Translations under genes and position numbers: made by a program
Assembly: GCF_000143415.4 (NCBI RefSeq)
Contig: NW_003314323.1
Location: 376,499-440,498, forward strand
Reading direction: 5' to 3'
Origin: Selaginella moellendorffii
Taxonomy: Eukaryota > Plantae > Lycopodiophyta
Length of the DNA: 64,000 bases
The notes under the pieces: generated by a model
What the model saw: only the letters and a program-made list of their open reading frames with translations
The model's database searches: none
What the model was told of the DNA's origin: nothing
Part shown: piece after piece, positions 1 to 64,000 of the stretch
Layout of the letters: every line of letters begins with the position of its first letter
Numbering within the stretch: position 1 is the stretch's first letter

Positions 1-997
1 ACGTACCCAGTCGAGACCTCTAAGCAAGTTCTTGAGTGGCTTGGGTATTCTCATTGTATCTAGCACGCTTTGTCCGGGAAGAACCACCAGTACCTTACAT
101 AAATAAATTGACTCGATATTGTTTTGAAAGAAGAAAGGATCACTTGCCTGTAACCTGCGTCTTCCCCAGTGTATAGCCTCGTTGTGTGATTGATGATACA
201 GATCGATCCTTGCAGGACCTTTGATCGCACCTCCACGGTCTTCCACCTGATGAAGTAATAGAATGTAAAGATGAGAAGAATGAAAGCTCGCTAGAACCTT
301 TCCCCAGCCATATCCTGGAACAAACATCCTGGTTCCAAAAGGATAGTAGTTTGTATCAGCTGCGATCGTTCCATGGCGCGGAAATAGTCTCCAGGGGAAA
401 AGAATCAAACGAGCTGGGAGCTTGTGGTACTGCAAGAAACTGAGCTTTGAAAAAATTGGTGGTCTGGCCTGGAAAAAGAGAAAGAGAGAAAAAAAAGATG
501 AGATACACTTCTAGAAGATAAAGAACATGGAAATTGTCAATGCGAACTATCATTTCTCTCATTTTTGTGTGTCTTTTCGTCCTCCCTTGACTCTCTGACC
601 TTTGAAATTGACAGTATGATCGATCCAAAAGTACCTGAGCTGGGAAAGTGCCATTAGATGTAAGACCGTAGTATGGAGATCCAGAGAGACTAGTGGCAGT
701 CCAAAACCTGGAATGCTCAGAGCCTAAGAACACGGGCAGCGTAAAAGAAAAAAATCTTACTTTGCAATGAGTGGCAATGCAGCTTCGTCCAAATACCCCC
801 GTTTTCTCTTGCGGAAGCGCAACGGAACCCAGGATGGCGAGATCCCCAAGTAGTAGAAGCCTGGCAATTTGATTCCCCATTCCCAATTGCAGCAGTAGCC
901 ACAGCTGCATGGAAGTCATGCCGATCGCCTGCGCATTGCAAATTCAAGCTTACCTGCAGTAGGCCGTGCACTCGATCAGCTTCTTGGACGGCGGCAT
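1..997 (-). CDS. Spliced 3D (Asp-Asp-Asp) domain protein, MltA/YuiC-like peptidoglycan-hydrolase fold; 3' end runs off the window
   Basis: Manual exon assembly: 954-997, 761-904, 635-707, 298-468, 148-246, 1-93. Four introns are GT-AG and one (94-147) is GC-AG; frame is conserved throughout. Product: MPPSKKLIECTAYCSCGYCCNWEWG...YYGLTSNGTFPAQARPP...GTIAADTNYYPFGTRMFVPGYGWGKVEDRGGAIKGPARIDLYHQSHNEAIHWGRRRLQVLVV. It has the TAY, G-x-T-x-x-G-T, IAAD, EDRGGAIKG, RIDLY and WGRR motifs of the 3D domain. Confidence 0.88.
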
Positions 998-1098
998 TCT
1001 TCCCCCTACCCCGCCCAAGCTTAAGCCATTCTAAGAACCCTAACTTAAGAGCCCTAACAAACAGGGGAGCATATTCGATATTCGATTTGGTCTATTTT

Positions 1099-3234
1099 AT
1101 GCTTGCTGAGAGGAAGATCTTGGCGCAGCTCGTCAAGGCCGCCGGCGATGGCAGGGACGCGATCGATGCGCGGCGAATCCACGCGCGTGTCTTGCGCAGG
1201 GAGCTCGGCCGCGACCGATTCCTCCAGAATCTCATGGTGGAAATGTATGGCAAATGCGGGCGATTGGAGGAAGCCCTGGCGGTGTTCGAGGGCATCGATC
1301 AGCCAAACATCTTCTCCTGGAACATCATGCTCCAGGCGATGGCGCACAGCGAGGATCTGGAGGCCACGGTAGGGTTCTTCGAGCTCATGCCCGTCCGGGA
1401 CGCTGTTTCTTGGAATGCGATGCTCAAGAAGCAGTGCTGCTGCCACGAGGATGGAAGAGGGGAATCGATCCAGGCGCGGGATTTCTTCCAGAAGATGCCG
1501 CATCACGGCATCGTCGCGGCCACCGCGATGATCACAGCGCTTGGCCACGATCGCCAGGTCTCCCAGGCGCAGGAGATTTTCGACGCAATGCCTGGCCAGG
1601 ACGTGGTTTCTTGGACCGCGATGACGACGGCGCTGGCGGCGAGCGGCGATCTAGACCGCGCGAGGAGGATGTTCGATCGGATGCCGGAGAGGAACGAGGT
1701 GACTTGGAAGGCATCGATCCAGGCGCTCGCGGAGAGGCGATTCCTCCCCCAGGCCAGGGAGATGTTCCAGCGAATGCCGGCGCACGATTCTTTCGCGTGT
1801 AACGCGATGATCCAGGCGTACGTCGAGAGCGGCGATCTGGAGAGCGCCCGCGAGACATTCTCGTCGATGGAGGAGAAGAACGCCGTGGCGTGGAATTTGC
1901 TCATCGTCACGCATGCCTCGAATGGGTATGTGGAAGAGGCCGTGAATTTCCTCCATAGCACTCCACACGAGGACGTGATGCCATGGAACGCAGCACTCCA
2001 ATCGCTAGCGCACAGAGGCATGCTGGGAGAGGCCAGGAAGATCTTCGCTACAATGCCACAGCGAAACTTTGTTTCGTGGTCACTGATGATCGCTGCAAAT
2101 GCCGAGGCCGGGGATCTAGAAGCCGCCAGGGATTTGTACGAGCGATCGCCAACGCCGCGAGACATGATCGTCTCAACGGCGATGCTCTCGGGGTATGCTC
2201 GAAACGGCTGCCTGGATCGAGCGAGGAGCTTGTTCGACGAGATGGAGAGCTGGGACGTTGTCGCGATCACGACCATGATCACGGCATACGCGAACCATGG
2301 TGTTCTTGGCGAGGCCTGGGATTTGTTCCGGAGGATGCCGCAGAGAGACTGCGTGACTTGGAACACGATGATCGCGGCCTACACACACAACTCTCGGGCC
2401 AGAGAAGCGAGAGTTTTGCTCGAGAGGATGCCGAGATGGAGCTCGGTTTCGTGGAACACGGTTCTCTCCGGTTACGCGTACGCTGGTCTCCTGGCCGAGG
2501 CAACCAAGTTGGCGATCGAGATGCCGCAGAGGGACGTGGTTTCCTTCACGATCATGCTCGCGGCGAGTGCTCTAGCCGGAGAGCTCGCTCAGGCCAAGAA
2601 GATCTTCGACGCGATGCCACAGCGAGACGCAGCGTCCTGGCACACAATGCTCGTCGTCTACGCGCAGCACGGCCGCCTCACGGACGCTCGCTCGATCTTC
2701 GAGGAGATGCCGCAGCGAGACGTGGTGTCGTGGACGGCGCTGGTGGCGTCCAACGCTCGCCACGGCCGCTGTGAGGACGCGAGGCGCTTGTTCCAGCTCA
2801 TGGAGCTCGAGGGAGAGCTCCCGGACGAGGTGAGCTTCACCGGTATCCTGAGCGCCTGCTGCCACACCGGATCGCTGGACGACTGCTGGAGTTTCTTCCG
2901 GGCGATGGTGGGCGACTACAGCATCCGGCCGCTCCAGGAGCACTTCTCGTGCTTGGCGGACGCGCTGGGCCGCGCCGGGAGGCTGGCGGAAGCTCGGGAA
3001 GTGGTGGAGAGAATGCCATTCTCGCGGGATACAGCCACCGAGACGAGCTTGCTGAGCGCCAACCGGATCCATGGCGAGGTGAGCGAGGAGGATATCACAG
3101 TGGACGATCGTGGCGGTGCCTGTGCAGCGCTGATTTCCAACGCTTTGGCTGCCGCTGGGAGGAGGGAGGATCCGAGAGCTCGCGCGAGCAACGCTGGATT
3201 GAGGCCTGGGCGGAGCTGCGTTTTTGCTGCGTGA
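1099..3234 (+). CDS. PLS-class pentatricopeptide repeat protein with C-terminal E region, no DYW
   Basis: Intronless ORF of ~31-aa repeats (A..IFD.MP.RDVVSW.AM), followed by FTGILSACCHTG and HFSCLADALGRAGRL. First ATG is at 1099; the track starts at a TTG at 1087. Confidence 0.93.
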   Translation: MLAERKILAQLVKAAGDGRDAIDARRIHARVLRRELGRDRFLQNLMVEMYGKCGRLEEALAVFEGIDQPNIFSWNIMLQAMAHSEDLEATVGFFELMPVRDAVSWNAMLKKQCCCHEDGRGESIQARDFFQKMPHHGIVAATAMITALGHDRQVSQAQEIFDAMPGQDVVSWTAMTTALAASGDLDRARRMFDRMPERNEVTWKASIQALAERRFLPQAREMFQRMPAHDSFACNAMIQAYVESGDLESARETFSSMEEKNAVAWNLLIVTHASNGYVEEAVNFLHSTPHEDVMPWNAALQSLAHRGMLGEARKIFATMPQRNFVSWSLMIAANAEAGDLEAARDLYERSPTPRDMIVSTAMLSGYARNGCLDRARSLFDEMESWDVVAITTMITAYANHGVLGEAWDLFRRMPQRDCVTWNTMIAAYTHNSRAREARVLLERMPRWSSVSWNTVLSGYAYAGLLAEATKLAIEMPQRDVVSFTIMLAASALAGELAQAKKIFDAMPQRDAASWHTMLVVYAQHGRLTDARSIFEEMPQRDVVSWTALVASNARHGRCEDARRLFQLMELEGELPDEVSFTGILSACCHTGSLDDCWSFFRAMVGDYSIRPLQEHFSCLADALGRAGRLAEAREVVERMPFSRDTATETSLLSANRIHGEVSEEDITVDDRGGACAALISNALAAAGRREDPRARASNAGLRPGRSCVFAA

Positions 3235-3282
3235 GAAAGAAAGAGGTCTTTCTTTTGATTGGTTACAAATTGGGTCATGGTT

Positions 3283-3290
3283 TAGGGTTT
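3283..3290. promoter_or_regulatory. Telobox (TAGGGTTT) upstream of RPN1; others at 46059-46066 (SEH1) and 47747-47754 (SR45a intron 1)
   Basis: Exact AAACCCTA reverse complement close to the start codons of three housekeeping genes, a known plant promoter/5'UTR element. Confidence 0.5.
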
Positions 3291-3317
3291 GTTTGGAGGA
3301 GCTGGGAAGTAGGTTCC

Positions 3318-6300
3318 ATGGCGCCAGACCTCAAGAGCGACTCCTCGGCTCCACAGCCACCGGCGAAACCGGCCAAGGATGCCAAGAAGAAGAAGGACGA
3401 GAAGGAGGATCTGGTACGTGTGCTAGCTCTGCTCATGCGGGATTTGATTTGCCGACATTGGAATTTGGGTTTGCCTCTAGTCGGAGGAAGATTTGGCGCT
3501 CAAGCAGCAGCTGGAACTCTATGTGGAGAGGGCGCAGGACAGCGACCCTGGAGTCCAGAGGCTGGCTCTGGAGAGTATGAGGTACGCGAGTAGGAGTTTA
3601 ATCGTTTGTGTTGTGAGGAGCTGTGTGTATGCGCAGGCAAGAGATTCGGAGTGCTACAAGCTCCATGACTTCCGTGCCCAAGCCGCTGAAATTCCTCCGC
3701 CCGCATTATGGAACTTTGAAGGCGTTCTTCCAGAAAATGCCCGAGTCGGAGCTCAAAGTGAGTAGTGCTTTGAGAAATGTGAAGCTGATGATTTTTTTCT
3801 TTCTCTTTCTTTTCCTGATAGATGTATATGGCTGATATCATCTCGGTTTTGGCACTTACCATGTCGGAAGAAGGAGAAAGGGTATGTTGAAGCTAATTTT
3901 GTTATATCAGGAACACTGAAACACTCTTGCAGGAGAGCTTGCAATATAGATTGCTCGGCTCTAAGGGTGACTTGGGTTCATGGGGCCACGAATACGTCAG
4001 GTTTGTGACAGTACGCTAGCTGTTTCTTTTACGAGTAAATTGAGCTTGATTACAGAAATTTGGCTGGAGAAATTGGCCTCGAGTTCCAAAAGCGTCGGGT
4101 ATGTCTTTGTTTATAGTTCTTTTGCTGATTTTATCATGCAGTCGGAGGAAGAGTACATCAGCAGCTTGATGGATTTAGTAAAGCAAATTGTACCATTCCA
4201 CTTGCAGCACAATGCAGAACCTGAAGCTGTAGATCTGCTAATGGAAGTAAGTAAATTTCTTTTCTTGACATGCTTACTGACTTGCGTGATGTTCGAAGGT
4301 TGAAACGCTTGACATTCTACCGAAATTCATGGAGAAAGCCAACTTCAAAAGGACGTGTTCCTATCTCTTAAGCTGTGCTAGGTATGTTTCTGTACGTCTT
4401 TCGCAGTCACTCATCCATTATTGCAGCTACGTACCTGAGCTAGAGGACATATCAGTCTTGGACATCGCTTATCAAATCTATTCCAAATTTGAGCAGCATA
4501 CTGATGCCTTGAGGGTTGCTCTTCGGTTAGGCAACTTGCAGGTTTGCTTCAAGTCATGTGTTAAATATGTGTCTGATGCCAATATATTCTGTTAGTACGC
4601 TCGGGCTACATTTGCAGCTTGCAAGGATTTATCGGAAAGGAAGCAGCTCTGCTACATCCTTGCCCGACAGGTAATCCTTCTGAGTGATCTTCAGTGCTAA
4701 AATTGTTGTTCACAGAGTGAAACGGTAGAGCTGGATGACGAAATTCCTATGGGGGATGAGCATCGTGACGTGTTACAAGACATTATGAACAACACGAAGC
4801 TATGTGAAGGATATCTGACTCTCGCGCGGGATCTTGATGTGATGGAGCCCAAAGTACCTGAAGATATATACAAGGTACGGGCGTTTCTTTGACTTTCTCT
4901 CATTCGAGTTGTACCACAGGCTCATTTAATTGATGGAAGAGCGAGTGCCGGAGCTAGTGTTGATTCGGCTAGACAAAACCTTGCAGCCACTTTCGTCAAT
5001 GCTTTCGTCAACGCTGGTTTTGGACAGGTGGACATGACCTGATTTTCAGGATCTGCACTAAAATTATTTCTTTCCAGGATCACTTAATGACATCTCCTGC
5101 TGAGTCTTCTGGATCAACCAGCACTGGTAACTGGCTTTTTAAAAACAAAGAACATGGAAAGGCCAGCGCTACTGCCAGTTTGGTAAGGCACCTTGCTAAA
5201 GAAACCTGTCCACTGTAACTTACCGGCCGTAATCGTTCAGGGTCTTATCACCTTGTGGGATGTTGATGGAGGGCTCCCACAAATTGATAAGTATCTATAC
5301 AGTACCGATAACCATGTTGTCGCGGGAGCTCTCTTGGCTGTTGGAATTATCAATTGTGGAATTCGTAATGACTGCGATCCAGTGAGCAGTCCTTTCCTTT
5401 TAGTTGTGTGTTAACATTTATTTGCATGCAGGCGTATGCTCTTCTATATGACTCAGTAACTAAAGATGATCCTGCGGTACGTATTGGTGCTATTATGGGT
5501 CTTGGCCTAGCATATGCCGGCACACAAAAAGAAGAGGTTCGTTTCTTCTACCAGTTAGGTAGCGCATTGACACGTACTTACAGGTTCTCGAGCTTCTTAC
5601 TCCAATCATATCTGACTCAAGGGTTGGAATTGATGTTGCTGGTTTTGCTGCACTATCTCTTGGACTTGTTTATGTTGCATCATGCCACGAAGATGCAGCA
5701 CAAGCCATACTCCTTGCGATGATGGCACGAGACAACGACGATCCTTTGGCCAGGTTCTTGTGTCTGGGATTGGGACTTCTCTACCTTGGAAAGCAGGTAG
5801 TACGCTCTTCTTTGTTTGGGGATGTAAATCGAATTTTTCTGTCAGGACGCTGCTGAGGCCACCTTTGAAGTGGTTAAAACAGTAAACGAGAAGATTTCCA
5901 ACTATTGCCAAGTGACTCTCGAATCTTGTACTTATGCTGGTACGGGAAATGTTTTGAAGGTATGTCTTTTCTATAGTGATACTGCAGTGGTATAATAATA
6001 TTTTTGAGCAGGTCCAAAAATTCCTGAGTCAATGCTCTGATCATTTGGACAAAGGCGAGAGTCACCAGGGTGCAGCGGTTCTAGGCATTGGACTTGTTGC
6101 TATGGCAGAAGAGCTTGGGAGCGATATGGCTTTAAGAGCTCTAGAGCACCTTTTGCAGTATGGCGAGCCAAATATTCGTCGAGCCGTGCCTTTGGCTCTG
6201 GGTCTCTTGTCGATTTCGAATCCGAAGGTAAGACTTGATTTTTCTTTAAAAATTGTGCTCATCTATTGGATTATATCAGATTAATGTCATGGACACATTG

Positions 6301-7236
6301 AGCAGGCTGAGCCATGACACTGACTCGGAAGTCGCGATGGTATGAGCTTTACGAGTTCTTCTCCGAATGAAATCGTTATTGTTCTCTCCTGTTTTTCCCA
6401 GGCTGCAACCATTTCTCTTGGACTTATTGGCGCTGGAACAAACAATGCGCGTATTGCGGGAATGCTTCGAAGCTTGTCCAGCTATTACTACAAGGATCCC
6501 AGCCTTCTGTTCTGCGTAAGTTTGATCTCTCTTGTTTTTCTTTTTTTTCTTCGTTTTCATCTTAGTTTTGTCAATCTCTGTCACAGGTTCGGATCGCCCA
6601 GGGACTTGTACACATGGGAAAGGGACTAATCACTTTAAATCCTTACCATTCTGATCGTTTCTTGCTCTCGACGTAAGCATCGACACTTGACTGCTTAAAC
6701 CTCTTTGTTCTTGCTCAATATCTCTCTTGTTTAGGCCTGCCATCTCCGGCATTATTGCCGTTCTTCATGCGTGCTTGGATATGAAAGCCATCATCCTAGG
6801 GAAGTACCACTACGTTCTCTACTATCTCGTTCTAGCAATGCAGGTAACATTGCGCATGTCCTTTTTTCTTTGTTCTGGGGGAGGTAACGCTGTCTTTCTT
6901 CCTTTTCTCCAGCCTAGGATGCTCATGACTGTAGACGAGAACTTAAAGCCACTGCCTGTGCCCGTTCGAGTGGGAATTGCTGTGGACACAGTCGGTCAGG
7001 CAGGGCGGCCCAAGAGCATAACAGGATTCCAAACGCACACCACTCCAGTTCTTCTTGCGACCGGTGAAAGAGCGGAGCTTGCCACTGAGAAGTAAGCTCA
7101 AAGAGAGATTTCTCTTTTTCTCTCTTGTTCTTCTCTAAGCGTGTGTTCTTCCAGGTACACACCCCTTTCATCTGTGTTGGAGGGATTCGTGGTTCTTCGT
7201 GAAAATCCAGACTACGTCGAGGACCACCTTAATTGA
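3318..7236 (+). CDS. RPN1: 26S proteasome regulatory subunit RPN1 (PSMD2), multi-exon
   Basis: Exon peptides [109 protein letters not shown] and terminal [13 protein letters not shown]. Many ~50-bp introns. Confidence 0.96.
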
Positions 7237-7350
7237 GAAAGAACCAAAGTTTTCGCTAAACATGGCCAGTTTTGTCAAAATCGACGGCAATCTAAAAATC
7301 TTCGTTGGCGCTTTATTTCAAATTTTAGGGCTAGAGTCTAGGGCGGGAGA

Positions 7351-10267
7351 ATGGAGGAGCAAGAGCGTTTCGATGTGGAGTACCTCAAGAGCACGGTCGC
7401 GGAGGTTCTCGCGAAGGGATGCGCGGCGGTGGTGGCGGCGGAGCCCGGCGATCCGGTTGCGTATCTCAGCCTTTGGCTCCACAAGTACGTAGACAATGTG
7501 GAGGTTTTGGAGCGATTGAAGAGGGAAAAGGCTGTGGAGAAGCAGCTAGAAGAGGGTCAAAAGGCCGTGGAGGTCGTGAGGAAGGAGCGCCTGGAATTCT
7601 CCAAATCATGGAGGGAGGATACTCTCAAGGCGTTGCGAGGGATCAAGAATGATCCTTATCTCTTGTGGAAGTCCACATTGGAGGCCATATCAATTTTCAC
7701 TGGTATGCTTTCTTTTCTTCCATCTCTTTCTTCCTGCTTGCTCTTTTCTTTCTTCTTGGAATTGAAAGGACTTTAGTATGCGTTTGTTTTCATAGTTTGG
7801 AGACTTTCTCTCGTTTTTCCTTCATTGTTTCCGATAGCTTTAAGAGCTTTTTGGATCGGAAAGACAGGTTGCAGCTCTGCCTATGTCGCAGCAGTCGCTG
7901 AGAAGATGTGGGAGCCCAAGCCGGATCCAAAACCAGAGGGAGAAGAAGGCGAGGAGGGTGCAGAGCCTCCGCCAGAGGAAGAGGAAGAGGAAGAGCCAGA
8001 GCCCGAGCCAGAACCAGAGGAGGAAGAGGAAGAGGTAGCTGAAGAAGGTGGTGGAGAAGGCGGTGAAGGAGGAGCTGAGGGCGAAACGCCAGAAGGTGGT
8101 GAAGCTCCACCGAAGAAGAAAAAGAAAGAAAAGCCTCCCAAGCCAATCAACTACAAGAAGAAGATATTGATCTACACTGCTGCTACTCGAAGGAGCTTGT
8201 TTATCCTCAACAAGCAGTACAACAAGAAGAAGGTAGCTAATGAGTTTGGAGCTTGGCTGTCTTCAACTTTGCGTTTATTTCTGCAGGGTCCTGTAACTTT
8301 TAGGATATTGTTGGAACTACTGCCTCAGCTGCACATCCCGAATGTGTTGTACCAAGAAAGTATGTGAAAGTTTATTTTATTTTATTTTATTTATTTATTT
8401 AGTTTAATTCGTGCCACAATGTCAAAATATCGTCCAGACATGCAGTTTTTCGGCGCTGTTCCAAGGCTGGGCGCTTATTTTGCAGTTCCATTGGTTATCA
8501 ATACAGTTCCTCCTGAGGTTGTATCTCTCTTTCAATGCTCCACGCTTTTTTATAGTTCATATGTTTCCAGATCGTGGCCATATTGTGCGCGGACACGTTG
8601 AAAGGAGACGAGTATGGCACTGCGAAACCTTTTGACGATTCTGAGAGGGAGTTCATTTCAAGAGCTGCTACAATCTTGGGGGAAGTGCTGGGTGAAAACC
8701 ACGTTGAAAACATAAAAGACTACAAAACTGAGGAACTAATGGCCCAACTCAAGGAGAAGCTGAAGCAGATAGAAGTTGACAGAAAGGCGGCCTTGAAAAA
8801 GGAGAAGGCGGAAAAGCTGGCTGCAGAGAGAGCTGCAAGGAAAGCTGCTAGAGAGGCTGCTAAAGAGAAGGCCAAGGCAGAAGGTAAGGAACTTGAAGAA
8901 GAACCGGAAGAACCCGAAGCAGAACCGGAACCGGAGCCTGAGCCAGAACCAGAGGCTGCTGAAGGAGAGGGTGGTGAAGGAGGTGAAGCTGAAGAAGAGG
9001 AAGAGAAGGAGGAAGAGGAAGCTCCTCCTGAGGAAGAAGCACCACCAGAAGAAGAACCAGAACCTGAAGAGCCAGAAGAACCCGAAGAGGAGCCGCCAGA
9101 AGAAGAGTCTCCCGCCGAGGGCGAAGTTGTCGACGTGAAGCAAAAGCTCTTGAAGACTTTACAGCGGGACATTGCAAAAGCTAAGAAGAAGATTGAAAAG
9201 CTCGAGGCAAAGAATGCCAAAGCCAAGGAGGTTATGGAGAAGAAGGCCGAGACTGTTGCAAAGCTGGAAGACGAGATGGCTGTATCTCAGTCACTTTTGG
9301 GCCACTTACAAAACTTGCTGGGTGGTGTGATGGAGCTTATCAACGGAATTAAGGTATGTTTGAATACATACCAATCGTGATCTCATACTTGCTTTCAGGA
9401 CGTTGAAAGAAACCGTATCATACGGTGGTGCTTTCCTCCTACAAATGTCTATCGTGTTTTGAAGGTCTGCAATGATCAATGCCATTGATGAACGTCTGAT
9501 TATCTCTTTCATGCAGGGAATGCTCCATATTCTTGGACACGACAGGAACGTTGCGGACTGCTGGGTAACCGCGCGCGAAATTTTCAAGTGCGACTTTTTC
9601 AAAGTTAGTTCTCCCCACCCCAATACATTTTAAAAGCTAGCACCACCAAAATGTTAAGTCCTCGGATGCAATGTGCTAACAACGAGGATGCGTGCAGGAG
9701 CTACAAGAATACGATGCACTCAAGGAGGACAACCTGGACAAATGGAAATATGGCAAGAAGTGCTTGGATGTAAGCTTGTCCTGGTTTGCTCTAATCGGGG
9801 AGAAAAAAAAAAACAACCGGATTCCTCGTGCTTGCAGGAGCTCAAGGACGACATGATGAAGGCAGACCCTCCTATGGGATTTGTAAGTTCCTACCGAGGT
9901 GTTTTGCATTTCTCTGATCCGAGGCACGACAGCTTGGGAGGCGCTGGCTACTTGCCGTGAAGAAGTTGATGACAGCAGGCGTCAAGCATAAGAAACTCAC
10001 TCGAAAGACTGAAGCTGCAGCGTTGGTATGTACTCTAAGAACTCCCATCGTCCGTGAGACATCTATTGGGTCTTCCTTTTTCAGGTGTTCGCTGAGGCAC
10101 AACTCAAACAACTGGTTGCAGAGATGGATTTGAGAGTGGTTCAGGAGGAGGATGCCAGGTTGACTGCTGAAGAGCAGAAGGTGCAAGCAGACATTGAGGC
10201 AGACAGAATTGCGAAAGAAGGAGCTGATGCTGCTGCTGCTGGCGGTGAAGCACCTGCGGAAGGGTGA
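7351..10267 (+). CDS. RSP2: Flagellar radial spoke protein 2-like (N-terminal Dpy-30 motif, GAF-like region, Glu/Pro-rich linkers, coiled coil), multi-exon
   Basis: The N-terminus DVEYLKSTVAEVLAKGCAAVVAAEPGDPVAYLSLWLHKYV is a Dpy-30 motif. Later blocks PINYKKK..YTAA, FRIL.ELLP.LHIPNV, FF..VPRLGAY and ILCADTL match, as recalled, the architecture of Chlamydomonas RSP2. Confidence 0.8.
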
Positions 10268-10268
10268 A

Positions 10269-11522
10269 ATGGGGACTTATAAGGACAAGGGAGGATCTTT
10301 TTGGGAGGATTTGGGGGACATAATAAAAGGTGGCGGACCACGGATCCTTTTCTTAATGCTGGGCAGAAGCATATTGGTCGGAGTTTCGCTGTTACTGTTG
10401 CTGCTGCTGCTGCTCGACCACAGTCCGAGCGATAGAGATGAAGGTGGAATCCACTCCGGAGAATCGGGTCCTCTTGAGAATATTATCCAAGGGAAGAGGA
10501 CAGCAGTGTGCCTGGTTGGAGAAGCACGTCACTTGGAGCTCACGGGGCCGAGCATCCGCAAATACGTTCTCGAGACTCTGAAGAACAGCAGCGTTTTCAT
10601 CAACATGCCCCTGGACAGCAACTCATACAAAATGTTCGTGCTCGATGGCGGCGGTGGATCTTACAACTTCACGTCGGCAAACATCTTCTCGCCGCAATAC
10701 ATATGGGAGACGAAGGTTTCCAGAGAAACATTGACAGCCAAAAAGTCGCCCCGAGCGCTCCAAGGCCTGCTCCAGTACTTCGCCCTGAACGAAGGGTGCG
10801 GGACGATGATCCGGCAGCAGGAGGAGCTCCAGGGCTTCAAGTACGACTGGATCGTCAGGACGCGGCTGGATACGTTCTGGACGGCACCGATACCCGTGGA
10901 GTACCGAAACTCCACGTACACAGTTCCTCGCGGAACGAGGTACGGTGGCTACAACGATCGACTGGGTGTTGGGGACAGGAAAACGAGCAGAATCGCGCTC
11001 CAACGTCTCTCCGCGTTGCCGCTCCTCCACTCGGCTGGCTACCGGAGCGAGAACTCAGAGTCGGTCTATAAAGCACAGCTCAAGCTTGAAAACGTGAAGG
11101 TGGCGGAGGACGAGTTTTCTTTCTGCGTGCTAAGCAACCGGAGCTTTCCTTACCCGCCAGGAAGGCACGGAGCGCTCGTAGCCTCGATCCAAGGCAAGGG
11201 GCCACTGAACGGAGCGTACTGTCGGCCGTGTAGGCCGTCCGAAAGCTCCAGCCGGTCCCGGGAGATGGTGGAGAGGATGGTCGACGCTTGGATTCCCACC
11301 GAAGCGGCGGAGGTGGAAGTGTGTGACGGATCTGGGGGCTGGGAAGCGGGGTGGCCGGAAGTGTTTGATGCCGCGGCCGGGGAGGAGGCGGCCGCATTGA
11401 GGAAGGAGAGCGATGGCATCAGCAAGGCCGAGTGCGTTTCAAGGCTAGCGAGATTCAAGGACCGATGGAGCTCCTGGAAGGGCCCGAGTACTACGTTGAT
11501 CTGCGAATCAATGGACCGTTGA
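10269..11522 (+). CDS. Uncharacterised plant type-II membrane protein (single N-terminal TM helix; possibly glycosyltransferase-like fold)
   Basis: Intronless ORF with hydrophobic LVGVSLLLLLLLLL and motifs TAVCLVGEARHLELTGPSI, YDWIVRTRLD and GYNDRLGVG seen in a conserved plant family of unknown function. Start is either ATG 10269 or ATG 10356. Confidence 0.75.
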   Translation: MGTYKDKGGSFWEDLGDIIKGGGPRILFLMLGRSILVGVSLLLLLLLLLDHSPSDRDEGGIHSGESGPLENIIQGKRTAVCLVGEARHLELTGPSIRKYVLETLKNSSVFINMPLDSNSYKMFVLDGGGGSYNFTSANIFSPQYIWETKVSRETLTAKKSPRALQGLLQYFALNEGCGTMIRQQEELQGFKYDWIVRTRLDTFWTAPIPVEYRNSTYTVPRGTRYGGYNDRLGVGDRKTSRIALQRLSALPLLHSAGYRSENSESVYKAQLKLENVKVAEDEFSFCVLSNRSFPYPPGRHGALVASIQGKGPLNGAYCRPCRPSESSSRSREMVERMVDAWIPTEAAEVEVCDGSGGWEAGWPEVFDAAAGEEAAALRKESDGISKAECVSRLARFKDRWSSWKGPSTTLICESMDR

Positions 11523-11616
11523 CTTTTCTTGTCCGTTGACCTTATGGTCAATCAGTAGACTTAGTGTCGGAAAATATCCGGAGTCTGAGACCGTCAACCG
11601 TTGAATTTCACAATGG

Positions 11617-13422
11617 TCAATTTTGATCCAAACGATCTCCACGGTCATTTGCGTACATGGTGTAGAGCAGAACGTATGGCGCGGACTTTAGCGTGGTGAG
11701 CTTGGAGGCTCGCTTGGCCGCGTGGGATCCCCGGCCAACGTCGTGGTGGAGCTTGCAAGATCCCACCAGGGTCATCCAGGCAGCAGAGTCCGGGGTGTAA
11801 GGCATGGATTGGACGAGCTCCTGGGCCTTTTCGAGCTGCCCCGAGCGTCCCATGACACCCACCAGGCACCCGAAGTGTTCCATCGTCGGGACCATCCCTC
11901 GGTCCTGGATCATCGATCCAAACAGGCTCCGGCTCTCGCTCAGCAGGCCGAGATGGCTGCAAACGCTGAGAATGTCGACGAAGGTTATGTCGTTGAGGCT
12001 CGAGGCTTCGAGATCCATGTCGCGGAGGAGCTCCACGGCGGGGGAGTATCGTCCGTTGAGTGCGAACACGGAAACCATCGAGTTCCACGAGACCTCGTTG
12101 CGCAGCGGCATGGAATCAAACACGAGCTTTGCGAGCTCCACCTCCCCGATCTGTCCGTACATGGAGATCATGCTTGTCCAGGAGACGATGTCTCGCACGG
12201 TCATGCTGTCGAAGATGCTCTTGGCTTCGTGGAGGTGGCCGTGGTGGAGGTGGGCGACAATGAGAGCCGTCCACGATGCCTCATCCAGGCGCTCCATTCT
12301 GGTGAGGAGTTTCTCGGCCTCTACGAGATACCCTGCCTGGGCATATGCAGCGATTAGGACGTTCCAGGAGCTCGTGTCCCTCTCGGGCATGGTATCGAAA
12401 ATGGCGCGTGCTTGCTCCAGATGCCCGTGCTGCGAATATCCAGTCAACATGGTATTCCAAGTCACCATGTTGACTTTGGTCAGAGAGTCAAAGAGTTTCC
12501 TGGCCTCGTCCATTTGCCCGCGGAAGGTATATGCCGCCACCATTGCCGTGGAGGCCACCACGTTGTGAAAGGGCATCTTTTCAAAGAGTTCCCGCGCCTT
12601 GTGTGGCTCTCCGTTATGAGCGTAAGCCTGGATCATGGCGGTCCACGTAACGAGATCGCGCTCGGGCATGGAATCAAAGGTCTTTCTTGCTAAAACGACA
12701 TGCCCAGCAAGAGAATAAGCTGTGATCACGCACGTCCAGCTGATAAGATCTCGTTCAGCCATGGCTTGGAAAAAATGCAGTGTTTTTTGTAGTTGATTAT
12801 CTTGTGCAAAGGCGTCCATGATCGCGTTCCAGGACGAAACATTGTGTTCTGGCATGGAATCAAAAAAGAGCTCCGCTGATTCCAAATGCCCGTGCTGGGC
12901 AAATGCTGCAAGAAGAGCGTTCCAGGATATAATGTTTCTCTCGGGCATTAGATCGAAGACTACCTTTGCTTTTTCGATCTCTCCCTCTTGTGCATAGGCA
13001 CCAAGAATCGCTGTCCAGGAAACGAGGGTTCTCTCGGGCATAGAGTCGAAGAGCTTGCGCGCTTGGGCTAGATCCCGGGCCTGGGCATACGCAGCAAGGA
13101 TTGTCGTCCAGGAGATCACATGCTGGAGAGGCATGCGATCGAAAAGCGATCGCGCATTGTCGATCCATCCGTTTTTGGCGCACGCCTCGATCACGATGTT
13201 GTACGAGAAGAGGTTAGGGTTCTTGATAGCGTGAAAGGTTTCCAACGCAAGTTGGGGGCTGTGGCACTTCCCGTAGGCCTCGACCATCAGATTGCTGAGG
13301 TATCTGTCCCCTCTCTCCCGGATTTCCAGATCGATCGCCCGCGCGGCGGCAAAATCCCCCACATTTCCAATGTCCCTCAGTGATTGGGAGAGAGCGATTT
13401 GGTCGAGAACTCTCGGCTCCAT
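11617..13422 (-). CDS. PLS-class PPR protein (E-type, no DYW)
   Basis: 601-aa intronless ORF of tandem short PPR motifs ending FVDILSVCSHLG, HFGCLVGVMGRSG, WMTLVGSCKLH and APYVLL. Confidence 0.94.
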   Translation of the reverse strand: MEPRVLDQIALSQSLRDIGNVGDFAAARAIDLEIRERGDRYLSNLMVEAYGKCHSPQLALETFHAIKNPNLFSYNIVIEACAKNGWIDNARSLFDRMPLQHVISWTTILAAYAQARDLAQARKLFDSMPERTLVSWTAILGAYAQEGEIEKAKVVFDLMPERNIISWNALLAAFAQHGHLESAELFFDSMPEHNVSSWNAIMDAFAQDNQLQKTLHFFQAMAERDLISWTCVITAYSLAGHVVLARKTFDSMPERDLVTWTAMIQAYAHNGEPHKARELFEKMPFHNVVASTAMVAAYTFRGQMDEARKLFDSLTKVNMVTWNTMLTGYSQHGHLEQARAIFDTMPERDTSSWNVLIAAYAQAGYLVEAEKLLTRMERLDEASWTALIVAHLHHGHLHEAKSIFDSMTVRDIVSWTSMISMYGQIGEVELAKLVFDSMPLRNEVSWNSMVSVFALNGRYSPAVELLRDMDLEASSLNDITFVDILSVCSHLGLLSESRSLFGSMIQDRGMVPTMEHFGCLVGVMGRSGQLEKAQELVQSMPYTPDSAAWMTLVGSCKLHHDVGRGSHAAKRASKLTTLKSAPYVLLYTMYANDRGDRLDQN

Positions 13423-13440
13423 GGCCAGGCATTCTAGCTG

Positions 13441-13560
13441 TCAATAATTTGTTCTCCTCTGGCTCTAGTTCGTGCTAGCGGCGAGTCCAAGCATCTCGCT
13501 AAGGCAAGATATCTTGCAAATCTACCGATCGAGGCGTGTGGAAAATGCAAGTGGCCCGTG
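13441..13560 (+). pseudogene. Collapsed remnant of the 5' end of the PPR gene at 28147
   Basis: GTGCTAGCGGCGAGTCCAAGCATCTCGCTAAGGCAA...GATATCTTGCAAATCTACCGATCGAGGCGTGTGGAAAATGC aligns with 28241-28365, with an internal deletion. Confidence 0.8.
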
Positions 13561-13730
13561 GGGGTTCAAGCCTAATAAATTCTGCATCGCTGCTAATGCT
13601 ATTAGGAGTTGGAATTGACTTGAACTATTGATTTGTAAAACAAAAAACGTTATATGGCGCATTAAGCCTTTATTTAATTTTCTAACATTTTATTCTTTCA
13701 TAATAATGAAAATTAAAATAAATTTATCAA

Positions 13731-13895
13731 TGTGAGGGCCAAGTGTACAGTTACGATGCCGTATACTAATATTAGCGTAGGGGGATTTTGATAGCCGTCA
13801 GATTGGTTTCAATCTGGACCACTCGCCTCTGTATGTTTTTGGGCTAATTGATATGCACATTTTTATATTCCCTTTCCATATTCTAAGCACTCACA
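13731..13895 (+). repeat. 5' LTR of outer gypsy element (165 bp)
   Basis: Direct repeat of 26999-27173 with scattered substitutions and one short indel near the TATA-like segment. Confidence 0.92.
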
Positions 13896-15041
13896 TTGAT
13901 GGAGATGAGAGGCAGCTTTGATTGTCCTTGAGGAGTGCTTGGATTTGGGATTTTAGTTTAGATCTAACTTTTGCATCGTCTAGATCTAACTTTTTCCATT
14001 TCCTTTCTTTTGTTCTTTCTTTTCAGGGTTTTGGTTTAAATCTAGCTTTTTGCGTTGTCTAGATCTACCATTTCCTTCTAGTTTTTTGTCATTTCTCTGT
14101 TTTTGCTCTTTCTTTTTAGTTCATCTTCATGGCAGATCAACAATCTCCTCCTTTAACTCTAGAGCAACAGTTGGTACAATTACTTGATGTTATACGCTTG
14201 CAATTGAACAACTAAACTCAGTTGATGGCGGCGTTCACGGCACATGGTACAACTCCTCCTGCTCTTGGTGCCAATCCTCGCGTTCGGCCAGAGTTCTTTC
14301 ACGGGAATCCTGGGGATGATGTGTACTATTGGTTCGATCACTTCACGGTGATTGCCACATATCATTCTTGGGATGATGCTTGATGGTTGCATAAGTTTCC
14401 CATGTGTCTCCAAGGGATGGCGTTGCAGTGGTACAATGGTTTGAGTGCAGCCACTCGTGGGGATTGGAGTGTTCTCCTACACATCTTCAAATATGCCTTC
14501 GGACATGCCAATGATTGCGCCACTCGTGGGGATTGGAGTGTTCTCCCGGACATCTTCAAATGCGCCTTCGGACATGCCGATGATTGTGATGATACTTTCC
14601 AACAATTGCATCGTCTTCGCCAAGGGCCATTTGAGTATTTAGCGTTCGTTTCCGAAGTCTTTTGCTTCATGCGGAGCCAAATATGTCGGAGCGGATCAAG
14701 CTAAGAATGTTGTGGCCAGCACTTCGTCAAGATCTTGCAATTTGGTGTTTGTTTCCGAAGTCTTTTGCTTTGTATGGAGCCAAATATGTCGAAGCGGATC
14801 AAGCTAGGAATGTTGTGGCTAGCACTTCGTCAAGATCTTGTCGGACTTGTGCATGCACTTGCTCCTACCACCTTTGACGATGCTCTTCGCTTAGCACAAC
14901 GTTATGAGACGTCACCTTTTCCACTTCTCGCTGCACGTCCTTCCGCTCCACTTCCTATGGGTGATGGTCTTGTTCCAATGGAGGTTGATGCTGCTGCTGC
15001 TCGAGTCTAAGGACAAGCGCGAGGACGTGGTCGTGGCCGTG

Positions 15042-15492
15042 TGTAAGCTCCTGAATTTGGACTTCCCGGGAGGTCACCCAGCCCAGTACTATTCAAACCC
15101 AATGACACTTAACCCTAAATATCCCAAGACCCTTAACCGATTGGAAAAAGGGGTGCACTCTTATTCATGGGCCCTTTCCCTCTATATTTGAACCCCATGG
15201 ACCATCTCTCAAGTCGTTCCCTTTGGTTGCTTACAATCCACCACGCTTCCCTGCAAGTTCACGCCCTTGTGAACAGAAGCTGAGAGCCACATCTCTCCCG
15301 AGAGCCCCGCTCTCTTGACACCCTACCCCTCGGGTTGAGCCCAGTGGGAGCAAACTGGACCAGCCATATGTCAATCAACATATGGTGTGATTCCCTTAGC
15401 CAACCAACAGAGTCGGACCCAAGACCGCTCTGATACCAAATGTAAACTCCTGAATTTGGACTTCCCGGGAAGTCCAAACTCAGAAGCTTACA
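15042..15492 (-). mobile_element. Cassandra-type TRIM (5S rRNA-derived LTR) nested in gag
   Basis: 3' LTR 15042-15235 (TGTAAGC...GCTTACA); PPT-like segment at 15236-15251; non-coding internal region of ~205 bp; Met-tRNA PBS TGGTATCAGAGC at 15427-15438 (minus); aberrant 5' LTR 15441-15492; TSD CCGTG/CTGTG. Confidence 0.88.
15059..15113 (-). other. 5S rRNA-derived internal control region (A box to C box) inside the TRIM LTR; not a full 5S gene
   Basis: Minus strand reads GTTAAGTGTCATTGGGTTTGAATAGTACTGGGCTGGGTGACCTCCCGGGAAGTCC, versus plant 5S GTTAAGCGTGCTTGGGCGAGAGTAGTACTAGGATGGGTGACCTCCTGGGAAGTCC. Confidence 0.87.
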
Positions 15493-15693
15493 CTGTGATG
15501 TTCGCTACTAGGCGTGTGATGAAGTTAGTTATACTTATCGGCGTTGCCGTCATTTTCCGGATTGGCGACCTCCATTTCCTGGGTGGAGACCTTGGCGTCA
15601 GCAACATCCCCTGGGTGCTGCTGCAGTGGAAGGTTTGGACACCAAGATGCATCCGGGAAACGAGGAGTCGCGTGAGTAACGGAGGGACCTTGC

Positions 15694-18600
15694 ATGAATA
15701 AATCAGTGACCCCTCCATCTTTCTTTCGAGAGTATTATCAAGGGGTTCACTCGGCACCGGTTCATCTAGTGTTTACTTTCCAAGTTCGTTTTTATAACAA
15801 AAAGTCTCTTATTATTCTCTTCGTGTTGGTTGATACAGGTTCGAGTTTATCTTCTATTGCTCAACCTGTTACCACACGTTGTCGTCTACACTTGCGTCGT
15901 GCAGCGGAACCAGTTTTCATTCTTTATGGCAACAGCCGTACACATGCATGTGCATGGGATGAGGTGGACCTAGTTGTGCGTGTGGGCAATCTCGAGCTTG
16001 AGTTGCAGTCGTTGCGGGTGGTGCCGAGTCAGGCTTTTGACCTCATTCTTGGTGTGGATTGGTTGCAGCGCAATCATGCCAAGTGTGACTTTAAGGCTTC
16101 TCCCCCTTGTCTCATACTTTTTTATGTTTCATCCGTTCCTCTCACTTCCATACCTCTTCGTTCTTGTACTTTTACCTTTGCTTCCATTACTTTTGTTCCC
16201 CCACTCTTTCCTTCTGTGTTTCCATCTTGTTCTACTTTTCCCTTTTCCGATCCCTCCAACAATCTTTGTGTTGCAGCAGTTGACCGGCTCATAAAGGAGT
16301 ATTCTGATCTCTTTGAATTTAACCTATCGTCTAGGGCCAAGATTGCCACACGTCATCCGATTCTAACCGGGGATGCTCGTCCAATCAAGGTTCCTGTTCG
16401 TCGTCGGTCACCTAAAGAGATCAAGATTTTACGAGCAAATGTCACGGAGATGTTGGAGAAGGGTGTTATTCAGAAGTCGCGGAGTCCTTGGGCATGTGAA
16501 CCTCATCTTGTGACGAAGCCTAATGGGAGTATTCGTTTCTGCATCAACTATCGTCCATGAAACGAAATGACAATCCCAGATGTGTATCCTCTTCCTCACA
16601 CTGCTGATCTCTTGGATCGTCTGGGGCGAAGTCATTGGTTCACCAAGCTAGATCTTGCTTCTGGGTATTGGCAAGTACCGATGGCCGAAGAAGATATTCC
16701 TAAGACTGCTTTTCATACACTATTTGGTTTGTACGAGTTCTTGGTAATGCTGTTTGGTTTGAACAATGCTCCAGCAACTTTCCAGCAGATGATGGACGAG
16801 GTTCTTTGCGATATGCCGGAGGTGACTGCTGACTTCATTGATGATGTTTTGATCCACTCAGAGGGGACGTGGGAGGAGCATGTTTGTGATGTTTGTAAAG
16901 TGCTGGATTGGCTACGCAACGTTGGTTTAAAGCTGAAGCGGTCAAAGTGCGTGTTTGGGTCCAAGGACACAACTTATCTTGGGTACCATATTTCTCATGA
17001 GGGTTTGTAAGTTGATCCTGACAAACTTGTGGCTGTTCTAAAGTTCCCTACTCTGAAGTGTGTGAATGATGTGCATCGCTTTTTAGGTAAGGTGCAGTAT
17101 CTCGGTCGTTTTGTGGATCATCTTTCCGATCACACTACACCATTGCGAGCGTTGCTGAAGTCATCAACGTCATCTTTCATCTGGTCTCCGGATTGTGAGC
17201 GGGCGTTCATGAATCTCAAAGAGCTATTGACGACTCCTCCGGTTTTGGCATATCCTGACTACACTTGACCTTTTATTTTGCGCGTGGATGCTTCTGACAT
17301 TGGTCTTGGAGGTGTGTTGATGCAAGAGAGCTCGAGTGTGCCTGGTCAGCGCCATCCCATTGCATACATAAGTCGTACATTACAACCAGCGGAGATGAAC
17401 TACTCTACAACAGAGAAGGAGTGTCTAGCAGCAGTCTGGGGTTTCAAGAAACTTCATGCATATCTACATGGTTCTCGGACGTTACTTGAAAGTGACCATG
17501 CTACTGTTACTTCATTATTGAAGCGGAAGAACCTGGTTGGTCGTACGGCTCGATGGGCTTTGAAACTTCAGATATATGATTTCGATGTTGTTCATCGCCC
17601 AGGGAGTTCTATGGCTGATGCTGATGCCCTTTCTCGAGCTCCTCTTCCTTCTCCACTCACTTCTCATGTTTCTGACGAACATGTTGTTCCAGCATCTGTG
17701 GATTTTCTAGATGAGGATTCTGTGCCGTCAACGGTTGCTGTCCTTGACGTTCAGTGTCCACAGGGCGCAGAGCAAGATCTACCTTCTTTTGATGAGGTTC
17801 GCGAGGCTCAAAAGATTGAGCCGTGGATTCGAAAGCTTCGAGATGGGTTTGAGAATCCTACATCACTTGCTAATGACTTGCCTTTCCGGCATTTACATTC
17901 TCAATATCACCTTGAAGATAGCCTTCTTTATTTTGTGGGGACGGATCCTAATGATCATTTACGGCTGGTGATGCCTTCAGTGTTTATTCCGCGGTTTCTC
18001 CATGCCTACCATGATTCTCCTGTTCTAGGTGGGCATATGGGACACCGTCGTGTCACCAAGAAGCTGCGTAGGTCTTTCTATTGGCCAGAAATGTGACATG
18101 ATATTATCCAATATATGCGCAGCTGTGTTTGGTGCCAAGCTCGTAATACTCCCCCTCGTGCTACAGAAGGACGGTTGGAGTCAATTGCGGTTTCCCGTCC
18201 ATTTTAGTTAGTGGTGTTTGATTTTATGGGACCTTTTCCACGGTCGACTGCTGGCAATGAGTATGTTATTATTGCTTCTGACTACTTGATTCGTTGGGTG
18301 GAAGTTGGTGCTCTTGCTAGCGCCTCTGCAACTGCTATTGGATGCTTCCTCCTCAATCAAGTGGTGTTCAAGCATTCTTGTCCAGAGCAGATTTTTTCGG
18401 ATAATTGTCCCGCATTTATGGCTGAGGCATTTCATGTTTTGACGTCTCGGTTGAGGATATGCCACACTTTCACAAGTGCTTATCATCCACAATCAGACGG
18501 TCTAGTGGAACAGCTTGTTCGGACCTTCAAAGGGATGATTGCGAAGTATGTGAACTTTCAGCATTCGGATTGTGATGGTTATTTGCCGTCTCTTCGGTAT

Positions 18601-19129
18601 GTATATGTTACAGGGGTGCAGAGTTCTGTTGGTGCTTCACCATATAAACTCCTATATGGTCATGATCCAATATTACTAACGGAGCTGGGTTTACCTTCGC
18701 GATTGCCATGAGCTGCCGATGCTAGATCATGGGATCAATATTTGATGAGCATTCTTCTACTTGTCCAAGCAAAGTCTGCCGAACACTTAGGCCGCGTACA
18801 AGTGGGACAACAACAACACTACAACTCCCATCATCGTCCACCTACGGAGTATAAAGTGGATGATTTGGTGTTAGTCCGTTTTCCCCATCTTACGGTATGT
18901 GGGTTATCTAAGGGGTTTCTTGCGCAATGGAAAGGACCATATCGGGTGTTGCGGCAAGTTGGACCACAAGTTTATGAGGTTTGGCATGACGTTCACCAGG
19001 CCGATCCTCTAGAGATTGTGCATGTGCAGCAGCTGAAACGCTTCGTACAAAGGGATCAAGAGGAGTTAATACCACCTACAGATCCACCGATGCCTCCTCC
19101 TGATGTTCCTCCAGATCCTGGCCCATCTT
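15694..19129 (+). pseudogene. pol (aspartic protease, RT, RNase H, integrase) of the outer element, broken by nonsense codons
   Basis: Motifs LVDTGSS, DLILGVDWL, RFCINYRP, KLDLASGYWQV, FIDDVLI, DAS..GLGGVL, NYSTTEKECLA, H...GGHMG and YHPQSDGLVE. All track fragments lie in one reading frame. Confidence 0.93.
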
Positions 19130-20261
19130 TGTAAGCGACTAAATTTCCCATTCTACTTTAGTCACTTAACCACACCTCTGACCACTTGGAGGAGTCTCAT
19201 TCACAACCTCCATAAGTCCAATCCAGGACTTGGGACTTGCTAGCCCCGAGAATGGCATCCATGCCACTCAACATTTGCACTTGGTCCAAGTGCTCCACGT
19301 GTCTGATCCCATGACCGACACTCAAAGGTACCACCGACATAGCAGCCCGTTACGCTAAGGCCATGCCCAATCACCTTTGCCACACTGGTAGTCCAATACC
19401 ACTTGCATCACCGTCTTGGCTCTCCAAGACTAGGCAAACTATCCGTGAGTGGTCATCTCAGATCCACTCCTTAGCATCCTTAGGATGCCCACCGACAAGG
19501 GGAATAGCCTTCCCCAATATCCCTCTGTCAGTCCCCACTAAGTCCCTTTCTGCCCCTGGCCGTGTTTGCCAACACTGCCACTGGATCGAGACCCACAGGC
19601 CCGACCACTAAGTCCCACGGTCCTCTGGGACTTCCTCACCACACGACTGTGTCCTTGGTCACTACCCCAGAGGACTGCTCCTCTTCCTTTCCACAGTCTG
19701 GGCCTTTGGGACAACATCTCGGAACACCGTGGCCTTACGCGAGCCACCTGGGTACTCTCCTCGCCTTCTGCCTTTGGGTGCTCTAGCCATGGGCTTAGAG
19801 CGGGTTCCGTTGAGCCACACCAGGTATCCAAGTAGGTAGTGCCACCCACACTTGGACTGGGAGCATCGGCCAGTCGATCTCCCGGGGGAACTAGAGCCGG
19901 CTCTTGAACACTTCACCAAACTACCCCGCTTGTCGGTCTGTGTTCACTCTAGTCTTGGACTTCCCAGTGGGCAGCTCATCACCCAACACTGGGTCCGGCC
20001 TTCCTGGGCCAAACTGGCCTTTCCTGGCCAAACTGGCTCCACTGCAGTCCTCCCCCTACTATACTTTTGGAGCTCACCAAACCCCCCAGGGTCTGGGAGA
20101 CGAACGCTTTGGGCTTTCACCCTCTCAGGCTCCGGACTCGGACTCGGACTCGGACTCGGACTCGGACTCGGACTCGGACTCGGACTCGGACTCGGACTCG
20201 GACTCGGACTCGATCTCGGGCTCGGTCTCGGCCTCGGCCTCGGTCTCGGTCTCGGTCCCGA

Positions 20262-20293
<32 letters not shown>

Positions 20294-21002
20294 CCGGTCT
20301 CGGTCCCGGTCTCGGTCTCCATCTCGGACTCCATCTCGGACTCCATCTCGGACTCCATCTCGGACTCCATCTCGGGTCCATCTCGGGTCCATCTCGGACT
20401 CCATCTCGGACTCCATCTCGGGTCCATCTCGGACTCCATCTCGAACTCCATTTCGGGTCCCTCTCGGGTCCACCTTGGACTCCATCTCGGACTCCATCTC
20501 GGGTCCATCTCGGACTCCATCTCGGACTCCATTTCGGGTCCATCTCGGGTCCACCTCGGACTCCATCTCGGACTCCATCTCGGACTCCATCTCGGGTCCA
20601 TCTCGGACTCCACTTCGGACTCCAACTCGGGTCCACCTCGGACTCCACTTCGGACTCCTTCTCGGACTCCATCTCGGGTCCATCTCGGACTCCACTTCGG
20701 ACTCCAACTCGGGTCCATCTCGGACTCCACTTCGGACTCCAACTCGGGTCCATCTCGGGTTCATCTCGGACACTCCCACGTGTCATGTGTTGGCCCTTTT
20801 GGGTCTCTTTTTGGAGCCTCGCCTTTTACTCGCTTCGTGCTCGTTCCTCGAGCACTTCGTTGGGAGTTCCACTCCCGCTCTTGACTTTTCAAGTCGGAGC
20901 TTTTGGTCCAAACGTGTTACGCTCGTTTGGCTCTCGCTTCGGCCACTACCATGTGGCGCCCTTCCGGCTCCATTTTGGGGCCTAGGGATTTTGTGTCTCA
21001 CA
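19130..21002 (-). repeat. 3' LTR of inner element (1873 bp)
   Basis: Direct repeat of 25105-26947. Confidence 0.95.
20134..20770. repeat. Compound micro/minisatellite in LTR: (GGACTC)13, then GGTCTC-type hexamers, then GGACTCCATCTC-type 12-mers
   Basis: Read directly from the sequence. Confidence 0.95.
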
Positions 21003-24000
21003 ACTCCACCACCCATAGACAAAGTTCGATGTCCTCATCGAACGGTGAACCATTTTATAAAGTAACACCCGCATGTGTTACCATTTCCATCCTTGGCGCG
21101 TAGCCAATATTTGTCAATGGCGTGACATTGAAGGCTCACCATGCCTTCTCCATATTCGTCAATGGTTGGACATTGAAGGCTCACCATGCCTTTTGCATAT
21201 CCTCTAAGGAGGGTAGTCTCTCCAACTTAGAGACTGATTGAACCACACATAGTGGTTCTCTCCTTTTATTGGTTTAGTTCTCGCTAAACCTCTTAGAGAC
21301 CCTTCTCTAAGTCAATCCCACTACTCCTTCTCGAGTAGTCTCAATTTCCATCTATTGAACGTTTGCACCTTGGAACTTTTACTCTTTTGACTTTTGGAAG
21401 TCAATTTCCTAGGTGTCTCCAACACCTTGCATTGCACAGATTGTGCAACTCCACTTCCCTATCCTAGGAAGTTCATTACTTGAGGGCACCATCATCCTCT
21501 CTTCTATTTCGTGCCAAAGTTCCAGTTATCATACTTTGTGCTAGGGCTGTTCATGGCCCTATCATTTGGCTACCTTACCGCTCCCTCCCTTGGAGCTTCC
21601 ACTTTCGCCAAATCGGAGCATTTCGGAATCCTTCCTTGGAAACACACTTCCTTTCCCGCAACTTGTTAGCGTCCAACACATTAGTGTTCCTCGCCTAACT
21701 TTGTCACTTGGATTCCTTCCAAGGGATTCCACGGCCCTATCTTGGCCACTCATCTTTTGCTCCTATCCGTTGATTGTTGCACCAAGCAACATCGAATCTC
21801 TACCTCCCTCCTTGAGGTATTATTTCGGTTCCATAGCAAAGACTCTTCTTTGCCAAGTCCAGAGGATGTTCACCCCTAGTACGTCTCTTTAGCATCTTCT
21901 GCTATGGGCTCTATCCACGGCCCAACTTCGTGACCCTCCCATGGGTCTTTTATAGAGACTACTTTCCTCGGACTCACTATGCCATCGCATGGACATACTT
22001 TATTTCCCTTAGGTGCTCTTCCCACTTGGTCATCACAACCAAGCCACACCACCTTAAACAGTTCAATTTCAACATTTTAAACCCGGAACTTCATTCCTTA
22101 GCCAACCAAGGACCTTGTCCTTATCTAGCCATAAGATCACCTAGTGATTTCACCTTGGCACCTTAACAGAGTTGCCAAGAGGTACTTGGTCTTCTAGACC
22201 TCCAAGTTGTTGACTATAACCCCGGGGGCATCCCCCACGCTTGGCGGTGCACCCAAGCCAGCCCTTACGGCAAAGGGTTCATAGCAACTGAGATTAGGTG
22301 TCCCCATCTCACTCACCACGACCTTGGTGCCACTTGCACCAAAGCGTTCAAGTTAGATATGCCGAGCTTTCACTCTAAGCAATCTAACCGTGCATCACGA
22401 CTCCGAGGCATCCCTCGCTTGGCGGTGTGCCCAAACCAGTCTCCCCACTGAGAGTCCATGACCACCGAAATATGAGTGTCCTCATATTCCAAACCATCAC
22501 CACGCCCTAGTGATTTGGGACTCGAACCCAAGCACTAGAGGGTCGGGACTCGAACCCAACCTCCGTATATGCATCTACGGACGGCATCACACAAGATGCC
22601 TGGCGTGACTCCCCACGCCGGTGCACCAACTTATTTTTAAAGCGCGCTACAAATCACAGCTTAGGAACCTAGTTCCTTCGCACTGCCAAGTCCTCTCACT
22701 TGACAAGCCTGTGATCATGCATGGACTCCTCCATGCTCGGCCCCATGGCCCACCCTTTTTGAAGTTATCACCTTCAACTAGGGTATTTGTTCCCCCGACG
22801 TGCCAATCTCGCTTGGCAAGTTCTCCGACCACTGTAACATGGTTCCTGCATAAGCGTGAAAGTCCTTGACCATCGACTTTCGTTCAAAGCCCTCTCTTTG
22901 AACACTCGGGAACTACTTTCCTAACCTTGATAGCCTTGCCTCATGGCAAGCTTCAAGACCACGCTTCTGCTGCGCCACTCTGATTTCGCGCGTTCCATGA
23001 ACCATTTACACTTGGCCTTTCTAGGTACTAAGCTACCTAGAATCGTCTTTGGGAACCTTGAAGGAACTCTGTCCCTCAGCTTGCTAAGGCCTCCCTTTTG
23101 CAAGCCTTCCAAATGCCACATAGTCTAACATGGACAATTCCATAACTTAGACTCTCCATGGCATCACGGTTGCTAGCGGCAACACCCTCGAGCCCCCACT
23201 TGATTCCCCACTCCCAGCTGGCATAACCAACCTTGGTTATGCCCTTCGATTTCTATGGTTCAGTTCCATCCCAATACTACTTGCCTTTGGCTTCACAGCT
23301 TTCCTTCGGTCATTCTCCTCCAGATCAGGAGGATAGCTTTGCACTTTCTATCATGCCTTAGCAAGTATTCTTAGGGATGAACCTACCCAATAGCCCAGGG
23401 AGTGGTTCCTCAATCCGGGTATGCTCACTTTATAATCCCACACACTGGGATTACATTGTTACTTATGGGCCTTTACATGCCCATCACTAGCCTTGCCAAA
23501 ATTCCATTTTTGGCTTTGTCCAACTTGGGTAGACAGTCCTCTCCTGTCTCCGCAACCTTGGACATTTGGATAGCACCTTCTATCCATCATTCGCTAGGGA
23601 CTTAGTCCCTTGGGCTTTATCCATTGCCCTCGCGACATCAAACACCACCTTCTGGTGTTCTAGAGTGTTTAGGTGTCCCAATGATGGCTTTCTTGACAAT
23701 GAGTATTTCCTTTTATGACATTGACTTACTATATCGCAACACAAGCAACTTATCCCTCGTAAGGGTATATCCAACTTCCCTATGCTATTAAGAAGTCTTG
23801 GGTAGCTACCTTCTACCCGTTTAACCAGTTATTTTGCACCTCTTGCTTAGTTGCCCCATAGTTGTCAAGTCCTACAACTCATTGCTTGGTGCTTTCACAC
23901 CTCCATCATTATCTGGGTCACCACACTCCAACTGCATGCTCTGCAGCTTAGGCTATGCCATTCCCATTTCTATTGGGATTCCTTTGGCAAGGGGTTCTCA

Positions 24001-25104
24001 TGAACCCACCAACATAGCCTCAAGGTATCACACCTTGGCACATTTGGTGTCTCCACACCATCGGCTCCACGAGCCTACCTCTATGACACTTTCCCTTCGT
24101 GTCTAAGTCTTTTGCCAAGACCAACACCGCCCTTTCTCATGCCAACCATCCGTTAGCACTGCACCATAGAGGTCACACACAACTTTGTGTCAAAGTTGTT
24201 TTCTTCTGGGAACACCTTTCCCATAACTTTAGCATGGCACATTTTGCCATCGATGAGATACCCTCTGTTCTCATCCTTGGATCCTTCGATCCCCCCCCAT
24301 CCTTTGTGGGGTACAACACACCTCAGTCCAAACGCTTCCATCAGTCCTTTTAGGACCATCCCTTGACTCTACTTGAGTCATCTAGCAGTTTTGGACTTGG
24401 TTAATCCACAGACCCGTAAGGTCCTACTTGTGAGGCACTAGCTCACTGGAATACACTTCTTGCATTCCTGTCCTACTCAAAAGGACTATTTTCACAAGTG
24501 TTACTCCGACACTTGATTTTGTTCTCTGGGGGCAACCTTTGCCCCTTAGGACTACTTGTCCATGTGATGAGAACACCAACTCATCCACTTAATACACCCC
24601 CAACTCCTTGGGTTGTTCCAGCATTTATTAGTGGTAGCCCCGGCTACCTTTTCAAGGACTTGAGTCCTCTTCCGTATTTGACCTCCCACGGTCATTACTT
24701 CTGGTCTCACATTCATGAGCACCAACCTCAACTTTATGAGGAAAATCTTGTGACTCCTTTATTGCTTTGGAGTCTTTATCTATCCCGTGATCCCAATTGT
24801 AGTTGTTTACCACAACTACATTAACCAGTTTGCTAAGTCAAACGCTCATCTGGATCACATCCTCAACTCTTTGAGGAAAACCATATACTGTTCCCAAGAT
24901 CCCAAAGTCGTTCCATTATTGGCCCTTTTCTATCCACCACCTCGTCTACAAGTTCACACATGAACTGTAATGGAGAGCCATGTCTTCCCGACTTGCTACT
25001 CCTCAAGGATAGGCCCACTCCTCGGACCTTCCGATGCCAACACTAGTGGTGATATACTTGAGCACCAATAAAAGTCGGACTAAGGAACAGCTCCGATACC
25101 AAGT

Positions 25105-26206
25105 TGTAAGCGACTAAATTTCCCATTCTACTTTAGTCACTTAACCACACCTCTGACCACTTGGAGGAGTCTCATTCACAACCTCCATAAGTCCAATCCA
25201 GGACTTGGGACTTGCTAGCCCCGAGAATGGCATCCATGCCACTCAACATTTGCACTTGGTCCAAGTGCTCCACGTGTCCGATCCCATGACCGACACTCAA
25301 AGGTACCACCGACATAGCAGCCCGTTATGCTAAGGCCATGCCCAATCACCTTTGCCACACTGGTAGTCCAATACCACTTGCATCACCGTCTTGGCTCTCC
25401 AAGACTAGGCATACTATCCGTGAGTGGTCATCTCAGATCCACTCCTTAGCATCCTTAGGATGCCCACCGACAAGGGGAATAGCCTTCCCCAATATCCCTC
25501 TGTCAGTCCCCACTAAGTCCCTTTCTGCCCCTGGCCGTGTTTGCCAACACTGCCACTGGATCGAGACCCACAGGCCCGACCACTAAGTCCCACGGTCCTC
25601 TGGGACTTCCTCACCACACGACTGTGTCCTTGGTCACTACCCCAGAGGACTGCTCCTCTTCCTTTCCACAGTCTGGGCCTTTGGGACAACATCTCAGAAC
25701 ACCGTGGCCTTACGCGAGCCACCTGGGTACTCTCCTCGCCTTCTGCCTTTGGGTGCTCTAGCCATGGGCTTAGAGCGGGTTCCGTTGAGCCACACCAGGT
25801 ATCCAAGTAGGTAGTGCCACCCACACTTGGACTGGGAGCATCGGCCAGTCGATCTCCCGGGGGAACTAGAGCCGGCTCTTGAACACTTCACCAAACTACC
25901 CCGCTTGTCGGTCTGTGTTCACTCTAGTCTTGGACTTCCCAGTGGGCAGCTCATCACCCAACACTGGGTCCGGCCTTCCTGGGCCAAACTGGCCTTTCCT
26001 GGCCAAACTGGCTCCACTGCAGTCCTCCCCCTACTATACTTTTGGAGCTCACCAAACCCCCCAGGGTCTGGGAGACGAACGCTTTGGGCTTTCACCCTCT
26101 CAGGCTCCGGACTCGGACTCGGACTCGGACTCGGACTCGGACTCGGACTCGGACTCGGGCTCGGGCTCGGTCTCGGCCTCGGCCTCGGTCTCGGTCTCGG
26201 TCCCGA

Positions 26207-26238
<32 letters not shown>

Positions 26239-26947
26239 CCGGTCTCGGTCTCGACTTCGGACTCCATCTCGGACTCCATCTCGGACTCCATCTCGGACTC
26301 CATCTCGGGTCCATCTCGGGTCCATCTCGGACTCCATCTCGGACTCCATCTCGGGTCCATCTCGGACTCCATCTCGAACTCCATTTCGGGTCCCTCTCGG
26401 GTCCACCTTGGACTCCATCTCGGACTCCATCTCGGGTCCATCTCGGACTCCATCTCGGACTCCATTTCGGGTCCATCTCGGGTCCACCTCGGACTCCATC
26501 TCGGACTCCATCTCGGACTCCATCTCGGACTCCATCTCGGGTCCATCTCGGACTCCACTTCGGACTCCAACTCGGGTCCACCTCGGACTCCACTTCGGAC
26601 TCCTTCTCGGACTCCATCTTGGGTCCATCTCGGACTCCACTTCGGACTCCAACTCGGGTCCATCTCGGACTCCACTTCGGACTCCAACTCGGGTCCATCT
26701 CGGGTTCATCTCGGACACTCCCACGTGTCATGTGTTGGCCCTTTTGGGTCTCTTTTTGGAGCCTCGCCTTTTACTCGCTTCGTGCTCGTTCCTCGAGCAC
26801 TTCGTTGGGAGTTCCACTCCCGCTCTTGACTTTTCAAGTCGGAGCTTTTGGTCCAAACGTGTTACGCTCGTTTGGCTCTCGCTTCGGCCACTACCATGTG
26901 GCGCCCTTCCGGCTCCACTTTGGGGCCTAGGGATTTTGTGTCTCACA
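25105..26947 (-). repeat. 5' LTR of inner element (1843 bp)
   Basis: Direct repeat of 19130-21002, adjacent to the PBS. Confidence 0.95.
26109..26715. repeat. Second copy of the LTR satellite, starting with (GGACTC)8
   Basis: Read directly; unit numbers differ from the left copy. Confidence 0.95.
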
Positions 26948-26998
26948 ATCTTGAAGAGAACCCTGATGGTCTTCTATTATCCCGAGAGGAGGGGATGA

Positions 26999-27173
26999 TG
27001 TGAGGGCCAAGTGTACGGTTACGATGCTGTATACTAATATTAGCGTAGTGGGATTTTGGTAGCCGTTGGATTGGTTTCAATCTGGACCACTCGCTCCTAT
27101 ATATAAACTAGGGTTTTTGGGCTAATTGATATGGACATTTCTGTATTCCCTTTCCATATTCCAAGCACTCACA
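26999..27173 (+). repeat. 3' LTR of outer gypsy element (175 bp)
   Basis: Preceded by a polypurine tract and followed by TSD TCAA. Confidence 0.92.
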
Positions 27174-27789
27174 TCAATAATTTTTAAAGAACTTTAATTT
27201 TCTTTACGTAACATAAGTTATAAAAGTTTAAAAATATATTCTTTTTTAATTCTTTAAAAATCTTGATAAAAGAAATTAATAAAAAACATTATGCACTATA
27301 CAGTTATTTATAATTATAATTAATAAAAAAATTATATATATAAATATAGTTAAATTACATTATTTATTGCTTTCTAATCCAAAATAACAATTCCTAACAA
27401 ATACTTGAAAATGTTTTTAACAACATTTTAGTAAACTTCTCCTAGATTCTTGAGAATTGTTAATATAAATTTTCTAAATTTTATAATTTTAGCTAAGAAC
27501 TGTAATTTATTCCCAAAAAAATAACTATATTATTTTTACTACTTAAATATGCAAATTTAATTAATTATTCTTCATTTGTGATTCTTAAAATTTTTCCTTC
27601 TATCAATTGCATAAGTTGTCAATTGTTTATAAAGTCTTATTTCTTTAATCATACATTTGATATAAGTAGCAGGTATTCTAAATTTAAAAATTAGTTTTTA
27701 GCTCAAAATAATTTCTTAATTGAAATAATTGTTATATTAAGTTATCTAAGTACTATTTCTGAGTTTGTAATCAGAAAAACGTTTGATAG

Positions 27790-28140
27790 TGTGTCCAGCT
27801 CGTTCAGCTGATTTAGATGTTTTCCATTGTTAAATATCTTGTGCACAGGAATCATGCATTTCTCCCATTGTGCTCCACACTCCAAGTTGTTATAATTCCC
27901 AGATCTATTTCGTATCGCAGAGTGGATGGAAAGACACTTCAGGGACACATGAGTGGATGGTTTTGCTTATTTTTGTATCCTATACATGGAGAGAGGCATA
28001 CGAATCAATGTTAGAGATTAGGGCTCTTGATAAGGCCTCGATCTGGATCTCCAGATCGATTGCCCGCGCGGCAAAATCCCCCGCATTTCCAATGTCCCCA
28101 AGTGACTAGAATTCTCAGCTCCATGGCCAGGCATTCTAGC
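27790..28140 (-). pseudogene. Collapsed remnant of the PPR gene at 11617-13422, including its start region
   Basis: CCAGATCGATTGCCCGCGCGGCAAAATCCCCCGCATTTCCAATGTCCC and CTCCATGGCCAGGCATTCTAGCT match 13326-13439. Shorter collinear matches extend to 13212-13285 and 12734-12810. Confidence 0.8.
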
Positions 28141-28146
28141 TAAGTT

Positions 28147-29634
28147 ATGAGCGGCAATACTTCCACCAATTTCGCCTCTCTTTCACCTCCGCGGGCTCGA
28201 TCCTCTTCTGGCACTGCCGACGATCTCGCCCGGAGGATCCGTGCCAGCGGCGAGTCCAAGCATCTGGCTGAGGCAAACCGACTGGACGCCGAGATCGCAG
28301 TAAGCAGCGAGCATCGCCGGGACAGATATCTCGCCAATCTACTGATCGAGGCGTTTGGAAAATGCGAGTGCCTGGCATCCGCGCGGAGGGTCTTTGACTC
28401 GATCGATGAGCCAAACATCTTCTCATGGAGCATCATCATCTCCGCCTATGCCCAGAATGGGCAAGTGGAGATTGCGAGGGACTTGTACGAAGGAATGCCT
28501 ACTAAGAATGTGATCTCCGGGAACGCGCTCATAGCGGCATATGCCCAGAGCGGGAATATCCAGGCCGCCACGTCGATGTTTCGAGTGATGACTCAGCGCG
28601 ACATTGTGACGTGGAATACCCTGCTGGCCGCATATTCCCAGCAGGGGCATCTGGCAGATGCGAAGAGAACCTTTGGTTCTATGCCCGAGAGAGATGTAGT
28701 ATCGTGGACGACAATGCTGGGAGTCTACTGTCAAGATGGGAATCTTGAGGGATCCGAGAGAATCTTTCGCTTGATGCCTGAAAAGAATATTGCGTCGTGG
28801 AACGCGCTCATGGCCGCATATACCCAAAACAGGCATCTTGATGGTGCTAAAGAGACGTTTGCTTTGATGCCTTACAGGAATCTCGTTTCGTGGACGACGC
28901 TAATGGAGGCTTATGCAAAATCCGGGAATCTTTCAGATGCCAAGGAGACGTTCGACCAGATGCCGGAAAGGAATCTTGTGTCGTGGACAGTCATCCTGCT
29001 AGCATATGCCCAGCTTGGGCATATGGACAATGTCCGCGAGATGCTGGATGAGATTCCCCAGACGGACTCGGTGCTTCTGACTGCCATGATCACGTCATTT
29101 GCCCGCAGTGGACATCTGATGGAATCCAAAGACATCTTCTTCGGCAGGATGAAAGGGTGCAAGAGCCTCGTCTCGTGGAACGCAATGCTGGACGCGTACG
29201 CGCTGAACGCGTGCTACGAGCAAGCGCTGAAGCTGCTCGAGTTCATGAGCTGGGAGGGCGTCCGGCCCGACGCCTTCACCTTCGTCACCATTCTCACGGC
29301 GTCGAGCCACCTGGGCGAGATCGAGAGGTGCAGAGAGGCTTTCGTCTCCATGGCGCAGGATCACGGGATGACCCCGGAGCTGGAGCATTACAGCTGCATG
29401 ATCGACATTCTTGGGCGCGGTGGGCGACTTGACAAAGCCGAGGATCTCATCCGAAACATGCCGTTTCAGCCCGAGCCGGTCCTGTGGCTCACTCTGCTGG
29501 CTGCGTGTAAGATGCACGGGGACTTGGATCGAGCAGCTCGCATTGGAGAGGAGGTGTCGAGGCTGGATCCTCAGCGCGGATCTACGTATCTGCTGCTTTC
29601 AAGTGCCTTTCAAAAAGATAGTTGTTCCACATAA
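28147..29634 (+). CDS. PLS-class PPR protein (E-type, no DYW)
   Basis: 495-aa intronless ORF with PPR repeats, HYSCMIDILGRGG, WLTLLAACKMHGD and TYLLLS. Confidence 0.94.
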   Translation: MSGNTSTNFASLSPPRARSSSGTADDLARRIRASGESKHLAEANRLDAEIAVSSEHRRDRYLANLLIEAFGKCECLASARRVFDSIDEPNIFSWSIIISAYAQNGQVEIARDLYEGMPTKNVISGNALIAAYAQSGNIQAATSMFRVMTQRDIVTWNTLLAAYSQQGHLADAKRTFGSMPERDVVSWTTMLGVYCQDGNLEGSERIFRLMPEKNIASWNALMAAYTQNRHLDGAKETFALMPYRNLVSWTTLMEAYAKSGNLSDAKETFDQMPERNLVSWTVILLAYAQLGHMDNVREMLDEIPQTDSVLLTAMITSFARSGHLMESKDIFFGRMKGCKSLVSWNAMLDAYALNACYEQALKLLEFMSWEGVRPDAFTFVTILTASSHLGEIERCREAFVSMAQDHGMTPELEHYSCMIDILGRGGRLDKAEDLIRNMPFQPEPVLWLTLLAACKMHGDLDRAARIGEEVSRLDPQRGSTYLLLSSAFQKDSCST

Positions 29635-29691
29635 AACTCAAGAGTGTCTTGCTGCTACTATCAAGTTGCCACTATACTTATAAATGGATAG

Positions 29692-31779
29692 ATGAAAAGA
29701 TGCAAGACTTTAAAAAGAGAGTATCTAAGCTTTGATGATCTCAGGTCATATGGTGCTGCATTGCAACAGGTGATTCATTCCAAAGACCTCTGTCGAGCAA
29801 AATCAATTCATGCAACGCTTAAGGACAAGCAGCAAGATGGAAACACATTCCTTGGGAATCTCCTGGTGCAAATGTACGGAAGCTGCGGCAGCATTAAGGA
29901 ATCGAGGCTGGCCTTCGATACCATCCAGCGGAAAAACGTCTTCTCATGGAACATCATGGTGTCCGCATTTGCCCACAATGGGTATTTGCAGGAAACTATG
30001 GCGGCCTTTGGGAAAATGCCGTCACACAACGTTGTGTCGTGGAATGCAGTGGCGGCAGCGCTGGTTCAGAGTGGGAGCTTGGAAGACGCACGGCAGGTGT
30101 TCTTGAGGATGCCCGAGAAAAACCTCGTGTCATGGAATGCTCTTCTTGGTTTATATGCCCAGGCAGGGCATCTGGTGGACGCGAAGCAGATCTTTGATGA
30201 GATGCCCCAAAGAGACGTTGTATCATGGAACACCCTTCTGTCAACCTTTGGACACGACAGAAAGCAACATTCTATTGATTCCGCAATGCTCGTGTTTGAT
30301 CGAATTCCGCAGCACAGCGTCGTAACTTGGAATTCAGTGATTACCGCGAATGCCTTGGCAGGACATCTTGACACTGCCAAAGCTCTGTTTTTTGGAATGC
30401 CGGAGAGGGACGCTGTCTCTTGGAACTCCATCGTTTCTGGTTTCGTGCAAGGCGGGCGGATAGCCGACGGCAAGATCATCTTCCAAAGAATGCCATTCCA
30501 GGATCTTGTATCACGGAACGCTGTGGCAGCGGCAGATGCCAAGGAAGGGGATCTTTCCGTCGCCTTGCGGCTGTTCGAGCAGACCCGCAGCGCGATCATG
30601 GGCACGGCGCTCATCTCCGCCTACACCGCCTCCAATCGCCTCGAGGAAGCGCGCAAGATCTTTGCGATGATCCAAGACCAGGACGTAATCTCCTGGACGA
30701 GCATGATCGCGGGCTGCGCAGCGAACCAGCAGCTGGGCGAAGCGAGGCTGCTCTTCGATCGAATACCGCAGCGCGACACCATCTCCTGGACCTCGATGAT
30801 CGCATCCTACGCCCAGGCCGGGGACCTCCAAGAATCCATGAGCCTCTTCTCGGCGGCGCCCCATCGCGATGGCGTCTCCTACAATGCCATGATCCAGGCC
30901 TACGTCGTGAGTGGCAAGCTCAATCAAGCCCGGGCGTTCTTTGAGCAGATGTGCGTGGATGGGCAGCACAATCCCGGATCCTGGAACACGATCATCGCGG
31001 CATACTCTCAAATCGGCCAGAGCCAGGAAGCGCTGAGAATCTTTCGCCGAATGGATCTGGAGGGCGTCCCAGCGAACGGCATTACCCTGATTTGCGCACT
31101 GGATGCTTGCACCAGCATCGCGGCGCTGGAGCTCGGCAGGATCATCCATGCCCACGCCATTGCCGCGCGGCTCTTCCGCGACGTTGGCGTCGCGACGCAG
31201 CTCATCGACATGTACGCGAAATGCGGCAAGCTCCGCGACGCGCGGCGCGTCTTCGATAAAATGGAGGAGCGAAACACACTGACGTGGAACACGGTTATTG
31301 CGGCGTACCAAGGCCATGGTCAGAATCCGTGCGACCGTACAGGTCACGTTTTGGGCCTCTTTCTGGCCATGATGAGCGAGGGATTCGAACCCAGCGACGT
31401 GACAATGCTTAGCGTGATCTCTGCGTTTAGTCACGCTGGGCTCTTGGAAGAGAGCTCGCATTACTTTGTTTCGAGCTCCTGGGATTTTGGAGTGGTGGTG
31501 AAGCTCGATCACTACCAGTGTGTGATTGATCTCTTGAGCCGGCTTGGAGAGCTGGGGACTGGCGAGGAACTCGTCGAGAGAATGCCGTTTGAGCCTGACT
31601 TAACTGCGTGGAAAACGCTGTTAAGCGCATGTAGAGTTCATGGAGATTGTGAACGAGCTGCGAGAGCTGCTGTGAATATTTTGGAGCTTGATCTGGACGA
31701 TGGTTCTATTTATGCACTATTGGCTAACACCTACACATCCGATTTGGAGTTAAAAACTTCAAACCAAACAATGCATTAG
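29692..31779 (+). CDS. PLS-class PPR protein (E-type, no DYW)
   Basis: 695-aa intronless ORF with PPR repeats, LIDMYAKCG, WKTLLSACRVHGD and YALLANTY. Confidence 0.94.
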   Translation: MKRCKTLKREYLSFDDLRSYGAALQQVIHSKDLCRAKSIHATLKDKQQDGNTFLGNLLVQMYGSCGSIKESRLAFDTIQRKNVFSWNIMVSAFAHNGYLQETMAAFGKMPSHNVVSWNAVAAALVQSGSLEDARQVFLRMPEKNLVSWNALLGLYAQAGHLVDAKQIFDEMPQRDVVSWNTLLSTFGHDRKQHSIDSAMLVFDRIPQHSVVTWNSVITANALAGHLDTAKALFFGMPERDAVSWNSIVSGFVQGGRIADGKIIFQRMPFQDLVSRNAVAAADAKEGDLSVALRLFEQTRSAIMGTALISAYTASNRLEEARKIFAMIQDQDVISWTSMIAGCAANQQLGEARLLFDRIPQRDTISWTSMIASYAQAGDLQESMSLFSAAPHRDGVSYNAMIQAYVVSGKLNQARAFFEQMCVDGQHNPGSWNTIIAAYSQIGQSQEALRIFRRMDLEGVPANGITLICALDACTSIAALELGRIIHAHAIAARLFRDVGVATQLIDMYAKCGKLRDARRVFDKMEERNTLTWNTVIAAYQGHGQNPCDRTGHVLGLFLAMMSEGFEPSDVTMLSVISAFSHAGLLEESSHYFVSSSWDFGVVVKLDHYQCVIDLLSRLGELGTGEELVERMPFEPDLTAWKTLLSACRVHGDCERAARAAVNILELDLDDGSIYALLANTYTSDLELKTSNQTMH

Positions 31780-32760
31780 ATTCCTTGCGGATGACATTTT
31801 CAAATATTTCTTCACTCAATCCTCAAATCTCCATCAGACTTGTTCCATAATGCATAAAGAATTAATGTCACTACAATGGATTAATGTAAAATAGAATGTG
31901 TGACAAATTAATTTTTTTCTTTTGTGAAGTTTGGTTTGTTTAATAGTAAATGATCTATAATTTATAAACAAAATATTTTCTAATTCAATAAAAAAATCTA
32001 ACAAGATACCCAATAAATTCATATAAAATTTCAAACTTTATTACATATATAAATTTGATATTTTATAAGTGTGTTTCAATTTGATATAGTGTTACAATAT
32101 ACTCGTGCTATGCAAATCTATTGTTACTCAAATATTACAAAAGAAATATTGAATTTTTCCAAATGAGAAAATATTATTATAAAAGAGGCAGAGTAAAAAA
32201 AAAGAGTGATAAAAAATTCTAAATAAAAAATAATTAAAATATATTAAAATGTATAAATTATAAAAAACAAAAAACTTTAGAAACACCTTGTTTCGGGGAG
32301 AGATAAGTATTCATATTAGTTTATTAAAAGCTTGGAAAACATTTTATTTTCTGTGAGAAAGGATATTCTCATTATTTTTTTCTTTAAAAAATTTTAAAAT
32401 TTGAATGAAATATAGATGCAAAATATTAATAAATTAATATTCCTAGCTTTTAACTTTTGGAAGCATTCTCTATACACTCAACAGCATCTACCCAATTAAA
32501 TCAGGGCATTCTCTAACAACATGTCGCAGCATCTGACATATGCAGCATCTAAGCAAGTTCCCCACTAATCTCCACAATCACACACTCTGTATTTTCTTGG
32601 AATTTTTTTCTAAAAGTATAACGTATGGTGAAGTATCTAACTGCGAAGTGATAGCAAAGGAGCTTCTTTCATCGGCGCGCTCGGCAGACATGGCCATCGT
32701 ACCGTAAAGACGGTGGCGGTGGATCTCGACGATGTTTTCTTTAGCTTTTTATTTGGGCGA

Positions 32761-34649
32761 TCAGACAATAAGGTCGCAGTCGAGAGTACGAAACAAGAAT
32801 TCAATCTCTTCGGCACGAACGCTTTCTAACTGAGCAGGCTGCCACTTTGGTTTCTGGAAGACAGTATTATAAGCTCAACGGTGAGAAGAGAGTAAATTTA
32901 CCTGGTCCTTGTCTACTAGAACAGCTCGAACTCCTTCAAAGAAGTCATCTCGAACGGCAATTCGAAGAGCCATACGATACTCCGCTTTCATTACGTCCTC
33001 AATCTACCATAATTTCACGAACATTAGATAACGAAAAAAACAAAGCGCAAGCATACCTGTGCGGATGGATTCAAAACCACTGAGGAGAAATGCTTGTGAG
33101 TGGCTTCCAGGCTGAATGGTGCGGCCTTTTGAATCCCCGCGAGAGCAGCTTTTGCCCACCCGGCAACTGGAAGAAACAACGTAAAAAAGCTCAGAACAAT
33201 GCTAAACTTCTAGACCTTTCGCATCCGAAGAGTGTTGCTCTTTCTCCAAAGCCTTTATTGATTCGGAGACCGATTTATCTGGACCGAAAGCTGAGGATAT
33301 GCGAGGCAACAGCGTCTTGAGCTGGGCAGGAGCTTCAGGTTTACCGCCGAAAACTTTGAGGGCATCTTCCACTGCTTCAGAAGCATTGGACCTTATAGAA
33401 TCAACGTTAACATAGAACCATCCAAAAAGTGAGAAGCTTCTTACAAGTCCTTCGCCAGGAGAGATTCCTTCAACGATGACAAGTTCTCCGAAGGCACGAA
33501 ATGCGTTCCCAGTCCCACAAAGAGAGCATCAGCAGGTTCATTGACTCGCGCACCGGATAAACCGAGATAAGTTCCTGCAATCTCAAGCTATTTCACATCC
33601 ACAAGGAAAACAAAAAGACAAACAATCTTTCTACGAAACTCACCTACAGCTCCATTTGCAGGAGTTCGAGCTGCTATATATGCAAAACCAACGTCTGGAA
33701 ACAAGCCGATTCCATTCTCAGGCATGGCAAGAACCGTCCTCTGATCACAAAACAAACGCAAAGCTTAGCTTCGAAACGAGCCAAGGTAAAACGCCACAGA
33801 CCTCGGTAATCACGCGATACTTGCCATGGCCCGACAAGCCGATGCCAAAACCCATGGTTATCCCGTCCATCAACGAGATGTAAGGTTTTTGGTAGCGAGC
33901 AATCGTGCAGATTAAGCTGTACTCAGCTGAGAACACCTACATTAGAAAACAACGAGATTTGTCAGCCTCAGAAGTTGATAGTGCATGCATTAGACAAATA
34001 GGAATGGAAAAGAAGAAAAAAAAAGAAAGAAAGGAAACAATGCAACCTTGACAGCCAGTTTATGCATCCCAAATAACTTGCAGCCAGTGGTGGTCATCCA
34101 CTTTACATCTCCTCCTGCATTTACTCTTGTCAAGAAAACAAAATTTAAGCTCTAGACTAGACATGGTGCACGAAAAGCTTTTCCTATGGAAGTCTTTCAA
34201 AGCAGGCAGCCTGAGAGACACCCTTGAAATTCAGACCTGTTGCAAGAGAGGTGAATGGATGTCATCTTTTAGAGTCGCTGCGAGCCACTTCACATCCATT
34301 CCTGCATGAGGATTAAGTAGTGAAACAGGCAAAAACGAATTCCCTCGTCTAAAGTTCTAACTGAGAAATAAATTTGATCAGGACTTTACCTGCGGAGAAT
34401 GCGCGCGACGAGCTGCTTTCCACAAGAACGGCCTTCACAGCGGGATTCGCTGCCCATTCGTCAAGATAGTTCTTATACGCCACATCCATGTCTGATCAAG
34501 AGATTTCGATGAGAGAGCTGGAGAATGTAGCTCATAAAAACCCAAGAAATTTCTGGAGTACCTAGATTCATCGCGTTGAGAGCCTTGGGCCGATCAAGCG
34601 TGAGCACAGCCAGGCCATTCGGCGAGACGCTCCCTCGAACGAACTCCAT
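32761..34649 (-). CDS. 3-hydroxyisobutyryl-CoA hydrolase-like protein (crotonase family), multi-exon
   Basis: Manual exons give [42 protein letters not shown]...[62 protein letters not shown] and KPKWQP...LIV*. Confidence 0.92.
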
Positions 34650-34751
34650 AGCCTAGCTACAAATCCCAAACCCTGGAATCTAAATTTTGTCTGCCTGCCA
34701 AAACATAAAGTAAATGCCCGGGAATATCCCCGATTTTGAAATTTAAAAAGC

Positions 34752-36806
34752 ATGGATTTTGCCGCCGTGGAGCGGCTCATCAGATGCGAGCCACTCCCGC
34801 GAGCCCGGGACATCGTCCAGTCCGTACAGAGAAAGAGCCCTACTTCTGGCACATACCTGGCCAATCTCCTGGTCCAGCGGTACGGCCGATGCGGCGACAT
34901 CGATCAGGCTTTGAAGATCTTCCACTCGATCGAGGCCAAGGACTCCTTCTCATGGAATCTGATGCTAGCGGCGTATGCCCAGAATGGGAGACTCGAGGAG
35001 TCCGAGACCTTCTTCTCGGCAATGCCACACAAGGATCTAGTTTCGTGGACGACGATGCTATCGGCCTACTCAAGCGATGGCAAGCTCGACGATGCGCGGT
35101 GGATCTTCGATCAGATGCCACACAGAAGCATCGCGTCGTGGAACGCGATGCTTACTGCGTATGCCGCGTCGGGGCATCTGGAGGGTGTTAAGTTGTTCTT
35201 TGATTCCATGCAGAAGACCAACATGGTTTCGTGGATCACGCTTCTCAACGCGTACACGAAGCTGGGATCTTTCGATGAAGCTAGAGATATCTTCAACTCC
35301 ATGCCCGATCGGAGCCTGGCCGCCTGGAACTCGATCCTCACGGCTGCTGCTCACAAGGGGGAATTTGCTGATGCCGAGGAGATTTTTCTAAGACTGCTGC
35401 CATGCCGGGACATCAGGTCATGGAACTCGATGCTCGGAGCTGTAGCGAAATCACAAAGTATTGCAAGAACACAGGACTTTTTTCATAGCTCAATGCCGGA
35501 GATGAATATAATGTCATGGACTACAATGCTCGCGGCATTGGCCAACAATGGGGATTTCGGTAAGGCTAGCGCTTTTCTTAACTCCATGCCCGTCTCAAAC
35601 ATCGTCTCTTGGAACTCCCTTCTTTGCGCTTCCACAAAAGCTGGAGACTACGTAGGATCAAGTAGAATATTCGATGCAATGCCAGAGCACCACCTTCCCT
35701 CGTGCAATGCGGTACTCGAAGCATATTCCCAGCTCGGGTATCCTCATCGTGTTAGACTCTTATTTGATTCTATGCCCGAGCGCGATATGGCGACGTGGAC
35801 AATAGTATTAACGGCATATTCTCAGCTACGGCATCTTGCCTTGGTAGAAGATGTCTTTAACAATATGCCTTTTCACGACCTTTTTTCGTGGACAGCTATG
35901 CTCTCAGCATATTCACTTAACGGGAATCTTTCAAAGTGCGAGAAGTTGTTTCTCTCCATGAAAAACGTTGACTTTGTTTGTGTGAATGCTATGGTCACTG
36001 CTTATGCCCGAAACGGACATCTTGAAGAGTGCAAGTCTCTCTTTGATAAAACATCATCATCGAACCTTGTGCTACGGAATTCGATGCTATCAGCCTTTTG
36101 CAAAGCTGGTTATATCAACGATGCAAAAACTTTGTTTGACTCAATGCCAGAGAGAGACTTGGTTTCCTGGAATTCCATCCTTGATGTGTATTGTGAAAAT
36201 GGGGATTTGGAGGAAACAAAGTTCTTGTTTGACCTCATGCCCGAGAAATCAATTGTCTCGTTCAACATCATGTTAGCGGCCTATAGCCAGGGTCAACAGG
36301 TGGATTTGGCGAGGACGTTTTTTGAAACAATGCCAGAATGGGATCTTGTGTCTTGGAGCACAATGCTTGCAATGAACACACACAATGGGCGCTTTTCTGA
36401 GACAATCAAGTGTTTTGGATCCATGGCACTTGAAGCTGTAGAGGCAGATCTAGTCTCCTTCACATCAGTTCTCCTGGGTTGCAACCATGCAGGAGATCTC
36501 AAAACAGGGCTCTTGATATTTTTATCCATGGGATTTGATTATGGTATAGAGAATCCGACTAAGCAGCAGTATGGTTGTGTTATTGACTTGGTGGCAAGAG
36601 CTGGGTATTTGGAAGTAGCCGAGAGTTTGATTCTTAGCATGCCTTTTGTTGCTGAAGTTTCAGATTGGATGTGTTTAATCTCGGCTTGTTGCAACCATAA
36701 TCAAGGTTTTGAGGTTGGTCGTAGGGCTTACAATAAAGCAGCAGCACTGAATACAAAGGCATCTGGGTCATTTGTGTTGATGTCAAATATTTTCTCGTTA
36801 CAATAA
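34752..36806 (+). CDS. PLS-class PPR protein (E-type, no DYW)
   Basis: 684-aa intronless ORF of short PPR motifs ending QYGCVIDLVARAG and SFVLMSNIF. Confidence 0.93.
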   Translation: MDFAAVERLIRCEPLPRARDIVQSVQRKSPTSGTYLANLLVQRYGRCGDIDQALKIFHSIEAKDSFSWNLMLAAYAQNGRLEESETFFSAMPHKDLVSWTTMLSAYSSDGKLDDARWIFDQMPHRSIASWNAMLTAYAASGHLEGVKLFFDSMQKTNMVSWITLLNAYTKLGSFDEARDIFNSMPDRSLAAWNSILTAAAHKGEFADAEEIFLRLLPCRDIRSWNSMLGAVAKSQSIARTQDFFHSSMPEMNIMSWTTMLAALANNGDFGKASAFLNSMPVSNIVSWNSLLCASTKAGDYVGSSRIFDAMPEHHLPSCNAVLEAYSQLGYPHRVRLLFDSMPERDMATWTIVLTAYSQLRHLALVEDVFNNMPFHDLFSWTAMLSAYSLNGNLSKCEKLFLSMKNVDFVCVNAMVTAYARNGHLEECKSLFDKTSSSNLVLRNSMLSAFCKAGYINDAKTLFDSMPERDLVSWNSILDVYCENGDLEETKFLFDLMPEKSIVSFNIMLAAYSQGQQVDLARTFFETMPEWDLVSWSTMLAMNTHNGRFSETIKCFGSMALEAVEADLVSFTSVLLGCNHAGDLKTGLLIFLSMGFDYGIENPTKQQYGCVIDLVARAGYLEVAESLILSMPFVAEVSDWMCLISACCNHNQGFEVGRRAYNKAAALNTKASGSFVLMSNIFSLQ

Positions 36807-36989
36807 CTAATATTTAAACCCACCAACAAAGACTTTAAAAGAGTTTTTTATTTGAGTAGTAAATATTATTGAATAAAGTAAACATATGGTGGCTGGCTCT
36901 ATCTCAAATTTCCCTTTCACAATTGTAAGTTCATTTTGTTCAGCCGGCTTTGAAGAAGTAACTGATGCATGGCAGTTAAGCACAACTGC

Positions 36990-37560
36990 GCTTTTGGTGT
37001 CCATTTGGCAAAGCTTGTGGCTGGTAAATCATAAATGCTGCATAGATTTGGTGAAGAACAGCAACAGTCTTGGCACAGATCCTTCATACTGGTTGTCAGA
37101 TTGTCTATTCGATTGCACCCACGCAACGCCTGTCATGGCTGCTGCATAGCCAACCGGACCAATTTGTATCGTGTATCAGCACATATTTGGGATACATGGG
37201 TGGAGCCTTCAACATTGCGAGGTAGAGCTGTGGAACTTAACGAGTATCACTAATGTTTCTAGTTGCAAGGAGGGATTTTGCGGCTTCTGGCCTCGTTGGA
37301 GCCAGTGGTCTCGGTGGTGGTTGTTCGTGGCCTCTTCCTTTTGGCACCAATGGAGGTTCGTTTCTTTGTCTGTCTTGACAGTCTCGTCAAGACTCACCGA
37401 TTCGGAAATGAAAACGCAGGCAATACCTTCGATTCTTTTACTACCTCGAGCTTTTGGTAGCGAACAGTGCATTTGTTTCAACTCCAAATTGTAATTATGA
37501 GGAAAACCACTTACCTTTGTGTACAGCGTTTAGTGGCATTTTTTTAGAAAAGTGTCCGAC
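36990..37560 (+). pseudogene. Possible heavily eroded MATE-family transporter remnant
   Basis: Collinear frameshifted fragments resemble MATE motifs: GKACG (CGQAYGA), DTW, ILRL, WWLF.GLFLLA (LEWWSFE), VCLD and RFGNENAGN (RVSNELGAGN). Pattern recognition only. Confidence 0.35.
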
Positions 37561-37992
37561 AACTCCGACTCTTTTCGAAAGGCAGCAACAGCCGGATTTT
37601 CTGAAGATGGCTCAAGCAGCTTTGCAAAAACCAGAACTGGAGGTTGTTGCGGAGGTACGTATGGCTAGGATTCAATTACTACAGAACTTGCAGAAATTTT
37701 TTCCAAAGCACCATCAAACTGCATCCCTGTCAAAGCATCTAGAAATCATAAAAATATTTCAGGGATCTTGTCCTATTTAGCTATGGACAGAATATCATGT
37801 TACACGTGACAGTGCTCGGTTGTCTTCGACATGACATATTAACAGCTGGGTTTTTTAATTGGTGTGGTCCTAATGGAAAGACGACTTGCTTCTGGCTAAG
37901 CATGACTATGATGGGAGATCAGCAGCAAGAATGTTTCTGCTAGCTATTTATCTTCGTTACTCTGAGACTGTGTGATGGTGCGAGAGTAGAGA

Positions 37993-39444
37993 ATGGAGAA
38001 CGAAGAAGCAAAAATTTCTGGGTCAGTCAAGGCAGTTCCTGGTGGATATGGGCTTCCTTTCTTCGGAGCAATGAGAGATAGGCTCGAATTGTATTGGTTC
38101 CAAGGGGATGTTGAATTTTTCAAGAGGCGGATTGAGAAATACAAGAGCACAGTATTCAGGACGAACTTTGCTCCGGGGCCTCCAGGTTATCAGAATCCCA
38201 GAGGTGTAGCTTTACTGGATCACAAAAGTTTCCAGGTGATGCTCGACAACAGCAAAGTGGACAAGAGCGACACCTTCTTCGGAACTGCAATGCCGAGTGT
38301 TGCATTCACGGGTGGCTATCGCGCTCTGCCATATCTGGACACCACCGAAGAGAAGCATACTTTGTACAAGCGCCTGCTCATCGAGCTACTGCACATGAAG
38401 TTCTCAAGTATGGTGACCGAGTATAGCAAGGCTTTCGCTGAAACATCTGCCACATGGGAGTTGGCCGTGGCGAAGTCTGGAAAAGCCGAGGTTGGAGACT
38501 CGAGTGGTAGCATGGTGGTGAATGTTCTTCTGAAGAGCATCACTGGGCATCAGGATCCAGCTTCCATCATTGGAAGTGATCCACACTCAACATTCCAGAC
38601 ATGGTCTTTCGTGCAGTTTGCAGGAACCGTTGTTGGCGTGCTTCCGCACTTTGTGGAAGAGCTGACTTACCACTCGTTCTCTCTGCCTTCGATGTTGGTG
38701 AAGTCTAAGTACGCTGCTCTGTGCAAGTTCTTCAGGAATTATGCAACCGAAGCTTTAGATCTGGCGGAGAGCAAGTATGGCCTGGACAGAGAAGAGGCTG
38801 TGCACCAGCTGGTTTTCTGCTTTGGAGTGAACGCAAGAGTGGGGCTGATGAAGAAAATTCCAGTTATGGTCTACTACATCGCCAAAATGGGTCCTGAATT
38901 TCAAGCTAGACTTGCAAACGAGGTACGTTCGGCTATCAGTGAACAGGGAGGCGGTGGTTTCAATGTGAAAGCACTATCAGGCATGCCTCTGCTCAAATCA
39001 ACAGTTTTAGAGGCTTTCAGGTTGATGCCATCCACATTTTTTGTCTATGCTCGTGCCAGAGAAGATATAGTCGTCGAAAGCCACGATGCTTTGTACAAAG
39101 TTGGGAAAGGCGAGCTTCTTGGTGCTCATTGGTACTATGTTTTGAGGGATCCTAAGGTGTTTGAGGATCCGCAGCGGTTCAATCCTGAGAGGTTTATGGG
39201 GAAACAAGGAGAGGCTTTGTTTCCGCAGCTGGTCTGGTCGAATGGAAGGCAGGATCAAACACCTGGTGAAAATGATAAGCAGTGTCCTGCTAAAGATTAC
39301 GCTGTGATGCTCACCAGTCAGTTTGTAGCTGAAATGTTTTTGAAGTATGATGCTTTCGAGATCACTGACGATTCTACGATTGATACAACAAGTCTCAAGG
39401 TGGCTTTCAAATCGTTGAAGAAGCGTACACAAATTTCTTCATAA
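37993..39444 (+). CDS. CYP74: CYP74-family cytochrome P450 (fatty-acid hydroperoxide-metabolising; AOS/HPL/DES/EAS clan), intronless
   Basis: Motifs PGGYGLPFFG, KYKSTVFRTN, FTGGYRALPYLD, E-x-x-R (EAFR), F-x-PERF, WSNG and the heme motif NDKQCPAKD. Confidence 0.95.
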   Translation: MENEEAKISGSVKAVPGGYGLPFFGAMRDRLELYWFQGDVEFFKRRIEKYKSTVFRTNFAPGPPGYQNPRGVALLDHKSFQVMLDNSKVDKSDTFFGTAMPSVAFTGGYRALPYLDTTEEKHTLYKRLLIELLHMKFSSMVTEYSKAFAETSATWELAVAKSGKAEVGDSSGSMVVNVLLKSITGHQDPASIIGSDPHSTFQTWSFVQFAGTVVGVLPHFVEELTYHSFSLPSMLVKSKYAALCKFFRNYATEALDLAESKYGLDREEAVHQLVFCFGVNARVGLMKKIPVMVYYIAKMGPEFQARLANEVRSAISEQGGGGFNVKALSGMPLLKSTVLEAFRLMPSTFFVYARAREDIVVESHDALYKVGKGELLGAHWYYVLRDPKVFEDPQRFNPERFMGKQGEALFPQLVWSNGRQDQTPGENDKQCPAKDYAVMLTSQFVAEMFLKYDAFEITDDSTIDTTSLKVAFKSLKKRTQISS

Positions 39445-40401
39445 ACGTGCTCAATCGATATCCTGGCCAGTGAAATATGAAGCCTGACAGCACGTTGGTT
39501 CAATAAACAACTTATCAATCACCTTCAGAGCACTCAACACCTGGCAGAAGTCTAGACAAATGCTTCGGATAGACATCAGCCATACCAAACACTGCAGGAT
39601 TATTTGAATAATTTTATTGTATAATATCAATATTTAATGAGTAGATTTCTAAATATAGCTTGTAGTTTAGATGCATTATTCTTGAATTAGAAATTATAAT
39701 AAAAGATGGTAAGAGGGAAACTATAACTATTATATGGCAATCATCCTAGGTGTGCGTGGCGTAGCATAAACTAAATTATACTGCAAGCTAAATCAATCAA
39801 AACATATGTCTATTTGAATTGTTTAAACACATATGTGACTCACAAAATAATTTAGACATAATTTTTTTCAAAGCATCGCCATGTTTGCATGGTCTTTTAA
39901 ACACTAGCGCCATATATGAATTCTACAATTGGTTTGTCACCATGCGGCACCAAGGAATAGACAGGTGGGCGTCAAAGGCAATTGTGTTGATCTCACTCAG
40001 TAGCCTCTACTACCACCGCCTTTCTAGAACTCTTGGCGCAATCTCAACAACACCCTTGGGCGAGATCCCTTTACATGTGCCGAAGATCAAGCACCCAGAT
40101 CCCAGCCACAATCTCCTCCAAAGTGCCACCTTCAATTGTTTTGTGTCTCCATTGCCCGATCTCACCTCAAAGTCTCTCATGGGAAGGATTAATCTTTGAA
40201 TTTGCCCATCAATCTACAGCCAAGAAAACCATAAAAAAAGTCACAACAAGTGCTTTGCACTTGCCAAGCATGGATTGAATTGAATCACTAAAAAATTTGA
40301 ACTCATAAAATTAGAATATTCTTAAAGCCTACCTAACTTAAAAATATTTGACTTGAAAGTTTTTAACTGTTGAAAAGAAAAAGAATATCTAGTACCATTC
40401 T

Positions 40402-42375
40402 TCAAGCTTGTTTCTTGATTTTGTGAGGACTGGCAACCGTCTCAGCTCGCTGGCAGGCAGCCATGGTTTTGACATGCTCAAACTCATCGCCCTACACAAC
40501 ATGATCCATCAGCATTTCTACAGCGTAAGCTACCAAACTTACCTTAATTGCTACGAACACATCATAAAGGCTATCCACCTTTGGTCTTCTGCTTTCAGGA
40601 GCTCGGCTTGTTTGGAATTCATCGAACCTGCAATGCAAAGATCAGATTCCTATACTAAAAGACGCCTGCATTTTTTACTTACATATATAAGTCTTCGTTC
40701 TCGTAGTATGCCACAGCTTCTGGCGATGGAGGGAGTTGTTTGAGGAGTTCCTCATTCTCGTCGAAAAATTGGCCGTAAGTGTCCACTGTTTGTTCGATGA
40801 AACACATAAATTGATAGAATCCGTGGAAGATTGATCATTTCATACCTGCATGCATTTCTATTAGCTCTGAGAAATTGTAGGCGACTTTGGGCGAGACGAA
40901 AAACATGAAGTTCAGAATCTGCATTTAGATGACAGATATCGATTAGTCTTGCTTGTGAGCCAAAATAAACATACCCAGTAATAAAAGAATGCTGCATGCT
41001 GCCCGAAGAATCGATCTCCCCATAGCAAATCTCCTCCAAGAGATTCCATGATTTTTAGATGGTGCATTTCATTCCATTCCTGGCAAACCATCGTAAGTAG
41101 AATAGAAGAGAAACTGAAAAAATGTACCTCTGCAAAATGGACTTTCCTTACATCCGCACCTACACGCCACCTACAAAAATAGTGAAGAAGATCAAGTCGC
41201 CAGCGGAATAACGCAAGCTCGCGAATACTAACCAGCCAAGAGTTTCGTACAAATGCAGCATAGAAATATATCTGTAAAGTTCGAAGTCAAGGATTCTCGG
41301 CCTTCGAAACAAAAGCCTTTAACTCAAGGATACGAAAAGTAAGGCATTCTTGCTACGGTTTCCAGAAACCAGAAGCGTTGAATTGGCCTGCCCTCAAAGA
41401 TTACATCTAGCATCTGCAATCACGAAATAAGATTAGAAATCAAATGTAATCGTACCAGAGAAAAACTGCGAAGACTACAAGCTCGGAAGCATGCATACCC
41501 AACAAAGAGCGTAATACGGACCAAGAATCCACCAGGGAGCCTCAACAGGCGGTCGATTGCGCTCCCTCTCCCAGACGGCGTCTCTGTTCAGTGTTAGCTT
41601 CGCGAGAGCTTTTCTGAGATCCTCTTGCTCCGTGTCAAGCTCCTGCATGAAATACAATGAGCTCTAGCAAGCACTCTCACGCTCACTTACCAGGAGCTCT
41701 TCTTTCAGCACTGGCAATCCATCGTAAAGTTGGAGTATCTTGTCGAATCCTCTGAAAAAGAGAACAAATCCACGTCCCAAGTAAGCAGCACCAACACCAA
41801 GTGGTTTGGAGTCTGAAAAGGCATCGTTAGAACAACCGGAAGCTAAGATTTAGCTACCACCTTCTGAGATTTCAAACTCTCCAAACAGATAGCTTCGTCT
41901 CAGCGCCTGGAAGTATAGAACCAACGTGTGAAGGAGGAGGAAACAATGGACAACGGATATAAACCTTCCATTCTCGACCAAAGTTCTCGAATGCGAGCCT
42001 GAAAAAACTCCCAGGAACACTGGGACCTTGGCGAAGGAACTTTGCTTGGAAGCCATAGTTGAAAGCAATTCTCTTTGGCTTGTGCGAGTGCGTGATAGAT
42101 AGATGCTCCTCGATCGCCTCCAACCTGAGCTCGCGGCTGGATTGCGCAATGGAAGACGGCGAATCATTCCCAACGCTTCCTTGAGCCCTCACAAGCAGCA
42201 ATTGAGCCCTATCGTTGCGGATTTTGGTAGAACCAGGGCAAGCAAGCCGACGGAAACTTACGCGAGCGCTAAAGAAGCTGGAATCGAGGCGCCTTGATCG
42301 CCGAGCTGGAGAATGCAAGAATTTTCGATCGCTGGAGCTTGGATCAGTGCTGGCGGCGCAGCTACACAGCGCCAT
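40402..42375 (-). CDS. PTOX: Plastid terminal oxidase (diiron plastoquinol oxidase), multi-exon, with long N-terminal extension
   Basis: Ser/Arg-rich transit peptide MALCSCAAS. Exons give [57 protein letters not shown]...[12 protein letters not shown] and [13 protein letters not shown]. Confidence 0.93.
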
Positions 42376-42601
42376 TTTCCCAGAAACAAAGACGAGAAGA
42401 ATAACGAGTACTCTAGAGCTCTGATACCTTAGAACCACTAGGAGCACGACGGGTGGCTTCATCTCAGCCGTTGATTCTAGGGCTCTAGAGAATATCTTTT
42501 TCTTTGGCACCAAGGAAGCCCTTTTTACATCAACGGCTGGGTCCTCTTCAAAACCACTTGGTCATATTCCGTGAATTTCCATCGATCGATCCATCGCGAG
42601 A

Positions 42602-43799
42602 ATGCAAAGCGCCAGAGGTGGAATCCTTAGGCTGGTAGTGCGGCGGATCTCTACTCCATCCGCGGCGGCGCCGCTCGCTTCATCGAAGATCGCCGCTGTT
42701 CTCCCAGGCAGGGTTTTTCAGTTGTTCGATCTTGGAGGTGGCGCTAGGGATTACGGATCTGTCGCAGCAGCGGTGAAAAGCGAGGAGGCCGAGGCCGATC
42801 TCCAATTCCAGGAGCAGCCGCCGGAAAAGAAAGATGAGAAGAAGGACGTGGTGGTCTCCGACTACTGGGGAATCCTCCCCAAGAAGCTCGTCGACGAGCA
42901 AGGCAAGCCATGGCCGTGGAATTCCTTCAGGGTAAGCGCGATCGCATTCGTCTTTTTGGAAATTTCTTGCTTCTCACCGAGATTTTCGGCTTCTCTCGCA
43001 GCCGACCGAAGCGTATGCTCCAGATTTGACCATCGATCTCAAGAAGCACCACAATCCCGTGTCGGTGGTCGATAAGCTTGCGTACTGGACTGTTAAGACG
43101 CTGCGTATTCCAACCGATATCTTCTTCCAGGTATGCTCGCATGGCGAAATTTTTTTTTTCTCTTAGTTGATGGTTTGATCTTTGAATCCAAAGAGGAGGT
43201 ACGGATGCCGGGCTATGATGCTGGAGACTGTGGCTGGAGTTCCCGGGATGGTGGGTGGCATGCTCTTGCACTGCAAATCCTTGCGCCGATTCGAGCACAG
43301 TGGGGGATGGATCAAAGCTCTGCTCGAGGAGGCCGAGAACGAGCGGATGCATCTCATGACTTTCATGGAGGTTGTCCAGCCCAAGTGGTACGAGCGGGCG
43401 TTGGTGTTTACGGTCCAGGGGGTGTTCTTCAATGCCTACTTCCTGTGCTACGTGCTTTTCCCTCGATTGGCACACAGGATAGTGGGCTACCTGGAAGAAG
43501 AAGCGATCCATTCCTACACGCAGTACCTCAAGGAGATCGACAAGGGAACCATCCCCAACGTTCCCGCTCCCGCCATCGCGATTGACTACTGGCGCCTTCC
43601 AAAGGATGCAAAGATGCGTGACGTTGTGGAAGTTGTCCGAGCTGATGAGGCGCACCACCGAGACGTAAATCACTTTGCAGCTGTAAGTTTTGTTCTCCTC
43701 TTTGCTTTTTTCTTGGTAACGTGAAGTCTCTTTGTGCAGGATATTCACAAGGCTGGCAAGGAACTGCGCTCGGCCGCTGCTCCTTTGAGCTACCACTGA
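42602..43799 (+). CDS. AOX: Mitochondrial alternative oxidase, 4 exons
   Basis: Presequence [15 protein letters not shown], then [55 protein letters not shown] and terminal APLSYH*. Confidence 0.97.
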
Positions 43800-44555
43800 T
43801 AAGATCCCTGAGCAAGCATGCAGAAGGAATACGAAGAGTTTACAATAAAAAAGAGGAGGTAAATACATACATGCTGCCTTTCTAACAGGTGGCAAATCTA
43901 TGTCTTACTTATAGCAGCAGCTTTCTCTTTCGTTAAACTACGTGAAAGCCAAGAACAGTCGATTCGCGTCGAGGGTCAAAACAAAATAAATCCCTCTGCG
44001 ACGTCGACAAATCTTTGCAATCAATAAGAAGGCTTTTCATGTGGCAAGAAAAACCAGAGGTCACGAAGATTCAAGAGCTCGCGACTTGAGTGGCCTGATC
44101 ACAGTCTGGTCACGACGGAAGGGTGTCCGTGATTCATCTGAAAGCTCAGTTCTTGTTCGGCTCGGCCACAGTGGTGGCTCTTGTGATCTTGTCCTGGCGC
44201 TCTTAAATTAGATTGATCGTCGAGGGGGGCTCAAGAACAGGATCAAACAGAGGGGCACTCTGCGACTTAAGTGAAATCTCAAGGGAGGTTTTTGGCCGGA
44301 AAAAAGGTAGTACCAGACTATACAGTGGGGTGGTGGTACTCGAAAGATTCTCGCTTTTTTTCTCTCGCATTTTGGCTGGGTTCTTCCACTAGCGAGAAAG
44401 AGCTTAGAAGAAAGTCTGTGGCGTTTTGTGGCGCGCATCTCGGAGAGAAGAGCAGAGCTAAACCAGAAACATACATTGTTCTTCCTAGCTAGCTCGAGCG
44501 AAGAACAGGTTTTCGATCGAGTCCCTGCGACTGCGAGAAGTTAACTCTCGGATCC

Positions 44556-45878
44556 ATGGGCGGATTTCCTCTCCGCGGTGCTCTTGTTCTTGGGCTTTGG
44601 CTGCTCTTCCTCTCCATCACCGCTCAATGCCAAGCTCCAGCGTCATTTGTTTTTGGGGACTCGCTGGTGGATGGTGGCAACAACAACTATATCTTTTCGC
44701 TGTCCAAGGCCGACCAGCCGGCTAATGGCGTCGACTTTCCCGGCGGACGGCCCACTGGGCGATTCTGCAATGGAAGAACCATCCCGGACATCATCGGTAC
44801 CGAGAAAAAATGGATTTTTTCTGCCTCTTTCTGATTGATTCGTGTGTTTGCCAGGCGAGAGTTTTGGAATTCCATACGCTCCACCGTATCTAGCACCCAC
44901 AACGCACGGCGCAGCGATCTTAAGGGGGGTGAACTATGCGTCCGGTGGTGGAGGAATCGTGGACGAGACCGGACGGATCTTCGTGAGTGTTTTCAAGTTT
45001 TTGTTCCTCCCTCACTTATTTCAATGCTCTTGTGGTCTCAGATTGGGAGATTGTCGCTGTCAAAGCAACTTCTCTACTTCCAAAACACCACGCGCGAGCT
45101 CAAATCCATGCTCGGCGAGGACGCTGCCCGCCAGTACCTCGCAAAATCCATTTTTTCCGTCACCATCGGCGCCAATGACTACCTCAACAATTATCTCTTG
45201 CCCGTTCCTCTCACCGGGGACTCTTTCCTCACGCCGCGCGCCTTCCAGGACAAGCTCATCACGAACTTCCGGCAGCAACTCACAGTTAAGTCCATGCAAA
45301 GTTCTCGTGATCATCTAAAAGTTGCTGCTTTCCAGACGCTTTACAACTCGGGTGCTCGCAAGATCATTGTCGCGGGAGTTGGACCCATCGGCTGCATCCC
45401 ATATCAGCTCACGCTCAATCTCCGGAGAGATGGGAGTTGCGTTCCGAGTGCCAACAAGCTTGCACTGAACTACAACACGGCCCTGAGAGATCTCATCCTG
45501 GAACTCAACTCCAAACTCCCCGGATCGATGTTCTCCTATGCAAACGCTTACGACGTTGTCTGGGATATCATCACCAACAAGAAAAACTACGGTAAATTCT
45601 CATTCTTTTCTCGATTCATTCCATAGTTTTTCTCATTCGTTTCTCGATTTAAAGGCTTCGAGACGTGCGATCTAGCTTGCTGCGGGATTGGAGGGCCGTA
45701 CAAGGGGGTTCTTCCCTGTGGCCCAAACGTGCCCGTGTGCAACGAGAGATCGAAATCCTTCTTCTGGGATGCGTACCACCCCAGCGATGCCGCCAATGCG
45801 ATTGTGGCCAAGCGCTTCGTCGATGGCGACGAGCGAGACATTTTCCCGCGCAACGTGAGGCAGCTCATTGAAATGTGA
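44556..45878 (+). CDS. Secreted GDSL esterase/lipase, 5 exons
   Basis: Signal peptide, FVFGDSLVDGGNNNY, PTGRFCNG, GVNYASGGGG, GANDY and FWDAYHPS. Confidence 0.95.
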
Positions 45879-46081
45879 TTGATTGATCGATCCATCCATT
45901 CCATTTTTTTTCATATCTCCACTCACTGATCCTTCAATGCAATCCAGCTCCTCCCATTTATCTATTCCTTCAAAGCTCCTATTTTTATTCTCCAGGAGTC
46001 TCTGCGTTTTAAAATTTAAAGTTTCGTTTAGCGCCGCTCGACGTCGTGTGTTCGAATCTAGGGTTTAAGGTTTTGTGCGCG

Positions 46082-47527
46082 ATGGCGATGGCGGAGCTCG
46101 ATTCTGGCGCTGCCGTTACGTCCTGGAACTACAGCGGTGAAAGAATGGCTGTGGGGTTCACCGATGGCGGCGCCGAGGTGTGGAGCAAGGGATTTGGGAA
46201 TGGATCGCCTGCATTGTCGTTGGATTTCAAATGGAAGGTGAGTGCGCTTCTTTCGATGCTCTACGTAGGATTTCTTGCTTGTATGAGATGGAAATCTTTC
46301 CTTTTCTTTAGTTTCTAGTGTTGCTCGTTCGTCGGGAAGAAGTTTTTTCCAGGATACTTCTTCACAGATACGCGTGTGTCTAGGCTCATGAAGGTTCCTC
46401 TATCGTGAAACTTTGCTGGGGACCGATGGAGTTCGGCGACATTGTTGCTTCTTGCTCTACAGATGGTTCGGTTTGCGTCTGGGAAGAAATCAATGGTACG
46501 ACCTTTTCTTTGCCTCGAGCGCAGCATTCTGACAATAGTTCCTTGTTTTTCCCTACCTTTTCTGAAGAGAATGGCAAGCCCAAGTGGAGGCAGTGTGCTC
46601 AGCTAGCTGAAAACAGCTACTGTCTGGATCTAAAGTTTGGAAATTGTCTCGGCGGCTTGAAACTGGTACGTAAGCTATTGGAAGTCCTTTTAGTTTTCTT
46701 TTCTGATTAGTTTTGACACAGGTTACAGCTTGTGCTGATGGTTATGCCAGGATTTACGAAACCTCGGACTGCATTGATCTTTCAAAGTGGCAGCTTCAGG
46801 TAGGCCAAGTTCTTGATTTTTCTTTCTTTTCTTTTCTCTCTAAGTTTCGGATAAAATACAGGCGGTGGTTTCGAACGCAACAGATGTGACTGAGAAGACT
46901 GGGAAGTGCTCCTGCTCTGGAGCTTCCATCTCATGGAAGCCTCCGGCTGGTTCCATCCAGCAGCCACTTTTCGCACTTGGCTACTCCACAGACGTCTCAG
47001 GATTCTCCACAACGAAGGTATAACACTGCAAGATAGTTCTCAAGCTTTGGTACTTTCACAGATCTGGGAATTCGCTGAAGAGCATAGACGCTGGTATCCA
47101 ATTGCCCAGCTCTCAAATGCGGACGACGGCGTTGGAGTAAGCTCCATATCGTGGGCTCCAAATCTCGGAAGGTAACTAGCTACAAGCTTTCTATCCTTGT
47201 CATTTCTGATGTACGTCCGCTCCAGGCCGAATGAGTTGATAGCAGTGGCTTCCGGAAGCACTGTCTCAATCTGGGACTTGGAAATCGGTGGAAAGCAGGG
47301 GGTTTCCGTGCAGAGAATCGCAGAGCTAGAGCATAGCGCAGAGGTGAGCATCCAAAGCTTTAAAAAAGTGTTTTTTTCCAAGAAAAATCTATTTATTTCA
47401 GGTGTGGCAAATCGATTGGGACATGAGCGGCATGACATTGGCATCGTCTTCCTCGGATGGAACCGTGAGGCTGTGGCAAGCTGGTTTAGATGGAGCGTGG
47501 AGGCAGCAAGCTTCACTAAGAGCTTGA
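46082..47527 (+). CDS. SEH1: WD40 nucleoporin SEH1, multi-exon
   Basis: LDSGAAVTSWNYSGERMA, WGPMEFGDIVA, ISWAPNLGRPNELIAVA and VWQIDWDMSGMTLASSSSDGTVRLW. Confidence 0.88.
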
Positions 47528-47713
47528 TAAGGCTCGTCCTCGGACAAGATTCTGGAACCAACGGCCAGGATGAGACGTGTATTCCGTTCCATAATTCACG
47601 GGCAATCTGGGTCGTTGGATCCTCTCATTTTGTCGGCCTGACGCCCATTATGAAGTGAGAGCAAAGCAAGCCCTTGGCCTGGTCGGGGAGAGACGGCGGA
47701 GGCGACGACGGCA

Positions 47714-49204
47714 ATGGTGAGTGGAGTGTGTCTCGAATCGAGTTTCTAGGGTTTATGATCTCGTTTTGCTCTTGTCTAGGGGGACGATCGCAGGCGCAGC
47801 AGGTAAATGTTTGCTCTGACGGCCTTTAGGTGTGCTCATTGCTGCGATTTCCAGATATTCGCAGTCCCCATCGCCGAGGCGAGGTCCATCACGGAGCCCT
47901 CCACCGCTAAAATCACCTCTCAAGTATGTTCTTGCTGTTTTTGGTGGAGATTTCGAGCTCAAAGAGTCGGTTTTTCCAGGGAGGATCCTGACAATCCGGG
48001 AAATAACCTCTATGTCACTGGCCTCTCGACGCGGGTCGCGGAGAAGCAGCTCTTGGAGCATCTCTCGCGAGAGGGGAAGGTATTCCTCCTTAAAGTTTGG
48101 GTTTGTTCTTTGCTGTTCTTGGCTTAAACCTTGTTCTACAGGTCCTGGAGTGTCGGATCGTGGTGGATCCGAGGACCAAGGAGTCCAGAGGGTTTGGATT
48201 TGTGACAATGGCCAGTACGGAGGATGCGGAGCGCTGCATCAACTATATGAATCGCTCCACGCTCGAGGGCCGTATAATCACGATAGAGAAGGTAAGTATC
48301 CTCTCTAAGTCTTCCTATACAAGTTTCTTCTTTTTGTTTTTTCGATTCTTTGCTACGCATGGAGTGCTGCAGCTAGAGCAAACGATGCTAATCTGGTTGC
48401 TGGTCATCCAGATTTTTCAGTTTTTTACTTCTCGGGCGGCTCTTTTTCAAGCAGCCACTTTGACTTCAGACAAATGAGCGAGCTGTGCGCTGGGCTCTGC
48501 TTCATCGGTCTTTGCCTTCTCCAGAAAAACATCAAGCATCAATCAGTCTCTCCTGATCCAACCAGTCTGCTTCAAACACCAAAAAAAAAGTCTGCTCCAA
48601 ATCTCAATTCAGAAGCCCCACCTTAGCAGCATTCCCAGTTGCGAGCTGTGCGAACTTTGATGAGATGCGGTCAGTGCAGCAGTTATCAAAAATCCGAGCG
48701 TTAGAAACCAGTGACCCTCCCTTTCAAATCATGCTCCACTGGAAGTCTTTGAGGTTCTTTTCTCTGACTTGAGTTTTTTGCATTACCTACAGGAAGCGCT
48801 TTGCCATCAGCTTTTACATTTTCCATTTGGTACTGATTGCTTTCTTTGATGCAGGCTAGGCGCAAGAGACCACGAACTCCTACACCTGGAGAATACCTGG
48901 GTGTCCGAGGCAAGTTTCTCATTCTTTTTTCAGAAAAGAACGATTTGGTTCTAATGTTTCTTCTGGTTTCATCACAGCTCCTCCAAGATCTCGGCCACCA
49001 GGTTACGGTCCACGACATCGCGAGAGAGACCGAGACAGGGACTACAGGGACTACTCCCGTAGATCACCCCGCTACTCTCCATACAGGGGTGATAGCCGCG
49101 ACAGATCTCCACACGGCCGGAGCTACCGCAGGGAGCGATCCCGTTCGCCTTACTACTACCGCAGGGAACGCTCTCGCTCGCCTTACCACATGTACCGACG
49201 CTGA
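47714..49204 (+). CDS. SR45a: SR45a / Tra2-like splicing factor (RS-RRM-RS), multi-exon
   Basis: The ATG is followed directly by an intron. Exons give NPGNNLYVTGLSTRV, DPRTKESRGFGFVTM, LEGRIITIEK|ARRKRPRTPTPGEYLG and a YSPY/RSRSPY tail. One GC-AG intron at 48910-48977. Confidence 0.92.
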
Positions 49205-49385
49205 CCACCACAAGGTTTGCTGTGACATTCTCTATTCCATTCAAAATCCAACTGACTGACGCTCTGGAACAGGCTTCTCTTCATTTACCTGGACACTGCT
49301 ACTCTCATCCCACACTCTCAAGTTTGTACTCAAAAGAAAAAGGACATTTTTACATTACCAAATGGTGGTGGTCGAGTTTTTCTCC

Positions 49386-50252
49386 TCAAGGAGGTGCTGT
49401 AAGTGCCGCTGTTTGGTTGCTACTAACCGGTGGTGGCACTGAAGCTTTGTCCGGGACAGTGGCAGCCGAGGCCTCCGCTTGTTGCTGCTTGAGCTTGTAT
49501 CGCGGGGCGAATCCTCGCTTGGAGTAAGGCGTGGTTTTCACGCACTCGAAGTAGGCCGCCGCGAACTGGGTGATCTCGCAGGATTCACGCGAGTAATTGA
49601 AGAGCTTCTTGGGTTTCACCTGAATCGGCGGAAGAACACACGAAGAGAGTGAAGGGATGGATCCAGATCTTTCGTACCAGAGGTTGCGAGCACCAGCCAT
49701 ACTCTTGCGACGCGGTCATGGGGACTTCGTACTTCTCCGGTGGTGGCATGTCGAGGTCCTGGATTGGGAAGCACGCGCCGAGAAACTTTTGCGCCTCCTC
49801 AAACTCCTGTTTGGTCACTGCAGTCTCGTATGGTAAATGTTTCTCGAGGAAGCCAGCGATGGAAGATACCTTTCCTCGACGACGTGACTTGGGTGGGCTT
49901 CTTGGTGAGCACTTCGGCTGTTTCAAAGTGAAATATTTTGCCAAGCAAGGATCAAACGGATGGAAAAGAGGAAAAAATGCATTTTTTTGCTTGTTTTGGG
50001 CAGTTTTTTTCGGCGTTGTGAGAATGTTGGAAGCGAATGAACGAGGCGAGCAAGCGAACCTGTGAGTGGATTCAGTCGGTACTCGGCAGCTTGCACCTCG
50101 ACGGCCTCGAGCTTCGAATTCATGCTTTTGTAGAGATTGTCGAGAGCTACCATGTCGTCCACGGCTGGGAATCTTTGTGGGCGGTGCTGCTGCCCGCGGG
50201 CTTTAGCTGGGGACGAGGAGGGGGAGGAATGCTGCTGCTTGGAGGAAGCCAT
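49386..50252 (-). CDS. FAM183/CFAP144-like ciliary protein, 3 exons
   Basis: Motifs YRLNP, PPEKYEVPMTASQEYGW..PL and SCEITQFAAAY...PY match the FAM183 pattern as recalled. Confidence 0.75.
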
Positions 50253-50429
50253 GGGAGCAATCGATTGGATGATGATGCACATTCTTTTCCCCTTTAACCC
50301 GATCCGAGTTTTTAGGGCTGCTCCTGGCTTAACCGTCCGAGGTGGAGCGGGAATATGCCATTTTGGTTTGGCGGGATAAGATTTTCGAAACTTTTTATTA
50401 GGCGAGAATCATGCACCGTCTCTAAGGAC

Positions 50430-50730
50430 AGACATTTCGACGAAGCCCAATAAGTCTTCCACGCCATGATCCTGCAGAACCAGCAGCCCTCGCGCACCAA
50501 GCTCGTCTCTGACACTATGGAGAGGAGAAACTCCTCGATGCTAACGCTCTGGCCCCCTGGAGAGCTGCTTCTTGAGGCTGACCATCTCTGCACTCCGGAT
50601 TATGCGTCGGATTTCCACCATAGCAGCGACTTGGAAAGAGGAAGCTAGATTATGGAGTTTAGTTAAACTAGACTACACCAACACAGGAACGTTTGTGCCT
50701 ACTCTCAGGAAGAATGAAGGATCTTTGGTA
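50430..50730 (+). pseudogene. Collapsed remnant of the PPR gene at 53715-55421
   Basis: Collinear blocks GACGAAGCCCAATAAGTCTTCCAC, CCAAGCTCG...GAGAAACTCCTCG, GGATTTCCACCATAGC and GTTAAACTAGACTAC match 54714-55410 with large deletions between them. Confidence 0.85.
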
Positions 50731-53524
50731 AAAGCTGTCTCAAATAAGCAAATTTAAGCCTGTTCACAAACTCAAATGCCTGGCATCACATCAGGTTCAT
50801 CTGGGACTTGATCCTGGTTATGCTAATGTTTGCATATATCCTGACCTGGTGGTTTGTATTCCTACAGTTTTGCTTTGGAATTTTAATAACACAATTTCTT
50901 TTTGTGCATTTGATTTGCATGTGGAAAATAAAGACTTTACAAAGAAACTATTGAAGTTAGTATTCATTTATGCTTGTTATGTTTACCTTGAATTGGAATG
51001 GAGTGGAGATTGTTAAATAGTATATGTATGTTTACTGTTTCGTGTGATTTAATGAAGATTCTTTGAAGTTCTTATGTATTGACTTGATATTTAATTTTTA
51101 ACATGCTTTATTCACATTATTGTACTCAATTTCATAATAACCAGGTTTTATACTATTTTGAAAACCATGATTAATGATTATTACGTAAGAAGGATGTTTA
51201 GACAAATTATGATAAATAAAATATTCACATTTCACATTACTTTCTTTCTAGATATACATTTATAAAATTGCATCTATATTATCTAAATGTCAATCCCAAG
51301 TACAAAGAAAGAAAGATACTAATTTAATAAAACAATCATTTTCTAAATTATCATGATTCTCTTCACTTAATTATATATAAAATTTATGACAAGCAATTAA
51401 TTTTCAGATATTTATACATATTTGATATAATACACTTGATGGGTAATAAAAAATTCAAATGATTACAAAATAAAAAAAATGAAAAAAAATATTTTAATAA
51501 TGAATTCAAAAATATAATAAATTTAATGTTAAATTAAAATATAAATCAATACATTTTAAATTCTAATTCTTGACACTTCATTATTTCTAAAGTTTAAAAT
51601 AACTTGAAACTTGAACTAATAAATATTTCATACAAGTAAATTAAATATATTTTATTACAGTTGTGCTAATCAATACAATAAAACTATAATGACATATTAA
51701 TTAAAAATTATAAATGATATAAATATTTGTAAATATTTTATAATCAATACTTTTATATATTAGACTAAGAAAATTATAAATATTATAATATATCACAAAA
51801 AAATATTTCCTAAACTATTTAATGATAAATGAGACTATTGTCTTTTACATTTTATTTGTGGTATATACATCATTGAAAACAACTTACTTAGATTTATTAA
51901 AATTTAATTAATTAAAATATGTATATATTATGAATAAATAATAATTTAGATTTTGAGTATGGTTTTCAATATTTTTAAAAAGACATAGATATAGTTTTTA
52001 AAATTTTTAATTTAAAATAACTATTTTAAATTATTGATTTTATCAAGTTTTGAAATTACCCAGAAACATTAATATTATTTCCTTAAAAATAAAAATTTAT
52101 AAAATTAAAAGTTTAAAAATTAAATGAGTTTATATCTCATATCACTTGCTATATCTTTGTTAAAATACTCAATTTTTATTATCATTAAATTGATGTCCCT
52201 TAGCTGGAATTTCTAATATATTTTCTTGATATACTTCTTTTGAGACATCTTTAATATTCAGTTCCTTTTATTTATAAATATTTGAATGTTAAAATAGTCT
52301 AGAAAATCTTAAACTTAACTTATTAATAAATATGTAAAGTTTTTTCATATTTCATATGTAACAAAATACATAATTAGAAAGAAAAAATGAATCTTTAGAA
52401 AAATAGAATGAATAAAAGAATGTGAGGATAAATCAATAAAGGTTAATACACTAACAAGTGAAATACTTATAAATATGTAATTATAATGGTTTATTATATA
52501 TTTTATATAGTTATATATTTTTATATATTTAAACTATAGTTTACCTGTATAGTCTGCTTTAGATATTAATGAACTAATTAATAAGTGTTCAACCTTCACA
52601 ATATGTTATTTGATTTTGATATTATGGATTTTTATTTTTTCAACATTTAATATTTTTTAATGTGTTTTTATTTTATGAAAGTGTTTTTTTATTATTTTAT
52701 GTAAAATTAACTTAGTGTTTTTTATTGCACCATATATAAAGTTACACTTTTTATAGTTTTGTTCCCCTGAATAACTTTGATGTTAATTTTTATATTGTAA
52801 TTCTTGATAAAAAATTAAGATTATTTTTTAGTTTTAAGTGAAAAGTTTCATTTAATGTCAGTTAGGTGTTAATTATATTTCTTGAGAAATATACTTTAGA
52901 CTTTAATTTCTAATTATACAACTTAAAATTTAAAATATTTATTTATTTACCTTGTCTATGTGCAATATTACTTTTGCTAAATGCTTAGAAATACAGCTAG
53001 ATGCTAAATAATTATAGCTCATGTAATATCATCAAATTATTATAAAGTAATTTGATTTTTCTAAATAAATTTATTTAATTTATCAGAGAAAATCTAGCCT
53101 TTTTTAAGAGAGATTAGGAAACTAGGTGTCAAACATAATTTTAATCAACATCTTTCCTCTGAAAGAATGCTCCTTGTCTAAAACAATTAAACAGACTCTT
53201 CAGCTAATTTCTAAAATTGTTTGGAATTAAAATATAGAGATTTCTAGCAAATTTTAGGGTTGGCATCTTCCTCTTTTTCCACTTATAAACTCCCAACTTT
53301 GTTGCGGGTTGCTTGTGAATAACAAGCTTGGGCAGGTCGAGATCTTGTCAGTATCTTCCAAAGCTCCAAAATGTACTTACAGTCACTATGCTTTAAGACC
53401 ACCCATACATTGAGAGCTTTCCAGGCTTCAGAATCTCTGACAATTCCTACATTGCCTCCCAAGTCCCTGGTTAGTCTCAGGCTTCAAAGCAACAAGGGAC
53501 CTACTCAAGCTCATTTAAATGAAT

Positions 53525-53680
53525 GAGTCGAATCTGGACGCCATTGTTTGACCTTTGTAGAGATTGTTTGAGAGCTACCACGTCGTCCACGATTGGGAAT
53601 CTTTGTAGCTGGGGACGAGGAGGCGGAGGAATGGTACCAGTCGATATATGGTTTGGCGGGATAAGACTTTCGAAACGTTT
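53525..53680 (-). pseudogene. Collapsed remnant of FAM183-like exon 1 and its promoter
   Basis: TTGTAGAGATTGT..GAGAGCTACCA.GTCGTCCACG..TGGGAATCTTTGT, AGCTGGGGACGAGGAGG and GGTTTGGCGGGATAAGA.TTTCGAAAC match 50128-50391. Confidence 0.85.
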
Positions 53681-53714
53681 TAGTGCACCGAATATACCTA
53701 CGTGAGGATGAGAA

Positions 53715-55421
53715 ATGGAGAGGGGGAAATGCCTGGAGCTCATCGAGAATTGCAAGGGCCTGGCGATGGCACGGGAGATCCACGCGGGTATTCCAGGTAG
53801 CGCGCTCGCCACTGATGTCTATCTCTCGAACAAGCTGATTGAAATGTTTGGGAAATGCGGCGCCGTGGGTGCCGCGCAGGACATCTTCGAGGCGATGGGC
53901 AGCGGCGGCAGGGATTTGTTCTCGTGGGAGCTCATGCTCCACGCCTGCTCCAGGAATGGATTGCTCCGCCAGGCGCAGGGATTGCTGGACCAGATGCCCC
54001 ATCGGCGTCTCATGTGCTGGAATTCGCTGCTCGGATCGCTGGCTCGCGATCGGAGGCCCCAAGAGGCAGCTCTTCTCTTCTGCACCATGCCGGAATGGGA
54101 CCAGCTCTCCCTGAATTCTATCCTCTCGGCGTATGCCCAGAGTGGGCTTCTTGAGAGATCAAAGCTCTTCTTTGATCGGATGCCCCAGCGCGATGTTGTC
54201 TCGTCCAATGCGATGCTCACTGCCTACATCGTCCGAAACCATCTTGAGGAAGCTACCGCATTCTACGATGCTATGCCCGAAAGAACTCTAGTCTCCTCGA
54301 CTGCTGTTCTTCAGGCGTATGCCCAGGGTGGGCATCTTGAGCAAGCAAAGAGAGTGTTTGAGGAGGTTCCAGAGATGGATGTCGTGTGCTCAACCGCGAT
54401 GCTGGCCATATTCTCCGAGAATGGAATCGTGAGCGAGGCAAGAAGGATCTTCCACTCCATGCCACAGAAAAATCTAGTCTGCTGGAATGCGATGCTCTCC
54501 GCCTACGCTCAAAACGGCCAAATCTCGGAGGCCAGGAGAACTCTTGAATTTGACATGCCACAGCACAACTTGGTGTCCTGGAACACGATGCTCGACGCTC
54601 TCGTGCAGCACGGAAAGCTGGAAGAAGCAAAGAGAGTGTTCGAGACAATGCCGGCGAGAAGCATCATCTCCTCGACGTCGATGGTGGCGGCGTATGCCCT
54701 GGAAGGGCATATCGACGAAGCCCAGCAAGTCTTCCACACCATGCCCGAATGGGACGTGATATCCTTAAACACCATGATCGCGGGCTTCTCGCAGAACAAG
54801 CAGCTCTCGCGTGCCAAGCTCGCCTTCGACACCATGGACGAGAGAAACTCCTCGTCCTGGGACGCCATGCTAGCTGCGTACGCTCAAAACGGGCATGCCG
54901 GGACCGCGGAGATCTTCTTCTCGAGGCTCCCGAGCCTGACCATCTTCTCCTGGAGCGCACTGCTTGCCGGATATGCGCAGGACGGCAAATCCTCCATGGA
55001 AGCTCTCCTCCAGGCCTTCCATTCCGCGAGCCTTGTCATCGACATGCCCGATCCGACTTGCGTGGTTCTGGTTCTCACGGCGTGCAGCCGCACGGGCCAA
55101 GTTAGCCTGTGTCGGAGCTGGTTTGCTTCTGCGAGCTTGGATTTCCACCATAGCTCCACCCTGCAACACTATTGCTGCATGGTAGACGTGCTGGGGCGAT
55201 CGGGGCGTTTGGAGGACGCGGAGGAGCTCGTCAAAGCCATGCCGTTCGTTCCTGATGCTCTAGCATGGACTACGCTACTTGGAGCTTGTAAATACCACAA
55301 GGATTTGGAAAGAGGGAGCCGGATTTTGGAGAGCGTGGTTAAACTAGACTACGCCAACGCAGGAGCGTTTGTGACACTGGCCAACATCTTCACTCTGAGG
55401 AAGAACGAACGATCAAAATAG
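53715..55421 (+). CDS. PLS-class PPR protein (E-type, no DYW)
   Basis: 568-aa intronless ORF ending HYCCMVDVLGRSG, WTTLLGACKYH and FVTLANIF. Confidence 0.94.
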   Translation: MERGKCLELIENCKGLAMAREIHAGIPGSALATDVYLSNKLIEMFGKCGAVGAAQDIFEAMGSGGRDLFSWELMLHACSRNGLLRQAQGLLDQMPHRRLMCWNSLLGSLARDRRPQEAALLFCTMPEWDQLSLNSILSAYAQSGLLERSKLFFDRMPQRDVVSSNAMLTAYIVRNHLEEATAFYDAMPERTLVSSTAVLQAYAQGGHLEQAKRVFEEVPEMDVVCSTAMLAIFSENGIVSEARRIFHSMPQKNLVCWNAMLSAYAQNGQISEARRTLEFDMPQHNLVSWNTMLDALVQHGKLEEAKRVFETMPARSIISSTSMVAAYALEGHIDEAQQVFHTMPEWDVISLNTMIAGFSQNKQLSRAKLAFDTMDERNSSSWDAMLAAYAQNGHAGTAEIFFSRLPSLTIFSWSALLAGYAQDGKSSMEALLQAFHSASLVIDMPDPTCVVLVLTACSRTGQVSLCRSWFASASLDFHHSSTLQHYCCMVDVLGRSGRLEDAEELVKAMPFVPDALAWTTLLGACKYHKDLERGSRILESVVKLDYANAGAFVTLANIFTLRKNERSK

Positions 55422-55870
55422 AGCGTTCGCATGCAACTAGGCAGGACTGTAAATGTCTCGCAAGAGTTCAGCCTGGGTTCTTGAGGGCTGCAAAATTTCT
55501 TGCCTCCTAAAATTCAAAACCGCGGCCCACACGAGGCGCTACAGCCAGCGCCACTATTGTTCTAATTCGCACCACCTCGGAAGAAGAATACAGTGGTAAA
55601 CACTTCAACCTAAGGGTCAAGTGGAACAATGTTGTTCGCTGTCGACAAGGGAAAATCATGATTTTGAGACGGTACAAGTATTCTCATGTTGACAAGATCG
55701 ACAAGAACACTCGCCACTCTCGTCCCAGAGCCTGTTGGAAGCTGCCATAGCTAGAGGGACCAAGAGTGAGTTGTGCATTGCATCCATGTAGCCCATGCTT
55801 CATAGTTGGCACAAGTGGACTGAAGACAAATCATATGTATAAGGTAAGTGTAAGGTAAACTTAGTGGTCC

Positions 55871-56345
55871 TTACATTTACCTCTGAGGTAAGGTGAAAAA
55901 TTTCACCATTTTACTTTACATTCACCCAGTTTTATATATATATATATATATAGTGCCCAACTAAAAAGCATAAAATCCTATTTACATGGATGCAATGAAT
56001 GATTCCTATCCCTTTGGTCCTTGTTGGAAGCTATGGTAGCACAAATATCACAGGTTGGATTTGCAGAGCGTTGATAACTTACCTCAGAGGTAAATGTAAA
56101 ATCTATTACAAGTAATCTTGGCATGCAATGTATTATTACCTCCTCACCATTTCACCATTTTACTTTACATTACCTCCTCAAGATTATTATAATACATGTT
56201 ATGACAGCTTCCAAACATCACTAGTTGGATTTGTAGAGCTTTGACAACTTCAAGCCTTTTGTAAGTGTATACTCTCGTAAAATATAAGGTGTGAGAGAAG
56301 GCTTGAAGTTATCAACCCATGATGTTTGTTGGAAGCATAGCATGT
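55871..56345. repeat. Foldback/MITE-like cluster of inverted and direct repeats with (TA)10
   Basis: Perfect 22-bp inverted repeat 55871-55892 / 56078-56099. Direct repeat TTTCACCATTTTACTTTACATT at 55901 and 56150. Second imperfect stem at ~56195-56345. (TA)10 at 55933-55952. Confidence 0.65.
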
Positions 56346-56569
56346 GCTGCAAGTACTCTTGAGGCTTAAGTGCACGCAATGTATTAGACTTTTGGATTTG
56401 GACAACACTAATTTATATTTGATTTATATCCGGAAATGGCATTTCAAAACAGAAATCAAGTCAGCGCTACAATGTAATCAAGATTAAGCTGCAAGATCTT
56501 TAAAACAGCGTCGCTTGAAGACTGCAAGCTATGCGGAAAGCTATAAGGATTAAGCTCCAAGTTCAAGCT

Positions 56570-57364
56570 ATGGCGTTTCATTGCTCGATATTTCCGTTTC
56601 TCCTTTTATCTTTTCTCTCGATCCCAGCTCAATCATTCTCACTCAACACTTCAGATTACATGTACACTCACGATTGTCATGACTTGACAGCAGGTCGCAC
56701 TCTCCTTCAAACTAGAGCTGGAGTTCCAGGCATGGATGTAAGTAGCCACCAAGGTAATGTTAACTGGCGGACTGCCTACAACAATGGTGCAAGGTTCGCA
56801 TACATCAAGGCCACCGAAGGAACGGGATACACAAACCCATATTTTTCACAGCAGTATGTTGGTTCTTACCGCACAGGTTTCATCCGTGGAGCATATCACT
56901 TTGGCCGTCCGGACATATCGAATGGTGCTACTCAGGCGACGTACTTCCTCAAAAACGGAGGTCGGTGGTCTTCCGATGGGCGAACACTTCCTGGAGCTTT
57001 GGATATTGAGTACAATCCATCTTGTGGAAGCTCTTGTACTCCAGCGCAAAAATGTTACAACCTTAGGAAGCAAGAGTTGGGGAAGTGGATCCAGGACTTT
57101 GTGAACACTTACAGGAAAGGAACTGGAGTTTATCCAGTGATTTACAGCACTGCGGACTGGTATAACACATGCGTAGGGACTTATGGGGACTTTAGCAGTG
57201 TCTGCCCATTTTGGCTCGCTTGTTATTGTCCCAGGGTGACCACTTATCCTTACAACTGGAAAGTGTATACGTTTTGGCAGTATGCCGACTCGGGAACGTT
57301 TCCTGGCGATCAGAACGTGTTTAATGGGCCTTACTCTCAACTGCAGAAGCTTGCCAAAGGCTGA
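56570..57364 (+). CDS. Secreted GH25 muramidase (Chalaropsis-type lysozyme), intronless
   Basis: Signal peptide, GMDVSSHQG, YIKATEG, RGAYHF, catalytic LDIEYNP (DxE), FWQY and PGDQNVFNG. An alternative upstream ATG lies at 56531. Confidence 0.95.
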   Translation: MAFHCSIFPFLLLSFLSIPAQSFSLNTSDYMYTHDCHDLTAGRTLLQTRAGVPGMDVSSHQGNVNWRTAYNNGARFAYIKATEGTGYTNPYFSQQYVGSYRTGFIRGAYHFGRPDISNGATQATYFLKNGGRWSSDGRTLPGALDIEYNPSCGSSCTPAQKCYNLRKQELGKWIQDFVNTYRKGTGVYPVIYSTADWYNTCVGTYGDFSSVCPFWLACYCPRVTTYPYNWKVYTFWQYADSGTFPGDQNVFNGPYSQLQKLAKG

Positions 57365-57865
57365 TAATGTTGGATTGAAGTGCCCAGCTAGGATGATTAC
57401 CTCGCGCAGACGCAGGGCGAACAGGGACGCGTTGTGATCTGGAGGGTTGTATCCCGTTGCACTTCCGCATTTTGTATATAGATACCCTCGTAAAGAAATA
57501 AGGCCTTATTTTAATACCATGCCAGTGTAAAGATGGATGTGCAACAAAAGGAAAACAAAGAGACTGTTTCCACCTTACTGCTTGTTTGGTGACTCTCTAG
57601 CAGTGCAAAACCATCTACTAAAGATTGAGAAGGTGATTCCATTTGGCGGTGGAGCTTCACGACAACCAGTGGTTCCACCCATGGATGGATTTTATGATCT
57701 ACCAAGGGGCCGTTTTCGTCGCCGCATTTCCATCGCCCATGGAAATGCGGGACAATGGGGAGAAGAGTGTTGGAGCGGTGGCCTTTGGGCTGGACAATCT
57801 CGACGAAGGAGGAGTTCTCGGCCCGATCCGTCTTAAAGTGTTTGTGGACGCTTTTCACAAAATAC

Positions 57866-58395
57866 CAAAGCAACTTCTCCACTTCCAAAACACCATGCAC
57901 GAGCTCAAATCCATGCTCGCGAGGACGCTGCCCGCCACTACCTCGTAAAATCCATTTTTTCCGGCAGCAACTCACAGTTAAGTCCATGCAACGTTCTCGT
58001 GACCATCTAAAAGTTGCTGCTTTCCAGACGCTTTACAACGCGGGCGCTCGCAAGATCATTGTCGCGGGAGTTGGACCCATCGGCTGCATCCCATATCAGC
58101 TCACGCTCAATCTCCGGAGAGATGGGAGCTGTGTTCTGAGTCCCAACAAGCTTGCACTGGACTATAATTCGGCTCTGAGAGATCTCATCCTGGAACTCAG
58201 CTATTGATTCCATGGTTTTCTTCATTTTTCTCGATTGATTCCATGGTTTTCTTGTTGGCTTCGAGATGAGCGATCTAGTTTGCTGCGGGATCCGAGGTCC
58301 GTACTTCCCTTTGGCCCGCACATGCCCATGATCCGTACCACCCCAGCGTGCGATTGTGGCCAAGCGCTTCGTCAATGGCGACGAACGAGACATCA
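57866..58395 (+). pseudogene. Deleted GDSL lipase copy retaining introns
   Basis: Near-identical to 45061-45841, including the intron GTTAAGTCCATGCAA...TTCCAG, with several deletions and frameshifts. Confidence 0.9.
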
Positions 58396-58602
58396 ACTTG
58401 GCAATCCCTTATGCCCGCATCCAAATCCCTCGGACATAATTGGGTATCTTCGCGCATCTCCGTGCCACTTGTCTGATTAATCTTCTGCTCTATATCCCTC
58501 GGTAAAATCCCAACTGTTACCCGACTTTCGGCAGCACAAACTGGCTCGTGGGCACTAGCAACAATCGGACCCCAGGAGATCAAGATCCTCAGCACGTTGA
58601 TC

Positions 58603-59150
58603 GACACCTGGAGCAGTCTGTACCTTTCCTGAAAAGCCACAAGAGAACCAAAACCTACTCACAGTCACATCCATACCAATGATCCACTCCATCGGTCCGT
58701 AAAACCGGAAATCTCTCTATCTTGGAGTAGAAATCCCACCAAGCATCAACCATCTCAATCTTCTCATGCTTGTTCTCAACCTCAAAAGCCAGCACCCGGT
58801 TGTAAACCCATAGCTGAAGAGCCGGCATCTTTGGCTTGGCCATCAATCCATAGCATGAAAGTTATGCTGGATATCTCATTGTCGTCGGCTGTGTAGAAGA
58901 GAGCCCTCGCTTGCTCCTCTAGTTCTTGGTGTGCTAGGTAACTCATTCACCTAAGCTCAACAGGACCTGGCATTTGTATTGACGTAGTAAGATCGTCGAG
59001 CACATCTTCATAGCACGGATCACCTCCCAGGCACAAGAACGCAGACGCCATCTGGTTGGGCTCCAGCGCCAGGCCTTTGAGCCTCGTCGCCATTGCGGTC
59101 TTTGGAGAATGGCCACAAAGTATTCTCATACAACTTGCAAATGGTTTTGA
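58603..59150 (-). pseudogene. Fragment of an unidentified coding family, partly repeated at 62405-62705
   Basis: 58603-58845 aligns with 62405-62685 (LQLWVYNRVLAFEVE, EMVDAW.D.YSKI); frameshifted. No family recognised. Confidence 0.45.
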
Positions 59151-60996
59151 GCACAACATAGGCCTTGTTGCATTGGATGTGTGATCTTCTAGCAAAAAGT
59201 CAATAAAAGTCAATAAAGGTCAATTGACATCCATTGACTAATAAAGTGTAAGAATGAGGTTCTCAAGCTCAAGAAGCAACACAGAAGGTAGGAGTGCTAG
59301 CAATGCTATACCAACATATGTACTTGGGCAAGAATGTTATATTTGCCACCATTGTCTCAATCAGGTTTATATCTCTCCTTTTGCAGGGATGTATATTGCC
59401 CTCAACTCAACTTTATCATATGACTATCCTAGTCCACTAAGATCACATTGTTCCTACAATCTTTTATGGGGCTAGATTCCAAGCTTTTTGGGCTTTGAAA
59501 CATTTTTATTATTATTTTGTCGTGAATGTGATTGTGGGTATTAAAAGTTATTTGTCAAAAAATCCTTTTAGATATTTTTTCCTTACGATCACAATGGCAG
59601 AAGATTGGTATTGTTGATTTTTTTTTCAATCCCTTTTGTTCAATAGTAAACTACTCTTAGTATTTGTATTTAACTAGATAAATATAAAGTAGGAACTCCT
59701 ATGTGTTTTTTGTTGAGCATATTCTATTTGACTCTTAGTTTTATTTTACTCTCTCTTACATTTGCTTGACAAGAACTTTTACAATATTGAGTGTAGTTTT
59801 TTAATATTTGTTAAATGATAGTTTACCACCAAAACACCTTTGCTATCATGCCCTATGTATTGGTTCTATTCGATCCTAATAGCTATTTATGGAAAGTGTC
59901 TAGATCTACTAGTTAGGCATATTTATGAAACTGTATTAAATTATTGTGATTTTTAATATCATATACTGGTGATTGTGAGCAATGTGTTTATAAAGTTATT
60001 TGGTCAAATAATAATCAACCCCAAAGTGGTTAATAGTGAAATTAGTCTATTTGCATGTAGTAGCGTTGTAGTAAGTTTGACTAAATTCTTTAAAATGATT
60101 CATTATACTAAATTTATGTTGATATTTTGGTTCTTTAAGTTTATTTGTTTGCTATAAGTTATTGGTGAATTCATTGGTACTTGGTGGATGGAGAAAATGT
60201 ATGATTGAGATATTAACATTGTGTTAGTGGAAATAACATTATTACAATGAGTGATGAGAAGTTCTCTTAAAAGGTTGATTTTTTATGTTATTTTTATTGT
60301 TAGTGTTTTGGCTTCATGTTAAATATTGAAGGTGATTGAAGAAAAGTATTAGTGTAATATAAATATCCAAAAAAATTATCTCTATAATCAAGTTTTGGGT
60401 ATTTATCTTCATATTTTACGAATATTGATGTTTGCATTGTTAAATTAAGAGTCAGTCATTCCTTTTTTAAGATGGAAAATTTTCCACAATTTTTCTTGGG
60501 TTTTTTCAATGTCTAGTCTATTAATCATTTTGCCCAAAAACCATTTTATTATCAAAAACCATAACAAACTAGTGAAGGGGTTGAAATTAACTTCAGTTAG
60601 TTTAGATCTTAGTAAGTAATTTGCACAATACGGCTAAAAGGGGATGCTGACTTTTGGGGCTAAGACAATTAAGTTGGATAGAGTCTAGAGTTGGCATGGA
60701 AATGTGGCTATTACGCTTTTCTAGAAAGGTGAACCTTATGCTTTTTTTAAAAAACTATCATATTTAGTGGCATATTACACTGTGGATTTTATTAGATTTT
60801 ATAAAAGTAGTGAGCTCTCATTCATATTGAGTTAACCATTAGTTTTGACTGAGTATTGATAATTCATAGCTAGCTTATTGAGCTCTTTAATTATGCTATT
60901 AGCTAGACATGTTGATGGGATTATTGCTGTATAATTAGATTTAAGTAGTCATTTTATTTATACTTATCCATATTCCTATATGTTGTACCTAGAATG

Positions 60997-61620
60997 TGTA
61001 AGCTCCTAAATTTGGAATTCATATTTAAACCCAAGGATATTTAACCCTAAATATCCCAATATCATTAATTAGTTAGAAAAAAAATGTGCACTCTTGTTTA
61101 TAAGCCTTTTCCCTATATATTTGGATTCTCATTCTCTTTAATTATTTATAATCTACTATGCTTCCTTACAAATTCATGCTCTCGTGAATAAAAGTTTAGA
61201 GCCGTAACCCTTTTGAAAGCTTTGCTCTCTTGACACCCTACCCTTAAGTTGAGCCCAGCTAGAGGAAATTGAATTGTTAGATGTGAATCTTAATATATAG
61301 TATAATTCTCTTAACCAACCAATAAAATTATATTTGAGACCCCCTTTAATACTAAATGTAAAATCCTAAATTTAGACTTTCCAGGAGAGTATTATTCAAA
61401 CCCAAGGATGAAATATTTATAAGCAACCAAAGAAAATGACTCAAGAAACGATATATAAAGATGATTTAAATGACTTCTTAGAAAGTCTAAATTCAAAAGT
61501 TTACAATATCCTAATACTCTTAATCAATTGAAAAAATGGGTGCACTCTTGTTCATAAACATTTTTTCTTTACATTTAAACCTTTATGGATCATTTTTCAA
61601 ATTATTTTTGGTGATTTATA
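60997..61620 (-). mobile_element. Old, AT-drifted Cassandra-type TRIM with an opposite-orientation deleted solo LTR inserted in one LTR
   Basis: Collinear with 15042-15470: LTRs ~60997-61150 and ~61357-61620, internal CTCTCTTGACACCCTACCC conserved, decayed PBS. The insert at 61418-61505 is flanked by ATATT/ATATC. Confidence 0.8.
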
Positions 61621-62349
61621 AAGTGTTTCTTTCCATTAGACAAATACATGCCATAATAATGTAAGTTTAGTGTTTGGGTTTTATGAAGATAAATTGAAAA
61701 ATGGTTTTTTAGCACTTTGTAACTAATGATTGCTTGTAAATTTTGTTAAAGGTTATTTATACTTGTTTCACTCGATGATGATTTAGTAATGATAAGCTTA
61801 TTTACCGAATAGTATTGAGGAGGATCATATTATTTGGCTTCTATAATTTTTCCATGTTAACATATCAATTTCACCTCTCTTAGTATTGTTTAGTTGTGTT
61901 TAGTCAATAGTGTTAGATTGTATTGAATTTTAAATATGGTGAATCATTCCTTGATGACATATTATTTATAGCTGAGTATTGTTAAAAAATTGGTCTCAAA
62001 TACTAGGTAAGGTATGTTCAACTTTAAATTACTAAAAAACAGTAAAAAGTGACTTGCTTTTGTTTTCTTTTAATTTTGTTATGATATTAATGATGTTGAA
62101 GTGATGCCTTAACATTGATATTATTGATGTTAAGATTAGAGTGAGATGAAATGTTTCTTTATAAGCATACTGAAGAAGTTAGATTTTTAATTTGTGGTGA
62201 TATAAATAATTAATGATTAATTGGGCTTATTGGAAATTAACATTTTACTTCACTATAACTATACCTTTTATGTCATTTTGCACAGCCAACATTACCACAA
62301 CGTTTGCATTTCAATGGATTTTCCACCTAGAAGAATCATCCACAAGCCT

Positions 62350-63480
62350 GGCTATGGAGTGCCGTACAAGGGGACTCTTCCCTGTGGCCCAAACGTGCCC
62401 GTGTGACACCTGGAGCAGTCGGTACCTTTCGTATAAAGACACAAGAGAACAAAAACCCCCTGTCAAGGTCAAACGTGCCAACCCGATACATTGGTCCGCA
62501 GAGGCCATACCAATGATCCACTCCATCGATCCGTAGAACTTCCTGTCCAATCTCTTTATCTTGGAGTAGAGATCCCGCCAAGCGTCAACCATCTCAGTCT
62601 TCTCACGTTTTGTGCTCAACCTCAAAAGCCAGCACCCGGTTGTAAACCCATAGCTGAAGATCCGGCCTCTTTGGCTTGGCCGTAGTTCTTGATCGATCCA
62701 TAACGTTCGATCGCTCGTCTCGAAGCCTTTAAACACAAGAAAACCATGGAATCAATCGAGAAAAGAATGAGAAAAACTATGGAATCAATCGAGAAACGAA
62801 TGAGAATTTTACCTTAGTTTTTCTTGTTGGTGATGACATCACAGACAAGGTCGTAAGCGTTTGCGTAGGAGAACATCGATCCAGGGAGTTTGGAGTTGAG
62901 TTCCAGGATGAGATCTCCAGAGCCGAGTTGTAGTCCAGTGCAAGCTTGTTGGCACTCGGAACACAGCTCCCATCTCTCCGGAGATTGAGCGTGAGCTGAT
63001 ATGGGATGCAGCCGATGGGTCCAACTCCCGTGACAATGATCCTGCGAGCACCCAAGTTGTAAAGCGTCTGGAAAGCAGCAACTTTTAGATGATCACGAGA
63101 ACTTTGCATGGACTTAACTGTGAGTTGCTGTCGGATGAGCTTGTCCTGGAAGGCGTGCGGCGTGAGGTAGGTGAGAGGAACGGGCAAGAGATAGTTATTG
63201 GCAGCGATGGTGACGCAAAAAATGGATTTTACGACGTACTGGCGGGCAGACTCCTCACGAAACATGGATTTGAGCTTGTGCCTGGTGGTTTGGAAGTAGA
63301 GAAGTTGCTTTGACAACGACAATCTTCCAATCTAGATCACAAGAGCAAATCAGACAAACTATGAGGAAAAAACTTGGAAAAACTCACGAAGATCCTTCCG
63401 ATCTCCACGCATAGTTCACACCTTTGGGTGCTACATACGGTGGAGCATGTCGAATTCTAAAACTCTCGCCTGGCAAAACG
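62350..63480 (-). pseudogene. Second GDSL pseudogene (minus strand 62708-63480) with an internally inverted last-exon piece on the plus strand (62350-62404)
   Basis: LSKQLLYFQ and GVGPIGCIPYQLTLNLRRDG on minus with introns retained; PYKGTLPCGPNVPV on plus. Confidence 0.88.
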
Positions 63481-63569
63481 AATTAATTGACAGAAAATGT
63501 CTCAAGAGCGCTGCAAAACCTCTCGCCAATGTCCATGAAGTCCTGTACGGCTGACCCTGGCAGCTTTTT

Positions 63570-64000
63570 CTATTCAAATTTAATCTCCCAGACCGTGTAT
63601 CCTCTCGTCTCTATGCAAAGTTTTTGTACAGCCAGTCCCGGGATTATACGAGTGTTATAGTCTCCCTGTGTGGTAACCTCTGAAACATCCCTCCTGAACA
63701 CCAGCCAGTCTCCACCCTGAGAAGCAGGTACCTCCCGTTTGGGGGGGATCCAACGCACTGCCATGTGGACAGATCTCCGAAGCACCGGCTGAAAACCGTC
63801 CTCCTGCAGCTCTTCAGTCGGGATGTCAAAGCGCGACTTTGTGTCCGTGTCATTGGTCCAAAGTGGCGGTGCCACTAAGTGAATATGGTGAGCTTGCATG
63901 GCCTTTGACTTTAGCTCTTTCTCCTGTTCCTCTGAGAGCTCAAAGGCATGTGCTGGAGGTTTGTGTAGCTTTTGTTGCCTGCATGCAAATTCCACATTAG
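63570..64000 (-). CDS. Hypothetical coding segment, 5' end possibly outside the window
   Basis: Open for ~140 codons with coding-like GC content; no motif recognised. Confidence 0.3.
   Translation of the reverse strand, partial: NVEFACRQQKLHKPPAHAFELSEEQEKELKSKAMQAHHIHLVAPPLWTNDTDTKSRFDIPTEELQEDGFQPVLRRSVHMAVRWIPPKREVPASQGGDWLVFRRDVSEVTTQGDYNTRIIPGLAVQKLCIETRGYTVWEIKFE

What the first reader, a model, noticed from the sequence alone, without database searches (positions are those of the whole stretch)
1..997. Intron-containing plant gene for a bacterial-type 3D-domain (peptidoglycan lytic enzyme) protein, missed by the ORF track
Seen: six short exons splice in frame to a protein with all three 3D-domain aspartate motifs (IAAD, VEDRGGAIKG, RIDLY), the TAY and WGRR flanks, a Cys cluster (C-S-C-G-Y-C-C) and a hydrophobic insert (LPARLILFPWRLFP). 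An in-frame stop lies 12 codons upstream of the ATG, so no signal or transit peptide is evident. Known: 3D domains belong to bacterial MltA/YuiC/Sps cell-wall enzymes, and some non-seed plants, including Selaginella, retain plastid peptidoglycan synthesis genes. Inference: this is an old, domesticated gene of bacterial origin (five introns, one GC-AG). It could be an unrecognised remodelling enzyme for plastid peptidoglycan or an antibacterial factor. I know of no characterised plant 3D protein.
Basis: partly seen in the sequence, partly recalled or inferred. Interest (0 to 1): 0.9.

Follow-up and report, generated by a model that had tools for sequence, protein, structure and literature searches.

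The report
Plant gene for peptidoglycan-cutting enzyme
This is a real, expressed six-exon gene of a lycophyte (Selaginella-type) genome for a small enzyme of the bacterial MltA/YuiC "3D" family, which cuts the sugar chains of peptidoglycan. The gene is inherited across green algae and mostly non-flowering plants, so it is a good but untested candidate for remodelling the peptidoglycan layer around chloroplasts, although it carries no chloroplast-targeting peptide.

Summary
On the minus strand, 997 to 1, six exons and five introns (49, 53, 166, 51 and 54 nt; the last is GC-AG) encode a 212-aa protein. The last four codons lie beyond the window. Assembled transcripts from four independent studies join all six exons at exactly these junctions.

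The protein passes the Pfam 3D threshold (61 bits; cut-off 23.8). It keeps all three aspartates, including the one aligned with the catalytic D162 of YuiC. A confident model (pLDDT 90.8) matches YuiC and MltA (Z about 10.5).

The gene is not new to databases. Orthologues are auto-annotated as "3D domain-containing protein" in Physcomitrium, Marchantia, Chara and Klebsormidium, but I found no paper on any plant member.

New here: the eukaryotic proteins form one clade (support 100/98). It runs from Prasinoderma and Pyramimonas through streptophyte algae, bryophytes, lycophytes, a fern and a gymnosperm to just two named angiosperms. Its sister group is periplasmic lipoproteins of Desulfobulbales, not cyanobacteria.

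The distribution roughly tracks lineages reported to keep plastid peptidoglycan with a class A PBP, and one Pyramimonas paralogue carries a LysM domain. No member has a transit peptide, so a plastid role is plausible but unproven. A secreted antibacterial role is unlikely.

The parts
954..997 (-). Exon 1: ATG at 997-995, then MPPSKKLIECTAYC plus 2 nt. Holds T11 of the TAY motif and C14.
   Evidence: Junction 954|904 seen in contigs of 4 runs.
998..1033 (-). 5' leader. Transcript contigs reach at most 1014. An in-frame TAG at 1033-1031 lies 12 codons upstream of the ATG, so no N-terminal presequence is possible.
905..953 (-). Intron 1, 49 nt, GT-AG.
   Evidence: Skipped in contigs of 4 runs.
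761..904 (-). Exon 2: rest of the Cys cluster (C16, C19, C20), the WEWG motif (E23), and the eukaryote-specific beta insert (about residues 26-62).
   Evidence: Strands 22-27, 32-36, 43-47 and 61-65 in the model.
708..760 (-). Intron 2, 53 nt, GT-AG, phase 2.
635..707 (-). Exon 3: FWTATSLSGSPYYGLTSNGTFPAQ, with invariant Y75, G77, T79 and P85.
   Evidence: Weakly aligned to YuiC PGDPLYGLTYSGV; this stretch scores -0.4 bits and is not significant on its own.
469..634 (-). Intron 3, 166 nt, GT-AG.
298..468 (-). Exon 4: helical insert ARPPIFSK...LPARLILFPWRLFPRHG, which the bacterial sister group also has, then the first Asp motif TIAAD (D125, codon 357-355) and PGYGWGK.
247..297 (-). Intron 4, 51 nt, GT-AG. 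It is in frame and has no stop. Low-depth unspliced pieces were seen in one run.
   Evidence: records 2-4 of X1 at depth 2.5-4, against 53-73 for the spliced form.
148..246 (-). Exon 5: VEDRGGAIKG (D147, codon 240-238), RIDLY (D159, codon 204-202, aligned with the catalytic D162 of YuiC and D308 of MltA) and WGRRRLQ.
94..147 (-). Intron 5, 54 nt, GC-AG (GCAAGT...GTAAG). No GT-AG alternative exists within the 3-nt junction ambiguity.
1..93 (-). Exon 6 (cut by the window edge): last barrel strand VLVVLPG, then the eukaryote-specific tail that ends in a basic amphipathic helix (model residues 195-211). The last four codons (CLLF) and the stop lie outside the window.

Best explanation
The locus is a functional nuclear gene for a 212-aa single-domain enzyme of the MltA/YuiC '3D' class, a double-psi beta-barrel lytic transglycosylase.

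Shown here:
- It is transcribed and spliced as modelled.
- It keeps the three family aspartates, the Thr of the TAY motif and the fold.
- It belongs to a clade that covers the green lineage and whose nearest relatives are periplasmic lipoproteins of Desulfobulbales. On becoming eukaryotic, the clade lost the lipoprotein signal. It gained an insert after the WEWG motif and a basic amphipathic C-terminal helix, or, in some prasinophytes, a Gly/Ala-rich hydrophobic insert.

Inferred mechanism: D159 acts as the single catalytic acid/base on a GlcNAc-MurNAc glycan strand and gives a 1,6-anhydro-MurNAc end, as in YuiC and MltA. The four-Cys cluster probably holds a structural metal, and the C-terminal helix holds the enzyme at a membrane surface.

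Inferred role: trimming or opening the plastid peptidoglycan layer during chloroplast growth and division in lineages that still polymerise peptidoglycan. How a protein without a presequence would reach the intermembrane space is unknown.
For: - Gene and expression: exon map, and 206 of 208 residues identical to the genome's own protein. Single contigs of 621-652 nt from four studies span all five junctions.
- Family: Pfam 3D at 61.3 bits against a 23.8 cut-off. YuiC at E 1.6e-12, with IAAD, VEDRGG and RIDLY aligned on its D129, D151 and D162 motifs.
- Conservation: D125, D147 and D159 are invariant, and T11, C14, C16, C19, C20 and E23 at least 90% conserved, in 100 plant and bacterial sequences.
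- Fold: AlphaFold2 pLDDT 90.8, pTM 0.82. YuiC Z 10.6 and MltA Z 10.5.
- One old acquisition and vertical descent: the eukaryote clade has support 100/98. The seed-plant subclade Cryptomeria+(Tasmannia+(Colocasia+P0123)) has 98/95.
- Link to peptidoglycan in eukaryotes:
  - Named holders are Prasinoderma, Pyramimonas, Mesostigma, Chlorokybus, Klebsormidium, Chara, Zygnematophyceae, mosses, liverworts, lycophytes, a fern and a gymnosperm. Only two named angiosperms hold it.
  - The literature reports the full pathway including PBP in Physcomitrella, Sphagnum, Selaginella, Micromonas pusilla and some prasinophytes (PMC4815162). Among seed plants it reports a class A PBP only in gymnosperms (PMC12681378).
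  - A Pyramimonas paralogue (P0382) fuses the domain to LysM, at 22.5 bits against a 20.9 cut-off.
- Link to peptidoglycan in bacteria: the homologues have lipoboxes. They sit directly downstream of mutL in 38 of 56 loci, with a class A PBP within 5 kb in 26 of 56.
Against: - No signal peptide, transit peptide or transmembrane segment in the streptophyte proteins, whereas the substrate would lie between the two envelope membranes.
- No activity, localisation or mutant data exist for any eukaryotic member.
- The phyletic match is read from named database hits and from papers, not from a systematic presence/absence matrix.
- Two angiosperms keep the gene, although a bifunctional PBP is reported absent from angiosperms.
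- No glaucophyte member was seen, although glaucophytes have the thickest plastid wall.
- A lytic transglycosylase of another family is, from my memory of Utsunomiya 2021, already assigned to moss plastids. That paper is not held in the library.
- Double-psi beta-barrel proteins such as expansins can be non-catalytic.
Confidence: 0.5

Rival explanations
1. The enzyme fold is retained but the job has changed. The protein would work in the cytosol or on the cytosolic face of a membrane, on another GlcNAc-containing glycan or as a glycan-binding or regulatory protein, with no direct action on plastid peptidoglycan.
For: - No targeting peptide in any streptophyte member, and the start is fixed by an upstream stop.
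- No transmembrane segment, only an amphipathic C-terminal helix.
- YuiC itself cleaves plain chito-oligosaccharide (PMC4499186).
- Two angiosperms keep the gene, although angiosperms are reported to lack a bifunctional PBP.
- Other plant peptidoglycan-pathway genes such as MurE are reported to have been repurposed in Arabidopsis and maize.
Against: - All catalytic and sugar-contacting motifs are invariant over the whole green lineage. That is hard to explain without the ancestral chemistry.
- No polymeric GlcNAc substrate is known in the plant cytosol (general knowledge).
- The loss pattern parallels loss of polymerised plastid peptidoglycan.
- LysM fusion in Pyramimonas.
Confidence: 0.3
2. 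It is an antibacterial or immune factor. It would digest the walls of invading or associated bacteria, or generate muropeptide signals.
For: - Lytic transglycosylase chemistry would act on bacterial walls.
- Plants sense peptidoglycan through LysM proteins (cited in PMC4815162).
Against: - No secretion signal in any eukaryotic member, so the protein cannot meet extracellular bacteria by the normal route.
- Single-copy, slowly evolving and inherited vertically, unlike typical defence genes.
- Lost from nearly all named angiosperms, which face the same bacteria.
Confidence: 0.07
3. It is an artefact: bacterial contamination, a dead relic of a transfer, or a chance motif match.
For: The nearest non-plant relatives are bacterial.
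Against: - Five spliceosomal introns are removed in transcripts of four studies.
- A plant PPR gene starts 89 bp away on the other strand.
- Two alleles were seen.
- Orthologues follow the plant phylogeny.
- Pfam E-value is 1e-16.
Confidence: 0.01

Closest known systems
YuiC (SpsC) of Bacillus subtilis, a minimal 3D-domain lytic transglycosylase (PDB 4WLI, 4WJT, 4WLK)
   Same: - Best sequence match (E 1.6e-12, residues 119-188) and best structural match (Z 10.6, 96 residues, rmsd 2.6, 32% identity).
- The same three Asp motifs, including the catalytic one, and the same TAY Thr position.
- A single stripped-down double-psi beta-barrel.
   Different: - The NCBIfam SpsC model scores only 42 bits against a 280 cut-off, so it is not an Sps orthologue.
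- Extra elements: a four-Cys cluster after TAY, a beta insert of about 40 residues, a helical insert (residues 87-118) and a C-terminal amphipathic helix.
- No signal peptide.
- Encoded by a spliced eukaryotic gene.
MltA, membrane-bound lytic murein transglycosylase A (E. coli 2AE0/2PI8; Neisseria 2G5D)
   Same: - Same barrel and catalytic aspartate: D159 corresponds to D308, D147 to D297 and D125 to D261.
- Z 8.6-10.5.
- Membrane-tethered in bacteria, as the Desulfobulbales sister proteins are.
   Different: - Pfam matched only the 3D model; no other family, MltA-specific or otherwise, was reported.
- About 120-190 residues shorter than the MltA chains matched (331-405 residues).
- The inserts sit in the same general place as MltA's second domain, but homology between them is not shown.
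3D-domain lipoproteins of Desulfobulbales and related Thermodesulfobacteriota (for example Desulfopila, Desulforhopalus), uncharacterised
   Same: - Sister group in the tree, at 44-50% identity.
- Shared CxCxxCC cluster, WE(R/W)G motif, helical insert with LFPW, and PGYGWG.
   Different: - They have a lipobox signal peptide.
- They lack the LPG..YLG..P..LR.RKKG insert and the C-terminal helix.
- They lie in a class A PBP / mutL neighbourhood.
Plastid peptidoglycan hydrolases already proposed in plants and algae: DipM (PMC4015805) and the moss hydrolases of Utsunomiya et al. 2021 (cited in PMC12681378)
   Same: Bacterial-type wall-cleaving enzymes encoded in the nucleus of peptidoglycan-bearing Archaeplastida. 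The proposed role is the same: opening the wall at plastid division.
   Different: - Different protein families. From memory, not checked here, the moss set is MltB-, VanY- and AmiC-like.
- Those with a phenotype are plastid-targeted. The 3D protein has no presequence and appears in none of the papers searched.
[quoted passage not shown] 2016 (PMC4815162)
   Same: It was picked out by the same logic, co-occurrence with the peptidoglycan pathway. It also lacks a transit peptide and was proposed to sit in the outer envelope.
   Different: - PPASP is a binding protein without a catalytic domain.
- It is restricted to streptophytes and found in angiosperms that lack PBP.
- The 3D family reaches back to Prasinoderma and is almost absent from angiosperms.

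Membership tests
Pfam 3D domain (PF06725) | Profile match above the curated gathering score | tested here: met
   61.3 bits, E 1.1e-16, profile positions 2-71 of 72, cut-off 23.8. The unspliced frame alone scores 52.9 bits.
Pfam 3D domain (PF06725) | The three conserved aspartates, including the catalytic one (YuiC D129/D151/D162; MltA D261/D297/D308) | tested here: met
   D125, D147 and D159 align with the YuiC motifs (residue equivalences from PMC4499186). They are invariant in 100 homologues.
Pfam 3D domain (PF06725) | Thr that orients the catalytic Asp (YuiC T91, MltA T99) | tested here: inconclusive
   T11 of the TAY motif is at least 90% conserved. The structural alignment maps model 1..173 onto YuiC 81..176, which would put T11 near T91. 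I could not inspect residue-level superposition.
MltA/YuiC-type lytic transglycosylases | Double-psi beta-barrel fold | tested here: met
   Model pLDDT 90.8. YuiC Z 10.6, MltA Z 8.6-10.5, RlpA-like 4AVR Z 7.8, expansins Z about 7.5.
MltA/YuiC-type lytic transglycosylases | Cleavage of the MurNAc-GlcNAc bond with a 1,6-anhydro product | not testable with these tools
   Needs enzyme assays on sacculi or glycan strands.
MltA proper | The MltA-specific domain in addition to 3D | tested here: not met
   Pfam reports only the 3D family at E <= 0.1. The protein has 212 residues; the MltA chains matched have 331-405.
Firmicute Sps proteins (SpsC/YuiC equivalog, NCBIfam NF058633) | Equivalog score above the cut-off | tested here: not met
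   42.1 bits against a cut-off of 280.
Plastid peptidoglycan machinery | N-terminal plastid transit peptide or other route to the intermembrane space | tested here: not met
   There is an in-frame stop 12 codons upstream, transcripts end at or before 1014, and the domain starts at residue 8. The same start is kept in orthologues from Zygnematophyceae to gymnosperms.
Plastid peptidoglycan machinery | Phyletic co-occurrence with the full Mur/PBP gene set | tested here: inconclusive
   Named holders largely match lineages reported to keep the pathway with PBP. Exceptions are Tasmannia and Colocasia, no glaucophyte member was seen, and no systematic matrix was built.
Plastid peptidoglycan machinery | Localisation at the envelope or division site, and a plastid-division phenotype | not testable with these tools
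   Needs fusions and knockouts.

The most novel reading that the evidence does not exclude
This is an overlooked lytic transglycosylase of the chloroplast peptidoglycan layer. It was acquired from a Desulfobulbales-like bacterium by the ancestor of green plants. It reaches or acts on the envelope without a presequence, held there by its basic amphipathic C-terminal helix (or by a glycine-zipper-like insert in prasinophytes). It is needed for plastid division wherever a PBP-built sacculus survives, and it was lost together with that sacculus in most flowering plants.
Probability: 0.3. Interest if true: 0.75.

Novelty: new variant of a known kind. Interest (0 to 1): 0.55.

Why it matters
Mosses, lycophytes, ferns, gymnosperms and several green algae still build peptidoglycan around their chloroplasts and need it for plastid division. 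How that layer is opened and turned over is only partly known. This gene adds a candidate cutting enzyme that is conserved and catalytically intact. Its distribution follows the layer better than most pathway genes do, and no paper I could find mentions it.

It also poses a clear cell-biology puzzle. A periplasmic-type enzyme lost its export signal when it became a plant gene, yet kept its active site for roughly the whole history of green plants. Solving where it acts would either reveal an unusual route to the envelope intermembrane space or a new cytosolic use of lytic transglycosylase chemistry.

The donor is not cyanobacterial. This adds to evidence that the plastid wall machinery is a mosaic of lateral acquisitions.

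Tried and rejected
- A first splice guess placed the exon 4 acceptor at 430/429 (ttcttgcag|TAC) and read exon 2 as ending after AAG in phase 0. Both were wrong. The homologue P0001 and the transcript contigs fix exon 4 at 468 and the exon 2 donor at AA|GTAAGA.
- An alternative last intron (AG|GTTACA...) that would end the protein at ...YWWFFPDKAC* is not used. Transcripts use the GC-AG intron.
- Literature searches found no paper on a plant 3D protein. I searched for '3D domain' with peptidoglycan, chloroplast and moss; PF06725; lytic transglycosylase with plastid and streptophyte; six locus names of orthologues; and the 2012 moss lateral-transfer list.
- The domain-evolution paper PMC13069868 has no supplements held. 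Utsunomiya 2021 is not held.
- Cyanobacterial origin: none of the best 80 of at least 486 bacterial loci is cyanobacterial, and neither are the next clusters I could name.
- Glaucophyte or red-algal members: none appeared in a search seeded with the Pyramimonas protein. This is not proof of absence, because many MMETSP hits carry no species name.
- The apparent N-terminal extension in Colocasia is probably translated 5' leader. A conserved internal Met lies 16 residues before ECTAYC, and the upstream parts of P0124 and P0123 differ.
- Glycine-zipper Pfam models match the Pyramimonas insert only below threshold.
- I could not measure Cys-Cys distances or the packing of the C-terminal helix, because model coordinates are not exposed.
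Full report
**1. What is in the sequence**

Reading the minus strand from 1100 to 1 in three frames shows coding-like segments that switch frame at consensus splice sites. The model has six exons: 997-954, 904-761, 707-635, 468-298, 246-148 and 93-1. The five introns are 49, 53, 166, 51 and 54 nt long. The first four are GT-AG and the last is GCAAGT...AG.

The translation agrees with P0001 at 206 of 208 residues. P0001 is the 212-aa protein that the collection holds for this genome itself. The two differences are allelic: one run carries 405 T>G, which gives the I to L change. The window edge cuts the gene four codons before its stop.

The ATG is at 997-995, and an in-frame TAG at 1033-1031 is the 12th codon upstream. 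The neighbouring plus-strand ORF at 1087-3234 is a PPR protein that starts 89 bp from the ATG, so the setting is plant nuclear DNA. Another note of this scan calls the genome Selaginella. I did not verify the species. The nearest named orthologue is from the lycophyte Diphasiastrum.

**2. Expression**

Twenty public runs hold about 40% of the sampled words of 1-1100, as expected if they hold only the exons. I laid four runs from four studies on 1-1400. In three of the four runs a single contig of 621-652 nt joins all six exons; in X1 two contigs between them cover the same five junctions. The skips are 54, 51, 166, 53 and 49 nt, placed at the modelled junctions.

The 3-nt ambiguity at the last junction allows no GT-AG reading, so the GC-AG intron is real. 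Contigs reach no further upstream than 1014. The runs are only guessed to be RNA, but the spliced form in four studies is itself the evidence. Low-depth pieces in one run cover intron 4 unspliced.

**3. Family**

- Pfam: 3D (PF06725) at 61.3 bits, E 1.1e-16, covering nearly the whole profile.
- PDB sequences: only YuiC matches (E 1.6e-12). TIAAD, VEDRGGAIKG and RIDLY align on its three aspartate motifs.
- The YuiC paper identifies D162 (MltA D308) as the catalytic carboxylate, oriented by T91. D151 contacts the -2 sugar, and the crystal holds a 1,6-anhydro product (PMC4499186).
- In an alignment of 100 plant and bacterial homologues, D125, D147 and D159 are invariant. T11, the four cysteines and E23 are at least 90% conserved.
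- The AlphaFold2 model is confident (pLDDT 90.8, pTM 0.82).
- Its best structural matches are YuiC (Z 10.6) and MltA from Neisseria, E. coli, Acinetobacter, Agrobacterium and Caulobacter (Z 8.5-10.5). Other double-psi beta-barrels follow at Z about 7-8.

It is not MltA proper, since Pfam matches only the 3D model. It is not an Sps equivalog either (42 bits against a 280 cut-off).

**4. Relatives and origin**

Named orthologues at 52-59% identity (BLAST, against a query that still contained intron-derived residues) or 45-74% (alignments with P0001) include:
- mosses and liverworts: Physcomitrium, Sphagnum, Ceratodon, Marchantia, Calypogeia, Riccia;
- vascular non-flowering plants: Diphasiastrum, Adiantum, Cryptomeria;
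- streptophyte algae: Chara, Closterium, Mesotaenium, Spirogloea, Klebsormidium, Chlorokybus, Mesostigma;
- two angiosperms: Tasmannia lanceolata and Colocasia esculenta.

Further members come from Pyramimonas (two), Prasinoderma coloniale (two), and marine metagenomes and metatranscriptomes. One metagenome contig has a Symplekin gene next door, so it is eukaryotic.

An exhaustive profile search finds only 26 clusters (at 50% identity) with E <= 1e-30, so the subfamily is small.

Among one genome per prokaryotic species, at least 486 loci encode relatives. The best 80 (42-50% identity) carry Desulfobulbales or other Thermodesulfobacteriota / 'delta proteobacterium' labels, apart from two labelled only 'bacterium', one labelled only 'uncultured bacterium' and one binned as Candidatus Methanocomedens. 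The next named cluster is from Desulfuromonas, and none is cyanobacterial.

A maximum-likelihood tree (LG+C20, 64 rows, 191 columns) puts all 42 eukaryote-type rows on one side of a branch, with support 100/98. The Desulfobulbales proteins are their sister. Inside the clade, Cryptomeria+(Tasmannia+(Colocasia+P0123)) has 98/95. This points to a single ancient acquisition followed by vertical descent and loss.

**5. What changed on the way into eukaryotes**

The bacterial proteins start with a lipoprotein signal and lipobox. Almost every full-length eukaryotic protein starts within about 20 residues of the TAYC motif; the longer N-termini are discussed in item 8.

Eukaryotes have an insert after WEWG. 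In streptophytes and the marine Mamiellophyceae-like forms it is about 40 residues, modelled as beta strands. These forms also have a C-terminal tail ending in a basic amphipathic helix (hydrophobic moment 0.34-0.65, no segment hydrophobic enough for a transmembrane helix).

In Prasinoderma, Pyramimonas and their relatives the insert is longer and Gly/Ala-rich. Its 19-residue hydropathy reaches 1.7-2.3 in four of the six such proteins checked (1.1 and 1.3 in the two Pyramimonas proteins), which suggests membrane insertion there. Pfam glycine-zipper models match it only below threshold. Some form of membrane attachment therefore seems to replace the lost lipid anchor. This is an inference.

**6. 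Evidence on function**

Two points support action on a GlcNAc-containing wall glycan:
- The active site is intact (item 3).
- A Pyramimonas paralogue carries a C-terminal LysM domain above the Pfam threshold.

In Desulfobulbales the gene lies directly downstream of mutL in 38 of 56 informative loci. A class A PBP lies within 5 kb in 26 of 56.

Three points support plastid peptidoglycan as the substrate:
- The holders largely coincide with lineages reported to keep the full pathway including PBP. These are Physcomitrella, Sphagnum, Selaginella, Micromonas pusilla and other prasinophytes (PMC4815162), and gymnosperms, the only seed plants with a class A PBP (PMC12681378).
- The gene does not appear among named proteins of Arabidopsis, rice, Chlamydomonas or other well-annotated genomes in the lists I saw.
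- The Colocasia protein has lost the helical insert and the tail.

Four points weigh against it:
- There is no transit peptide.
- Two angiosperms retain the gene.
- No glaucophyte member was seen.
- There is no experiment on any eukaryotic member.

**7. Novelty**

UniProt and NCBI already label several orthologues '3D domain-containing protein', so the gene's existence is on record. I found no paper that mentions a plant or algal 3D protein, in the plastid-peptidoglycan literature or in lists of lateral transfers. Plastid wall hydrolases described so far belong to other families: DipM (PMC4015805) and the moss hydrolases of Utsunomiya 2021, known to me only by title and memory.

I class this as a new, eukaryote-specific variant of the MltA/YuiC kind. 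It is worth a direct test, but it is not a new kind of system. A bacterial-type amidase gene elsewhere in this genome was flagged as a second candidate plastid wall hydrolase.

**8. Limits**

- The taxon lists depend on which database entries carry names.
- The co-occurrence argument is qualitative.
- Residue-level geometry of the model could not be inspected.
- P0201 (about 58 extra residues), Mesostigma P0125 (about 20), P0223 and Pyramimonas P0382 have longer N-termini, which were not examined for targeting signals.
- The root of the family tree rests on distant 3D proteins.

Noticed in passing
window 998-1086 and 1087-3234 (+): The 3D gene and an intronless 715-aa PPR gene (GC 61.5%, against 50.5% for the 3D coding sequence) are head-to-head. 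Only 89 bp separate the two start codons, so they probably share a bidirectional promoter.
   Followed up: partly
window 247-297 (-): Intron 4 is 51 nt, in frame and free of stops. Low-depth unspliced pieces cover it in run X1 (depth 2.5-4, against 53-73 for the spliced form). Retention would insert 17 residues just before the VEDRGG motif.
   Followed up: no
window 379 and 405: Run X1 carries C>T at 379 and T>G at 405. The second change gives the I to L difference seen in P0001, so two alleles or haplotypes of the gene are expressed.
   Followed up: partly
window 1259-1313 (+), inside the PPR ORF: One low-depth contig of X1 (2.46) skips 53 nt with non-canonical ends (GC..CT) and a short flank of 20 nt. 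This is probably an assembly artefact or a paralogous PPR, not an intron.
   Followed up: no
P0382 / P0219 (Pyramimonas sp., MMETSP1081): A green-algal paralogue of 362-370 aa fuses the 3D domain to a C-terminal LysM domain. It has weak, sub-threshold EF-hand matches at its N-terminus.
   Followed up: partly
P0357, P0372, P0367, P0224, P0204 (Prasinoderma, Pyramimonas and marine relatives): A second eukaryotic subtype has a long Gly/Ala-rich hydrophobic insert between the WEWG motif and the YW.ET motif. It may be a glycine-zipper-like membrane hairpin. Prasinoderma has two paralogues.
   Followed up: partly
L001-L080, e.g. L049:1958-6474: In Desulfobulbales the homologous lipoprotein gene overlaps the end of mutL (38 of 56 loci). 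A divergently transcribed class A PBP lies upstream in many loci (26 of 56 within 5 kb).
   Followed up: partly
P0124 (Colocasia esculenta) and P0123: The monocot orthologue lacks the 32-residue helical insert (ARPP...LFPW...RH) and the amphipathic tail. Its annotated N-terminal extension looks like translated leader. The Tasmannia isoform X2 has a different C-terminus.
   Followed up: no
P0200 (Adiantum nelumboides, 431 aa): A fern entry carries the C-terminal 160 residues of the family after 270 unrelated residues. It is either a gene-model fusion or a real fusion.
   Followed up: no

Follow-up and report, generated by a model that had tools for sequence, protein, structure and literature searches.

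A PTOX gene on the minus strand and an AOX gene on the plus strand were found to diverge from a common spacer of 226 bp, counted from ATG to ATG, in the genome of Selaginella moellendorffii. The head-to-head pair is real and transcribed and, as far as visible, specific to this species. On the evidence presented here, the pair is probably (about 70%) a lineage-specific and fortuitous arrangement of two ordinary, vertically inherited genes. All positions refer to the window, the stretch of 64,000 nucleotides that was analysed.

The features of the locus are listed in Table 1. Positions 30402-52375 of the window correspond to scaffold GL377627.1 of assembly GCA_000143415.2 with 100% identity across 21,974 bp, and the limits of the finding, 40402 and 43799, are the final bases of the PTOX and AOX stop codons, respectively. 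The two products annotated publicly for this DNA are 446 and 335 amino acids long, and each matches Pfam PF01786. The original prediction had placed the PTOX ATG at 42375 (minus) and the AOX ATG at 42602 (plus) with 226 bp between them, and the gene models and transcripts showed these coordinates to be exact. Both gene identities were likewise as it had given them, based on the Pfam matches and the orthologue sets. It knew of no description of such a linkage, and no paper describing AOX-PTOX linkage was found in a literature search. The second haplotype, represented by scaffold GL377585.1, has kept the head-to-head pair with the same neighbours and a 226-bp spacer without any indel.

Table 1. 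Positions in the window of the PTOX and AOX genes, their coding exons and the elements of the spacer.
Feature	Position	Strand	Basis or remark
PTOX gene, LOC9644228, XP_002984492.2 (= P0177), 446 aa	40335..42384	-	spliced contigs, phases, Pfam, orthologues
PTOX CDS exons 1-6	42375-41965, 41906-41861, 41812-41691, 41642-41499, 41413-41334, 41271-41233	-	
PTOX CDS exons 7-12	41170-41128, 41079-40975, 40918-40846, 40785-40683, 40627-40543, 40491-40402	-	
AOX gene, 335 aa	42531..44151	+	spliced contigs, phases, Pfam, exon-3 identity
AOX CDS, 4 exons	42602-42931, 43002-43130, 43194-43682, 43740-43799	+	
Spacer, presumed site of both core promoters	42376..42601	.	at most 146 bp (42385-42530) uncovered by transcript contigs
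Left arm of perfect 11-nt inverted repeat, CAGCCGTTGAT	42465..42475	.	MYB-type CNGTTR core; unchanged in the other haplotype
Right arm of perfect 11-nt inverted repeat, ATCAACGGCTG	42529..42539	.	unchanged in the other haplotype

The PTOX coding sequence (42375-40402) comprises 12 exons and 1341 nt and the AOX coding sequence (42602-43799) 1008 nt with a third exon of 489 nt, and both are in frame throughout. All 14 introns, 11 in PTOX and three in AOX, are bordered by GT-AG and measure 48-85 nt, and for all 14 the joint was seen in spliced transcript contigs of four runs, each from a different study. Spliced contigs covered both genes in each of these runs, and no contig in the four runs joined PTOX to AOX. 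The outer limits of the PTOX contigs were 40335 and 42384. The AOX contigs had their 5′ ends at 42531, 42537 or 42572, so that the 5′ UTR measures no less than 71 nt; at the other end, the 3′ UTR extended to approximately 44113-44151. The gap free of transcripts is at most 146 bp and possibly smaller, since contigs cannot define transcript ends. In two of the four runs the AOX contig continued past this 3′ limit to at least 44500 (44153-44500 in the window), and thereby came close to the ATG (44556) of a GDSL lipase gene, the next one along. This extension could be read-through or a merging of contigs between adjacent genes. AOX and PTOX were not mentioned in a 2026 stress-atlas preprint, and the supplement of a Selaginella expression atlas contained neither matching gene identifiers nor AOX rows.

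The open reading frame of AOX exon 3 matched PF01786 with an E-value of 3.7e-77 and 259 bits (cut-off 22.7). All four diiron-ligand motifs (E, ExxH, E, ExxH) were present in its translation when aligned with plant AOX, as LETVAG, ENERMH, LEEEAIH and RADEAHH. The AOX was searched by individual exons, with matches restricted to candidates of at most 315 amino acids, and exon 3 displayed 80-87% identity to named AOX1a and AOX2 of angiosperms, ferns and Sphagnum. Because this level of identity holds across all land plants, matches to the exon are not sorted by relatedness. The Arg-rich N-terminus and the orthology suggest a mitochondrial, quinol-oxidising and cyanide-resistant enzyme. The end of AOX exon 1 (42914-42931) reads PWNSFR, compared to KWNCFR in Lotus, Lathyrus, Sphagnum and Acorus, and a second Cys is kept 50 residues downstream of the Ser position, in RRYGCRAMM. 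The Ser occupies what we take to be the site of the regulatory CysI, and if so, the Selaginella AOX may lack the usual activation by pyruvate.

In the PTOX protein the PF01786 domain was found at residues 248-429 (E = 5.5e-22), and a profile search with single PTOX exons returned no Pfam match, these exons being too short. The PTOX-type motifs LETVAR, NEMHH, SELIEMH and DEFEH are located in exons 5, 8, 9 and 12. As many as 247 residues precede the domain; the stretch of residues 90-245 matches no Pfam family, and the extension from about residue 100 to 245 is conserved in bryophytes, ferns, one lycophyte and Closterium. From approximately residue 100 onward the protein is 75-80% identical to proteins of Ceratopteris, Adiantum and Diphasiastrum. 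The identity is about 70-73% to those of Ceratodon and Calypogeia, 57-64% to those of Closterium and Spirogloea, and about 52-54% to chlorophyte proteins, some of which are named plastid terminal oxidase or PTOX1 by their source. Named members of the orthologue set include the PTOX1 of Auxenochlorella and proteins of Chlorella sorokiniana, Raphidocelis and Nannochloropsis that are entitled 'plastid terminal oxidase'. Ten candidate representatives considered for a plant-type PTOX were all algal or without a name. No seed plant was found among the best 120 of 1539 matches. Architecture and match lists thus assign the minus-strand gene to the long 'algal-type' PTOX of non-seed plants. A matching description of a long algal-type PTOX in non-seed plants and algae is given in a passage of PMC8155901 that cites work on Marchantia PTOX (Messant et al. 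[quoted passage not shown] With both gene models fixed, the linked PTOX would accordingly be the little-studied algal-type isoform. Its Ser/Arg-rich N-terminus and orthology are consistent with a plastid location and plastoquinol oxidase activity.

The conserved extension of the PTOX is encoded by exons 1-4 (41499-42080) and has an invariant core of two stretches. The boundary between exon 1 and intron 1 lies at the same point in mosses, Selaginella and one further plant. Several algal-type PTOX genes were noticed in Closterium sp. NIES-65, where P0011/P0153 and P0003/P0154 share contigs and have near-consecutive accessions, which points to a tandem duplication of PTOX there.

Mitochondria and plastids have in AOX and PTOX, respectively, their textbook valves against over-reduction, and the coordination of the two in plants is usually framed as retrograde signalling. 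The original prediction saw in the pair a candidate safety-valve locus for two organelles, in which a shared bidirectional promoter could co-regulate both genes under stress. As a selected locus, kept in Selaginella, the spacer would be a true shared bidirectional promoter that couples the induction of both oxidases under over-reduction. The geometry is in favour of this explanation. The genes are divergent with their ATGs 226 bp apart, the contigs reach 42384 on one side and start at 42531 on the other, and with no more than 146 bp between the known transcript ends the core promoters of the genes necessarily adjoin or overlap each other, so that the pair falls within the definition of a bidirectional gene pair (divergent, starts less than 1 kb apart). 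Also in favour are the transcription of both genes in all four runs examined, the contig depths, which differed between the genes by no more than about 2.6-fold in any run though such depths cannot rank genes, and the equal length of the spacer in the two haplotypes.

The spacing itself, however, is typical of the region. The ten genes around the pair are separated by nine CDS gaps of 102-981 bp with a median of 203 bp, and a gap of 226 bp is therefore ordinary in this gene-dense surrounding. A second divergent pair was noticed, formed by the genes for a 684-aa PPR protein (34752-36806) and for a member of the enoyl-CoA hydratase family (32761-34649), with 102 bp between the CDS starts; tight head-to-head pairs are thus common in this region. 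AT-rich stretches are present at 50001-54000 and 60001-62000 (GC 0.28-0.32, compared to about 0.5 elsewhere in the window). The S. moellendorffii genome reportedly contains about 22,000 genes, and with one to three AOX genes the prior probability that an AOX adjoins a given PTOX gene is approximately 1-3 x 10^-4. A prior as low as this counts for the selected locus, but it is offset by the choice of the pair after the fact among many suggestive neighbours, of which a dense genome is expected to yield many.

The linkage was absent in every other lineage compared. Neither annotation nor tblastn placed an AOX-like sequence closer than 10 kb to the PTOX orthologue in the liverworts Riccia fluitans and Marchantia polymorpha (two assemblies), in the moss Ceratodon purpureus, on a moss-like contig, in the lycophyte Diphasiastrum complanatum or in the alga Closterium. 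The tblastn queries were Selaginella AOX exon 3 and a Sphagnum AOX, and for the first loci also exon 2. Within 10 kb of the orthologue in Adiantum capillus-veneris no gene is annotated, and one further plant PTOX contig contained no AOX exon in its only about 0.8 kb of upstream sequence. The arrangement is consequently not retained in Riccia, Marchantia, Ceratodon, Diphasiastrum, Adiantum or Closterium. In the large genomes of Diphasiastrum and Adiantum, absence within 10 kb excludes a shared promoter, as distinct from a looser linkage. PTOX exon 1, used as a genomic probe, retrieved moss and other plant pieces and no second Selaginella. According to the original prediction, the idea was to be abandoned if the linkage was absent in relatives and the expression of the two genes uncorrelated. 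The first half of this is what the bryophytes, the fern, the lycophyte and the streptophyte alga displayed, since the linkage was missing in each of them.

Comparison of the haplotypes revealed 10 substitutions in the 226 bp of the spacer (4.4%) versus 55 in 4024 bp (1.37%) of introns, UTRs and downstream DNA (Fisher p = 0.002). The spacer shows no sign of constraint and has diverged about three times faster than introns and flanks, which argues against a selected promoter; its 146-bp core alone diverged by 2.7%, which is indistinguishable from the background. A motif scan of the spacer found no mitochondrial dysfunction motif (MDM), G-box, ACGT core, site II element, W-box or TATA. The absence of MDM, G-box and site II also speaks against the selected locus.

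The perfect 11-nt inverted repeat in the spacer is symmetric and kept in both haplotypes, and was for this reason weighed in favour of a selected promoter. Its MYB-type cores are placed so that one faces each gene, and the AOX contigs that extend furthest in the 5′ direction start within its right arm (42531, 42537). An inverted repeat of this length occurred in 0.2-0.8% of shuffled sequences, and among unshuffled 226-bp chunks taken from the window 2.5% had one. As strong evidence the repeat was rejected, given the frequency of equally long repeats in such ordinary chunks; it is somewhat unusual, and a lead rather than evidence. An extended version of the explanation, in which the CAACGG-containing repeat would let one transcription-factor input drive both AOX and the algal-type PTOX, couple the valves of the two organelles in a hard-wired manner and have been selected across Selaginella, is regarded as improbable.

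The PTOX model of the other haplotype in RefSeq, XP_002973024.2 (459 aa), starts with an ATG that is only 7 nt away from that of AOX and enters the normal frame via an odd, frame-switching N-terminus. In that haplotype the reading frame of PTOX is open across the entire spacer. In the window it is closed by a stop codon at 42564-42562 (position 42564 is an A here and a G in the other haplotype), and an in-frame upstream PTOX ATG is located at 42465. Neither this upstream start nor the ATG of the other haplotype was supported by a transcript contig.

Taken together, the lack of the linkage in all relatives checked, the ordinary spacing and the fast-diverging, motif-poor spacer leave the selected two-organelle locus unlikely. 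That the linkage has been selected, or coordinates two organelles under stress, is conceivable but currently unsupported. Chance adjacency in a compact genome, which the original prediction had entered as a caveat, is the reading favoured by the evidence, among which are the median gap of 203 bp and the non-conservation.

The adjacency might also be an artefact of assembly or annotation, for instance through a scaffold that is chimeric or haplotypes that were wrongly joined. Both haplotypes are contained in this assembly, an older draft, and the odd N-terminus of the RefSeq PTOX model in the other haplotype could point in the same direction. Against this, the gene order of two independent scaffolds agrees for more than 20 kb, a stretch of 6.6 kb that takes in both genes can be aligned between them at 98.2% with no interruption, and transcript contigs match each gene exactly. 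An artefact is highly improbable and was rejected on the unbroken alignment of the haplotypes across both genes. That AOX and PTOX are local duplicates of one oxidase gene which diverged in place, as might be thought from the common PF01786 match and from adjacent genes of one family being usually tandem duplicates, is effectively refuted by their identity of 25% over 158 aa, by wholly different exon structures (12 versus 4) and by the separate sets of close orthologues across land plants, each gene resembling its bryophyte, fern and algal orthologues far more than it resembles the gene beside it, and the original prediction was right in denying a recent tandem duplication.

The evolutionary history of the pair may, in the favoured reading of a fortuitous arrangement, be depicted as follows. 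Two ordinary, vertically inherited nuclear genes, a mitochondrial-type AOX and a long algal-type PTOX, would have come to lie head-to-head in this lineage, most likely through a rearrangement, the genome being so densely packed that 100-250 bp between genes are the rule. Abutting or overlapping promoters make some passive transcriptional coupling plausible. We infer both the sharing of promoters and the chance origin of the pair. With both genes on one 226-bp spacer the locus would be a compact test bed, in which one construct and one set of promoter mutations would read both. Since the pair is confined to the two haplotypes of one species and lacks signs of constraint, its value is that of a curiosity and a cheap natural experiment, not of evidence for a new regulatory principle.

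The pair resembles the bidirectional (head-to-head) gene pairs of plants in being divergent with starts less than 1 kb apart. Such pairs have usually been noted when co-expressed or conserved, whereas the AOX-PTOX pair is not conserved outside the species. The PTOX is similar to the algal-type PTOX in its long conserved N-terminal extension, in a domain that begins only at residue 248 of 446 and in best named relatives that are green-algal; the isoform of Marchantia PTOX orthologous to it is presumably the algal-type one. The AOX shares with the mitochondrial AOX1 and AOX2 of plants the diiron motifs, an exon 3 that is 80-87% identical, the four exons and the Arg-rich N-terminus, and differs from most plant AOX by a Ser in place of the N-terminal regulatory Cys (WNSFR versus WNCFR). 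Unlike in the known AOX1/AOX2 system, the divergent neighbour of the Selaginella AOX is a PTOX.
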